DNA of 64,000 nt from contig CAVVKJ010000010.1 of assembly GCA_963748815.1 (NCBI GenBank), positions 928,001-992,000 on the forward strand. Reading direction: 5' to 3'. This DNA is from an uncultured Gemmatimonadales bacterium. Its GTDB lineage: Bacteria; Gemmatimonadota; Gemmatimonadetes; Gemmatimonadales; GWC2-71-9. The notes beneath the pieces are model-generated. The model searched no databases. It was given only the letters and a program-made list of their open reading frames with translations, and had not been told where the DNA came from. This document shows positions 1-64,000 of the stretch, piece by piece (the stretch's first letter is position 1; each line of letters opens with the position of its first letter). The translations under genes were made by a program, and so were the position numbers.

Positions 1-2
1 TC

Positions 3-1716
3 CGGGAACTGGGACGGGGAGGCATGGGCGTCGTGTACCTCGCCACGCGGGACGACGACTCGTCGGGGTCGCTGGTGGCGCTCAAGACGCTGCGCGGCGG
101 GGCGCTCGCCACCGGCACGCTGCTCCGCCGATTCCTGTCGGAGCGCCGCATCCTCGCCACCCTGAACCACCCCTTCATCGCGCGGCTCCATGAGTCAGGC
201 ATCACCCCCGCCGGCGAGCCGTACTTCGCCATGGCCTACTGCGCCGGCGACTCGCTGGCCGAACGGGTGGCCCACGGTCCGGTCCCCGTCTCCGAAGCGC
301 TGCGGGTGGCACGGCAGCTCGCCGAGGCGCTGTCGGCGGCGCACGCGGTCGGCATCATCCACCGCGACATCAAGCCAGCCAACGTGCTCTTCACCGGGAC
401 GGGAGACGTGCAACTGACCGATTTCGGCGAGCTGATCGGCGCCCTCGGCAAGGTCCGGAGCCTGCGGGTCACCGCCCGCACCACCGCATTCGCCCTGAAG
501 CGGAGGGGGCTCGACCCCCGTGCGATCGCCAACGTCCTCGGCGTCACTCACGTACTGGAAGGCACCGTGCGACGGTCGGGTGACCGGATCAAGGTGACGG
601 TGCAACTGGTCCAGGCCATCGAGGGGACCATCGCTTGGACGGAGACCTACGACCGGATGGTCGAGGACATCTTCGACCTCCAGGAGAAGCTCGCCGCGGC
701 CATCGTCGCCGAACTGGCCCTGACGCTCGCACCTTCCGAGCCGAATACGACGACACCCCCGCAACTCGACCTCGCGGCCTACGACCTTTACCTCAAGGGA
801 CGGTTCTTTGCCGAGAAGCGGACGGCGCGCGGGCTGGAGCGGGCGGTGGAGTATTTCGGCCGCGCGGTGGAGCGAAACCCGGAGTATGCGGAGGCCCACG
901 CGGGGCTCGCGGACGCGTACATCATGCTCGCGGCCGTGTGCAATCGACGCCCCGGCGAGTGCATTCCCCTTGCCCGGGCCGCGATTGCGGAGGCGCTCCG
1001 GATCGGCAACGGGCTGGCCAACGTGCATGCGACCCATGGCAACCTGCTCTCGGCGTTCGAGTGGGAATGGGAGGAGGCCGAGCGCGAACTGCGGAAGGCG
1101 ATGGAGCTCGCCCCGGCCCACATCGCGGCGCGGCTGTACCTCGCCATCCAGCTCCAGCATCTCGGGCGCTGCGACGAGGCCATTGAACTGGCGAGCCAGG
1201 CGCTCACGCAGGACCCGCTCTCCCCGGCGCTCAACCTGGCGCTGGGACGCGCCCACCTGCACGCCCAGCGACCCGCGGAGGCGCTCAAGCCGCTCCGCAC
1301 CGCCATCGAGATCGCGCCCGGTCTCAGGATTCGGGCACCGGGAACTGGGTCACGCGCTCCTGGCGCTGAGGCGCGACGCCGATGCGCTGTCGGCATTCCG
1401 GCGCGGGGCGGAGAGCGGCGGGCCGAACGAGGTGGGCCAGCTGGCGTATGCGTTGAGTGTGCTGGGGGAGCGGGAGAGCGCCGAAGGGGTGTTGCGCAAC
1501 CTGCTCGCCAGCGAGGGGACCGATTACCTGCCGCCGTTCGGCGTCGCCTGCGCGTATGCCGGCCTGGGGGACCACGATGCGGCGTTCGCCTGGCTCGATC
1601 GCGGATTCGAGCAGCGGGCCGCGCAGATGAACTGCGTCAAGGTGGCCCCGGCCCTCGCCGGGCTTCGTGAGGACCGTCGCTTCGGCGCGCTGCTCGCCAG
1701 GATGGACATCCCGTGA
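3..1716 (+). pseudogene. Ser/Thr protein kinase + TolB-like domain + TPR repeats; 5'-partial, kinase C-lobe missing, frameshift near 1325
   Basis: Kinase motifs RELGRGGMGVVY, VALK, HRDIKPAN and DFG are followed directly by ELIGALGKVRSLRVTARTTAF...VLEGTVRRSGDRIKV (TolB-like) and then TPRs. The C-terminus (GHRELGHALL...LLARMDIP) continues in the 808..1716 frame. Confidence 0.8.
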
Positions 1717-3470
1717 GGGTCATCGTGACCCGCGCCCTGACGCTCGCCCTCGTCCTGCTGGGCGCCCTCGCGGGGCCCCTGTTGGCACAGAACGCGACGA
1801 TCCGCGGCCGGGTGACCGCGCCCGGCGTGGACATGCCGGTCCCCGGGGCCGACGTCATCGTCGCCGGCACCGCGCGGCGCACGTGAAACGGACTCGGCCG
1901 GGCGGTTCGAGCTGCGCGACCTCGCCCCGGGATCCGATCGAGATCCGTTGTCCGGGAGCCCGGCTACCAGGCCGTCACGATGCGCCTGACGCTGGCCCCG
2001 GGAGAGGTCAGGACTCTCTCCGTGCTCCTCGCCCCCGTCACCCCGATCGTCGATCCCATCACGGTAACGGCCACGCGCGACCCGCGCAGCCTCTCCAGCG
2101 TGGCGGCCGCCGTGTCGGTGGCGGACAGCCAGGCCATCCGGAGCGACCGCACGGTGGGGCTGGACGAGACCCTGCGCATGATGCCAGGGGTGCAGGCGCG
2201 CTCCCGCTACGGCACCGACGACATCAACCTCGGCATCCGGGGCTCGGCGGCCCGGGCCCGGCAGGCGGTGCGAGGGGTCGCGGTGCTGCTCGATGGCGTC
2301 CCCCTCTCGGAACCGGACGGCGTGGCGCGGCTGGACCTGATCGAGCTCGGCGCCGCGCGGCAGATCGAGGTGGTGCGCGGCCCCGTCTCCGCGCTCTACG
2401 CTGGGTCGTCCAACGGGGTGGTCAACGTGATCTCGCGGAGCGGATACGACAGTCCGGGCGTGACGCTGCAGGCGCAGGGAGGCTCGTACGGATTCGAGAA
2501 GTACTTCGGGCAGGCGGGGGCGGTCATCGACACCGGCCAGGGGAGTGTCTACCTGGCCGGGTCATACACGAACTCGGACAACTTCCGGCAGCACAGCGCC
2601 GGCTCCGTGGCTCGCGGCCTCCTGCGTACCGACTATCGCTTCCCTCCTCCCGCACCCATGCTCACGCTCGACGCCGAGGGGTCGCGGCTCGACACCGACC
2701 TGCCAGGATCGCTCACCCAGGCCCAGTTCGATGCCGATCCCGACGCCGCGGCCCCGTCCGCCGTGAACCTCGGATTCGCGCGCGCCGACACGCGCTACCG
2801 CGCCGGCGCCCGGCTGGTCCAGGGACTCGACGCGTCGGGCAACACCGAGGCGTCGGCGTACGGCTACTACGGCGGCCGGACGCTGTACTTCCCGACCCAG
2901 CGCTGGATCGTGGACCTCAACTTCCAGCGCACGCAGGTCGGCGCCCGGTACCGCGCCGCGCAGGTCGGGGGCGCGGCGCTCGAACTGGCCGCGGGCGTGG
3001 ACTACGACCACGTCCACGGCGCCGACCAGCGGTGGACGAACACCGGGGGGCCAGGCGGATTCACTCCTCGACCGCGGCACCGACGCCATCTCGAGCCTCG
3101 GGATCTACGGGCAGGGTGACTGGCGGGCGAGCCCGAACCGTCGACCTGACCCTCGGCATCCGCTACGACGCCGTGTCCTACGGGTTCACGAGCAGCTTTC
3201 CCGGGCAAGGTCCCGGCGCAGGACACGACGTACGACCAGTGGTCGCCGAAGCTCACGGCGTCGTGGCAGGCAGGGCGCCAACACGCTCGCCTACGCCTCG
3301 ATTGCGCGGGGCTTCGAGGTTCCGGCCGTCGGGTGAGCTGTCCGCCTCCCCCGGGAGTCGACCCTGAGCACCACGCTGCACCCGAAGACGCTGTGGAACT
3401 ACGAGGTGGGCGCCCGCGGCATGGTCGGACCGACCCTTCGGTACGACGCCGCGGTGTTCTACGCCGGGAT
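1713..3470 (+). pseudogene. TonB-dependent receptor (carboxypeptidase-regulatory-like N-domain, plug, partial barrel); several frameshifts, 3'-truncated
   Basis: GTG start overlaps the kinase stop; signal peptide ending LLAQNATIRGRV; plug motif IEVVRGPVSALY..GVVNVIS; barrel motifs GIRYD and LWNYEVGARG; similarity ends after DAAVFYA. Confidence 0.8.
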
Positions 3471-3536
3471 GCCGCCTGTCCCGGCGCGAGATGACTCCGG
3501 CCATCCCGCCAAGGCGCTTCAGCGTCCCCGCCGCCG

Positions 3537-4256
3537 CTACGGCCCCGGCGGCGCCGTCCCGAACGTCACGAAGGTGAAGAAGGTGCCATTGGTGAGCGTC
3601 GCGATGGTGTAGTACTCGCTGACCGTGCCGCCGACCGTCCGCGTCGCCGAGGTGTTTCCCGTCGGGCCGGTGACCGTGTTGCCGACATACCCGGAGCCGC
3701 CACCGGAAATGGTCCAGTCCACTGAGGCGCCGACCACCAGGTTGCCATAGGCATCGGTGACCCGTGCGACCAGCGGTTGCGGCGCGATGGTGAAGACGGT
3801 CGTACTCTGGCTGTCGCCGGAAAACGCCATGATGACCGTCCCCGGCCCGGGCACACCCGTGGCGGTGTAACTGACCGGCGATCCGGTCAGTCCCGCCGCG
3901 GTGGCGGTCGCGTGGTTGAGCCCCGCGCCGGAGACCGTGCCGATCGTCCAGACCGTCGAGGCGACGCCCTGGGAGTTCGTGTTGACCGGCCCGGCCGCGG
4001 CCACCGACCCGCCGCCCGCCGTGACCGCGAAGGTGACCGCCACGCCGGCCACCGGGTTGCCGCCCGCATCCGTGACCCGCGCCCCGATCGGGGTCGCCAG
4101 TGCCTCACCCACGGTCCCCGTCTGGACGCTCCCCGAGGCAAGTCCGATGGTGGTCGGCGACGACGATGGCCCGCTGCCACCGTCGCTGGAGCAGCCGGCC
4201 ACCAGCAGGAACGCCGCCGCCAGCCCGACCAGGTGCTTCGCAGGAATCCAGCGCAT
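3537..4256 (-). CDS. Lipoprotein with two bacterial Ig-like (Big-1-like) domains
   Basis: Lipobox LVAGC; repeated RVTDA.GN.V.G..V.F/W motifs. Confidence 0.8.
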   Translation of the reverse strand: MRWIPAKHLVGLAAAFLLVAGCSSDGGSGPSSSPTTIGLASGSVQTGTVGEALATPIGARVTDAGGNPVAGVAVTFAVTAGGGSVAAAGPVNTNSQGVASTVWTIGTVSGAGLNHATATAAGLTGSPVSYTATGVPGPGTVIMAFSGDSQSTTVFTIAPQPLVARVTDAYGNLVVGASVDWTISGGGSGYVGNTVTGPTGNTSATRTVGGTVSEYYTIATLTNGTFFTFVTFGTAPPGP

Positions 4257-4363
4257 CTCGTGCTCCCGCGCGACGCTCGCGCTCTTGGGTTGAGCCCTGC
4301 CCCACCCCGACCTCGGCGACGTCCCTCCACCGCTGGCCGGACGACAAAAAGTACTCGGGACGG

Positions 4364-5593
4364 CTACCGCACCCGCGTGATCCGCCCCTGGCGATCGACC
4401 CCGCGAATCGGTCCGGTCCGCAACTGTTCCCGCAGGTGCAGCATGCCCACGCCTGCCGCCCGCGGGGCGGTCGGGGAACTCGGCACGGTATAGGGGTCCG
4501 CCGTCGTATAGTCGACCGTGTAGGCCAGATCGGCGAGCGACCCGATCGAGATCGCGCTGAGCGGATTCGACCCCAGGTTGATGTATCCCGTCATCAGCTC
4601 ATTGACCATGACCGTTTCACGCCAGTGCCCGTCCTGCGTCCCGGGGCCACCGGTGTTTTCCACCGGCACGGGAAAGAGGCCGGGATAGGCAATGGAACCG
4701 CCCGCTGCATTGTAATACGAAATGGCCGAGCTGCCATTGAAGTAGGTCGAATCGGTCCCGCCGAAGGTCAGCAGTGACGGCGTGACGTAGGTCCAGAGCG
4801 AACCGAGGCCGAGGACGTGACCCATCTCATGGAGGATGACGGGCTTGAGGAGGTTCAGCGATTCGAGCTGCGGCATGTCCGCCGAGTCGAAGGTCATGTC
4901 TCCCACCAGCGTCAGGTAGCTGGGAAGCCGGACCCAGCAGGGGGACGCGCCGCCGAGAATGCCGCTCGGTCCATCGATGGGGGCCACCGAGGCGTAGATC
5001 AGCACCGACGTGATGGCCCGATCGATGGGAGGCGTGTTCTCGCCGCAGCTCGCCGAATCCGCGATGACCGTGTCGGCGGGAAAGTCCGCAACGACGATGC
5101 TGCTCCACCGGGCCGCCGCGTCGAGGAACGCCGCCCGCTGCGCTGGCGTCACCGCCGTGAGGAACTGTACCTCGACGCTGAAGGTGCTGGGGACCGCCGT
5201 GCCGAGGGTGGCGAAATACACCACGGCCGCCGTGTCGCCCGGGAGCGAGGCGATCGTCGTGTACCCGCTCATCGTGCTGCCCACGGTCCGCGTCACCGAC
5301 GTCTGTCCCAGCGCATTCGTCACCGTGGCACCAGCCGAGATCGTGCCGCCCCCCGTCGCGGACCAGTTGACGCTCGCGCCGGCGACCGGCATGCCGTCGG
5401 CGTCGTTGACCTGCACGACCAGCGGGAGCGCCGCGGTCTGGTTGAACTGCGCGTTCTGACCATTGCCGGACACCGCGACCACCGCGACCGGCTCCGGCGC
5501 CGGTTCCGGCGCGTTGCTGTCGCTGGAACACCCCGCCATCAGCCCCATCCCTGCCATGAGCCCGAGCAGGCTCCTGCCCTGATTCCACCGCAT
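4364..5593 (-). CDS. Lipoprotein with Ig-like domain + leishmanolysin (M8)-like zinc metallopeptidase
   Basis: Start MRWNQ preceded by GGGAG; lipobox LMAGC; HEMGHVLG, GGPGTQDGHWRE and NELMTG motifs. Confidence 0.85.
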   Translation of the reverse strand: MRWNQGRSLLGLMAGMGLMAGCSSDSNAPEPAPEPVAVVAVSGNGQNAQFNQTAALPLVVQVNDADGMPVAGASVNWSATGGGTISAGATVTNALGQTSVTRTVGSTMSGYTTIASLPGDTAAVVYFATLGTAVPSTFSVEVQFLTAVTPAQRAAFLDAAARWSSIVVADFPADTVIADSASCGENTPPIDRAITSVLIYASVAPIDGPSGILGGASPCWVRLPSYLTLVGDMTFDSADMPQLESLNLLKPVILHEMGHVLGLGSLWTYVTPSLLTFGGTDSTYFNGSSAISYYNAAGGSIAYPGLFPVPVENTGGPGTQDGHWRETVMVNELMTGYINLGSNPLSAISIGSLADLAYTVDYTTADPYTVPSSPTAPRAAGVGMLHLREQLRTGPIRGVDRQGRITRVR

Positions 5594-5760
5594 GCCAAGC
5601 TCCCTCGCGAGTGACTCGCGTAACAGTTCTGGCGGATCCAGGGGGCGACCCGACGGGTAACGACGTTTGCCTGCGTTTGGGCCCGCTTGCCAGCCAGAAC
5701 CCAACAGCGCCCGGGGATATCTCCCGGGCGCCGCGGAACTCGCTGCTGGACTGCCTTCGA

Positions 5761-8700
5761 CTACAGATCGTCCTCGGCCAGCCCGACCAGGACGGCGTCG
5801 GCCGGCACCTCGACCGCTTCCACCGGGGGTGGCGGCGGCGGGGGCTCGAAGCCCGGAGGCGGCTCGATGTCGATCTCGGCGTACCGGTAGATGCCGGTGC
5901 CGGCCGGGATCAGGTGCCCGATGATGATGTTCTCCTTGAGGCCGAGGAGGTCGTCCTTGGCCCCGCGGATGGCCGCGTCGGTCAGGACGCGGGTAGTCTC
6001 CTGGAACGACGCCGCCGAGATGAACGACTGCGTCGTGAGCGACGCCTTGGTGATGCCGAGCAGCACCGGCTCCGCGTTGGCCGGCTTCCCCTTCTTGCGC
6101 AGCACCCGGTCGTTCTCGTCGCGGAAGCTGAGCTTGTCCACCGTCTCCCCCTCGAGGAAGCCGGTGTCGCCCGGATCCACGACGCGCACCTTCTGCAGCA
6201 TCTGGCGCACGATCACGCCGATGTGCTTGTCGCTGATGCGCACGCCCTGCAGGCGGTACACCTCCTGCACCTCGTTCAGCAGGTATTCCTGCACCGCGCG
6301 GGGGCCCTTGATGCCCAGGATGTCGTGCGGGTTCACCGGGCCCTCGGTCAGGCGGTCGCCCGCGCGGACCTTGTCGCCCTCGTGGACCCGGAGGTGCTTG
6401 CCGGCCGCCACTTCGTACAGCTGCGGCTCCGCGCCCTCCTCCACCGGGTAGACGAAGATTTCGCGCTTGCCGCGCTTGATCTCGCCGAACTTCACGTGGC
6501 CGTCGACCTCGGCGATCGTGGCCGGGTCCTTCGGCCGACGGCCCTCGAAGAGCTCCGCCACCCGCGGCAGGCCGCCGGTGATGTCGCGCGTCTTGTAGGC
6601 CTGGCGCGGAATCTTCGTGACCGTGACACCCTTCGGCACCTTCACCGCCGGGGAGAGGAAGACCGTCTTGTCCTTGGCCTCCTTCTTTGTCTTGTTCGGC
6701 CACGCCACGTTGATCGGATACTCCTCGACCTTGAACTTCGGCGACCAGGGGTTCGCCTCGTCGGGGATTTCCATGGCCCGGCTCACCAGGTCGGTCGGCG
6801 ACCCGAGGATGATCCGGGAGCCCTCGGCCAGGATGTACTCCTGCGGGTCCTTCCGGTTCGGCGCATAGACCAGCACCGACGGATGGAGCTCCTTGTCCGG
6901 GTCGGCCACGACCACCACCGAGCGGAGGCCGGTCGACTCGTCAAGCTCCTCGCGGAGCGTGACGCCGGGGACCAGGTCCTTCCAGCGGAGTTCGCCGTCG
7001 ACCTTGATGATGCTCGGATCGTTGTACGGGTCCCAGGTGTAGAGAACCGTGGCCCGCGCGCCCTGCCGCTGGTCCACCTTGGCCACCGTGTCGCCGACCT
7101 TGACCTGCAGGAGGGCGCCTTCCGGCACCGGGAAGCGGTTCAGCACCCGCTTCTTGTCCTTCGGGTCGGTGATGAGGATGCCTTCCTTCATTTCATCCGT
7201 CGCCGACTCGTCCTCGCGCGTGAGCGCGATGCGGATCTGGCCCTTCTCGCCGTCTTCGTACTCGACCGGCAGGTCGGCGAACTCGAGGTCCGGCGTGTAG
7301 TGCACCGCGCCGTCGGACCGCGCGCGCCGCTCCGCCTCTTCGGCGATGCGGGCGGAGGTGCCGCCGATGTGGAAGGTCCGGAGCGTCAGCTGCGTGCCCG
7401 GCTCGCCGATCGACTGCGCCGCCAGGATGCCGACCGCCTCGCCCATGTCCACCATTTCCATGGTGGCGAGGTTGCGGCCGTAGCACATCCGGCAGACGCC
7501 GCGGCGGGCCTCGCAGGTGAGCACCGAGCGGATCTTGACCCGGTCGATGCCGGCCTCGTCGATTTCGTCGGCCACATCTTCCTTGATCAGCTGCCCCGAG
7601 GCGACGAGGAGCTTCTGGTCGCCGTCCTCGTCCATCTTGTTCGGGTCGTAGACATCTTCGAGCGCCACCGCGCCGAGCACGCGCTCCCGCAGCGACTCGA
7701 TGACATCCTCGCCTTCCTTGAGCGCGCTGATCTCCAGGCCGAGGATCGTGCCGCAATCCTCCTCGGTGATGGTGACGTCCTGCGCCACGTCGACCAGGCG
7801 GCGGGTCAGGTACCCGGCGTCGGCCGTCTTGAGCGCCGTGTCCGCCAGGCCCTTTCGGGCGCCGTGCGTCGAGATGAAGTATTCGAGCACCGTGAGGCCT
7901 TCACGGAAGTTCGACTTGATCGGGCTCTCGATGATTTCGCCGATGCCGCCGGTCAGCTTCTTCTGCGGCTTGGCCATCAGGCCGCGCATGCCGGCCAGCT
8001 GCCGGATCTGGTCGCGGCTGCCGCGGGACCCGGAATCGAACATCATGAAGACGGGGTTGAACCCGCCGCGCGAGGCGCCCATGTGCTTGATCATCGCCTC
8101 GGCCACGTCGTTGTTGGCGTGGGTCCAGGCGTCGATCACCTTGTTGTATCGCTCGCCGAAGGTGATCTGGCCGGTGTTGTAGGCGCGCTGGAACCGCTGC
8201 ACCCGCTTGTCGGCCTCCTCGAGGAGGGTCACCTTCTCGGCCGGGATTTCGAGGTCCTCGATGCCGATCGAGATGCCGCCCGCCGTCGCGTACCGGAAGC
8301 CGAACTCCTTCAGGCGGTCGAGGAAGATGACCGTGTCGGCGAGCCCGGCCTCGAGGAAGCTGGTCAGGACGAGCTGCGAGAGGAGCTTCTTCCGCATGAG
8401 GGCGTTCCGGAAGCCGCCGCTCTGGATGATCTTGACCGGGATGATGCTGTTGAACAGCACCCGGCCCGCCGTGGTCGGCACCCAGCCGGCGTCGCGCGCC
8501 GGGACGGACCCGGCCGGCGGCGCGAACCAGTAGAAGATCGTCGTCTGGTAGTCGACGGTGCCGTGCAGCAGCGCCATCTCGATTTCCGCGAGCGTCGAGA
8601 AGAACGGCGCGCTCTTCCACCCCAGGCTCCGCTTCGTCAGGTCGACGAGGGTGCCGGCCACCGGCTCCTCGGCGCCCGGCGGCAGCTTGGTGAGGAAGTA

Positions 8701-10335
8701 CGACCCCAGCACCATGTCCTGCGACGGCTCGGCCACCGGGCGGCCGTCCGACGGCTTGAGGATGTTGTTGGACGCGATCATCAGCACCCGCGCCTCGATC
8801 TGCGCCTCGAACGACAGCGGCACGTGCACCGCCATCTGGTCACCGTCGAAGTCGGCGTTGAACGCCGCGCAGACGAGCGGGTGGATCCGGATGGCCTTGC
8901 CCTCGACCAGCACCGGCTCGAACGCCTGGATGCCGAGGCGGTGGAGCGTCGGGGCGCGGTTGAGGAGCACCGGGTGGTCCTGGATGATCTGCTCCAGGAT
9001 CTCGTACACCTCGGGGCTTTCCTTCTCGACGATCTTCTTGGCGCGCTTGACCGTCTCCGCGATCCCGTTCTCCACCAGCTTGTGGATGATGAACGGCTTG
9101 AAGAGCTCGACGGCCATCGCCTTGGGGAGGCCGCACTGGTGGAGCCGGAGCTCCGGGCCCACCACGATGACCGAGCGGCCGGAGTAGTCCACCCGCTTGC
9201 CGAGCAGGTTCTGGCGGAACCGGCCCTGCTTGCCCTTGAGCATGTCGCTCAGCGACTTCAGCGGGCGCTTGCCGCGGCCCCGGATCGCCTTGCTGCGGCG
9301 CCCGTTGTCGAACAGCGCGTCCACCGCCTCCTGCAGCATCCGCTTCTCGTTCCGGAGGATGACCTCCGGGGCGCGATGCTGGATGAGCTTCTGGAGCCGG
9401 TTGTTCCGGTTGATGACGCGGCGGTACAGGTCGTTCAGGTCGCTCGTGGCGAAACGCCCGCCGTCGAGCGGCACCAGCGGCCGGAGGTCCGGCGGGATGA
9501 CCGGCACCACGTCGAGGATCATCCAGGCCGGGTTGTTCGGCAGGTCGCCGGAATCGCCCGAACTGAGCAGCGCGTCGACGATCTTGAGCCGCTTGAGCAT
9601 CTGCTTCTTGCGGTGCTGGCTCGTCTCCGTGGCCACGCCGGCGCGGAGCTCGTCGGCGAGCTTCTTGATGTCGATCCGGCTCAGCAGCTCCCGGACCGCC
9701 GGGGCGCCGGTGTCGGCCTTGAACATGGTGTCGCCCATGTCGCGGGCCTTCTGCTTCATGGCCAGGAACTCATCTTCGTCGAGCAGCTGGTTCTGCTTGA
9801 CGGCCACCACCTTGCCGTCCACTTCGACTTCCTGCTTGCCCGGCTCGATGACGATGTAGTTCGAGTAGTAGATGACGCGCTCGAGCTCCCGCAACGTGAT
9901 GTTCAGCAGGTTGCCCATCGGCGACGGCAGCGTCTTGAAGAACCAGATGTGCGCCACCGGCACGCTGAGCTCGATGTGGCCCATGCGCTCACGGCGGACC
10001 TTCGACAGCGTGACCTCGACGCCGCACCGGTCGCAGATGACCCCGCGGTACCGGATCCGCTTGTACTTCCCGCAGTGGCACTCCCAGTCCTTGACGGGAC
10101 CGAAGATCCGCTCACAGAACAGACCGTCCTTCTCGGGCTTGAAGGAGCGGTAGTTGATGGTCTCCGGCTTCGTCACCTCGCCCCAGGACCACCAGGTCCG
10201 CTGCCCCTGGAGTTCCAGGCGCTCGCGCTCCTTGGTGTCGCGGGGGCCCCGGATTTCCTCGGGGGAGGCGATCCGGATGCTGATGTAGTCGAAGCTGGAG
10301 CTCTTGGGCTCCCGTCCGCTGCGAAAATCGATCAT
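5761..10335 (-). CDS. rpoC: RNA polymerase beta' subunit
   Basis: [12 protein letters not shown] catalytic motif; Zn-finger CHCGKYK...CDRC; 1524 aa, intact. Confidence 0.99.
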
Positions 10336-10405
10336 TGCTGCCTCATTCTTGAATCCGGTGTGGTTGCCACGCCGGCGGATAAATCAGTGTCGTGCGCGGG
10401 CGGCG

Positions 10406-14881
<4,476 letters not shown>

Positions 14882-14919
14882 GGCTCACTCTCATGCAACA
14901 CAAAGGGCCCCGGGACGGA

Positions 14920-14942
14920 GGCCATCACCAACGGTGATGGCC
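14920..14942. other. GC-rich hairpin in the rplL-rpoB spacer (possible attenuator or processing site)
   Basis: GGCCATCACC-AAC-GGTGATGGCC perfect 10-bp stem. Confidence 0.45.
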
Positions 14943-15022
14943 CCGCGGGGCTCGGACGTCGCTGGAATTCAGGACCAACGCAGGTTCGTCATGCCGTCTC
15001 GCTAAAGCAGGGTGGTCGCAGG

Positions 15023-15048
15023 CGCCCGCCGGGTCGTCCCGGCGGGCG
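15023..15048 (-). terminator. Hairpin immediately downstream of rplL (terminator/attenuator-like, no U tract)
   Basis: CGCCCGCCGGG-TCGT-CCCGGCGGGCG 11-bp stem. Confidence 0.45.
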
Positions 15049-15057
15049 GTGCGGGCC

Positions 15058-15432
15058 CTACTTCATTTCGACGGTGGCGCCCTGCTCTTCGAGCTTCTTC
15101 TTCAGTTCTTCCGCCTCGGCCTTGGAGATGCCTTCCTTGATGACGCCACCGGCGTCGACCAGGTCCTTGGCTTCCTTCAGGCCCAGGCTCGTGACTTCGC
15201 GCACGGCCTTGATGACCTGGATCTTCTTGGCGCCGCCGTCCTTCAGCACGACGGAGTACTCGCTCTGCTCCTCGGCCGCCGGAGCCGCGCCCGCGCCCGC
15301 GCCGGCCGCCGGGGCGGCCATGACGGTCACGTTGAACTTCGTCTTGAAGGACTCGATCAGGTCCGCCAGCTCGATCACGGTCTTGTTGCCAATCGCGTCG
15401 AGAATCTGCTCATTGCTCATCGTGGTGCTCAT
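15058..15432 (-). CDS. rplL: 50S ribosomal protein L7/L12
   Basis: [24 protein letters not shown] motif; start MSTTMS. Confidence 0.97.
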
Positions 15433-15451
15433 CGGGATGTGCTCCGTCGGG

Positions 15452-15946
15452 TTAGGATGCCGCGGCGCTGCGCTGCTCACGCAGTGCCTCGAGTGCGCCG
15501 ACCATGGTGTACAGGACGCTGTTCATTGCGCCGGCCATCTGGGCCAGCAGGACTTCGCGCGGCGGAATCTCGCCCAGCCGCTTGACGTGGGCCGCCGTGA
15601 CGGTCTCGCCGTCGACCCGGCCCATCTTGACCGTGGGCTTGTCGCCGAACTCCTTGGCGAACTCGGTCAGCACCTTGGCGGCCGCGAGCGAGTCGTGCGA
15701 CAGCACGAGGCCGGTCGGGCCGGTGAAGTGCGCGTCGAGCCCCTCGATCTGGTTGGCCGCGAGGGCCCGCTGCGCCAGCGTGTTCTTGACGACGACGTAG
15801 TTGGCGCCGGCCGCCCGGAGGCGACGACGGAACTCCGTCATGCGCAGCACGTTCAATCCGCTGAAATCCGTGACATAGACATTGGGAGACGCCTTCAGGG
15901 CTGCCGTCAGGGTCTCGACCTCGGCCTGTCGTTCGGTCTTGCTCAT
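15452..15946 (-). CDS. rplJ: 50S ribosomal protein L10
   Basis: DFSGLNV...VVKNTLA...FTGPT motifs; position in cluster. Confidence 0.96.
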
Positions 15947-16632
15947 TTGTACCCCGCCGTCTCGAGCCGCACGCCGGGTCCCATGGTGCTGGAGACCGTC
16001 GCCGACCGGATGTAGACGCCCTTGGCCGCAGCCGGCTTGGCCCGCAGAATGGTGTCCATGAACGCCTGGAGGTTTTCCGCCAGCTGCGCCTCACTGAACG
16101 AGGCCTTGCCGATCGGGACGTGCACGTTGCCGGTCTTGTCGACCCGGAACTCGATCTTGCCCGCCTTGATTTCCTTGACGGCCTTGGTCACGTCGAGCGT
16201 GACGGTGCCGGCCTTCGGGTTCGGCATCAGGCCGCGCGGGCCGAGGACCCGGCCGAGCTGGCCGAGCTGACCCATCACGTCGGGCGTCGCGACGATGACG
16301 TCGCACTCGAGCCATCCGTCCTTCAGCTTCTGGAGGTACTCGACGCCGACGAAATCCGCCCCGGCGGCCTCGGCCTCCTGGACCTTTTCGCCCTGCGTGA
16401 CGACCAGCACCCGGACCGACTTGCCGGTGCCGTGCGGCAGCACGACGGTGCCCCGGACGACCTGGTCCGCGTGCCGCGGATCCACGCCGAGCCGGACCGC
16501 CACGTCCACCGTCTCGTTGAACTTCGCCTTGGCGGCGGCCTTGACGGCGGCGCACGCCTCGGAACTGGTGTAGGTCCGGTTGCGGTCGACCGTGGCCGCC
16601 GCGGCGAGGTACCGCTTTCCGTGGCTGGGCAT
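15943..16632 (-). CDS. rplA: 50S ribosomal protein L1
   Basis: [29 protein letters not shown] and SSTMGPGV motifs. Confidence 0.98.
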
Positions 16633-17057
16633 CAGTCGATGACCTCCAGCCCCATCGAGCGGGCGGTGCCGGCGATCATCCGCATGGCACTCTCCACCGA
16701 CGCGGCGTTCAGGTCGGCCATCTTGATCTCGGCGATCTTCTTGAGCTGCGCCGAGCTGACCTTGCCGACCTTGGTCCGGTTGGGCTGTGCGCTCCCCTTC
16801 TCGAGCCCCGCCTCCTTCAGCAGGAGGTTCGGCGCCGGCGGGGTCTTGGTGATGAACGTGAACGTCCGGTCGGCGTAAATCGTTACGACGACCGGGATCA
16901 CCATTCCGCTTTGGCTCTGGGTCCGCGCGTTGAACTGCTTGCAGAATTCCATGATGTTGACGCCGTGCGGGCCCAGCGCCGTCCCGACCGGGGGCGCGGG
17001 GTTCGCGGCGCCAGCCGGAACCTGCAGCTTGACGAGCGCCTGAATCTTCTTGGCCAT
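16632..17057 (-). CDS. rplK: 50S ribosomal protein L11
   Basis: [12 protein letters not shown]...FCKQFN...GTARSMG. Confidence 0.98.
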
Positions 17058-17066
17058 GCGACTCCT

Positions 17067-17106
17067 CGTAGTGCGCCGGGGCGGTAGGCGGCCCCTGGCT
17101 CCCGCG
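17067..17106 (-). promoter_or_regulatory. Putative L1 autoregulatory mRNA site upstream of rplK
   Basis: Minus strand GCGGGAGCCAGGGG...CCCCGGCGCACTAC just before the GAGGAG SD resembles the GGGAG-stem-GGCG internal loop of L1-binding leaders. Confidence 0.45.
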
Positions 17107-17162
17107 TATGCCGCGCGGTGGCGGTGCGCCCCCGAAGGGGCGCAAGAGCGGCGCCTGCCGCC

Positions 17163-17705
17163 CTAGTGCCCGCGGAGCTGGAGGTAGTCCAGTTCCACGG
17201 TGGTCGGCCGCCCGAAGAGGCTGACCGACACCTTGACCTTGCCCTTGTCGGCCAGCACTTCCTCGACCGTCCCGCTGAAGTCGGAGAAGGGGCCTTCCGT
17301 GATTTCCACCACCTGGCCGGGGAGGAAGGGAATCTCCTCCTTCGGCTCCGCGTCCGACGACTGCTCGACGACGCCGAGGAGCCGGTTGACTTCCTCCTGG
17401 CGGAGCGGCTGCGGCAGCTTGCCGGTGCCGACGAACTTGATCACGCCCTGGATGCTGTTGACCAGGTGCAGCGCTTCCTGGCTCAGCCCCATTTCCACGA
17501 GCACGTAGCCCGGGTAGAGCTTCCGCTCGACGGTGACCTTCTTGCCGTTCTTGATCTCGACCGCTTCCTGCACCGGCACCAGCGCCTGGCGCACCAGCCG
17601 TTCCTCGGCCGGACGCGGATCCTCCTCGATGCGACGCTGCAGCAGGCCACGCACCTTGTTCTCGTGCCCGGCGGTCGTCTGGATCGCGTACCAGCGGTAT
17701 TCCAT
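17163..17705 (-). CDS. nusG: Transcription termination/antitermination factor NusG
   Basis: [18 protein letters not shown] and KOW motif [14 protein letters not shown]...FGRPT.VEL. Confidence 0.97.
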
Positions 17706-17710
17706 GGCGA

Positions 17711-17965
17711 TCACCGGGCCAGCTTGGCGATGCCGTCCACCAGGATCAGTTGCAGCAGCAGGTCCATCCAGCCGATCAGGAACCCGAGCGCGACCGACAT
17801 GATGATGATCATGCGCGTCGCCTTGCTCAGCTCGTCGCGCGACGGCCACGAGACCTTCTTGGTCTCGGTGCGCACCGCGGCGAGGAAGTCCCCGGTCCGG
17901 CGGAACCAGCCCACGACGCCACCGGTGGTCGCGACCGCCGCCCCACCCTGCTCGGAGCCTTTCAT
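17711..17965 (-). CDS. secE: Preprotein translocase SecE
   Basis: [13 protein letters not shown] followed by one TM helix; upstream of nusG. Confidence 0.93.
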
Positions 17966-17967
17966 GA

Positions 17968-18120
17968 CTACTTCGACTCCTTGTGCAGCTGGTGCTTGTC
18001 GCACCGGGGGCAATACTTCTTCCACTCGACCCGCTCCGGGTGCTTGCGCCGGTTCTTGTCGGTGAAGTAGTTCCGGTTCTTGCAGTCCGTGCACTCGAGA
18101 ATGATCTTTTCGCGCGGCAT
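17968..18120 (-). CDS. rpmG: 50S ribosomal protein L33 (Zn-binding C+ type); absent from the ORF track
   Basis: Manual translation: [50 protein letters not shown]. Confidence 0.95.
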
Positions 18121-18126
18121 ATGTCA

Positions 18127-18158
18127 GCGGGAAAGCGGGGACGCGGGGAAGCGGGGAA
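18127..18158. repeat. GCGGGGAA-type tandem repeat (4 imperfect units)
   Basis: gcgggaaa gcggggac gcggggaa gcggggaa. Confidence 0.7.
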
Positions 18159-18246
18159 GGAGCCAAGCCCTAACCGCCGATCCGACTCTCCGCCTGTCCG
18201 CCCTCCGTAAGAGTTGTTCCCCGGCGCCCAGCGACGCCCCTGCCAG

Positions 18247-18319
18247 AGCTCGCGATCGGGATTGAACCGATGACCTCATCCTTACCAAGGATGTGCTCTA
18301 CCAACTGAGCTACGCGAGC
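18247..18319 (-). tRNA. tRNA-Thr(GGT)
   Basis: GCTCGCG acceptor stem, TAGCTCAGTTGGTAGAGC D-arm, anticodon GGT, GGTTCAATCC T-loop; CCA not encoded. Confidence 0.96.
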
Positions 18320-18333
18320 GACTACTTGCCCAG

Positions 18334-18406
18334 AGCGGGCGACGGGACTCGAACCCGCGACCCTCAGCTTGGAAGGCTGACGCTCTACCAACTGAGCTAC
18401 ACCCGC
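18334..18406 (-). tRNA. tRNA-Gly(TCC)
   Basis: GCGGGTG stem, anticodon TCC, GGTTCGAGTCC. Confidence 0.96.
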
Positions 18407-18444
18407 CGGTGTCCTGCTGCCTGGCCATGTCCCACCGCCAGGCA

Positions 18445-18528
18445 TGGTGGGGGTAGGATTCGAACCTACGTAGGGCGAAGCCCGGCAGATTTACAGTCTG
18501 CTGCCATTAGCCACTCGGCCACCCCACC
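18445..18528 (-). tRNA. tRNA-Tyr(GTA)
   Basis: GGTGGGG stem, GCAGACTGTAAATCTGC anticodon arm, long variable arm. Confidence 0.96.
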
Positions 18529-18610
18529 GCGCTGCCTGCTACCCCCCGATACAGAACCCCGCCACCTACTGGGCGGGGTTCGACCGTCGAGAGTTGTCCT
18601 GCACTTCAGC

Positions 18611-18686
18611 TGGAGCTGACGAAGGGACTCGAACCCCCAACCGGTGGTTTACAAAACCACTGCTCTACCAATTGAGCTACGTCAGC
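18611..18686 (-). tRNA. tRNA-Thr(TGT)
   Basis: GCTGACG stem, anticodon TGT, ends in CCA. Confidence 0.96.
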
Positions 18687-18712
18687 ACGAAAGCCAAAAT
18701 CGGCAGACCCAT

Positions 18713-18741
18713 ATGATAGAAGGGGTTGGGGCAATAGTCAA
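18713..18741 (-). promoter_or_regulatory. Sigma70 promoter of the tRNA operon
   Basis: TTGACT-N17-TATCAT, about 26 nt upstream of tRNA-Thr(TGT). Confidence 0.8.
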
Positions 18742-18749
18742 CGGGGTGG

Positions 18750-18805
18750 GCGGGGAAGCGGGGAAGCGGGGAAGCGGGGAAGCGGGGAAGCGGGGAAGCG
18801 GGGCA
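18750..18805. repeat. (GCGGGGAA)6 + 1 imperfect unit, tandem repeat
   Basis: Read directly from the sequence. Confidence 0.9.
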
Positions 18806-18820
18806 GGAAGCTACTCCAGC

Positions 18821-18848
18821 CGTCACCCCGGCGAAAGCCGGGGTCCAG
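18821..18848. repeat. REP-like palindrome
   Basis: CGTC-ACCCCGGC-GAAA-GCCGGGGT-CCAG. Confidence 0.6.
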
Positions 18849-18884
18849 TGTCAACCAGTCCCTCGCTCCCCCCGCTGTTCCAGC

Positions 18885-19352
18885 CTAGTCGTTCAGGAAC
18901 TTGAGGTAGGACTTGATCTGGGCCCCGAAGAGGTTGATCCAGGCCTTGATGGCGCCGTCTGTGACTCCCCCAGCGAAGTCCAAGTCACTCTCCAGCACGG
19001 GGTTACGGTCACCGTCGGCGTAGGCGCGGCCGAACCGGTGGTCGGCATTCCACTCATTCATCTTGCTGGTGCTGACCTCGATGTCGCCAAAGGCGATGTA
19101 CAGCTGGGCGTCCGTGTTGTCGTTGGCCATGATGAGCAGCGCCTTCTTGTCATTCAGCTCGACACGCCAGGAGTGCTCGCCCTTCTTGGTGAAGGTCAGG
19201 TCGAGACTCCCCATGAGCGACTCCATGTGCTTGTCCGAGACCGAGGTCATCACCTCTTGTGCGCTCGCCGGGGGAGCCGCCGCAGCGAGGACCGCCACTC
19301 CGATGGCGGCGATCACGCGACGCGCGTCACGCCGTGACAGGTACAGCTGCAT
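18885..19352 (-). CDS. Exported YbjN-domain (T3SS chaperone-like fold) protein
   Basis: Signal peptide ending ASAQE; MNEWNADHRFGRAY..D.NPVLESDLDFAGGVT motif. Confidence 0.75.
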   Translation of the reverse strand: MQLYLSRRDARRVIAAIGVAVLAAAAPPASAQEVMTSVSDKHMESLMGSLDLTFTKKGEHSWRVELNDKKALLIMANDNTDAQLYIAFGDIEVSTSKMNEWNADHRFGRAYADGDRNPVLESDLDFAGGVTDGAIKAWINLFGAQIKSYLKFLND

Positions 19353-19424
19353 GGGGAATTCTCCAAGGGGGTGGCGAACGAGAGTCCGAAATGTGCTCGG
19401 GGTCATCACCTGCTACAAGCCCAC

Positions 19425-19467
19425 CCTACCCCACCCGCCACTTCGTCCCCCCTGCCCGCCCTCCAGC
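19425..19467. repeat. Degenerate duplicate of the cysS 3' end (att-like direct repeat, copy 1)
   Basis: cctaccccacccgccacttcgtcccccc-tgcccgccctccagc matches 23413-23456 with 2 mismatches and 1 gap. Confidence 0.85.
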
Positions 19468-19478
19468 ACAATCCGCAA

Positions 19479-21935
19479 TCAGGGCTGCCCACGCACCTTC
19501 GCAGGGGTGAGAATCTGGTACGCCTGGTCGTCCACCGCCGCCCCCACCTGGCCGTCCCAATTCGCGCCCCAACAATAGGCGACGCCGGCCGTGGTAATCC
19601 CACAGGTGAAGTCCAACCCGGCGCTGATCGAGGCGAACACATGCCCGCCGAGGACGGCGCGCGGAGTCGTGTAGAAAACGTCCGTGTTCAGGGAGCCGTC
19701 CCCAAGCGCCCCGGAATTATTGGAACCCCAGCAATACGCCTGTCCGCCGGTCGTGATCCCACAGGCGTGGTTGCCGCCGACGCTGATCCGCGCGAACTGA
19801 TGCCCCCCGGGCACCAGTGTGGGGAGGCTGCCGCTCCCGGGGGATCGGGGCCAACAGTACACCTCCCCACCACCGGTCAGCCCGCAGGAGCTGCCTCCGC
19901 CCGATTCGATCGCAACGAACGAGAATCCTCCCTGCACATCGACCGGCTGTGCGCTGCTTGCGGTGACGCCGTTGCCGAGCTGCCCATAGAGGTTGTCCCC
20001 CCAGCAGTAGACCTCTCCGGCTCCCGTCAACCCACAGGCGGATCCATCGGCCTGGACCACGGAGCTGAACTGGTGGCCCCCGGCGACCGCGATCGGCTGC
20101 AAACTGTTGACGGTGGAACCGTCGCCCAGCTGCCCCTTGGTGTTCCATCCCCAGCAGTATGCCGCCCCCCCCGCCTCGACCCCACAGGTAGACGTCCGCC
20201 CTGGCGACAGGCTGAAATAGCTATGGCCGCCGGTCACCGGAACCGGTACAGCTGACGACGTAGTCGACCCATCGCCGAGGTTGCCGTAGTAGTTCTGACC
20301 CCAACAGTAGGCCGCACCCGAGACGAGTCCGCAGGTGTACTGCGCTCCGGCCTTGACGCTCTCGAAGGTCAACCCGCCCTGGACCAGCGTCGGAACCGAT
20401 CGAGTTCCGGTCGTCCCATCTCCCAGCTGGCCGGAATAGTTGCTCCCCCAGCAGTAGGCGGAGCCGCCGAGATCCACGCCGCAGATGTGGTCGTCCATCA
20501 GCGAAAGTTGCGCAAAAGTGTGCCCACCTTGCACGAGCACGGGAGCGGTCAGGGCGCTGGCAGCGTTCCCAGTTCCAAGCACCCCCGATCCGTTGTCCCC
20601 CCAGCAGTACGCGTCTCCCGCCGCCACCAGACCGCAGGTCCGTTCCCACCCCGCCGAGATCGAGGTGAAGACCAGCCCGCCAGCCACGGCGGTCGGCGGA
20701 GTCAGACCGGACCACTCGGTCGTCCCGTTGCCAAGCTGGCCAAAGTCGTTGCTCCCCCAGCACCACGCCTGCCCGGTCCCGGTCAAGCCACAGGCATGCC
20801 GGGCCCCCTCGCTGACCGCCACCAACTGGGCTGGAACGGCAAGGGTGGTCGGCTGCCCACGGACCACATAATCCATGAGGCCCACGCCCCAGCACCGCAG
20901 CGTGCCCCCACCGACTCCGCAGATCTGGGGCGCATAACTGTTCGAGGCAATCTGATCGAAGCCAGTGCCACCGAGCACGGGCGCCGGTGTGCTGCTGGCG
21001 TAGCTGGTATCGTGGCCCAGCCTCCCGCTGACGTCGCTCCCCCAGCACCAGGTGGAGGCCCCGACGACCGTGGCACACGAAACGTCGCCCCCCGCAGTCA
21101 GGGTACCAAAGGTGTGGCCGCCCTGAACCATCGCGGGCGTCAGCCGACTCTGACGCGTCCCGTCCCCCAGCTGGCCGGCTCCGTTGCTGCCCCAGCAGTA
21201 CGCCGTCTGGACGGTGGAAAGGGCGCAGGTGTGCGTACCGGATCCGAACATGGAGTAGGTCAGGAGGGACGGGCGGGTGATTGACGCGAACGGCACTCCA
21301 CCGAGTACTCGCAGGGGGGCGGGCTGGTCCAGTGTCGTTCCATTCCCGAGCTGGCCGTGGGAATTGCTGCCCCAGCACCAGGCCTCTCCGCCAGCGGTCA
21401 AGCCACAACTCGCGTTGTGGCCAGTGGCAATCGACGTGAGTGTCAGTTGCCCGCTCACCTTTCTCGGGTAGCGGCTCAAAGCCAGCCCGACGTCACCGAC
21501 CCCGAGGGCACCCGCGAGGTTGCTGCCCCAGCACCAGGCGGACCCGTCCGTCATGAGCCCGCACGCCTGATTGCCGCCCGCGCTGATGGCGGCGAAGCGG
21601 AGCACCACGCCGCCCACGGAGAGGGTATCGCTCTGACCTTCGATCGTGGCCGTGACGGTAGCGACCCCGGATCCCCGACCGACCGCGTACCCCCCAGGAG
21701 AGATGGAGACGATGCCAGTGTCGCTGCTGCCCCAGGTGATTGCGCGCCCGGGGAGGGTGTCGCCGTCGGAAGCGAGGCCGACGGCACCGAGCCGAAGGCT
21801 GTCGCCGAGGAGGACGTCCGCCCGAGGGGCCGACAGCACGACACGATCCACCGGCCTGAGGTCATTGGGCTCGACCGTCTCCTCTACGCAGGCGACGACG
21901 AGGAGGGCAAGCAGCAGGGGAGGGAGGCGCTTCAT
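19479..21935 (-). CDS. Lipoprotein: Ig-like (Big_2) domain + many RCC1/BLIP-II repeats
   Basis: Lipobox VVAC; repeated H.CG....G.AYCWG.N..GQLG.G units. Confidence 0.9.
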   Translation of the reverse strand: MKRLPPLLLALLVVACVEETVEPNDLRPVDRVVLSAPRADVLLGDSLRLGAVGLASDGDTLPGRAITWGSSDTGIVSISPGGYAVGRGSGVATVTATIEGQSDTLSVGGVVLRFAAISAGGNQACGLMTDGSAWCWGSNLAGALGVGDVGLALSRYPRKVSGQLTLTSIATGHNASCGLTAGGEAWCWGSNSHGQLGNGTTLDQPAPLRVLGGVPFASITRPSLLTYSMFGSGTHTCALSTVQTAYCWGSNGAGQLGDGTRQSRLTPAMVQGGHTFGTLTAGGDVSCATVVGASTWCWGSDVSGRLGHDTSYASSTPAPVLGGTGFDQIASNSYAPQICGVGGGTLRCWGVGLMDYVVRGQPTTLAVPAQLVAVSEGARHACGLTGTGQAWCWGSNDFGQLGNGTTEWSGLTPPTAVAGGLVFTSISAGWERTCGLVAAGDAYCWGDNGSGVLGTGNAASALTAPVLVQGGHTFAQLSLMDDHICGVDLGGSAYCWGSNYSGQLGDGTTGTRSVPTLVQGGLTFESVKAGAQYTCGLVSGAAYCWGQNYYGNLGDGSTTSSAVPVPVTGGHSYFSLSPGRTSTCGVEAGGAAYCWGWNTKGQLGDGSTVNSLQPIAVAGGHQFSSVVQADGSACGLTGAGEVYCWGDNLYGQLGNGVTASSAQPVDVQGGFSFVAIESGGGSSCGLTGGGEVYCWPRSPGSGSLPTLVPGGHQFARISVGGNHACGITTGGQAYCWGSNNSGALGDGSLNTDVFYTTPRAVLGGHVFASISAGLDFTCGITTAGVAYCWGANWDGQVGAAVDDQAYQILTPAKVRGQP

Positions 21936-23308
21936 GGCGCCCAGACCGCGACGGGGAGGTAGCTGGTTGTGTTGGATTCGTTTCCGAGCTCACCCTGAAA
22001 GTTGTCTCCCCAACAGTACACCCGCTGCTGATCGGTGACGCCGCAGGTATGCGAGTATCCCGCACTGATGAAGAGGAAGCGAAGACTACCCGCGATTTCG
22101 ACGGGGGCGAGACGGTCGTCCGATGTACCGTCTCCCAGCTGCCCGGAAGAGTTGTTGCCCCAGCAATAGGCGATCCCCGCGGTCGACACACCGCAGGAGT
22201 GCGCCTCGCCGGTGCTGATCATCCGAAAGGCGATCCCACCCGATACCCGAGTGGGCACCGAACGCCCCACCTGGGTGCCCTCGCCCAACTGACCCTGATC
22301 GTTCTCTCCCCAGCACCATCCGACGCCAGCGCCATCCACTGCACACGTGGCGTGCCGGCCACCGTCGATCGACGCGTACACTCCGCTTCCCGCGACCGCA
22401 GTCGGCGTGCTCCGGGAGGTCGTCGTTCCATCGCCCAGCTGACCGGCGTCGTTCTCGCCCCAGCAATACGCCGACCCTGCTGCCGTGAGGCCGCAGAGGT
22501 GGACCCCGCCCGCAGTCAGGGACTGGAGTGCCGGCGGGGCCGAGTAGGTGGTGGGGTACACACCCGAATATCGCGACCCGAAACAGCGCACGCGATTGAC
22601 GCCGAGGATGCAACTGGTCACCACTCCCGCCACCACGGAGTTGGCCGCTCCGGTGTCGGGAAGGGCGAGGGGGACAAAACTCTGTTGCGGGATGCTGGAC
22701 CCGAAGATGCCGGCAGCGTTGTTCCCCCAGCAGTACGCGGTGCCACCGGTGCTCGCCCCGCAGGTGAAGGCAAAGCCAATCCCGATGTCCCCACCCGGGG
22801 TCACCACGCTCCACTGAATGCCGCCCGCTATCAAGGAGGGCCGCCACACCTCGCTGTAGCCGATCCCATTGCCCAGCGTCCCACCCCAGGAGTCCCCCCA
22901 GCAATACCCCTCCGCTGCCGCGGTAACAGCGCAGGTGATTGCGACGCCCGCATCGACTCGGCTGGCAGTGAAGGGTTGTACCACGGTGAGCACGGTGCTG
23001 TCGACCAGCGCCTCTGCAGCAGCGTAAATCGTCACCGGACCGCGGCCAACGGCGGTTACCCGACCCGAGGCGACCGTGGCCACCGAAGGGTCACTGCTGG
23101 CCCATTCGATAGTCCGGTGGGTGAGCGGCTCCCCCTCTGCGTCGAGGACCGTCGCCATGAGCTGGAGGGTGTCGCCAACGAGGAGCGTCGCTTCGGCGAG
23201 GTCGACCACGACGGACGCGGCGGTCCCCGTTGGACTGAGGGTCTTCTCAGTACAACCGTGTAGCACCAAGACAGCCGCGACAGCGGTGCAGAGTGCAGAG
23301 ACGCGCAT
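21932..23308 (-). CDS. Lipoprotein: Ig-like (Big_2) domain + RCC1 repeats
   Basis: Lipobox LHGC; WASSDPSVATV Ig motif; about 7 RCC1 units; ATGA overlap with the next gene. Confidence 0.9.
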   Translation of the reverse strand: MRVSALCTAVAAVLVLHGCTEKTLSPTGTAASVVVDLAEATLLVGDTLQLMATVLDAEGEPLTHRTIEWASSDPSVATVASGRVTAVGRGPVTIYAAAEALVDSTVLTVVQPFTASRVDAGVAITCAVTAAAEGYCWGDSWGGTLGNGIGYSEVWRPSLIAGGIQWSVVTPGGDIGIGFAFTCGASTGGTAYCWGNNAAGIFGSSIPQQSFVPLALPDTGAANSVVAGVVTSCILGVNRVRCFGSRYSGVYPTTYSAPPALQSLTAGGVHLCGLTAAGSAYCWGENDAGQLGDGTTTSRSTPTAVAGSGVYASIDGGRHATCAVDGAGVGWCWGENDQGQLGEGTQVGRSVPTRVSGGIAFRMISTGEAHSCGVSTAGIAYCWGNNSSGQLGDGTSDDRLAPVEIAGSLRFLFISAGYSHTCGVTDQQRVYCWGDNFQGELGNESNTTSYLPVAVWAP

Positions 23309-23412
23309 GCAGTTCTCGGATGGGGGGAGAGGGGGTAGGCTGCGGCCGCAACCAAAGCCTCTCCAATCATACTCCTACGACGCCCATGCGCCAGATCGAA
23401 ACACACCTCCCA

Positions 23413-23456
23413 CCTACCCCACCCGCCACTTCGTCCCCCCCTGACCGTCCTCCAGC
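23413..23456. repeat. cysS 3' end (direct repeat copy 2)
   Basis: Encodes LEDGQGGTKWRVG-stop; matches 19425-19467. Confidence 0.85.
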
Positions 23457-24862
23457 GTGACGCCGCGCGCCGCCAATTCATCACGAATCAGGTCCGCTTT
23501 CGCGAAGTCCCGCGCCTGCCGCGCCGCCTTCCGGGCCTGGATCCGCTCCTCGACCCAGGTGGCCAGGTCGGCGTCGGCTTCCTTCGGCGTCGGCAGGACG
23601 TCCAGCACCCCGGTGGCCCACGTGAATGCCTCCCGCGCTGCGACGGTCGCCGCCGCGCCACGATCCAGCGCCCGATTCCCCGCCGTCACGAAGTCGAAGA
23701 GCGCCGCCACCGCGCGCGGCGCGTTGAGATCATCGTCCAGCGCCGCCGAGAACTGGTCGCGGAGCTGCCGGGCCGCCCCCTCCAGCTCGGCGGTGGCCCC
23801 CTCGCCGACCGCCCCCGTCGCCCTCGTCGGCGCCCCCTCCAGGCGGGTCGCAAAGTCTCCCAGCCGCCGGAGCCCAGCCGCCGCCTGCGCAATCGACTCG
23901 TCATTGAGGTCGATCTTCTGCCGGTAGTGCGCCTGGAAGAAGAAGAGCCGCAGCGCCGCCGCGTCGACCCCGTCTTCCTTCAGGTCCCGCGCCGTGGTGA
24001 TGTTGCCGAACCGCTTGGACATCTTGGTGCCGCGAATGTTCAGGAACTCGGCATGCATCCAGACCCGCGCAAAGTCCGGCTTGCCGGTGTGGGCACAGCT
24101 CTGCGCGATCTCGTCTTCGTGATGCGGGAAGATCAGGTCCACCCCTCCGCAGTGAATGTCGAGCACGTCCACGCCCCACTTTTCCCGCAGCAGGTCGAGC
24201 GCCATCGCCGAGCATTCGAGATGCCACCCCGGCCGGCCGCGTCCGAACGGCGCGTCCCACGCCGCCTGCACCGTCTCGTCGTCGGGCTGCGCCGCCTTCC
24301 AGAGGACGAAGTCGCGGGCGTCCTCCTTGGCATACTCGTCGCTGCTCACCCGACCGCTCGCCCCCGAGCGGAGCTCGCGCTGGTCGAGCTGGCTCAGACG
24401 GCCGTAGGCCGGGAACCGCCCGATCGCGAAGTACACCGAGCCGTCCTCCCCCCGGTACGCCACCCCCTTGGCCAGCAGCGATTCCACGAGGGAGATCATC
24501 GGCGCGATGAACTGCGTGGCCCGGGGATAGGCGTGCGCCGGCTTGATGCGGAGATAGTCGCGGTCGGCAAAGAACGCCTGCGCATACGGCTCGACATGCT
24601 CGCGCAGGGTGACGCCCGCCTTCGCCGCCGCCTGGATGGTGCGGTCGTCCACGTCGGTCAGGTTCATCACGTGGAAGACCGTCAGCCCGCTCGCCTCGAG
24701 CCACCGGCGCAGGAGGTCCTCGAAGAGAAAGGTCCGGAAGTTCCCGATGTGCGCATAGTTCCAGATGGTGGGACCGCAGGTATAGAGCGACACCCGACCC
24801 GGCACCAGCGGGGCGAACGCCTCGACCTGGCGGGTCATCGTGTTGTAGAGGCGGAGCGTCAT
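23414..24862 (-). CDS. cysS: Cysteine--tRNA ligase
   Basis: CGPT, HIGN, GRPGWHLECSAM, DLIFPHHE and KMSK motifs. Confidence 0.98.
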   Translation of the reverse strand: MTLRLYNTMTRQVEAFAPLVPGRVSLYTCGPTIWNYAHIGNFRTFLFEDLLRRWLEASGLTVFHVMNLTDVDDRTIQAAAKAGVTLREHVEPYAQAFFADRDYLRIKPAHAYPRATQFIAPMISLVESLLAKGVAYRGEDGSVYFAIGRFPAYGRLSQLDQRELRSGASGRVSSDEYAKEDARDFVLWKAAQPDDETVQAAWDAPFGRGRPGWHLECSAMALDLLREKWGVDVLDIHCGGVDLIFPHHEDEIAQSCAHTGKPDFARVWMHAEFLNIRGTKMSKRFGNITTARDLKEDGVDAAALRLFFFQAHYRQKIDLNDESIAQAAAGLRRLGDFATRLEGAPTRATGAVGEGATAELEGAARQLRDQFSAALDDDLNAPRAVAALFDFVTAGNRALDRGAAATVAAREAFTWATGVLDVLPTPKEADADLATWVEERIQARKAARQARDFAKADLIRDELAARGVTLEDGQGGTKWRVG

Positions 24863-25782
24863 GCATCCCTCTCGGCGGCGTGGCCCGCGATGGCCGGCTC
24901 GCCCGCGCGGCCCCGCACGTGCACGGTGCGCTGCGGGAAGGGAATCTCGATGCCTTCGCGATCGAGGCGGTTCTTCATCCGCCGGCGGAACTCGCGGCCT
25001 GCCGCCCAGTGCCCGCCCGGCAAGGTCTTCAGGAGGGTGCGGATGACGACCGCGCTGTCAGCCAGGTTCTGGACGCCCAGGACATCGGGCGGCCCGTCGA
25101 GCTGGGGGCCCCACACACGGTCGTCCGCAAAGGCCCGGGCTTCGTCGGCAAAGACCTCCAGCACCTGATCGACCGGCGCGTCGTATCCCACGCCGACGTC
25201 CACCACGGCCCGGCTCCAGGCCCTGGTCTTGTTGCTGACGGCGCCAATCTGTCCGTTGGGGATCGTGTGGAGCACCCCTTCAAGGTCGCGCAGCTGCACG
25301 ATGCGGAGTGTCATCAATTCCACCGTTCCTGACTTGCCGACAACTTCAATGGTGTCGCCCACCGCGAACTGGTTTTCCAGAAGGATGAAGAAGCCGGCGA
25401 TGACGTCCTTGACCAACGACTGCGCTCCGAAGGACACCGCAAGGCCGAGGACGCCGGCGCCGGCCAGGATCGGGCCGATGGAGATGAACAGGTTCAGCGT
25501 AAACAGGCCGGCCAGCAGCATGACCAGCACGGTGCCAAGGCTGCGCAGGAGACCGGCGATCGTGGCGCTCCGGCGCTCGGTCGCGCTGAAGTGTGCATCA
25601 TTGCCATCGTCCGCCGCAGACACGATGCGGTCGGCGAGCTTGCCAACCAGGCGGTTGGTGACCCAGGCGGCGATCCAGATAATGACCAGGGCGATCGCCT
25701 TGCGCGCGGCGGTGGCCGGGTCCACGTGGAAGAACTCGATGGCGGAGTGAATGACGTCGCGGAGCGAAGCGAGAAACGGCAC
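24859..25782 (-). CDS. MscS-family mechanosensitive channel (YbiO-like)
   Basis: GAGVLGLAVSFGAQSLVKDVIAG, ENQFAVGD, IPNG and GIEIPFPQR motifs. Confidence 0.93.
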   Translation of the reverse strand: MPFLASLRDVIHSAIEFFHVDPATAARKAIALVIIWIAAWVTNRLVGKLADRIVSAADDGNDAHFSATERRSATIAGLLRSLGTVLVMLLAGLFTLNLFISIGPILAGAGVLGLAVSFGAQSLVKDVIAGFFILLENQFAVGDTIEVVGKSGTVELMTLRIVQLRDLEGVLHTIPNGQIGAVSNKTRAWSRAVVDVGVGYDAPVDQVLEVFADEARAFADDRVWGPQLDGPPDVLGVQNLADSAVVIRTLLKTLPGGHWAAGREFRRRMKNRLDREGIEIPFPQRTVHVRGRAGEPAIAGHAAERDA

Positions 25783-25845
25783 GGGACAACCCCTTCGGAG
25801 ACAATGAATTCGAGGGGGTAACCTAGACCGGGGCCGCGCACGCCG

Positions 25846-26397
25846 TCAACGCGCCGGAGCCATGCGGTAGGTGATCCGGCTCTCGCAGACCTGGAGCCCC
25901 CGCGCCCGCACCGCCGACAAGACGGCCTCCGCCCCCTCCTCCCTCTGGAGGGTCATCCTGATCCACTGGGGGCGTCCGGCGGGGTCGCTCAGCACCAGCA
26001 GGTCGAGCGCCCGCCCTGCCCAGACACTCCGGGAGCGAATCCACCGCATCCCGTTGGCGCCCCGGTGCAGCACCAGTTCCCCCAGCCGCGCCAGGAGGCC
26101 GCGATCCTCCGACTGGAGCACCACGGCCGCCCGGGCCAGGCTCAGCGCCGGGAGCGCCGCCTCGACCATGGGGAGCGGGATGCGGTCGATGTCGAGGATG
26201 ATGCGGGGAGGAACCCGGCTGACGGCGTGGCGAAGCTCGCACGCGGTGCCCACACGCGGCCCGAAGGCGGCCAGGCCCACCTGAGGCAAGTGAAGACCAT
26301 GCAGGAGGTCCGCCGGGACGCCGACGATGGCCCCGGGCGGCACGGTGAGGAGCAGCGGCAGGAGCGCCCCGGCGCGGATCGGCTCGACGGACAGCAT
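25846..26397 (-). CDS. Hypothetical protein
   Basis: 183-aa ORF with GGAG SD, co-oriented with its neighbours; no recognised motif. Confidence 0.55.
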   Translation of the reverse strand: MLSVEPIRAGALLPLLLTVPPGAIVGVPADLLHGLHLPQVGLAAFGPRVGTACELRHAVSRVPPRIILDIDRIPLPMVEAALPALSLARAAVVLQSEDRGLLARLGELVLHRGANGMRWIRSRSVWAGRALDLLVLSDPAGRPQWIRMTLQREEGAEAVLSAVRARGLQVCESRITYRMAPAR

Positions 26398-26458
26398 CGC
26401 TCCACCATACGCCGCTCCCGCCGGACCACATCACCCCGGCGATGCGCGGCGGGGCGAC

Positions 26459-27388
26459 TTAACGGCGATCCTGCACCCGCGTGAGCAGCACCGGTCGATC
26501 GGCGCCCCGCAGCACCTTGTCGGCCACGCTGCCGAGGACCATCCGCCGCAGCCCCCGCGCGCCGTGCGTCGCAAGGGCCAGCAGTTCCACGTTGGCGAGT
26601 GAAGCCTCATGCAGCACGGCCTGGGCGACCCCGGGCTCGACGACCACCCGGGTCGAGACCTTGACCACCCCACTCCGCAGCCGCGCCGCGACGCCTTCCA
26701 GGTACGCCTCGGCCTGATCGGTGAGCGACTTGGTCAGCGTGTCATCCATTGGAAGCGACGCCGCCATCCCCGCGTCGCCGGGGATCGGAACCGGGGGCAC
26801 CACCCGCAGCAGCACGACCTCGCACCGCTTCGGGTCGGCCAGGGCGAGCGCCGGCGCGATGGCCGACTCGGATTCCGCGGACCCGTCGAGCGCCACCAGG
26901 ACCTTTCGGAACTGCTCCGCGGGGGGAATGGCCGTCCCTTCTGCCGGACGGATCAGCAGGACCGGCACCGTGAGGCGCCGGACCAGCGCGTCCGAAACGC
27001 TCCCCAGCCACAGGCGGCTGAGCGCGCCGCGCCCGTGCGTCGCCAGCACCACGAGGCCGAAGGCGTTGTCCTCGGCGTGGCGGGCGATCTGCTCGACGAC
27101 GTCGCCCTCGAGCAATTGCCGGGTCACCCCGGTGAATCCGCCCTCCTCGAGCCGAGCGGCGCAATTCGCCAGGTACTGCTCCTCGGCGTCCCGAATGCTG
27201 GGATCGACCGCCGTCGCGGCGACGGCGCCCTCGGTGGCAATGGTCCACGGGGGCACCGGATCGTGAACGCGCACCAGTTCGAGGTGCGCGCCCACCACCT
27301 TCGCCAGGCAGGCCGCCCACGGCAGCGCCTGCTCCGAAAAAGGCGAGCCGTCGAGCGGCACCAGGATGCTCTTGATCATCGGGTCCAT
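26459..27388 (-). CDS. Tandem universal stress protein
   Basis: Two USP domains: ILVPLDGS...ATHGRG..LGSVSD and VLVALDGS...GSVADKVLR. Confidence 0.93.
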   Translation of the reverse strand: MDPMIKSILVPLDGSPFSEQALPWAACLAKVVGAHLELVRVHDPVPPWTIATEGAVAATAVDPSIRDAEEQYLANCAARLEEGGFTGVTRQLLEGDVVEQIARHAEDNAFGLVVLATHGRGALSRLWLGSVSDALVRRLTVPVLLIRPAEGTAIPPAEQFRKVLVALDGSAESESAIAPALALADPKRCEVVLLRVVPPVPIPGDAGMAASLPMDDTLTKSLTDQAEAYLEGVAARLRSGVVKVSTRVVVEPGVAQAVLHEASLANVELLALATHGARGLRRMVLGSVADKVLRGADRPVLLTRVQDRR

Positions 27389-27410
27389 CCTTTCACGCGA
27401 AGTCTCGCGC

Positions 27411-28703
27411 TCAAGCCAGCAAGAGGGCCAACGCGGTGGCGACCCCGAGATAGGCCAGGCCGGCGCCTGCCAGCCGACGGAACTGGGCCGTGCCGAGGCC
27501 GGCCGCCATCGTGAGCTTCAGGATCGTGTTGCTGAGCAGGCCCACCATGATGGCCTGGGCCGCGAGGCGAACCGTCCCGTCGTCGGTGCCGAGCCTGGCC
27601 ATGGAGACGGTGAGCGCGTCCATGTCGGTCAGGCCGAGGAGGGCGGCGAGGGGCAACACGCCGGGGTCGCCGAATTCCGCGCGGACCCAGGCCAGCGCCA
27701 TCATGGCTCCCTGGAAGAGGAGCGCCAACCGGATGGCGCTGCCGAGCCGGAGCGGGTTCGACGGTGGTGCGAACGGTTCTGCGGCGGGCTCCCCCGCCGC
27801 GACGCCGGGCCGAAAGGCCCACGCGGTCAGGAGTCCCCCGGCGGCAAACGGAATAGCCGCCATCGGGAGCAGCGCCCAGCCGGCGGCCTGGTTCAGCACG
27901 AAGGTGATGCCGGTGACACGGATGATCAGGATGGTGCAGGCGCCGATGACGCCAGCGGCGAGCCCCATGCCGGCCTCCGGTTCCAGCCGGCTCCGGCGGG
28001 CGAAGTTCAGCGTAACCGCCGTCGAGGAGATGAGCCCGCCGGCGAGGCCGGCGTAGGCGTAGCCGCGGGTGACACCCACGACCTTTCGGGCCACGAACCC
28101 GAGGAAGTTGAGTCCCGAGAAGAGCAGGACAAGGAGCCAGAGGGCCTGCGGGTAAATGCCTCCGAGCGGACCAAACGGCCCCGCGGGCACCAGCGGCAGC
28201 ACGATGAGCGCGAGCACGGCGAACTGCAGCGCCCCCCGGAGTTCCCAATCGTCGATTCGCTGCACGAATTGGTGAATGCGGCTCTTCTCGTTCAGCGTCA
28301 GGACCACCACCACACCCGCCGCACTCGCCAGCCGCAGGTGACCCAACCCGGCGAGGACCCCGAGTCCGAGCACGACGAGAGCGGCGACCTCCGTGGTGCC
28401 GTCCGGGTCGTGCGAGCCGCGTCGACTTGCGGTGAGGTACGCCGCTGCGACCAGCAGGGCGGCCCCGCCGAGAAGTGCCGCCGACAGCGCCGTTGCCCCG
28501 GCGGCGAGCAGCAGGCCCGCGATTCCCCCTGCCCCGCCCAGAAGCAGGAAGGTCCGGGCGCCCGCGAAGCGGGCGTCCGGACCCTCAGCATGCCCCGACC
28601 ATTGTCGTTCGATCCCGACGGCGAGGCCGACCAGCGCGGCCACGGCCAGCCCCAACGCCGCCTCGGACGCGACGAGCGGAGCCACCATGTCCGCAATCAG
28701 CAC
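27411..28703 (-). CDS. MgtC/SapB + DUF4010 membrane protein
   Basis: GIERQ...FAGARTF, GTTEVAA, GGLISSTAVT and GLTDMDA motifs; start uncertain (28688 or 28703). Confidence 0.88.
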   Translation of the reverse strand: MLIADMVAPLVASEAALGLAVAALVGLAVGIERQWSGHAEGPDARFAGARTFLLLGGAGGIAGLLLAAGATALSAALLGGAALLVAAAYLTASRRGSHDPDGTTEVAALVVLGLGVLAGLGHLRLASAAGVVVVLTLNEKSRIHQFVQRIDDWELRGALQFAVLALIVLPLVPAGPFGPLGGIYPQALWLLVLLFSGLNFLGFVARKVVGVTRGYAYAGLAGGLISSTAVTLNFARRSRLEPEAGMGLAAGVIGACTILIIRVTGITFVLNQAAGWALLPMAAIPFAAGGLLTAWAFRPGVAAGEPAAEPFAPPSNPLRLGSAIRLALLFQGAMMALAWVRAEFGDPGVLPLAALLGLTDMDALTVSMARLGTDDGTVRLAAQAIMVGLLSNTILKLTMAAGLGTAQFRRLAGAGLAYLGVATALALLLA

Positions 28704-28704
28704 G

Positions 28705-29211
28705 CTACTCCTTTGGGGCGGGAGCGGGACTCGCCGCCGCGCCGCAGCCCGTCCCGTCTCCCTTGCAGCAATCCATGCCGGGAGCGCAGGCGCCGTTACC
28801 CCCCATCATCCCACCCATGCCACCCATGCCTTCCATACCGCCCATGCCCCCCATCATCATCTTCTCCATGTGAGCATGCATCATCTTGAGCATCCCCTGC
28901 ATCATCAGTCGGTCCTGCACCATTGCGTTCACCACGGCGGCCATCGCCTCGGTCTTCTTGCTCCCGCTGGCCTTGTTCATGGCGGCGGTCAGGTCGGCAA
29001 TCTGGGTGTTGGCGGAGTCCATCTTGGCCATCATGGCCATGCAGGGGCACTCCCCGCTCCCCCCACACCCACCGCCGGCGCCCATGCCGGGGCCCATGGC
29101 GTGGGCGTGTCCCGCCATCGGTGCCGCCGGCGCGGTGGCCGACTCCTGGGCCCGGAGCGGGGCGGCGAAAATCAAGGGAGCGGCGAGCGCGATCAAGGCT
29201 AGGCGGCGCAT
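28705..29211 (-). CDS. Exported Met/Cys/His-rich protein
   Basis: Signal peptide ending LRAQE; Met/Gly-rich tracts; CPC and CC motifs. Confidence 0.8.
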   Translation of the reverse strand: MRRLALIALAAPLIFAAPLRAQESATAPAAPMAGHAHAMGPGMGAGGGCGGSGECPCMAMMAKMDSANTQIADLTAAMNKASGSKKTEAMAAVVNAMVQDRLMMQGMLKMMHAHMEKMMMGGMGGMEGMGGMGGMMGGNGACAPGMDCCKGDGTGCGAAASPAPAPKE

Positions 29212-29233
29212 AAGGAACCTCAAAGAGAAAGAT

Positions 29234-30067
29234 TCAGAGCGGAACAGTCAATACTGCACAAAGCGCCGAATGGAGCAGCCCGCGGGCGACGCTGCCTCCC
29301 TCGACGATACCCGGCGGACCCCCGCGATGGTAGCCGAACGCCATCAGCCTGGCGCCGGCTTCCGCGGCTTCGGCAAGCAACTCGGAGAGGACGTTACCCC
29401 GCCGAATCCGCAGGTCGGTCGTGACCAATCCCCTGTCGAGGGTGCGGTTGAGCCGGAGGGTGCGCGATGCCGGCAGGGTAGCGGCCAGCTCGTCGGGTTC
29501 ATTGAGCCAGACGGGCTCGACCGTCACCGCCCGCAACGGGGTCTCGATGGTCCGCGCGAAGTCGGCGGCCGTGCTGAAGACGAAGGCGCTGCGTTCGGTG
29601 GCGTCGAGGCAGACCAGCATCGGCCCGAATTCCTCGCAGTCGACCCCCACAAAGAGGCAGGGCACCCGGCTCCGCCGCGCAACGGCGTCGGCGGTGTCGC
29701 CGAGGAACATTCGCTGGCGCTGGGTGCGCTGCTTCCGGCCCAGGACCAGCAGGTCACCGGCGTGTTCTTCCGCGTAGCGCGGAATCTCGATGCCGGGAAC
29801 CCCGGACAGCACCGTGAACGCCGGCGCGATGCCCGGAGCGGCGCGCTGCAGCTTGGCCTCGAGCCCTCGCGAGAGGTCACGAAGCAGGGTCTGGTGTTCG
29901 GAGTCTGCCGCCACACCCCCCGCGGCCGTCTGACCTGGCGTGGCGACGCGCACGGATACGACCGTCAGCCTGGCGCCCGCCCGTTCGGCCAGGCGTGCGG
30001 CGACCAGCACGGCGTGATGACCGGCCTCAGATTGATCCGTGGCCGCGACCACATGCCGAAGCTCCAT
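29234..30067 (-). CDS. Tandem universal stress protein
   Basis: HVVAATDQSE, FLGDTADAVARRSRVPCL and GSVARGLLH motifs. Confidence 0.88.
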   Translation of the reverse strand: MELRHVVAATDQSEAGHHAVLVAARLAERAGARLTVVSVRVATPGQTAAGGVAADSEHQTLLRDLSRGLEAKLQRAAPGIAPAFTVLSGVPGIEIPRYAEEHAGDLLVLGRKQRTQRQRMFLGDTADAVARRSRVPCLFVGVDCEEFGPMLVCLDATERSAFVFSTAADFARTIETPLRAVTVEPVWLNEPDELAATLPASRTLRLNRTLDRGLVTTDLRIRRGNVLSELLAEAAEAGARLMAFGYHRGGPPGIVEGGSVARGLLHSALCAVLTVPL

Positions 30068-30115
30068 GAATGTGTGCTCCGCGGTGGGTGACGTTGCATA
30101 CTCGTCTGATTCCCT

Positions 30116-30143
30116 TGAAGGGAGTATGAAGGAATCGAGAAGA
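30116..30143 (-). promoter_or_regulatory. Tandem CCTTCA half-sites at 11-bp period (putative OmpR-family operator) upstream of the USP gene
   Basis: Minus strand TCTTCT-cgatt-CCTTCA-tactc-CCTTCA. Confidence 0.45.
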
Positions 30144-30191
30144 AACGGCGGCTCCTTCCCACCCATCCCCGAGACCACCTACTTTCAAACC

Positions 30192-31436
30192 ATGTCCCGC
30201 GACCCTCCCCAGCGCTCCCCCTCCCCCGAACGGCTGGAGCAGCTGGTCTCCGCCGGCCTCCTCCTGAACTCCGAGCTCTCCCTCGAGGGCGTGCTGCAGC
30301 GGGTGGCGGAACTCGCCTGCGAAGTCATCGGGGCCCGGTACTCCGCCATCGGCGTGCTCTCGGACGATCACCGCCGCCTCGACGCCTTCGTGACCGCCGG
30401 TATCGACCAGGAGACGCGGGCCCGCCTCGGCCCGCCACCGGAGGGCAAAGGGGTGCTCGGCCTGGTGATGCGGGAGCGGCGCATCATCCGGCTCGCCGAC
30501 CTGCAGACCCACGCCTCCTCCGTCGGGTTCCCGCCCGGCCATCCTCCGATGCACTCGTTCCTCGGCGTCCCGATCGAGCGGCGACGCGGCGTCTTCGGCA
30601 TCCTGTACCTCACGGAAAAGCTCGACGGCCCGGAGTTCACCCCGGAGGACGAGCATATCGCCTGGCTCCTGGCCGCTCAGACCGGCGCCGCCATCGAGAA
30701 CGCCCGCCTGCACGAGGAAAGCGCCCGGCTGCTCGAGGAGGTCCAGCAACTGCAGCGCTCCCGGGAGCGGTTCTTCGCCATGGTCAACCACGAACTCCGA
30801 AACGCCCTGGCCGGGGTCTACGGCTGGGCGGAGATGCTGGTGCGGAAGAAGGATCCGGCCACCGTCCCCAAGGCCGCGTTCGAGGTGCTGGATTCGGCCG
30901 AGCAGGCCACCGCACTGGTCAACGACCTGCTCGACTTGAGCCGGCTGGACGAGGACCGCCTCAAGCCGGTCGTCCGTGAGGTCCTCCCGGCCCTGATGGC
31001 CCAGCGGGCGGCGGCCCGCGTCACTCCACTCGCCCAGTCCAGCTCCACCCAGGTGGTGATCAACCCGGGATCGGAACTCGAGAGCATCCAGACCGATGCA
31101 CACCGGGTCGAACAGATTCTCGTGAACCTGCTGACCAACGCCATCCGTCACGCCCCCAAAGGCAGCGAGATTCGGGTCGCCATCCTCGATGATCACGGAC
31201 GGGTCCGGTTCGAGGTGCTCGATGGAGGGCCCGGGGTGGCCGAGGAGGATCTGGACCGGATTTTCGACATTTACCAGACGAAGGGGACGGATGGCGGCGT
31301 GGGGCTGGGCCTCCCCCTCTCCCGAAGGCTGGCCCGACTGCTCGGCGGCGACCTGCGGGCCGAGGCCCGCCCGGATGCCGGCGGCTGCTTCATACTGGAG
31401 CTTCCGAGTGGCGGAAAGGTAAAGAGTCCTTCATAA
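30192..31436 (+). CDS. GAF (DosS/DevS GAF-A-like) sensor histidine kinase, HisKA + HATPase
   Basis: SVGFPPGHPPMHSFLGVPI; H-box NHELRNAL; N, D and G boxes present. Confidence 0.92.
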   Translation: MSRDPPQRSPSPERLEQLVSAGLLLNSELSLEGVLQRVAELACEVIGARYSAIGVLSDDHRRLDAFVTAGIDQETRARLGPPPEGKGVLGLVMRERRIIRLADLQTHASSVGFPPGHPPMHSFLGVPIERRRGVFGILYLTEKLDGPEFTPEDEHIAWLLAAQTGAAIENARLHEESARLLEEVQQLQRSRERFFAMVNHELRNALAGVYGWAEMLVRKKDPATVPKAAFEVLDSAEQATALVNDLLDLSRLDEDRLKPVVREVLPALMAQRAAARVTPLAQSSSTQVVINPGSELESIQTDAHRVEQILVNLLTNAIRHAPKGSEIRVAILDDHGRVRFEVLDGGPGVAEEDLDRIFDIYQTKGTDGGVGLGLPLSRRLARLLGGDLRAEARPDAGGCFILELPSGGKVKSPS

Positions 31437-31466
31437 TACCTTCCAAGACCGTTCACCCCTTCCTCA
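31428..31466 (+). promoter_or_regulatory. Four half-sites at 11-bp period upstream of the response regulator (putative autoregulatory operator)
   Basis: CCTTCA(31428) CCTTCC(31439) CGTTCA(31450) TCCTCA(31461). Confidence 0.5.
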
Positions 31467-31479
31467 TAACTTGAGCACC

Positions 31480-32175
31480 ATGAAAGTTCTCGTCGTGGAG
31501 GACGACCGGAAGGTCGCCGGGTTCATCGAACAGGGTCTGAAGGAAGAGGGCTGGACCGTGGACGTCGCGCCGGATGGCGAGGAAGCCACGATGCTGGCCC
31601 ACGTCTACCAGTACGACGTCATCCTGCTCGATGTCGTGTTGCCAAAGAAGAACGGCTTCCAGGTTGCGGCGGAGCTCCGCCGCGAGGGGCGCAACACCCC
31701 CATCCTGATGCTCACCTCGCGGGACGCGGTGGAGGATGTGGTCCGCGGCCTCGATGCGGGTGCGGATGACTATCTCGCCAAGCCCTTCCGGTTTGAGGAG
31801 TTGCTGGCCCGGATGCGCGCCCTGGTCCGGCGCGGGGGTGCCGAGCGTCTGGAGACGCTTCGGTATGGTCCGCTCTCGATGGATCGGCTGCGCCACGAGG
31901 TCCGCATGGACGACCAGCCCCTGGACCTCACCCCCAAGGAGTTCCAGCTGCTCGAGTTCTTCCTGCTTCACCCGGAAGAGGTCGTGCGGCGGACCACCCT
32001 CCTCGAGAAGGTCTGGGACATGCACTTCGATCCCGAGAGCAACGTGGTGGATGTGCACGTCGGCAACCTGCGCCGCAAGCTGGCCGCCTCGGCGGGCGGC
32101 AACCTGATCTCCACCGTGCGGGGCGTCGGATTCTGCCTCCGCGCGGCCAACACGGTCGCCACCCGCTCCGCATGA
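31480..32175 (+). CDS. OmpR/PhoB-family response regulator
   Basis: VLVVEDD, LLDVVLP, GADDYLAKPF; wHTH SNVVDVHVGNLRRKL..TVRGVGF. Confidence 0.95.
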   Translation: MKVLVVEDDRKVAGFIEQGLKEEGWTVDVAPDGEEATMLAHVYQYDVILLDVVLPKKNGFQVAAELRREGRNTPILMLTSRDAVEDVVRGLDAGADDYLAKPFRFEELLARMRALVRRGGAERLETLRYGPLSMDRLRHEVRMDDQPLDLTPKEFQLLEFFLLHPEEVVRRTTLLEKVWDMHFDPESNVVDVHVGNLRRKLAASAGGNLISTVRGVGFCLRAANTVATRSA

Positions 32176-34037
32176 CCCGGCGCGTGCCCCCGGCGTTGTT
32201 GCCGGGGGCGGCACTCCTGTTCATCCTTGCGGGGCTGTTCCTTCGGCTCCAGCCCGACCTTTCCGGCTGGAGCCGTTCTGTGTGGATGGTGGGGCTGGTG
32301 CTGACGGGTGTCCCCGTGGCGCTCCGAACGCTGCGCGGGCTTTTCCGGGGCCGGGCGGCCGCCGACATTGTCGCGACCCTCGCCATCGTTACCGCGGTCC
32401 CCCTCGGTGAGCCGCTCGCCGGCCTCGTGGTCGTCCTGATGCAGACCGGGGGCGAGGCACTCGAACGATTCGCCGAGGGACGGGCGAGCGCCGCGGTGCG
32501 CGCGCTCGAGGAGGCGGCTCCGCACGAGGCGCACCGGCTGGGTACCGATGGTGCCGTCGAGGACATCGACGCCGATGATGTGGCCATCGACGATATGCTC
32601 CTCATCCGCCCGGGGGAAATGGTCCCCTGCGATTCGGTCGTCGCCAGGGGATCGTCCCACGTCGACGTCTCACGGCTGACGGGGGAGCCGGTGCCGGTGA
32701 GCGCCGGGCCGGGGACCAGGCTGCCGAGCGGCGCGGTCAACGGCGAGAGCCCGCTGACGGTGCGCGCCGAGGCCCTGGCGTCACAGAGCCTTTACGCCCG
32801 GATCGTCGAACTGGTTCGCTCCGCCCAGGCGAGCAAGGCTCCGCTGCAGCGGCTCGCGGATCGGTACGCCGTCTGGTTCACGCCACTCACCCTGGCCGTC
32901 TGCGTGGTGGCGTATGTCATCTCCTTCGATCCCGTCCGTGTGCTGGCGGTGCTGGTCGTCGCGACACCCTGCCCCCTGATCCTCGCCACGCCCGTGGCCA
33001 TCATCGGGGGGTTGAACCGGGCGGCGCGGCGGCAGATTGTCATCCGGAACGGCGGGGCGCTGGAGCAGCTGGGAGGGGTGACGGTCGCGATGTTCGACAA
33101 GACCGGCACGCTGACGGTCGGGCGCCCGGCGCTCACGAGGGTGGTCCCGGTGGCCCCCTTTACCGAGCCGGAGTTGCTGGCCCTCGCGGGGTCGGTCGAG
33201 CACGGTTCCGGCCACCTCCTGGCCCGGTCGGTAGTCGAGGCGGCCCGCGCCCGCGGCGTCGGTCTCCCTTCGGCCACGAACATTCGCGAGGCGCCCGGGG
33301 AGGGGGTCGAGGGGTGGTCGGACGGCCGGGCGGTGGCGGTGGGGGCGCTGGAATTCGTCCGCCGGCTGGCCCCCGGTTCCGTCGAGGCGCTGATCTCGGC
33401 CGACGGGGACCGTGCCGCGCTTCGGGCGTTCGTAGCGGTGGACGGCGCGGCGGCAGGGTTCCTGGAGTTTGCCGACGCGATTCGACCGGAGGCCGCCCCC
33501 CTGCTCCGCCGGTTGAGCGAGCTCGGCATCGTCCGGATGGCGCTGCTGTCGGGCGACCGGCGCCAGAACGTCGAGGCGCTCGGGGCGACGCTCGGATTTA
33601 CCGAGACGCACGCCGACCTGCTGCCGCACGACAAGGTGGCGCTGATCGAGGCGGCGATGGCCGGCGGGGAGTCGGTGCTCATGGTGGGCGACGGCACCAA
33701 CGACGCCCCCGCGCTCAGCACCGCCACGGTGGGGATCGCCCTCGCCTCGCACGGCGGCGGGATTACTGCCGAGGCGGCCGATATCGTCATCCTGGCCGAC
33801 GACCTCGGCCGGGTGGCCGAGGCGGTGGAGACCAGCCGCTGGACGATGCGGATCGCGCGGCAGAGCATCTGGGCCGGCCTAGGGATGAGCGGGGTGGCGA
33901 TGCTCGTGGCGGCGGCAGGCTACATTCCTCCGATCGCCGGCGCCGTCCTGCAGGAAGTGATCGACATCGCCGTGATTCTCAACGCGCTCCGGGCCGCGGC
34001 ACCGGCCCCGGCGCATTCACCTCAGGCGGTCGCCTGA
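32172..34037 (+). CDS. Heavy-metal P1B-type ATPase (P1B-5-like, no N-terminal metal-binding domain)
   Basis: TGE, ATPCPLILA, DKTGTLT, GDGTNDAP and QEVID motifs. Confidence 0.92.
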   Translation: MTRRVPPALLPGAALLFILAGLFLRLQPDLSGWSRSVWMVGLVLTGVPVALRTLRGLFRGRAAADIVATLAIVTAVPLGEPLAGLVVVLMQTGGEALERFAEGRASAAVRALEEAAPHEAHRLGTDGAVEDIDADDVAIDDMLLIRPGEMVPCDSVVARGSSHVDVSRLTGEPVPVSAGPGTRLPSGAVNGESPLTVRAEALASQSLYARIVELVRSAQASKAPLQRLADRYAVWFTPLTLAVCVVAYVISFDPVRVLAVLVVATPCPLILATPVAIIGGLNRAARRQIVIRNGGALEQLGGVTVAMFDKTGTLTVGRPALTRVVPVAPFTEPELLALAGSVEHGSGHLLARSVVEAARARGVGLPSATNIREAPGEGVEGWSDGRAVAVGALEFVRRLAPGSVEALISADGDRAALRAFVAVDGAAAGFLEFADAIRPEAAPLLRRLSELGIVRMALLSGDRRQNVEALGATLGFTETHADLLPHDKVALIEAAMAGGESVLMVGDGTNDAPALSTATVGIALASHGGGITAEAADIVILADDLGRVAEAVETSRWTMRIARQSIWAGLGMSGVAMLVAAAGYIPPIAGAVLQEVIDIAVILNALRAAAPAPAHSPQAVA

Positions 34038-34066
34038 GACCACCACACGCTGTTCCGGGAGCCTCC

Positions 34067-36276
34067 ATGAATCCACAGCTGGAATCGTTCCGCTATGACG
34101 ACGCCATCGTGCGGAAATTCCTCTGGGCCACCTTCATCTGGGGCCTGATCGGCATGATGGTCGGATTGCTCATCGCCCTGCAGCTGGCGGTGCCGGCCCT
34201 CAACTTCGACATCCCGCTGGCTCAGCTTCGGCCGGCTCCGCCCGCTGCACACCAACGCGGTGATCTTCGCGTTCGCGGGCAACGCGATCTTCACCGGCGC
34301 GTACTACTCCATCGCAGCGCCTGCTCAAGACGCGGATGTTCAGCGACGTGCTCAGCGCGCTCCACTTCTGGGGCTGGCAGCTGATCATCGTCGCTCGCCG
34401 CCATCACCCTCCCGCTCGGCTTCACGCAGGCCAAGGAATACGCCGAGCTCGAGTGGCCGATCGACATCGCTGATCGCCGTGGTCTGGGTCATCTTCGCGA
34501 TCAACTTCTTCGGCACGCATGGCCAAGCGGCGGGAGCGGCACCTCTACGTGGCGCTCTGGTTCTACATCGCCAGCGATCGTGACCGTGGCCATCCTGCAC
34601 ATCTTCAACAACCTGGTCGGTGCCCGGCCGGGACCCTGAAGAGCTACTCGATCTACGCCGGCGTGCAGGACGCCTTCATGCAGTGGTGGTACGGCCACAA
34701 CGCCGTGGCGTTCTTCCTGACGACGCCGTTCCTCGGGCTGATGTACTACTTCATGCCCAAGGCCGCCGACAGGCCGGTCTTCAGCTACCGGCTGTCGATC
34801 CTGCACTTCTGGTCGCTCGTCTTCCTCTACATCTGGGCCGGCCCGCACCACCTGCACTACACCGCGCTGCCGGAGTGGGCCTCCACGCTCGGCATGATCT
34901 TCTCGGTCATGCTCTGGATGCCGATCTGGGGCGGCATGATCAACGGCCTGCTGACGCTGCGCGGCGGCGTGGCAGAAGGTCGTGGACGACCCGATCCTGA
35001 AGTTCTTCGTGGTCGCCATCACCGCGTACGGCATGTCGACCTTCGAGGGGCCGATGCTCTCGATCAAGAGCGTCAACGCGCTGGCGCACTACACCGACTG
35101 GATCATCGCGCACGTCCACACCGGGGCCCTCGGCTGGAACGGCTTCCTGACCTTCGGCATGATCTACTGGCTGCGCGCCGCGGCTCTTCCAGACCAAGCT
35201 CCACAGCGAAGAAGCTGGCGGAGGTGCACTTCTGGATCGCCACCTTCGGCATCATGCTCTACGTCGTCGCGATCTACAGCGCCGGCGTCACGCAGGGGCT
35301 GATGTGGCGTGCCTTCGACGAGACCGGCCGCCTGAGTATCCCGACTTCGTCGAGACGGTCATCCGGCTGATGCCGATGTACTGGGTGCGCGTGGCCGGCG
35401 GCACGCTCTACCTCGTCGGGCATGCTGCTCTTCGGCTGGAACATCCTGATGACCTGGCAGGCGCGCCCGGCGACGTACGAGGAGCCGGTGATCCAGGCCG
35501 CGCCGCTCTCGACGGCCTACGTGGCGGAGCCGGCGCCCGCGCCGGCGGGCGACGGGCTCATCGGCTGGATCCGCGGCGATGCGCTGCCACCGCACCTGGG
35601 AGCGGATGCCGGTCATCTTCACGGTGCTGGTCGCGCTCGCGGTGGTCGTGGCCTCGCTGTTCGAGATCATCCCGACCTTCCTGATCAAGTCGAACGTGCC
35701 GACGATCGCGTCGGTCAAGCCGTACACGCCGCTCGAACTGGCCGGACGCGACATCTACATCCGCGAGGGGTGCTTCAACTGCCACTCGCAGATGATCCGC
35801 CCGCTCCGCTACGAGACCGAGCGCTACGGCGAGTACTCCAAGCCGGGCGAGTTCGTGTACGACCACCCGTTCCTCTGGGGCTCGCGCCGCATCGGGCCGG
35901 ACCTGGCGCGCGAGGGCGGCAAGTATCCCGACCTCTGGCACGTGCGGCACTTCGCCGAACCCGCAGCGACCTGGACGGCCAAGTCGATCATGCCGGCGCT
36001 ACCCGCACATCGCTGACCAACCCGACTCGACTTCGACGGGATCCAGAAGCGCGTGGACGCGATGGCGATGCTCGGCGTGCCCTACGGCGACGCGGTCAAC
36101 GACGCCCCCGGCATGGCCCGGGCGCAGGCGGCGCACGATCGCGGCAGTCCATCGCCTCGCAGGGCGGCCCCGCCGATCTCTCCGACAAGGAGATCGTGGC
36201 CATCGTGGCCTACATCCAGCGGCTCGGGCGCGACATCAGCGCCCCCTCGGCGGCCGGCGCCGCGGGAGCGCCGTGA
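34067..36276 (+). CDS. ccoN: cbb3-type cytochrome c oxidase subunits I+II, apparent CcoNO fusion; many frameshifts
   Basis: [32 protein letters not shown] and HVHTGALGW (CcoN); [13 protein letters not shown] and [12 protein letters not shown] (CcoO); spread over several frames. Confidence 0.88.
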
Positions 36277-36277
36277 C

Positions 36278-36481
36278 ATGCGCCTCTCCGACATCATGAG
36301 CAACGCCGGACTCTCCACCTACGCGGAGGTTGCGCTGGTCCTCTTCCTGATCGCCTTCCTGCTGATCACCCTGTCGGTGTTCGCACCGTCACGCAAGCAG
36401 GAGTTCGACGAGGCCAGCCGCATGCCGCTGGATGACACCCACCCCCAGACACCGCGCCACGGCCGAGGAGATGCGTCATGA
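36278..36481 (+). CDS. ccoQ: cbb3 oxidase subunit CcoQ
   Basis: Single TM followed by RKQEFDEASRMPLDD. Confidence 0.82.
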   Translation: MRLSDIMSNAGLSTYAEVALVLFLIAFLLITLSVFAPSRKQEFDEASRMPLDDTHPQTPRHGRGDAS

Positions 36482-37077
36482 GCGCCTCGCACGACGAAGA
36501 TCGGCTGCTCGACCACGACTACGACGGCATCCAGGAGTACGACAACCCGATGCCGCGCTGGTGGCTGTACATCTTCTGGGGGTCGATCGTCTGGGCCGCG
36601 CTGTTCTGGTTCAACGTGCCCGGCATCGGCGTGGGCAAGGGCATGATCGCCGACTACGACGCGTCCGATGGCGGCTGCCGCGGCCGAGTTCCCGCCGACG
36701 CCGCATACCGCCCCCGTCGCCGACCAGTTGCTGGCCATGGCAAGCCGACCCGGCGGCGCTCGGCGCTGGCAAGGCGGTCTTCGATGCACGAACTGCGTGG
36801 CCTGCCACGCCGCCGACGGCGGCGGCGTCATCGGCCCCAACCTGACCGACGACTTCTGGATCCACGGCGGATCGCCGGAGGCGATCTACACGACGGTCGC
36901 ACGATGGCGTCCTCGCCAAGGGCATGCCCGCCTGGGGCCAGAGCCTGAAGCCGGACGAGGTCACCGCCGTGACGGCCTACGTGATTTCCCTGCAGGGCAC
37001 CACCCCGGCGACCCCGAAGGCGCCGGAGGGGACGGCCGCCGACGTCCCCCACCCAGCGGGAGTTGAGGAGCAGCTGA
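36478..37077 (+). CDS. ccoP: cbb3 oxidase subunit III (short, mono-heme CcoP); frameshifted
   Basis: HDYDGIQEYDNPMPRWW; CVACH..GPNLTD..WIHGG; MPAW; end approximate. Confidence 0.85.
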
Positions 37078-37082
37078 ACCAC

Positions 37083-38543
37083 ATGAGCACCACGAACGCG
37101 TCCCACCCCACCGCCCCCGGGCGGGTGCTGCCGACCCTGAACGAGGACGGGTCGCGCCGCTGGATCCGCCCGAAGCTCTCGCCCGGCGGCTTCTGGCGGA
37201 CGCGGCGTGTCGTGGCGTACGCCCTGATGGTGATCTTCTTCGTGATCCCCTACCTGCGGCATCAACGGCAAGCCGCTCGATCCTGCTCGACGTGCCGCGC
37301 CGGCAGTTCACCCTCATCGGCTACACCTTCCTGCCGACCGACACGCTGCTGCTTCATGCTGCTGCTGATGAGCATCGCCATCTCCATCTTCCTGCTTCAC
37401 GGCGCTCTTCGGGCGCGTGTGGTGCGGCTGGGCCTGTCCGCAGACCGTCTACATGGAATTCCTCTTCCGCCCGATCGAGCGATTCTTCGAGGGGGGCCGG
37501 AGCGGGTCGGCGGCGATGGACAAGGCGGGCAGCACTTCCAGCCGCGGCGCCTGGCGAAGAACGCCGTGTACCTGCTGCTGGCGCTCTTCCTGGCCCACAC
37601 CTTCCTCGCCTACTTCGTCGGCGTCGAGCAACTGCTCGCATTGGGTGCGGCAGTCGCCCGTTCGAGCACCCGACGCTCGTTCCTGATCATGGCGGGGACG
37701 ACCGCGCTGATCTTCTTCGACTTCGCCTACTTCCGCGAGCAGACCTGCCTGTCGCCTGCCCCTACGGCCGGCTGCAGTCGGTCCTGCTCGACCGCCAGTC
37801 GCTCATCGTCGGCTACGAGCCGCGGCGGGGCGAACCGCGCACGCTCAAGATGAAGGGCCGCCCGGACGACGCCGGCGACTGCATCGACTGCGGCGCCTGC
37901 GTCGCTGACCTGCCCCACCGGCATCGACATCCGCGACGGGCTGCAGATGGAGTGCATCCACTGCACGCAGTGCGCGGACGCCTGTGACGCCATCATGGAC
38001 AAGGTCGGGAAGCCCCGCGGACTCATCCACTACACGTCGCAGAACACGGTCGAGGGGAAGCCCACCCGGTTCCTCCGACCCCGCGTGGTCCTCTACCCGG
38101 CCGCCCTCGCCGTGGCCGTCGGGCTGCTGGCGTTCAACCTCGGCACCAAGGCGGACACCGACGTCACGCTGCTGCGCGGCGCCGGCGCGCCCTTCACCCG
38201 GCAACCGAACGGCAGCGTGGTCAACCAGATCCGCGTGAAGATCACCAATCGCGCGGCGGTCGAACGCGCCTACCGCCTCGAGATTTCCGGCGTGGCGGGC
38301 GCATCGCTGATCACGCCCCGCAACCCCGTCACCGTCCCCGGCGACAAGACGGTCGAGACCAGCATCTTCGTGGTGGTGCCGGAGACGAGTTTCGAGGACG
38401 ACCGGCTCCCCTCCACGATCCGGGTCACCGACGGCGCCGGATTCAGCATCGACATCCTCTTCGAACTGGTCGGCCCGGAACGGGAGCACGACGACGACGA
38501 ATCGCCGATGGCGCGCGGGCCGGCGGGCACCGCGATCCCGTGA
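37083..38543 (+). CDS. ccoG: Cytochrome c oxidase accessory protein CcoG/FixG; frameshifted
   Basis: WCGWACPQTV, CPYGRLQ, CIDCGAC, CPTGIDIRDGLQMECIHCTQCADACD. Confidence 0.88.
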
Positions 38544-39025
38544 ACGCCTCCAAGCTGTGGCCCGCCGCGCTCGTGGCGGTGCTGGGCATCACGGTCCTCG
38601 CGAACGTCGCCATCTATTGGACCGCCAACCACGACACCTCCTTTGCCGTGGAGCCCGACTACTACCAGCGCGCCATCGACTGGGATTCCACCGTCGCGCG
38701 CGGGCAACGAAGCGCCGCCCTCGGCTGGGATACCAAGGTCCAGCTCGCTCCCCCCGAAGGGGGCCACGCCACCTTGTCCGTGACGATCACCAACCGCGAC
38801 GGGCTCCCGCTCGACTCCGCCGACGTCCGGGCCGTCCTCAGTCACAACGCGCAGGGCGCCACCGTCTACTCCCTGCGACTCCTCGCCGCCGGCCCAGGCC
38901 TCTACGCCGCCCGGGTTCCCTCCACCGCCCAGGGGCTCTGGCGCCTCGACCTCGCGGCCACGCGCGGGGACGACGCCTTCGTCGAACGCATCACCGTGGA
39001 CAACGGCACCCCGCACGCGCCATGA
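38540..39025 (+). CDS. ccoH: FixH/CcoH family protein
   Basis: N-terminal TM, VEPDYYQRA, ALGW; position in operon. Confidence 0.8.
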   Translation: MNASKLWPAALVAVLGITVLANVAIYWTANHDTSFAVEPDYYQRAIDWDSTVARGQRSAALGWDTKVQLAPPEGGHATLSVTITNRDGLPLDSADVRAVLSHNAQGATVYSLRLLAAGPGLYAARVPSTAQGLWRLDLAATRGDDAFVERITVDNGTPHAP

Positions 39026-39726
39026 ACGCCCTCGTGCTCTCGGTCCTCGGCGCGAGCCTCCTCGGCAGTCCGCATTGCGCCGCCATGTGCGGTGGATTCG
39101 TCTGCTTCTTCAGCGGCCAGCAAGGCGCCAGGACGAACTGGCTCACCCACGCCACATACCACGCCGGGCGGCTCGTCGCCTACGCCCTGCTCGGCGCTGC
39201 CGCCGGCATGGCCGGCGCGGGGTTCGACCTCGCGGGCCGCATGGCCGGGTTCCAGCGCCCCGCCGCCGTGGCCGCCGGCACCTTGCTGATCCTCTGGGGC
39301 CTGGCAGGCCTCGCCGCGGCCGCCGGATTCGGCCGGACCGCGACCGCGGCACCCGCCGGCTTTCGGATGCTCCTCAGCCGCGCCATCGCCCGCGTGGCGG
39401 ACAAACCTCCCATCATCCGTGCCCTGACCGTCGGGCTGCTCACCGCGCTGCTCCCCTGCGGTTGGCTCTACGTTTTCGTCGCCACAGCGGCCAGCACCGG
39501 ATCGGCGCTGAGTGGCGCCATCGTGATGGCGGCGTTCTGGGCGGGGACCGTGCCTGTCCTGGCCGGCGTCGGCGCGCTGGCCCAGCGCGCCGCGGGCCCT
39601 CTCCGGGCCAGGTTGCCGGTCGTGACCGCCGCCGTCCTCCTCGTGCTCGGCGTCCTGACCGTGGCCGGGAAGTTCCAGATGCCGCACGCCGCCGCCCACC
39701 CCCCCGCGGCCCATGACAGCCACTAG
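39022..39726 (+). CDS. DsbD_2/TauE-like membrane protein of cco clusters
   Basis: GSPHCAAMCGG, YHAGR, LLPCGWLY and MAAFWAGTVP motifs. Confidence 0.87.
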   Translation: MNALVLSVLGASLLGSPHCAAMCGGFVCFFSGQQGARTNWLTHATYHAGRLVAYALLGAAAGMAGAGFDLAGRMAGFQRPAAVAAGTLLILWGLAGLAAAAGFGRTATAAPAGFRMLLSRAIARVADKPPIIRALTVGLLTALLPCGWLYVFVATAASTGSALSGAIVMAAFWAGTVPVLAGVGALAQRAAGPLRARLPVVTAAVLLVLGVLTVAGKFQMPHAAAHPPAAHDSH

Positions 39727-42135
39727 CGCCCTGAGCCAGTCGGCTCGGACCACCGCCTGCGTCCACTGCAGCCTCCCGGTGCCAACGGCGCTGATCAGGT
39801 CCGACGGCGAGTCGTCCTTCTGCTGCGGCGGATGCGCCACCGCCTACGCCATCATCCATGAGGGCGGGCTCGACAGGTACTACGACCTGCCGGACAAGCG
39901 GTTCGCCCCCGTCGCGCCGAGCGGTCGCTCGCTTCGACGAGTTCGACCACCCCACATTCCAGGAGCTGCTATGTGCGGTCCCGCGCCGACGGGACCGTCG
40001 ACACCGAGCTCTACCTCGACGGTGTGCATTGCGCCTCCTGTGTCTGGCTGGTGGAGCGGGTCCCGCTGCTTGTTCCGGGCGTCATCCGGGCGGAGCTCGA
40101 AGTGGGACGCGCGCTCGCGCGCATCGCATGGAATCCCGCCGACACCTCGCTGAGTGCCGTCGCCCGGTTTCTCGATACGCTGGGCTATCGGCCGCATCCC
40201 TTCCGCGCCCAGCGGGTCGAGGAATTGCGCCGCCTCGAGGACCGGACGGCGATGCTTCGGATCGGCGTGGCCGGCGCGCTGGCCGGCAACGTGATGATGC
40301 TCGCGGTGGCGCTCTACAGCGGGTGGTTCGCGGGGATGGAACCGGCCTTCGTGCGCTACTTCCGCTGGCTCAGCCTGCTCCTGACGGCTCCGGTGCTGCT
40401 CTGGCCGGGCCGGGTGTTCTTCCAGGGGGCGCTCGCCTCCTTCCGGACTCGCCGCCTCCACATGGACCTGCCGATCGCCATCGCCCTCGGCGCGGGGTTC
40501 GCGCGCGGCGTGGCGAACACCATCACCGACACGGGGCCGATCTACTTCGACGGCGTGGCGATGCTGGTCTTCCTCCTGCTGGTCGGACGGTTTCTCCAGC
40601 AGCGGGCGCAGCGCGCCGCCACCGACGCCACGAGCCTGCTGCACGGCCTCACCCCATCCGTGGCCCGTTTGATCGACGGCGACGCCATCCGGGAGGTGCC
40701 CGTCGAGGCGCTCCTGCCGGGGGTCACGGTGGAGGTGCGCGCCGGGGAGACCTTCCCCGCCGACGGGACCGTGACGGTGGGGGTGTCGCAGGTCGACCTC
40801 TCACTCCTGACCGGCGAGTCGCGCCCGGTGCGCGCGGCGCCGGGGTCGAAGACGTGGGCCGGCACCGTCAACCTTGCCGCCGCGCTCAGGATGGAAGTCA
40901 CGCAGGCCGGCGAGGAGAGCCGCGTCGGGCGACTGGTGCGGGAGGTGGCCGCCGGGGCGGGCCGCCGCGCGCGCATCGTGCTGCTGGCGGACCGCGTCGC
41001 CGGGTGGTTCGTGGCGGCGGTGTTGCTGCTCGCCGTCGGGACCTGGTGGTACTGGAGCGGTGTTTCCCCGGACGCGGCGCTCGACAACGCCATCGCCCTG
41101 CTGATCGTGACCTGCCCCTGCGCGCTGGCTCTGGCCACGCCGCTGGCCGTGACCGTGTCGATCGGCCGGGCCGCCCGGCAGGGGATCCTGATCCGCGGCG
41201 GCGACGCGCTCGAGGCGCTTGCACGTCCAGGCACGATGTACCTCGACAAGACGGGCACCGTCACGGAAGGGAAGTTCCGGCTCACGAGCTGGAGGGGCCA
41301 TGAAGGCGTCCGGCCGCTTGTCGCCGCGCTGGAGCGTCACTCCAACCACCCGGTGGCTTCGGGGTTCCTGGCGGCGTGGCCCGACCTGGATGCTCCCCTC
41401 GCGTCCGGGGTACGGCAGACGCTGGGCGGCGGGATCGAGGGGCATGTGGCGGGGCGTGACGTCATCGTCGGGTCACCGACGTTCGTGCGCGCGCACGCGA
41501 CAGGCGCGCCTCCCGTGGGCGCTCCGGTCCCTGGCGATACACCGGTCTGGATCGCGGTGGATGGCACGGTCGTGGCCGGCGCGACCTTCGGTGATCCGCT
41601 CCGCCCCGAGGCCCCGGCCGTCGTCGAGCGCCTGCGGCGGCACGGGTGGTCGGTGCAACTGCTTTCCGGTGACGCCTCCGAAGTCGTGCGGTCTGTTGCA
41701 GGCCAGCTCGGCATCGGCGCCGGCGCCTGGCGGGGCGACGTCACGCCGGAGGGAAAGCTGCAGGAAGTCGAGCGGGCGGCGGCGACCGGCGCGGTGGCGA
41801 TGGTGGGCGACGGCGTCAACGATGCAGCCGCCATGGCGCGGGCCACCGTCGGCGTCGCGGTACGTGGGGGCGCCGAGGCGTCGCTGGCAGTGGCGGATGT
41901 ATATCTCTCGCGCCCGGGGCTCGATGCGCTGGCCCAGCTGGTGGAAGGGGCCGAGCGGACGCTCGGGGTCATCCGACGCAACGTCGCGTTGTCGCTCGTC
42001 TACAACGTCGTGGGGGCGGGACTGGCCATGGGGGGATGGATCAACCCGCTGGTGGCGGCGTTCCTGATGCCGGCGAGTTCGATCACCGTGGTGCTGGCGT
42101 CGTGGCGGAGCCGCACCTTCGAGGGGGACGCGTGA
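39713..42135 (+). CDS. ccoI: Cu-transporting P1B ATPase CcoI/FixI; frameshifts near 39930-39975
   Basis: CVHC...FCCGGC N-domain; HCASC HMA; CPCALALATP; DKTGT; YN; MPASS. Confidence 0.9.
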
Positions 42136-42302
42136 GCGTCATCTACCTGGTCCTGCCGATTGCGCTGCTGCTCCTGGCCGGGGCGATCGCCGCCTACGCC
42201 TGGGCGGCGCGGCGGGGGCAGTTCGACGATCTCAAGACGCCCGCAATGCGGGCGCTGCATGACGATGACAAACCTGCTCGGGGGGGCAACCCGAAGGCTT
42301 GA
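42132..42302 (+). CDS. ccoS: cbb3 oxidase maturation protein CcoS
   Basis: TM followed by WAARRGQFDDL. Confidence 0.9.
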   Translation: MSVIYLVLPIALLLLAGAIAAYAWAARRGQFDDLKTPAMRALHDDDKPARGGNPKA

Positions 42303-42318
42303 GTCGTCGAGCAGGCGA

Positions 42319-42801
42319 TCAGGGGTACTTTCGCTTCCAGCTCTGGACCCGTGCGCCGACAAAGCCGCCGAGAACGGCGCCAACGGTCGCCCCGACAAGG
42401 AAGCTCCCAACCACCGCAACGCCATCCGACCCGCAATCCGACTCGCACAAACTGGCGGTAGCCGCGTAAGCCGCCACTCCAAGGACACCAACTGCCGCCC
42501 CTCCAATGATGGCACCGGTCTTGGCCGATCCACCCCGCACCCAGAGCGTATCGATTGCCGGGATCGGAATCCGCCGGACCATGTCGTCCTCAGCGAAGTC
42601 GAGGGTGTCGTTCACCGCGACCCCCGCCTTGCCGACCAGCCGGTTCATCGCCTCGCCGCTGATGCGGATCTGCTGACCGGTGTTGAGCTTCGCGACGGCG
42701 CTGTCGCGTTTGGCAGCGGCCTCCTGCGCGGAGGCGGAGACTGGAAGATGAGCCGCCGCGATCAGGACACCGAGTGCCACCCAGCAGCGTGTCCGGATCA
42801 T
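42319..42801 (-). CDS. Hypothetical exported protein with Gly-zipper-like TM hairpin
   Basis: Signal peptide; GAIIGGAAVG...GATVGAVLGGFVG. Confidence 0.65.
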   Translation of the reverse strand: MIRTRCWVALGVLIAAAHLPVSASAQEAAAKRDSAVAKLNTGQQIRISGEAMNRLVGKAGVAVNDTLDFAEDDMVRRIPIPAIDTLWVRGGSAKTGAIIGGAAVGVLGVAAYAATASLCESDCGSDGVAVVGSFLVGATVGAVLGGFVGARVQSWKRKYP

Positions 42802-42814
42802 GGGACTCCCGTGC

Positions 42815-43876
42815 CTATTTGGTGAGCGCGGCCCGTGCCGCCAGGATGGCGTCGATCAGCGGAGCGGAGTCGAACCGGACCGGGTCGGTGCACGGCAATC
42901 CCGTTTCCCTGGCGGCCTTGGCGATGGCCGCCTTCGCCGCCACGTCGTCAAGGTCGTAGGTGTTCAGGCAAATGCCGATCACCTTGGTCGGGTGCACCGC
43001 CGAGCCGATGTCTTCATACCAGCGGATGTAGTCGGTCAGCGGGGGAATCTTGACCCACGCTCCCGCGCGGTAGTCGCCCACGTGCTGGCGGCTGGCCTGG
43101 TGGCAGAGGATCAGCGCATCGGGGCAGGAGCCGTGGAGCAGGCTCAGCGTGACCCCGGAATAGCCGGGGTGGTTGATGCTCCCCTGCCCCTCCACCAGCA
43201 CGATGTCGGCATCCTTGCTCCCCTGCAGCACCAGTTGCTCCGCGGCGCCGCCGGTAAAGTCGGAGACCACCGCATCCACCGAAATGCCCCACCCCTCGAT
43301 CATGATGCCGGTCTGTCCGGTGGCCACGAAGGTGGTCCGCTGGCCGCGTGCCTTGAGCTGTTTCACCAGTTGCAGCTGCGCGGTCATCTTGCCGACGTTG
43401 CAGTCGGTCCCGACCGTCAGCACCACCAGCGCGTCCACATCCTTGGCGAGGCCGCTGGAGACGGGGATGTCGGCGGGGGGCTTCCGGAGGTCGAGCAGCT
43501 TGGCGCCGCTGGCCCGGGCCCGCTCCACCAGCATCGGGTCGTCGGCGAGGAAGCTGTGCAGCCCGCTCCAGATGTCGCACCCGGCGTCGAGCGCCTCCGC
43601 CAGCCAGGTCCGCCACTGCTCCGGCAGTCGCCCGCCGACCGGGGCGATCCCGATCAGCACCGCATCGGGCTTGAACGCCAAGCCTTCGCGCATCGTGCCG
43701 ACCACCGGAATCGGTCCGCCGTAGCCGAGGACATCCTGCGCGGTCTTCCCGACCAGCTGGCTGTCGAGGACCGCCACGGTGCGGTCCGGGAGGTACCGGA
43801 TGATCGAGTTGGCGGTCTTGGAGGTGAGGGGGCCGAAATCGCGATCGGCCAGGATCAGGAAGCGGGTGGCGCTCAT
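42815..43876 (-). CDS. DUF1611 family protein (DgcN-like, P-loop)
   Basis: VGTDCNVGKMT, ATGQTGI, VEGQGS and LLHGSCPD motifs. Confidence 0.88.
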   Translation of the reverse strand: MSATRFLILADRDFGPLTSKTANSIIRYLPDRTVAVLDSQLVGKTAQDVLGYGGPIPVVGTMREGLAFKPDAVLIGIAPVGGRLPEQWRTWLAEALDAGCDIWSGLHSFLADDPMLVERARASGAKLLDLRKPPADIPVSSGLAKDVDALVVLTVGTDCNVGKMTAQLQLVKQLKARGQRTTFVATGQTGIMIEGWGISVDAVVSDFTGGAAEQLVLQGSKDADIVLVEGQGSINHPGYSGVTLSLLHGSCPDALILCHQASRQHVGDYRAGAWVKIPPLTDYIRWYEDIGSAVHPTKVIGICLNTYDLDDVAAKAAIAKAARETGLPCTDPVRFDSAPLIDAILAARAALTK

Positions 43877-43990
43877 CGGTATGGGTGCCCGTTGGCAGGT
43901 TGGGGAATGGACAAAGTTACCGATGCCACAAGGGGCGTGGAAGGGGGGAATCCCCTTGCACGCCCCGTGCGACCGCGACAGACGGACCCG

Positions 43991-44767
<777 letters not shown>

Positions 44768-44773
44768 CGGGCA

Positions 44774-45169
44774 TCACCTTTCGCGATACGGCGCCAGGGC
44801 GCCCAGGTGGGTCGCCAGCGCCAGCGTGAGCGAATCGAAGCTGGCCTCGAACTCGCTGAAATCCAGATTGTCCAGCTCGAGGGTGTCCGTCAGGACGACG
44901 TGATCACCCTCCACCCCGTAGGATCCGTGCACCAGGTCGGTCGCGTTGTACTCCAGCAGCTGCCGATAGAGCTCCGCGCGGCGGGCCGGTTCGCCCGGCA
45001 GCGCCATCACCCGCACGCGGAGGATCAGGACGGGTGGGGAGAAGCTGACCACCACCTCCGACTCCTCCGACGTCCGCACCTTCCAGAGCCCGTCTTCCAG
45101 TTCTTCGACAGTCCCCCCGGCCGCTTCCATGCGGTCCAGGAACGACTGGACGTCATCCCGTGTGACCAT
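44774..45169 (-). CDS. CesT/Tir-chaperone-like (T3SS chaperone fold) protein
   Basis: Acidic 131 aa; LYRQLLEYNA.DLVHGSYG...VVL.DTL.L.NLD..EF pattern. Confidence 0.72.
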   Translation of the reverse strand: MVTRDDVQSFLDRMEAAGGTVEELEDGLWKVRTSEESEVVVSFSPPVLILRVRVMALPGEPARRAELYRQLLEYNATDLVHGSYGVEGDHVVLTDTLELDNLDFSEFEASFDSLTLALATHLGALAPYRER

Positions 45170-45221
45170 GACACCCCCTCTGCAAGAATCTAACCGCGGC
45201 GGTGACGCCGCCAAACGCCCC

Positions 45222-45569
45222 TCAATTGGGGGGGAGTCGCGATGGCTCCTCGGCGCGCTGCCGCGCCAGCAGCCGTTCCGTGAAGTCCAGGCGCTCCTCA
45301 AGTTCGACCATCCGGTTTCGCATGTCGTACAGCTCGTCCAGTACCTCCGGATGGGGCTCGGCCTGGGCCATCGTCCCCTGGTGGATGCGGGCCGCCAGCG
45401 CCTTGCCGAGTGGCCCCTTCAGCACGACCGCCCCGACCACCCCGCCGGTGATCAGCGCCGGAATCGCGAAGTCCTCGCCGATCACGACGGAGAGCGCGAT
45501 GAACGCGCCGAGCATGACGACGCTGACGATCGTGATGGCGGTGTACAGCGGGACGTTTGATTCCCTCAT
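45222..45569 (-). CDS. Array member 11: 2-TM protein with ELEERLDFTERLL coiled coil
   Basis: 115 aa; close paralog of member 10. Confidence 0.85.
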   Translation of the reverse strand: MRESNVPLYTAITIVSVVMLGAFIALSVVIGEDFAIPALITGGVVGAVVLKGPLGKALAARIHQGTMAQAEPHPEVLDELYDMRNRMVELEERLDFTERLLARQRAEEPSRLPPN

Positions 45570-45901
45570 GACAGTCGCTCCGGTTCGCGGGCCTGTGCCA
45601 GCAGCCGTTCGGCGAAGTCGAGCCGCTCCTCAAGCTCCAGCACGCGGTTTCGAACCTCGTCCAGCTCCTCGATCAGCTCGACCGGTACCTCGCTGGGCGC
45701 GGTGGCCACGCTGCCAATGCGCTGGGCGAGGGCCTTGCCCAGCGGGCCCCGGAGGACGACGCCCCCCACCACGCCGCCGGTGATCAGCGCCGGAATCGCA
45801 AAGTCCTTCCCGATCACGAGCGAGAGCAGGATGAACGTTCCGAGCAAGACCCCGCTGATGACTCCGCTGGTGATGTAAAACGCTTCGTTGGGCGACTTCA
45901 T
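45566..45901 (-). CDS. Array member 10: 2-TM protein with ELEERLDFAERLL
   Basis: 111 aa; ATGA overlaps on both sides. Confidence 0.85.
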   Translation of the reverse strand: MKSPNEAFYITSGVISGVLLGTFILLSLVIGKDFAIPALITGGVVGGVVLRGPLGKALAQRIGSVATAPSEVPVELIEELDEVRNRVLELEERLDFAERLLAQAREPERLS

Positions 45902-46255
45902 CTCAGCCGTTCCGGTTCGCGGGCCTGGGCCAGGAGCCGTTCGGCGAAGTCGAGCCGCTCCTCGAGTTCGTGCAGCCGAAGTTCGCCCTGTTCCAGCTGC
46001 GCCAGCCGTGCCTCCACGTCTGCAAGCCGCTCAGCGGTGAACTCCCCGCTCGATGCGGGCGGGAGTGCCCGGAGCGCGAAGTGCCGGCGCACCCCAAGCA
46101 CGACTAGGGACGTGCCGCCGACCGCGGCGAGCATCGCCGACGCCGCGCCGTGGCTGAGGAACTGGGCACCGACCGTCATCACGGCCACGGTGACGCCGAT
46201 CGTGAATCGTCAGGTCGATTCCGTCGAGTCCGAATGTCCGCCTGATCCAGCTCAC
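45898..46255 (-). CDS. Array member 9: 2-TM protein with ELEERLDFAERLL; frameshift near 46200
   Basis: MSWIRRTFGLDGIDLTIH in one frame; remainder in the 45898..46188 frame. Confidence 0.8.
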
Positions 46256-46632
46256 CGGGGCGCCTCCAGCCGATGGGGCTCTTCCCGCGCCTGCGCCAGC
46301 AACCGCTCCGCGAAGTCGAGCCGTTCCTCCAGTTCGTGTACGCGATAGTTCAGGGCGTCGACTTCGTTGAGTCGGGCGTCGAGCTCGGCCAGCCGGTCGG
46401 TAATCACCTCGCCGGTGATCTCCCCGATACCGCCCTGGGGTCCGCGTTTCAGGGCAAGATGCCGGCGGATGCCGAGGACGACCATCGAGATCGCTCCGAC
46501 ACCGGCCACCAACGTCTCCGGGTTCTCCGGGCCGGCCAGACTTCCGGCGACGATCATCATGAAGCCGGTCACGCCGACCTGAATGACGATGTCCACCCCG
46601 TCCAGTCCGACGAGCCTTCGGATCCAGCTCAC
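46252..46632 (-). CDS. Array member 8: 2-TM protein with ELEERLDFAERLL
   Basis: 126 aa, MSWIRRLVGLDGVD... Confidence 0.85.
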   Translation of the reverse strand: MSWIRRLVGLDGVDIVIQVGVTGFMMIVAGSLAGPENPETLVAGVGAISMVVLGIRRHLALKRGPQGGIGEITGEVITDRLAELDARLNEVDALNYRVHELEERLDFAERLLAQAREEPHRLEAPR

Positions 46633-47000
46633 CGCCCCTCCTCGAGCCGGGCGCGCTTCTCCCGTTCGCTCACCAGCATCCGCTCGGCGAAATCCACCCG
46701 CTCCTCGAGTTCGTGGAGCCTGGCCCGTTCCTGCTCCAGCTGATGGAGCCGGTCGTCGAGCTCCTCCAGCCCCGCCTGGCCGCCGGCGGGCGGGAGGGCG
46801 CGCTGCCTGGCCCGTCCGACAAAGATTCGGGCAACCAGCAGGGCGGCCGACGCCGATAACAGCATCGTGGCGAGAAAGTCGCCGTCGTAGTTGAACTCGC
46901 CGCCGGCACCGCCCACGATGACCGCCACGACGACCGACACGCCCACGTGAATCGTGATGTCCTTGCCGTCGATGCCGAAGATTTCACGAATGCGGCTCAT
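46629..47000 (-). CDS. Array member 7: 2-TM protein with ELEERVDFAERML
   Basis: MSRIREIFGIDGKDITIHVGV; 3' part of the 46629..47537 ORF. Confidence 0.85.
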   Translation of the reverse strand: MSRIREIFGIDGKDITIHVGVSVVVAVIVGGAGGEFNYDGDFLATMLLSASAALLVARIFVGRARQRALPPAGGQAGLEELDDRLHQLEQERARLHELEERVDFAERMLVSEREKRARLEEGR

Positions 47001-47290
47001 TTGCCCTCCTCGATTCTTGCCGGCTCCCGACCCTGCGCCAGCAGCCGCTCTGTGAAGTCGAGGCGCTCCTCCAGCTCGGCCATCCGTTGGTAGACCAGGT
47101 CGGTCTCGCCGGTCACCGGCCGCGTGGCCTCGAGCGCCTCGAGGCGCGCCTCCAGCGCCGCCGGCACCGCCCCGCCGCGCACCCGGTCGGCCAGCGCCTT
47201 GATGACCGGCGACATCGCCGCCCAGAAGGCGACGTTGATGACGCCGATCGCGATCCAGAACGCGAAGTCGCCGATGCCGTCGCCCATCAC
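46997..47290 (-). CDS. Array member 6: 1-TM protein with ELEERLDFTERLL
   Basis: 97 aa; SPVIKALADRV helix. Confidence 0.85.
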   Translation of the reverse strand: MMGDGIGDFAFWIAIGVINVAFWAAMSPVIKALADRVRGGAVPAALEARLEALEATRPVTGETDLVYQRMAELEERLDFTERLLAQGREPARIEEGK

Positions 47291-47574
47291 TCGCTCCTGG
47301 CGTGAGGGTCGGGCCGCCGGGGCTCTGCGCCGGGAGGCGGAAGAATCCGCTCGGCAAAGTCCACCCGCTCCTCCAATTCGAGCATCCGGTGCCGCAGTGC
47401 CTCGACCTCCGCCAGGCAGGCGTCGAGCTCGGCGGCCAGCGCCGGGTCCGTCCCTCGGCCCGCGATCCGCTCTGCGATCGCCTTCCCGATCGGCCCGGCC
47501 AGGATGAAGGAACCAGCCCAGGCCAGCACGAAGACACCGAGAATCGAGACGCCGAAAATCACACCAGGTTCCAC
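47287..47574 (-). CDS. Array member 5: 1-TM protein with ELEERVDFAERIL
   Basis: 95 aa; GPIGKAIAERI helix. Confidence 0.85.
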   Translation of the reverse strand: MEPGVIFGVSILGVFVLAWAGSFILAGPIGKAIAERIAGRGTDPALAAELDACLAEVEALRHRMLELEERVDFAERILPPPGAEPRRPDPHARSE

Positions 47575-47586
47575 GTCGCCCCCCGC

Positions 47587-47874
47587 CTACGAACCGATCC
47601 GCGGCTGCTCACGCTGCTGCGCGAGGAGCCGCTCGGTGAAGTCCAGCCGCTCCTCGAGCTCGTGGAGCCGGTCGACCTGCTGCTCCAGCTCGGCCACGCG
47701 CCCCTGGAGCTGCTTCGAGGTCTGGCAACGCCTGCGCATCCGCTTGCCCATTGGTGCCCTCGATCCGACGGGCCCACGCCTTTCCCAAGCGGGCCGCGGA
47801 GAATGATGACCCCCGCGACGGAGAACATCAGAAGATCCGCTCACAAAGATGCTCGCAATGTCGCCCGACCCCAT
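47587..47874 (-). CDS. Array member 4: 1-TM protein with ELEERLDFTERLL; internal compensating frameshifts
   Basis: TM and GPLGK lie in an alternate frame (47559..47828); C-terminal motif is in the main frame. Confidence 0.75.
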   Translation of the reverse strand: MGSGDIASIFVSGSSDVLRRGGHHSPRPAWERRGPVGSRAPMGKRMRRRCQTSKQLQGRVAELEQQVDRLHELEERLDFTERLLAQQREQPRIGS

Positions 47875-47886
47875 GGTGCCCCGTCG

Positions 47887-48249
47887 CTAGTGTGGGAGCC
47901 GGGCCTGCTCACGCTGCTGCGCGAGGAGTCGCTCGGTGAAATCCAGTCGCTCTTCGAGCTCGTGGACGATGCCCTGGCGCTGCTCGAGGTCGGCCACTCG
48001 CGCGCGCAGATCCTCGAGCTCAGCCAGGACCATCGGATCCAGACGCTGCTTCCCCTCGATCCGCCGCGCGATGGCGCGGATGAGCGGGAAGGTGATCAGC
48101 GCCGTCGCGGCGAAGAACCCCAACGCGATCATGACGACCGCCGGCGTCCCGAGGAACGCCCAGGGTGGCAGGACTTCCATGGGGGGCAACGGCGGAATCG
48201 GTGCGACCACCACCTCGCCCTGCGCCAGCAACGGCCAAATTCCGATCAT
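47887..48249 (-). CDS. Array member 3: Pro-rich N-terminus, 1 TM, ELEERLDFTERLL
   Basis: 120 aa; FPLIRAIARRI helix. Confidence 0.85.
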   Translation of the reverse strand: MIGIWPLLAQGEVVVAPIPPLPPMEVLPPWAFLGTPAVVMIALGFFAATALITFPLIRAIARRIEGKQRLDPMVLAELEDLRARVADLEQRQGIVHELEERLDFTERLLAQQREQARLPH

Positions 48250-48509
48250 CGTGCACCTCCAGGCGGCAATCCGGCCACGTCCCGCTGTTGGGCAATCAGT
48301 CGTTCGGCAAAATCCAGCCGCTCCTCCAACTCCAACATCCGATCACGCAGCGCGTCGACCTCCTCGGGCAGGTGCGCATCGTGTGACGGCACACCGCCAC
48401 CTTCGAGTTTCCGCAGCAGCGCCTTCCGTATCGGCACCGCGAAGAAGAAGACCAGCGCGATGCCGGAAGAGAGCAGCATCATCATGGCGATGAATTCTTC
48501 GTGCGGCAC
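48246..48509 (-). CDS. Array member 2: 1-TM protein with ELEERLDFAERLI
   Basis: 87 aa; GTG start with GAGGAG SD. Confidence 0.85.
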   Translation of the reverse strand: MPHEEFIAMMMLLSSGIALVFFFAVPIRKALLRKLEGGGVPSHDAHLPEEVDALRDRMLELEERLDFAERLIAQQRDVAGLPPGGAR

Positions 48510-48520
48510 GGCGCGCTCCT

Positions 48521-48778
48521 CTAGCTCGGCGGAAGTTGAGACGGGTCGCGGCGCTCGGCCAGCAGCCGCTCGGTAAAGTCCACTCGCTCGTGCAACTCCG
48601 ACATCTGCGCCCTCAGATCGTCAATCTCTGCGAGGAGCTGCGGGTCGGGCGGGGCCAGTTCATGGGTCTTGGCCCGGATCCGCTCGGCGTACGCCTTGCC
48701 GATCGGGCTGATGGAGAGCAGGAAGACGGTTCCGCCCCCAAAGATGAAAATGATGGCCAGTACGCCTTCCATGTCCAC
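48521..48778 (-). CDS. Array member 1: 1-TM protein with ELHERVDFTERLL
   Basis: 85 aa; SPIGKAYAERI helix; GGAG SD. Confidence 0.85.
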   Translation of the reverse strand: MDMEGVLAIIFIFGGGTVFLLSISPIGKAYAERIRAKTHELAPPDPQLLAEIDDLRAQMSELHERVDFTERLLAERRDPSQLPPS

Positions 48779-48806
48779 TGCCTTCTCCAGGGGTGAATAG
48801 TGGAAG

Positions 48807-48833
48807 TACGGGGTAACGTTTCAATTTGTTTCA
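48807..48833 (-). promoter_or_regulatory. ECF (sigma-W-like) promoter candidate for the array-pspA operon
   Basis: Minus strand TGAAAC-N17-CGTA in an AT-rich spacer; second TGAAAC 10 bp downstream of the first. Confidence 0.55.
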
Positions 48834-48853
48834 TTGCCGTCAATCAGCAGTGG

Positions 48854-49738
48854 TTAACTGCTTTTGCCAGAATGCTTTATCTGGACGAGTCGCTCTCTGG
48901 CCAAGCGCCTCCCGGTCGGGGTCGCGGCCAGCCCACCCCCGGCTGTCTCACGATACCGCACGTCCATCGAGCGGCCAATCTCCCCCATTGTATCGATCAC
49001 CTCGTCGGCCGGGATGGGGAACTCGATCCCGGCGAGCGCCATCTCGATGGCCGCCAGCGCAATCGCCGCCCCCGTCGCGTTCCGAAAGACGCAGGGGATC
49101 TCCACGAGCCCCCCGAGCGGGTCGCAGACCAGCCCCAGGGTGCCCTGCATCGCCAGGGACACGGCGTGCGCCGCCACCGTCGGCGATCCGCCGAGCACCT
49201 CCACCCCGGCCCCGGCGGCCATCGCCGCCGCGGCGCCGGTTTCCGCCTGGCAGCCGCCTTCCGCCCCGCTGAGCGAGGCCCGCACGGCCACCACCGCCCC
49301 GATCAATCCCGCCGTGGCCAGCCCCCGCACCAGCTGCTCGTCCGTCGCGCTGCCGCGTCCGGCCAAACCGAGGAGCACACCGGGCAGCACCCCCGCCCCA
49401 CCGGCGGTCGGCGCGGCCACGATGACCCCCATGGCCGCGTTGACCTCCTGCACCGCGAGGGCACTCGCGAGGACCTCCGTGAAGAGGGTCCCGGAGAGCG
49501 GTCCCGTCAAGCGGTTCAGCTTGGCGGCGTCGCCCCCTACCAGCCCGCTCACGCTTCGCAGATCGCCCGGGAGTCCACGGGCCACCGCCCCACGCATCAC
49601 CTCGAGCGCGCGCGCCAGCCCCCCTTCCAGCTCGGCCCGGCTGCGCAGCCCGTGCGCCACCTCGCGCCTGAGCGCAAACTCGCCCAGCGAGATCCCTGCC
49701 GCTTCGGCCTGGGTCACCGCGTCGTTCAGGGACTCCAT
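48854..49738 (-). CDS. sdaAA: L-serine dehydratase alpha subunit (Fe-S)
   Basis: AAPTAGGAG, GAEGGCQAE, GLVCDP.GGLVEIPC, YRETAGGGLA. Confidence 0.94.
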   Translation of the reverse strand: MESLNDAVTQAEAAGISLGEFALRREVAHGLRSRAELEGGLARALEVMRGAVARGLPGDLRSVSGLVGGDAAKLNRLTGPLSGTLFTEVLASALAVQEVNAAMGVIVAAPTAGGAGVLPGVLLGLAGRGSATDEQLVRGLATAGLIGAVVAVRASLSGAEGGCQAETGAAAAMAAGAGVEVLGGSPTVAAHAVSLAMQGTLGLVCDPLGGLVEIPCVFRNATGAAIALAAIEMALAGIEFPIPADEVIDTMGEIGRSMDVRYRETAGGGLAATPTGRRLARERLVQIKHSGKSS

Positions 49739-50406
49739 CAGCCGTCCACCCTTCCGATCGCCCGGACGCTCTGCACGCGAGGCAGGGCGAGCAACGCCGC
49801 CAGCGCCTCGGCGCCGACGGCCTCGTCGAGCTCGTAGATGTGAATCGCGTGCCCGCCCTTTTCGCGTCGGGACACCTTGATCGTCGCGATATTGCCGCCC
49901 TGCGCCGCCAGCGTGGTCGTGATGGCGGCGACGGCGCCCGGCTGATCGATGGCGACCACCACGAGCGCAGGGAGGGTGCCGGTGATTTCCACCGGGTAGC
50001 CGTCGATGCTCGTGATCACGATGCGGCCGGCACCGATGGACGACCCGACGACGGTGACCTGGCGCTCGTCGCGCGCGAGGGTGAGGCGGGCGGTGTTGGG
50101 GTGGTGATCGCCGCGCAGCTTCGTGTTCTCGAAGGTGACGGCCATGCCCGCGTCGGCCGCCAGCTCGAGGCTCTCGCGCAGCCGCTCGTCGTCGGGCCGG
50201 AAACCAAGCAAGCCCCCGACGAGGGCGCGGTCGGTGCCGTGCCCCTGCCCGGTGCGCGCGAACGAGCCGTGCAGCTCGATGCGCGCCCGATCGGGCTGGC
50301 CGCCGAGCAGCGCCCGGGCGAAGAGGCCGATGCGGCAGGCCCCCGCCGTGTGGGACGACGAGGGCCCGACCATCACCGGTCCGATGATATCAAGGAGTGA
50401 GATCAT
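49738..50406 (-). CDS. sdaAB: L-serine dehydratase beta subunit (ACT domain)
   Basis: DIIGPVMVGPSSSHTAGA, GHGTDRAL, HPNT and SSIGAG motifs. Confidence 0.94.
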   Translation of the reverse strand: MISLLDIIGPVMVGPSSSHTAGACRIGLFARALLGGQPDRARIELHGSFARTGQGHGTDRALVGGLLGFRPDDERLRESLELAADAGMAVTFENTKLRGDHHPNTARLTLARDERQVTVVGSSIGAGRIVITSIDGYPVEITGTLPALVVVAIDQPGAVAAITTTLAAQGGNIATIKVSRREKGGHAIHIYELDEAVGAEALAALLALPRVQSVRAIGRVDG

Positions 50407-50409
50407 TCG

Positions 50410-50625
50410 TCAGAGCAGTTCCACCTGCTGGATGTCGCCGAGGGACAACGCGATTTCCGTGTCCTCGACGCCGAGAGGCCGCAGGTAGACCTCGTGGGCG
50501 GTCACGTGGGCGTCGAGCGACGTCGGGATGCCCGAGATCTCGGTCGTGTCGGAGAGGACAATCCGGACCGGCTGGTCGTGGTCCCCCGCGTACCCCAGCA
50601 GGCTGACCACTTCGTCAAACGTCAT
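50410..50625 (-). CDS. Small hypothetical protein (possible Sm-like beta fold)
   Basis: MTFDEVVSLLGYAGDH...IQQVELL, 71 aa, GGAGG SD. Confidence 0.6.
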   Translation of the reverse strand: MTFDEVVSLLGYAGDHDQPVRIVLSDTTEISGIPTSLDAHVTAHEVYLRPLGVEDTEIALSLGDIQQVELL

Positions 50626-50696
50626 CTTCGCCTCCTGGTCAGGGTCTCCGATCAATGTACGGATGCCGTCAGGGTGCCGCCAGCGACCTGCCGGCC

Positions 50697-53567
<2,871 letters not shown>

Positions 53568-53690
53568 AGCCTTGGAGGATACCCCGGACCGGCATCGGGA
53601 TTCAACTCTCCCCGCGAGACGCCGGGAGGCCGGCCGTTCCCTTTTCCGGCGCCCCCAGACACTTTTCCTCATTCCGGGGTTCGTGAACCC

Positions 53691-53718
53691 CTTCCCGCTT
53701 CCCCGCTTCCCCGCCTCC
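53691..53718. repeat. GCGGGGAA-type repeat (reverse orientation, about 3 units)
   Basis: cttcccgcttccccgcttccccgcctcc. Confidence 0.65.
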
Positions 53719-53719
53719 A

Positions 53720-54521
53720 ATGCGCCGTTCGAAACACAGCAGGACCAGCGGTCGCCAGCAGGCACTGGGAGACCTCTTCGCCCCCGACACGCTCGAGGGC
53801 GACCCGACACCCCGGGCCGCGGACGCGCATTTCTCGCTTCGCCCGTTCGCGGGGGAGATGCCGCAGGCGGTCGGGGTCGATCCGCACGCGGAGGCGGCGG
53901 AAGAACCGCCGGCGCGGCTCCTGCGGCTGGCGCGGGAGGCGGCCAAGCCGGGACCGCCGCGCGGAGGCCGAGGCCTTCTTTTTGGAGCTGCTCGAACTCG
54001 CGCCCTCCCACCTCGAGGGGCGAGTGGAAATCGCCCGACTCCACGAGCGCCAGGGCCGGGAGGAAGAGGCCTATGTGCACCTGAGCAAGGCGGTCGAGTT
54101 GAATGCCGAGCTTGTCGCCCCGCTCGTGGCCCGCGGCGCCTTCCTTGCCCGCCTGAAACGGCACGCCGACGCGGAGGCGGACCTCCACCGCGCACTTCGG
54201 CTGGCCCCCCAGGACGTCGATGCGCACTTCGAGCTGGGCTTCGCGCTGTGGCGCAAGGGACTTGCGACCGAGGCAGCGGAATACCTCCGCCGGGCCGCCA
54301 CCCTGGCGCCGGAGCGCGCCGACGCCGAGCACTACCTCGGCGAGTCGCTGCACCAGCTCGGGGACGACATCGGCGCGCTGGCGGCCCTCGAGCGCGCAGC
54401 GACACTCGACGCCGGCAATCCGAAGCCGCTGCAAATGATGGGGCGGGTGCTCGACCGCCTGGGCCGGCCGGAGGAGGCCCGGGAGATGTACCGGCGGGCG
54501 CGGGAGGCGGCGCCACGATGA
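53720..54521 (+). CDS. TPR protein; frameshift near 53950
   Basis: TPR helices ([26 protein letters not shown]); N-terminus in the 53720 frame; start uncertain. Confidence 0.75.
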
Positions 54522-55021
54522 TCGAGGTGGTGGTCGACGACCTGGCCTTCCTCCAGGTCGACGCCGTGCTGCGCCCCGCGAGCGACACCCTCGACCCGGT
54601 CGCGTCGGTCTCCAGTCGGCTGGATCAGCTCGCGGGCCCGGCGTTCGCCGAGGAACGGCGGATCCAGTCGGCCATGGAGGTCGGCTCGGCGGTGGTGACC
54701 GGGGCCGGCGAGCTGAACGCGCAATTCGTCATCCACGCCGTGATCCAGGGCGACCGGTCGAACGCGACCACCGATTCCGTCCGCCGCGCGCTCACCTCGG
54801 CGTGGCAACGCGCGGCGGCCTGGGGATTGGACCGGATTGCCGGACCGCCGATCGGCGCCGGGGCCGGCCAGCTGGGATTGGCCGATGCCGCCGAGCTGAT
54901 GGCCCAGACGTTCGTGGCACATTGCCGCACCGGGCGCCCACCGACGTCGCTGCAGATCGTCGTCGACCGGGACGACGAGCGCGACATCATCGAGGCCGCC
55001 ATCCGGCGGGTCGACCGCTGA
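54518..55021 (+). CDS. Macro domain protein (degenerate)
   Basis: [31 protein letters not shown] and P.IGAG motifs. Confidence 0.82.
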   Translation: MIEVVVDDLAFLQVDAVLRPASDTLDPVASVSSRLDQLAGPAFAEERRIQSAMEVGSAVVTGAGELNAQFVIHAVIQGDRSNATTDSVRRALTSAWQRAAAWGLDRIAGPPIGAGAGQLGLADAAELMAQTFVAHCRTGRPPTSLQIVVDRDDERDIIEAAIRRVDR

Positions 55022-56524
55022 AACGCAAGTACCTGGCGCTCTGGCTCGTGCTCGCCTGGGTCGGCGCGCTCGGCTGGCTGGTGGCGCGCGAATATCGTCC
55101 CGTGTCCGGCGGCGCGAACTCGGCGGGCGCAGAGATTCGCCTCCCGCCGACCACCTCGTTCTATGCGCTGCTGGCGGGCAGCGAGCAAGTCGGATTTCGC
55201 TCGGTCAGCACCGACACCCTGCCGAACGGCATCCGGGTGACCTCCCGCATCGACGTGGATCTCCCCCTCCCCCTGGTGCCGAGGCGGCTCCTTTCGACGA
55301 CGGAGGCACTGTACGATCCGCGGCTTCGCCTTGTCTCCTACACGACGACCATCAGTGGGGAGGCGGGACAGCAGACGTTGAAGGGTACGGTGGGGATGGA
55401 CAGCGTGCTGACGGTGGTGATCACTGGCCGGGGGCAGACCCGGCCCGACACCGTGGCGCTCCCCCTCCCCGCCGACGCGCTCCTGCCGGATGCGGTGTCG
55501 ATCCGGCTCGCCGCAGGCGACGGGCTGAAGGCGGGGGACACTGCCTCCCTCGTCATTTTCGATCCGGTTGAGCTGTCGGTCGCCTCGTGGCACATCGAGA
55601 TCGGCGCGGAGAGCACCTTCGTGGTGGCCGACAGCGCGGTCATCGACTCGGCGTCGGGGCGATGGATCCCGTCGGGGCTCGATACCATTCAGACCCTGCG
55701 CGCCACCTGGTCCGAATTCGGCCTGCCGGTGCGGGCGTGGATCGACCGACGGGGGACGGTCCTCCAGCGGGAGACGCCGTTGGGGCTGACGGAGCGGCGC
55801 GGCCCGTACGAAATCGTCAACACCGGTTACCTTCGGCGGCGATCGCGCAACGTGCAGGCGGTGCCGCTCGAGGTGTCGACCCCCGGCGCAGTGCGTGCCG
55901 GTCCGGGACGGGTAATGCTCGGCCCGGTGGACCTGACACTCGCCGCGCCCGCGCTGACGACGCCCTGGCAGGCCGTCCTGCGGGGAGCGATCGAGACGCG
56001 TCCTGCCGCGACCGTGCCACGGCCGCGTTCGTCGGCCTCCGCCGATTCGATCCCCTTCGGCTATCGCGACCCGCCTTCGGCCGGCTCGATCGTGGTCGAA
56101 GCGCGGCGCATTGCGCGTACCGACTCGGTGGAGCCCGCGGAGGTGGTGCGCCGGCTCACGGCGTGGATCGCGAACAGCATCCGCGCAGGGCAGCCGAACC
56201 CCGGCGGACCCGCCGAGACCTTGCGCGCCCGCAGCGGCGACAGTTCCGACCGCGCCGCACTCCTCGCGGCCATGGCCCGGGCGCTGGGCGTTCCCGCCCG
56301 CCCGGTGGCCGGGTTGCTCTCGACCGGGCGGACGACCGCGGTACCGCGCCTGGACGGAAGTGTGGCTTGGCGAGTGGATTCCGGTGGACCCGACGCTGGC
56401 CCAATTTCCGGCCGACGGCGGGCACATCCGCCTCCTGATCGACGCGACGGCGCGGCCCCTGACGATTGTCCCGATGCTCGGGGCCGTGCATCCCACCCTC
56501 CTCACTATGACGACGGCGCCATGA
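55018..56524 (+). CDS. Membrane-anchored transglutaminase-like protein, catalytic residues altered; frameshift near 56335
   Basis: N-terminal TM; RSGDSSDRAALLAAMARALGVPAR; YRAWTEVWLGEWIPVDPT; probable CTG start. Confidence 0.75.
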
Positions 56525-57279
56525 TCCAGTTGCGCGACCTCTCGAAAAACTATGGCCGCTTCACCGCGGTGGATCGCCTGTCGCTGGAAGTGCCGAAGGG
56601 CGAGCTGTTCGGATTCCTGGGGCCAAACGGCGCCGGGAAGACCACCACCCTGCGCATGATTGCCGGCATCCTGCAGCCGACCGGTGGCTCGGTGAGCATC
56701 GGCGGTGCAGACATCCATCAGAATCCGGAAGAGGCGAAGGCCAAGCTCGGGTTCATTCCGGACCGGCCGTATGTGTACGAGAAGCTGACGGGCGCCGAAT
56801 TCCTGCGCTTCGTCGCGGCGCTGTACGGCCAGGAGGGGGCCGGCGTGGAAAAGCGGATGGATGAGCTGCTCGAGCTGTTCGAGCTGGCCCCCTGGAAGGA
56901 CGAGTTGACGGAGTCGTACAGTCACGGAATGCGGCAGAAGCTCCTGATCTCCAGCGCGCTGGTCCACCGGCCGGAGGTGGTCGTCGTCGACGAGCCGATG
57001 GTGGGACTCGACCCGAAGAGCGCGCGCACGCTCAAGGATCTGCTCCGCGCGTTCGTCGACCGCGGCGGCACGGTGCTGATGAGCACCCACACCCTCGAGG
57101 TGGCCGAGGCGATGTGCGACCGCATCGCGATCATCCACCACGGCACGCTGGCGGCCTCGGGAACGATGGCGGACCTGCGGCGGGAGACGGCATCCGAGGG
57201 GCTGACCCTCGAGCGGCTCTTTCTCAAGCTCACCGGCGGCGAGGTGCCGCAGTCGCTGAGCGGCATGTTTGATGACTGA
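56521..57279 (+). CDS. ABC transporter ATP-binding protein
   Basis: GPNGAGKTT, YSHGMRQK, DEPMVGLDP and STH motifs. Confidence 0.95.
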   Translation: MIQLRDLSKNYGRFTAVDRLSLEVPKGELFGFLGPNGAGKTTTLRMIAGILQPTGGSVSIGGADIHQNPEEAKAKLGFIPDRPYVYEKLTGAEFLRFVAALYGQEGAGVEKRMDELLELFELAPWKDELTESYSHGMRQKLLISSALVHRPEVVVVDEPMVGLDPKSARTLKDLLRAFVDRGGTVLMSTHTLEVAEAMCDRIAIIHHGTLAASGTMADLRRETASEGLTLERLFLKLTGGEVPQSLSGMFDD

Positions 57280-58999
57280 GCCGCTGGCGGCGCCGGCTCC
57301 TGCCGGACCGCTCCCGCAGCCTGGGCTGTGGGTCCTGCTTTCGCCCAAGTGGCGCACCGCGATGGCCCGGGTGCGCCAGGAGCGGTCGGGGGCCGGCATG
57401 CGTCTGCTCCTCCTGACGCTGGTCGGCTTTGGCTTCTGGTCGGCGGTCTTCGGCGTTTCCTACCGGGTCCTGAAGTATTTCCAGGGCGTGCCGGAAATCG
57501 GCACCCTCGTCGCCACCAAACTCCTGGCCGTCCTGCTGCTCGCCTTCCTTGGCGTGCTGCTGCTCTCCAACATCATCACCGCGCTCTCCACCTACTTCCT
57601 GGCGTCGGACCTCGACCTCATGGTTTCCGCGCCGGTGGACTGGCTGCGGGTCTACCTCGTCAAGCTCGCCGAGACGACGGTGCATTCCTCGTGGATGGTA
57701 GCGCTGGTGGCGGTGCCGATCTTCACCGCCTATGGCATGGTCTTCGACGGGGGACCGCTCTACCCGCTGATCGTCATCGCGGCGCTGATTCCCTTCCTCG
57801 TGATGCCGGCGGTGCTGGGGACGATGCTCACCCTGTTGCTGGTGAACATCTTTCCCGCGCGGAAGACCCGGGACCTGCTGACGCTGATCGCGGTGGGTGC
57901 GGTGGGCGGGGTGGTGCTGCTGCTGCGGCTCATCCGGCCGGAGCAGCTGGCCCGGCCGGAGGGTTTCCGAAACCTGCTCGATTACTTCTCGATGCTGCAG
58001 GGGCCGACCAACCCGTTCCTGCCCAGCGAGTGGGCCGCGGACATGGTGATGAACTGGCTCCTCCGCATCGGGGATCCGCTCCCGATCCTCCTGCTCTGGA
58101 CCACCGCGGGGGTTCTCGGCGTCGTCGGCTCCGCGCTGCACCAGAAGCTCTACCTGGCGGGCTACAGCAAGGCGCAGGAGGGGAAGGACACCTTTGTCCG
58201 CGGAGGACTCTGGGAGCGGTTGCTGCTGCCGCTGCTCCGCACCGCCGGACCGGCGCGCCGGGAATTCATCCTCAAGGACCTCCGGCTGTTCTTCCGCGAC
58301 ACGACGCAGTGGAGCCAGCTCATCCTGCTGGCCGTGCTGCTGGCGGTGTATGTCTTCAACATCCAGACGCTCCAGCTCTTCTCCGGGGAGCAGGTGCCGG
58401 TCTTCTTCGTCACCCTCGTGGTCTTCCTGAACCAGGGGCTGGCCGGGTTCGTCCTCGCCGCGATTGCGGCGCGTTTCATCTTCCCGGCCATTTCGCTCGA
58501 GGGACGGGAGCTCTGGCTCCTCAAGTCGAGTCCGCTCGACCTCCGCGCCATGTTCTGGAGCAAGTATTTCATCGGAACGCTGCCGCTGATGGTGGTGGCG
58601 CTCACCCTGACGCTCGTGACCAACGCCCTCCTCCACGCCAGCCCGTTCATCATGCTGATGAGCGTCCTGACCATCACGATGTACACCCTGGCGGCGAGCG
58701 CGATGGCGCTCGGCCTCGGCGCGCTCTTCCCGCAGTTCGGGACCGAGAACGCCGCGCAGATTCCCACCAGCTTCGGCGGGCTCGTGTTCATGATGTCGAG
58801 CCTCAGCCTGCTGGCGCTGGTCATCGTCATCGAGGCGCTGCCGGTGGCCAGCTACCTCCGCGCCATCGCGGCCGGGGGCGACCCGGGGTGGAGCAGCGAG
58901 ATGGTGTTGAGCATGCTGGCGGTGGCCGCGCTCTGCGCCGTCTCCACCATCCTGCCGCTGCGCATCGGACTCCGTCGACTGCAGGAACTCGAACTCTAG
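57272..58999 (+). CDS. ABC-2-type exporter permease (multi-TM)
   Basis: About 13 TM segments; SDLDLMVSAP and ISLEGRELWLLKSSP; follows the ABC ATPase. Confidence 0.85.
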   Translation: MTEPLAAPAPAGPLPQPGLWVLLSPKWRTAMARVRQERSGAGMRLLLLTLVGFGFWSAVFGVSYRVLKYFQGVPEIGTLVATKLLAVLLLAFLGVLLLSNIITALSTYFLASDLDLMVSAPVDWLRVYLVKLAETTVHSSWMVALVAVPIFTAYGMVFDGGPLYPLIVIAALIPFLVMPAVLGTMLTLLLVNIFPARKTRDLLTLIAVGAVGGVVLLLRLIRPEQLARPEGFRNLLDYFSMLQGPTNPFLPSEWAADMVMNWLLRIGDPLPILLLWTTAGVLGVVGSALHQKLYLAGYSKAQEGKDTFVRGGLWERLLLPLLRTAGPARREFILKDLRLFFRDTTQWSQLILLAVLLAVYVFNIQTLQLFSGEQVPVFFVTLVVFLNQGLAGFVLAAIAARFIFPAISLEGRELWLLKSSPLDLRAMFWSKYFIGTLPLMVVALTLTLVTNALLHASPFIMLMSVLTITMYTLAASAMALGLGALFPQFGTENAAQIPTSFGGLVFMMSSLSLLALVIVIEALPVASYLRAIAAGGDPGWSSEMVLSMLAVAALCAVSTILPLRIGLRRLQELEL

Positions 59000-59083
59000 C
59001 CCCAACCCGCACGTTCGCGGTACCAACCCCCCAATCATCCAGACCTACCTTGGGCGCGCCGTCACCCATCCCAAGGAGGTCTC

Positions 59084-60376
59084 ATGCACGTCAGGCACCG
59101 GCTGGCAGCGCTCGCGCTGCTCGCCACCGCGGTCGGCTGCGCCGACCATGAACCATCCGCGCCGGACGACACCCCCGGTGCGGCCGCCAGTCCGGCGGCC
59201 GTCGCCCCCAGCCCAAACCCCTCTCCCGAGGCCCAGCGGCTGGAACGACAGGCCAGCCGGCTGGCCCGGGCGCTCGCCGACCCGGCGCTCCGGCAATACG
59301 TCTACGAGCAGCTGCGGGCGTCGCGCGCCGTCGAGCACAAGGTGCAGTTCCAGCGGTTCCTGGACCGGGACGACCGCCGGGTCGCTGCCGCCATGGCCAG
59401 CGCCGGTGCGGAGCCCGAGGCGGCCGTCCTGGCGGACGCCGCCGCCGGCATCCGGGCGGAGTTCTACCTGCCCGTCCACGGCCAGCTGGAGCGCTGGGCC
59501 GGCGGCCCCGACTTCCTGGTGGCCACCGCCCTGAACGACGGTGACGTGCCGGTCGCCTACAACTCGAGGGGCCAGCGGTTCCTGCTCGACCCCCGCACCC
59601 CGCCCCCGACCCCGGTGCTGGCCCTGGTCCCCCAGGAAACCGACTTCGACCGCTGGCCAGGACCGGACGGGGCCACCTGTCAGCTCGACGACTGCGGGGG
59701 TGGGGGCAATGGGCAGGGGGGCGGCGGGAGCAGCGGCGGTGGGACGGGGGGACCCGGTGGCGCGCCCCCGAGCCAGTCACTCTACCTGACCCGAGCCCAA
59801 TTCGTGGACACGTTTGAGGGCTGGTTGAAGGGCGACCCCGAGTTTGAGCTCCATGTCCTCGGACCGGCGACACCGGGGGACACCTCCGCCATGGTCTCGT
59901 ACCAGTGTGTCGGGGAACATGCGCCGACGGGGTACTACTGGGACATGAACTCGAAGAGCTGGAGCGGCTCGGCCAAGGTCTTCACCCAGGCGCAGATGGA
60001 TGCCCTGGAGCAGGCATATCCGGGGCGCTCCTACCTGATCATGGCGCTCGAGGACGATGATACGGCGTGTGAAATCAAGATGGGCCAGGACAGGATTGGT
60101 GACCTGTTCACGGCGCTGAAAAACGCCTACCAGTCGTACATCGGGGTCAAGGACATCAAGGTCATCAGCATCAACGGCGTCACCCGCATCATCGTGGCGG
60201 CCAAGAGCGGGGCGAAACTGCTCAGCGCGCTGGCCAGCGTCATCAAGACGAACGACGACCTGATCGGCATCGCGGTGGCGGACTCCGTCATCGGGCGGAC
60301 GAGCACGGTGGGCCACTGGGCCGTCATGGAAGGGAGCTCGCAAATCAACGGCTGGCTGAACCTGGAAATGAAGTGA
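59084..60376 (+). CDS. Secreted lipoprotein of unknown function (possibly DUF3103-like)
   Basis: AGGAGG SD; lipobox AVGC; Gly-rich linker; EGWLKGDPEF and EDDD motifs. Confidence 0.7.
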   Translation: MHVRHRLAALALLATAVGCADHEPSAPDDTPGAAASPAAVAPSPNPSPEAQRLERQASRLARALADPALRQYVYEQLRASRAVEHKVQFQRFLDRDDRRVAAAMASAGAEPEAAVLADAAAGIRAEFYLPVHGQLERWAGGPDFLVATALNDGDVPVAYNSRGQRFLLDPRTPPPTPVLALVPQETDFDRWPGPDGATCQLDDCGGGGNGQGGGGSSGGGTGGPGGAPPSQSLYLTRAQFVDTFEGWLKGDPEFELHVLGPATPGDTSAMVSYQCVGEHAPTGYYWDMNSKSWSGSAKVFTQAQMDALEQAYPGRSYLIMALEDDDTACEIKMGQDRIGDLFTALKNAYQSYIGVKDIKVISINGVTRIIVAAKSGAKLLSALASVIKTNDDLIGIAVADSVIGRTSTVGHWAVMEGSSQINGWLNLEMK

Positions 60377-60434
60377 CCACTGACGGCGGGGGAGGTGACT
60401 CCCCCGCCCCACCCAAGGAGCGCATATGGTCCGA

Positions 60435-61053
60435 ATGGAAAAATGGAGAGCGGTGCTGCGCGGGATGGTCATCGTGCTGGCGGTTCCCGCCGCCAGTCTC
60501 GCCGCCCAGGGCAGCGCGTGGCACCTGTCGGCCGGCGCGGCGCAGACCTGGTTCAGCGGCGGCCTGGACGACACCACCACGATCGAGGGACACTGGACGC
60601 TCGCGCCAAAGCTCACCTGGGGACTCAGCGCCGACCGCGAGCCTCGGAAAGATCCGGCTCGGGCTCGGCCTGTCCTACGTTTCCTCCCGCGTCCAGGTCA
60701 GCGACGAACAAGTCACGCTCATCGAGGGCACACTCGACGTGAGCCAGGTGGCGGTGGCGGCCCTGGTGACCGTCCCGCTGGCCCGGCTGGGCAGCGATGG
60801 CGCCGCCCTGAACCTCTCCGCCGGCCCGGTGCTCGGCCTCTGGTCGCTGACGGACGCGGACACTCGCACCCGGTTCGGCGGCACCGCGAGCCTGCAGCTC
60901 GCGGCCCCCATCACCCCGAGCTGGCAACTGCTGGCCACGCTGGGGGGCTCCGTGTCCGGATCCCCCTTCAACGCGACCGACGTGCCGGACTTCTTCGACA
61001 CCACTACCCTGTGGGCGACCGGCGCCGGCCTCGGCATCCAGTACGCCTTCTAG
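60435..61053 (+). CDS. Outer-membrane beta-barrel protein; frameshift near 60640
   Basis: Signal peptide ending LAAQ; alternating beta-strands; C-terminal GLGIQYAF. Confidence 0.7.
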
Positions 61054-61055
61054 TG

Positions 61056-63647
61056 TCAGGACTTCGGGTCGAGCGCCTCGCTCACCGCCAGCGACAGGTG
61101 CTGACGGTGGGCCCGCGTCTCGGCGTCGCCCACCGGCGTCGCCACCTGGGCCTGGATCTTCTTCAGGCTCGCGATGGCCGCCGACTGCGACACATAGTCG
61201 TAGTTCTTGGCCGTCGGTCCCTTGATCATCCCGGCCACCTGGCTGACGTACTCGAGCTGCAGGTTCTGCCGGAAGGTGTTGACGTTGCCGCGGGCGTCGG
61301 CCGCAAACACGGCGTCGGTCAAGTCCGACATCATCTGGGCCGACGAGTACTTGTTTCCGTAGAGGCGTGAATCGGTCAGCCGGGCCTGGGTCTGCGGGGC
61401 CAGCAGGAAGGAGAGCACGCCCTTCTGCATGTTGAGGACGCGCGCGTGGATATCCGGCTCGCCCGGTCCGCTGAACCCGCGCCGCGGCTGCTGCAGCTCC
61501 GCCAGCAGTTCGGGCGAGGCGTCCCAGGCATCGGGCGCGAAGAACTCCGTGCGCAGCAGGCGCATCGCGCGCTGCTGCTCGGCCAGCGGCACCGGCGTGA
61601 ACGGCAGGCCGGCGCCCGCCTGTCCATCCACCCCACGGCTCACATAGACCCCGCCGACGTACCGCGACGTCACCACGGCGGCGTTCCCCTTCTCGCCGGT
61701 CGTCCGAAGGTACGCGGTCCTCAGCGTGGCATAGTCCTCACCCGGCTTCGGGTACCGCTGGTCCAATCCCCTGAGCAGGGTGTCCGCCAGGAGCATGCGC
61801 CCCTCGGCCCAGGTGAGGGCGTCGTTGCTCAGGTCGCCGACCATGATGCGTGGGTCGATGCCGCCACTCGGCGAGCGCATGTCGTCGGCGTCGTTGCCGA
61901 AGGCGAGCTCCGGCTCGGTGGAACGGTTGAGCAGCGCCGTCATGCGCGCCGCTTCGGCCGAGGGGCTCGACAACGCCGGCCGGTAGGCGAATTCGATGGC
62001 CCAGTCGTCGTACGGACCCGGATGGGTGTCGAACACCGGCGACCGCTTGCCTCCCGGAGGTGGGACGTTGGCGGCGTGGTAGTCCATGACCGACCCTGAC
62101 ACCCCCCGGGCCGCGACCAGCGCGGAGTCCTGGAGCTGGGCCGGGGAAAGCATCTGGCTCGCCTTCATGTTGTGGTTCAGCCCCATCGTGTGCCCGACCT
62201 CGTGGAGCACGAGGCTCACGACGGCGTCGTAGATGTAGGCGTTCATTTCGGCGTCGGTCGCGCCCAGCGCCCGCAGTGCAGACGCACCGAACGCGGCCTG
62301 CTGCTGCAGATAGCCTTGCGCGGAGCAGGCCAGCAGGTCCGACTCGTCTCCGGGGAGCGCCAGCGAGAACCCGGCGTACTCGAACAACTCCGCCTGCTGG
62401 ATCCGGTTGGTCACGAAGATGAACTCGAGCATGATGTCGGCGCCCAGGATCTGGCCGGTGCGCGGATTCACGAAGCTGGGGCCGTAGCCGCCAAAGGGAG
62501 GATTGGGCGACGCCGTCCAGCGGAGGACGTTGTAGCGCAGGTCGCCGGCATCCCAGGTGGCGGTGTCCGGCTGCTCCCGGACGACCACCGCGTTGGTGAA
62601 CCCGGCGGTCGCAAACGCCTCGTTCCAGCGAAGCACACCCTCGCGAATGGCCGGCCGCAGCTCGACTGGCGTGGTGTTTTCGATCCACCAGGTGATCGGC
62701 TCCACCGGGTCGGACATGGCCGCGTCAGGATTCTTCTTCACCAGGTTCCACCGGTGCACCTGGTCCCGCCACGGCGTGACGCTCGTGGAGGTCAGGTCGG
62801 TCACCTGATCGGTGAAGTAGCCGACCCGGGGGTCGGCGTAGCGCGGCTGGTAGTCGTTGGCGGGCATCTCGATGAAGGTGTGCTGGATCGTCAGGCTCAC
62901 GTTGCGCGGATCGGTGATTTCCGGCCCGCCGCCGTTGGTCGGCGCCGGGTTCACGTAGACGTACTCCACCACGACGTCGGTGTTGAGCGGATACGACTTG
63001 ACCGACACGACGTGCGTCTTCTCCTTGCTCAGGTTGCCGAGCGTGAAGGACGCGCCCGGGGGCGCACCCGGCCGCGGACTCGGCTTCACCTGCCGGAGGG
63101 TCTCGGTCAGGAACAGGTCGTCGGCCTTGATCAGGTATTCGCCCGAGGCCGTGTCCGTCGCCGCGATGTCGATGGAGGCGAGGAGGCCCGGGCTGATGTT
63201 CGCGTCGGCCGCCCGGCTGAGCGGGCTGGCAGGATTGAAGTAGAAGTTGGTGTTCTGCGTGACGAACTCGATCTTGTTGAAGTTCTTCCGGACGGCGAAG
63301 ACCTCGTTCGGGCCAAAGGCGCCGCGGAAGCTCCCGGCCGGGAGCGCTCCCTCGTCGGTGACCGACCAGTAGATGAACTCCTTCCCGATCTGGTCCTTCT
63401 TAACCACCATCTGGAGCGCACCCGTCACCGTGTCCTGGTAGATGGTGAACAGCCCGGCGTACTTGGCGGAACTCTTGGTCAGTTCGGCGATGGTCTTGCT
63501 CGCCCCCGGCTTGTCTCCCGCCGACTTGGCGCCGCCTTGGTTGGCCGCGGGACTCGGGGTGGTGGTCGCGGCACTGCCGGAGGCGCAGGCCAGCGAGACA
63601 GCGCTCAGGGACGCAAGAATGACTCGGACGATTCCTCGACCAGGCAT
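61056..63647 (-). CDS. Zinc-dependent metalloprotease lipoprotein (DUF5117/DUF4953, EcxA-like)
   Basis: Lipobox SLAC; PRYADPRVGYF; HEVGHTMGLNHN; SVMDY Met-turn; PGPYDDWAI. Confidence 0.92.
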   Translation of the reverse strand: MPGRGIVRVILASLSAVSLACASGSAATTTPSPAANQGGAKSAGDKPGASKTIAELTKSSAKYAGLFTIYQDTVTGALQMVVKKDQIGKEFIYWSVTDEGALPAGSFRGAFGPNEVFAVRKNFNKIEFVTQNTNFYFNPASPLSRAADANISPGLLASIDIAATDTASGEYLIKADDLFLTETLRQVKPSPRPGAPPGASFTLGNLSKEKTHVVSVKSYPLNTDVVVEYVYVNPAPTNGGGPEITDPRNVSLTIQHTFIEMPANDYQPRYADPRVGYFTDQVTDLTSTSVTPWRDQVHRWNLVKKNPDAAMSDPVEPITWWIENTTPVELRPAIREGVLRWNEAFATAGFTNAVVVREQPDTATWDAGDLRYNVLRWTASPNPPFGGYGPSFVNPRTGQILGADIMLEFIFVTNRIQQAELFEYAGFSLALPGDESDLLACSAQGYLQQQAAFGASALRALGATDAEMNAYIYDAVVSLVLHEVGHTMGLNHNMKASQMLSPAQLQDSALVAARGVSGSVMDYHAANVPPPGGKRSPVFDTHPGPYDDWAIEFAYRPALSSPSAEAARMTALLNRSTEPELAFGNDADDMRSPSGGIDPRIMVGDLSNDALTWAEGRMLLADTLLRGLDQRYPKPGEDYATLRTAYLRTTGEKGNAAVVTSRYVGGVYVSRGVDGQAGAGLPFTPVPLAEQQRAMRLLRTEFFAPDAWDASPELLAELQQPRRGFSGPGEPDIHARVLNMQKGVLSFLLAPQTQARLTDSRLYGNKYSSAQMMSDLTDAVFAADARGNVNTFRQNLQLEYVSQVAGMIKGPTAKNYDYVSQSAAIASLKKIQAQVATPVGDAETRAHRQHLSLAVSEALDPKS

Positions 63648-63776
63648 GAACAGCTCCGATACGAAGGTGAACGGAGGAAGGAACTTCGAGGGGCGGGTGC
63701 CGGGGCGCCTTCCAGGATGGCGCCTCCGGACAATTCTACCGCTATATGACGGGACGGGAAGAGGGTGTGGAGGGTT

Positions 63777-64000
63777 TCAGGCCGCCACGCGCCCACCGCA
63801 GGCCGCGCAAAATCGGCTTCCAGCGGGGAGAGTCGGTGCCGCACTTCGGGCAGCCGGCCGGCGAGCCGAGGCGTTTCCCGCATTCGGGACAGAACTGGGC
63901 GCCGGGCCCCGCGTGCGCCCCGCACGAGCCGCATTCCGAGGCGGTGCGGCCGTCGTCCCGCAGCGTGGCGACCCGGGCGGCGACCTGCGCCTCGAGGTCG
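63777..64000 (-). CDS. 3' end of a double zinc-ribbon protein (partial, frameshifted)
   Basis: CGSCG, FCPECG, CPKCG and RFCAACG-stop read across frames. Confidence 0.6.
   Translation of the reverse strand, partial: TSRRRSPPGSPRCGTTAAPPRNAARAGRTRGPAPSSVPNAGNASARRPAARSAAPTLPAGSRFCAACGGRVAA

Follow-up and report, generated by a model that had tools for sequence, protein, structure and literature searches.

The window analysed here, a stretch of 64,000 nucleotides from an uncultured Gemmatimonadales bacterium, carries 11 small-protein ORFs, all on the minus strand between positions 45222 and 48778, which run into a CesT_Tir_1 gene and then into pspA. The initial annotation had described 11 co-oriented small genes joined by short overlaps and gaps; every ORF was found in its place on the minus strand, and the junctions are indeed seven overlaps of 4 nt and three gaps of 11, 12 and 12 nt. 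The last array gene is followed after 52 nt by the CesT-like gene, and the block is flanked by uvrA, a serine dehydratase gene and a DUF1611 gene. Since a profile built from the 11 proteins matches each copy, with E values from 1.8e-21 to 4.2e-32, the array is not a product of chance. The features of the block, in the order in which they are read, are the following (TM, transmembrane):

48807-48833, minus strand: promoter-like motif of the ECF type, TGAAAC-N17-CGTA, 28 nt ahead of the g1 start codon
48521-48778, minus strand: g1, 85 aa, one TM segment, PIGKAYAERI, tail ELHERVDFTERLL
48246-48509, minus strand: g2, 87 aa, one TM segment
47887-48249, minus strand: g3, 120 aa, proline-rich N-terminus and then one TM segment
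47587-47874, minus strand: g4, 95-aa ORF in the window with three frame changes, 94 aa once corrected
47287-47574, minus strand: g5, 95 aa, one TM segment
46997-47290, minus strand: g6, 97 aa, one TM segment
46629-47000, minus strand: g7, 123 aa from the ATG at 47000, two TM segments, N-terminus MSRIREIFGIDG
46252-46632, minus strand: g8, 126 aa, two TM segments, N-terminus resembling those of g7 and g9
45898-46255, minus strand: g9, one frameshift in the window, 118 aa once corrected
45566-45901, minus strand: g10, 111 aa, two TM segments
45222-45569, minus strand: g11, 115 aa, two TM segments, paralog of g10
44774-45169, minus strand: CesT/Tir-like (YbjN-like) gene, 131 aa, PF22550 (E 5.8e-26) and PF10722 (E 1.1e-4)
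43991-44767, minus strand: pspA, 258 aa, PspA_IM30 PF04012 (E 1.2e-50)

In the window as given, the frame of g4 changes three times and that of g9 once. The g9 frameshift, near 46199-46202, leaves a 96-aa ORF from a GTG at 46188, and as a consequence the start at 46255, which makes the apparent overlap with g8, is out of frame with the g9 tail. In the public runs X1 and X2, the contigs have one base fewer at each of 47713, 47789, 47834 and 46202, and those of runs X3 and X4 have one base fewer at 46199. Once the bases at 47713, 47789 and 47834 are removed, g4 becomes an intact gene of 94 aa that encodes both a TM segment and the juxtamembrane motif described below; g9 without its extra base is intact over 118 aa, as found in the contigs of four runs from two studies. 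Corrected g4 and corrected g9 each match their own ortholog in genome G138.

A hydropathy scan gave one or two TM segments for each protein, as had been proposed, and the variable membrane part and constant tail were borne out by the identities among the window paralogs, 34% for the TM part against 80% for the tail. The tail had been called near-invariant and, in the 11-copy alignment, the E, L, E, R, D, F, E and R of EL.ER.DF.ER are unchanged. The juxtamembrane motif P-x-G/I/R-K/R-A, said to be usually present, occurs in 8 of the 11 proteins; none was seen in g7, g8 and g9, and in g4 it is visible only after frame correction. When 147 members of the family were considered, 116 had one TM segment and 31 had two, and an excess of K+R after the last TM segment, relative to the region before it, was observed in 113/116 one-TM and 29/31 two-TM members (mean K+R in the one-TM members, 3.27 after the segment vs 0.14 before). 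The predicted topology is N-out/C-in, with a cytoplasmic tail. We rejected a GspM/PilO/FtsB-type protein, N-in with a periplasmic coiled coil and set among secretion or divisome genes, because the charge bias argues for the reverse topology and the genes here accompany pspA.

The folded model of g10 (mean pLDDT 87.8) has helices at residues 6-30, 32-51, 53-65 and 74-103, with pLDDT of 91-98 across the tail helix, whose sequence reads as a regular heptad core suited to self-association. All members are predicted to end in a cytoplasmic helix of ~30 residues, in which a heptad core is combined with a charged/aromatic face, ER-DF-ER, that does not vary. When the g10 tail (residues 51-111, alignment A2) was modelled in complex with PspA (alignment A4), the score was 0.02, which speaks neither for nor against binding, and a PDB sequence search with the family profile returned only TM/coiled-coil noise (best E 0.057).

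In six genomes of the genus the paralogs group by position and not by genome, with support of 94-100 for the orthologous groups; judged from these trees, the paralogs are old orthologous lineages rather than recent copies. An ortholog of g1 was present in 5/5 same-genus genomes examined (support 97); for g5, which has a long branch, no clear ortholog was found among these five. Between orthologs, identity is 78% over the TM part and 94% over the tail. At the DNA level the tails of different copies are only 60-75% identical, except g3/g4 at 90%, and every invariant tail residue is encoded by at least two codons, which together indicate that selection acts on the protein itself. Neither the 111 tails from cesT-bearing loci nor the 21 from loci lacking cesT show any change in the ER.DF.ER core, which points to a constantly present partner.

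The small proteins belong to an undescribed family, known to date from Gemmatimonadota, with 2986 cluster representatives at 50% identity and no Pfam or NCBIfam model above its cut-off; its genes are at present annotated as hypothetical or mislabelled as PilO/FtsB. It was matched in 96/96 sampled genomes of the bacterial family to which the window belongs, with 2-19 matches each (94/94 without the unpublished G057 and G182, which are included in the tally). A survey of pspA linkage, suggested in the initial annotation, could be made in the 69 of these genomes with match coordinates, with linkage defined as a shared contig and strand and a distance of up to about 3.5 kb: the array lies upstream of pspA in 66 of them, and in two of the other three pspA stands at the start of a contig. 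This pspA is the sole PspA match in most genomes of the bacterial family. Among 20 fetched loci of the same family, the array (2-12 profile matches) ends at cesT-pspA in 14 and directly at pspA in 6, so that the link is kept where cesT is absent, and it is kept as well where the upstream genes differ. It should be considered that synteny inside one bacterial family can last by descent alone.

Other arrangements were also observed. Locus L040, from another bacterial family, has the single-copy form uvrA-small-cesT-pspA, and the genome of the window contains four further family copies unlinked to pspA. In the sister family f2 a match was found in only 1/38 genomes, and in all five genomes examined cesT-pspA is present but lacks a preceding family gene; in three genomes of f7 the dyad directly follows uvrA and the sole family member is hundreds of kb away. 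The claimed linkage to pspA holds in 66/69 genomes, but the CesT-PspA dyad can occur without the family.

The dyad, which we found in sister families as well, is already in print (Ravi et al., mSystems 2024, PMC11237479). As in the dyad neighbourhoods published there, the window has a CesT_Tir-type gene (PF22550) directly before pspA, on the same strand and with a 6-nt gap. The section of that paper on the dyad names as its partners band-7/flotillin, an AAA+ ATPase, YqiJ/YuaF, polyamine genes and operons for spermine synthase; an array of small TM/coiled-coil proteins is not among them, and the string 'Gemmatimon' has 0 occurrences in the main text and one supplement. In a literature search no paper was found describing such a small-protein expansion at a psp locus, in agreement with the initial annotation, which knew of none.

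In 18 of the 21 loci, the motif seen before g1, or a close variant of it, precedes the first array gene, where shuffles give an expectation of 0.045; in genomes without the array, the strict pattern precedes cesT-pspA in 1/10 outgroup loci (L044). It shares the -35 TGAAAC, the -10 CGTA and the 16-17 nt spacing reported for the sigma-W promoters of B. subtilis in PMC5758882, although the host belongs to a different phylum and the array promoter is a candidate identified by its motif. We noted one ECF sigma/anti-sigma pair in the genome, with no tie to the array promoter, and the motif was not found, allowing up to one mismatch, upstream of the ECF sigma gene on contig C5. Other promoter types were discarded: the sigma-54 pattern gave 42 matches with two mismatches against 58 expected, none of them before the array, and the sigma-70 scan gave a single site, inside the start of g1. 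No terminator-like site stood out in the block (2 found vs 2.6 expected). The block is operon-like, and its genes are probably co-transcribed.

We propose, with a probability of about one in two, that the locus is one envelope-stress operon in which the small proteins are membrane-anchored partners of PspA, presumably binding it. An ECF-type promoter would drive the 11 small membrane-protein genes, the CesT-like gene and pspA as a single operon. Each protein would combine a paralog-specific membrane part, with one or two TM segments and in most cases a short basic juxtamembrane helix, with the common tail, which would offer a single docking or oligomerisation surface for PspA, or for PspA held by the CesT-like protein; the differing membrane parts would put this shared surface into differing membrane settings. 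LiaI and PspM have a role in anchoring PspA-family proteins. LiaI of B. subtilis and PspM of M. tuberculosis are both described as transmembrane Psp partners in PMC11237479 and, like them, the array proteins are small membrane proteins specific to their lineage, with genes next to a pspA homolog and presumably under an envelope-stress regulator; those, however, are single genes and do not form arrays, and no meaningful sequence relation to PspM was found (NF047839 matches 2/147 members, E about 0.005). Such a function would parallel that of PspB/PspC, LiaI or PspM, with or without descent from PspB.

A possible alternative, though one that we consider less probable, is that the small proteins are independent envelope-stress effectors, co-regulated with PspA through a shared promoter and forming a coiled-coil scaffold of their own with no contact with it. 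The regular heptad core of the tail would fit such self-association, and so would the unlinked copies in the genome of the window, the orphan single copies in f7, and the dyad working without the family in f2 and f7. On the other hand, the tight same-strand linkage to pspA, kept even in the loci lacking cesT or having different upstream genes, speaks against it, and the ER-DF-ER face, being exposed and invariant, suggests that all copies share a heterologous partner.

It is unlikely, in our opinion, that the proteins are true but very divergent PspB orthologs, multiplied and acting as in proteobacteria with a PspC-domain protein encoded elsewhere. Like PspB they are small, bitopic, predicted to be N-out/C-in and provided with a cytoplasmic C-terminal helix, and their genes share a block with pspA. 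Duplicated PspB has been reported within psp operons (PMC11237479), and the genome has one PspC-domain match, at C5:114534. The PspB model TIGR02976 matched g1 over profile positions 4-68 of 75 (E 1.6e-5) and 19/147 family representatives at E<=0.01 (best 3e-6), and hhalign of the family alignment A2 against 20 enterobacterial PspB sequences aligned the family tail in register with the PspB helix (P 3.9e-4). The nearest named protein-atlas cluster is that of PspB, at 0.81, which we regard as a lead only. However, g1 was the best of the array with 25.1 bits, against a curated cut-off of 51.7 that no score reached; PF06667 gave no hit at E<=1 for the 11 window proteins and matched 1/147 members; and the hhalign probability was only 35.6%, over 26 columns and with a low-diversity PspB alignment, obtained by a search with E. 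coli PspB whose listed matches were all enterobacterial and at least 72% identical. Furthermore, the GspM model NF040576 matched 21/147 members (best E 1.5e-5), about as often as the PspB models, so that the sub-cut-off PspB matches may reflect only a 'TM plus coiled coil' build. The invariant ER-DF-ER is absent from enterobacterial PspB, PspB occurs once or twice per genome as compared to 2-19 copies of the array family, and no pspABC-type operon is present: the array genes lie upstream of pspA without pspC beside them, the only PspC-domain match being on another contig.

Holin-like or otherwise toxic small membrane peptides, in a toxin/immunity or lysis cassette in which PspA counters the damage, would agree with the size, the 1-2 TM segments and the charged C-terminus, and g10 has a weak PHROG holin match (E 0.005); nevertheless, this was the only holin hit among 10 scanned proteins in a scan with two chance-level hits in all, there is no PADLOC match, the neighbours uvrA, the serine dehydratase gene and the DUF1611 gene are not phage genes, and the array is stably kept in the chromosome and made up of old paralogs with orthologs elsewhere, which makes this explanation very improbable. 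Finally, the concatenation of alleles from several strains during assembly, the outcome that in the initial annotation would have overturned the finding and for which the four single-base differences between the window and public contigs could be invoked, has practically no probability and is refuted by the comparative data, since the ten other copies are 26-48% identical to g1, every copy has its own ortholog in other species, the same layout occurs in single-contig genomes such as G127 and G142, and the junctions are covered by contigs of four runs.

Going back to the small proteins as membrane-anchored partners of PspA, which is the bacterial ESCRT-III, a more specific and rather doubtful version can be drawn, in which the array is a receptor repertoire: the paralogs, with their species-conserved membrane parts, would sense or partition to different lesions or proteins and hetero-oligomerise via the heptad helix, while the ER-DF-ER face would nucleate or release PspA, with the CesT-like protein as its holder. 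The initial annotation had likewise suggested that each paralog may detect a different envelope insult and signal to PspA through its tail. If true, the receptor repertoire, as drawn here, would represent a many-inputs, one-output targeting not known for any PspA/Vipp1/ESCRT-III protein.

Outside proteobacteria and Firmicutes, little is known of how PspA is recruited to the membrane when it is damaged. The family merits its own Pfam or NCBIfam model, since its genes now pass as hypothetical or under a wrong name. With a 13-residue motif open to mutation and 11 natural variants of the membrane part at hand, the locus offers a large unnamed family tied to pspA across a whole bacterial family, and makes it possible to test directly which partner the tail binds and whether specificity comes from the membrane parts.

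On the minus strand of the window, eleven consecutive small open reading frames (g1–g11) are followed, after 52 nt, by a gene of 131 aa and, after a further 6 nt, by one of 258 aa. Both downstream products were assigned by Pfam, bearing out the initial annotation, which had the array leading into a CesT-like gene and pspA:

45222-48778, minus strand: eleven small membrane-protein genes, from g1 (48521-48778) to g11 (45222-45569)
44774-45169, minus strand: cesT, 131 aa, CesT_Tir_1 (PF22550), E = 5.8e-26
43991-44767, minus strand: pspA, 258 aa, PspA_IM30 (PF04012), E = 1.2e-50

Re-measurement of the array junctions gave the same counts as first reported, namely seven 4-nt overlaps and three gaps of 11–12 nt. 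GGAGG-like ribosome-binding sites for the next gene are embedded in the terminal codons (LEEG.., PPGG..) of the array gene ahead of it, for example at 47001-47020 and 46633-46652. A Pfam search of g1–g11 found no family for any of the small proteins; the near-invariant C-terminal motif that had been claimed for them was recognised in their alignment as EL.ER.DF.ER, with eight invariant residues. A profile built on g1–g11 recovered all 11 copies from the 3.16-Mb genome (E from 1.8e-21 to 4.2e-32) together with four additional ones, located at C11:21502-21768, C11:36391-36687, C11:38815-39201 (+) and C8:about 4478-4708 (-), which are unlinked to pspA.

A hydropathy scan revealed one transmembrane (TM) segment in g1, g2, g3, g5 and g6 and two in g7, g8, g10 and g11; in the uncorrected window sequence, g9 showed one and g4 none. 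The window sequence of g4 (47587-47874) contains three frame changes and that of g9 one, and the orthologs of both are unbroken in G138, a genome of the same genus. Contigs of public sequencing runs, at a low depth of about 4–10, have one base fewer at each of 47713, 47789, 47834 and 46202 (two runs of one study, X1 and X2) or one base fewer at 46199 (X3 and X4, second study). Omitting the bases absent from these contigs restores g9 (118 aa) and g4 (94 aa), the latter then showing both a TM segment and the juxtamembrane motif. The natural versions of all 11 genes are therefore most likely unbroken, the extra bases being either consensus errors or a variant. Indel errors similar to these four single bases (46199-46202, 47713, 47789, 47834) may occur elsewhere in the assembly. 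The g9 ortholog of G150 is spread over three frames (L012 1985-2370) and may therefore be a pseudogene or reflect a further error of assembly.

Among 147 representatives of the family, the same scan gave one TM segment in 116 and two in 31, and Lys and Arg residues were more numerous after the last segment than before it in 113/116 and 29/31 of them, respectively; from this excess, by the positive-inside rule, the shared C-terminal helix (tail) is predicted to lie in the cytoplasm. The AlphaFold2 model of g10 (mean pLDDT 87.8) consists of helices 6-30, 32-51, 53-65 and 74-103, the last with pLDDT 91–98. Along helix 74-103 the sequence places hydrophobic residues at 3–4 heptad spacing, and the invariant E, R, D and F of the tail fall outside this stripe, which suggests a helix with a conserved exposed face.

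A tree was computed for 51 copies drawn from six genomes of the genus. It had just 85 alignment columns to draw on, and many of its forks stayed open other than those of the orthologous groups, which had SH-aLRT support of 94–100. Copies clustered by array position and not by genome, and 11 changes are needed for the 11 copies of the window. Between orthologs (15 pairs, window vs G138 and G150), identity was 78% over the TM and juxtamembrane part and reached 94% over the tail, compared with 34% and 80% between paralogs within the window (45 pairs, g4 left out); the individual membrane parts are themselves conserved across species. The constancy of the tail reflects selection on the protein and not recent gene conversion, because tail DNA has diverged between copies (60–75% identity, with g3/g4 at 90% as an exception) and every invariant residue is encoded by at least two different codons. 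Array copies number 7–12 per genome in the genus, and the order of g9 and g10 is reversed in G138 (window 45566-46255 vs L011 2005-2702); therefore, besides gaining and losing copies, the array has been rearranged.

At E ≤ 0.001 the profile matched 2986 representatives of 50%-identity clusters, a number that fell to 740 at 1e-10; they are labelled in their sources as 'hypothetical protein', PilO or FtsB, the organisms named being Gemmatimonadales. In a profile search of 201 Gemmatimonadota genomes, all 96 genomes of the window's own bacterial family (f1) were matched, with 2–19 matches each (94/94 without the unpublished G057 and G182), and matches were sparse in other families (f2 1/38; f7 12/23, mostly single weak ones; f3 2/3; f4 2/4). 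The survey of linkage to pspA proposed initially was performed by searching PF04012 in the 69 f1 genomes among the matches listed with coordinates, G057 left out. All 69 contained pspA and, in 66, a family match shared its contig and strand and lay no more than about 3.5 kb upstream; the exceptions were G108 and G156, where pspA is at the start of another contig, and G137, where it is on another contig. Twenty f1 loci that were fetched had 2–12 profile matches per array, ending in cesT-pspA in 14 and directly in pspA in 6, and the ER.DF.ER core was identical in the 111 tails of cesT-bearing loci and the 21 tails of loci without cesT.

Outside f1 the layout differed. In f2, cesT-pspA had no family gene in front in 5/5 genomes examined; three f7 genomes showed uvrA-cesT-pspA without the small gene, their sole good family match being far away; one of these distant matches (L034) is an orphan 90-aa protein carrying the motif. 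One f6 genome (L040) had uvrA, then a single divergent 86-aa member, then cesT-pspA, and one f5 genome a weak member ahead of cesT-pspA plus a separate three-gene array. Therefore, the cesT-pspA dyad is older and more widespread than the array, which is an addition expanded in f1. In outgroup families uvrA directly adjoins cesT-pspA or the single small gene; in the window (48854-50406 and 50697-53600, minus strand), serine dehydratase alpha and beta genes separate uvrA from the array. The stretch from uvrA to these dehydratase genes also contains a short conserved ORF (about 71 aa, MTFDEVVSLLGYAG...; 50410-50625, minus strand) with no Pfam match at 1e-5. In L016-L018, L025 and L029 a close relative immediately precedes the array promoter.

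The sequence TGAAAC-N17-CGTA occurs at 48833-48807, 28 nt ahead of the g1 start. Upstream of the first array gene, 14/21 loci had the TGAAAC form, 3 had the variant TGACAC and 1 the variant TGGCAC, that is, 18/21 vs 0.045 expected in shuffles; genome-wide, strict motifs were 11 vs about 2.6 expected from base composition, with none near the four copies unlinked to pspA. In ECF promoters of B. subtilis, TGAAAC is the −35 element and CGTA, which has been tied to sigma-W, the −10 element (PMC5758882). At C5:463829-465000 there is an ECF sigma gene and, after it, a gene for an anti-sigma-like protein that bears an H-x3-C-x2-C motif, and 3 of the 11 genomic TGAAAC-N16/17-CGTA motifs (C5:464427, 470446, 475236) lie within 11 kb of the sigma gene, one ahead of a 342-aa protein and one ahead of a 166-aa secreted-looking protein. 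This pair and the nearby motifs are a candidate regulator and regulon.

Evidence on a relation to PspB was mixed. The likeness proposed at the outset held for predicted topology, size and gene context, but not for sequence-level membership: g1 matched NCBIfam TIGR02976 with E = 1.6e-5 and 25.1 bits vs a cut-off of 51.7 (g4, E = 0.027; g5, E = 0.077). Of the 147 representatives, TIGR02976 matched 19 at E ≤ 0.01, the GspM model 21 and Pfam PspB one. An hhalign comparison of the family with 20 enterobacterial PspB sequences gave a probability of 35.6%, and in a protein atlas the nearest named cluster was that of PspB, at 0.81, which is a lead only. The CesT/Tir-PspA dyad has already been described, and PspB duplicates within psp operons are on record (PMC11237479). 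The term Gemmatimon* is absent from the main text of PMC11237479 and PMC9239133 and from one text supplement of the former. A literature search for PspA with Gemmatimonadetes, Gemmatimonadota or Gemmatimonas found nothing relevant, in line with the earlier remark that no described Psp locus with such an expansion was known. The small membrane proteins of the array thus form a real and conserved family, as yet undescribed and encoded in a putative pspA operon; their most probable role would be that of membrane partners of PspA.
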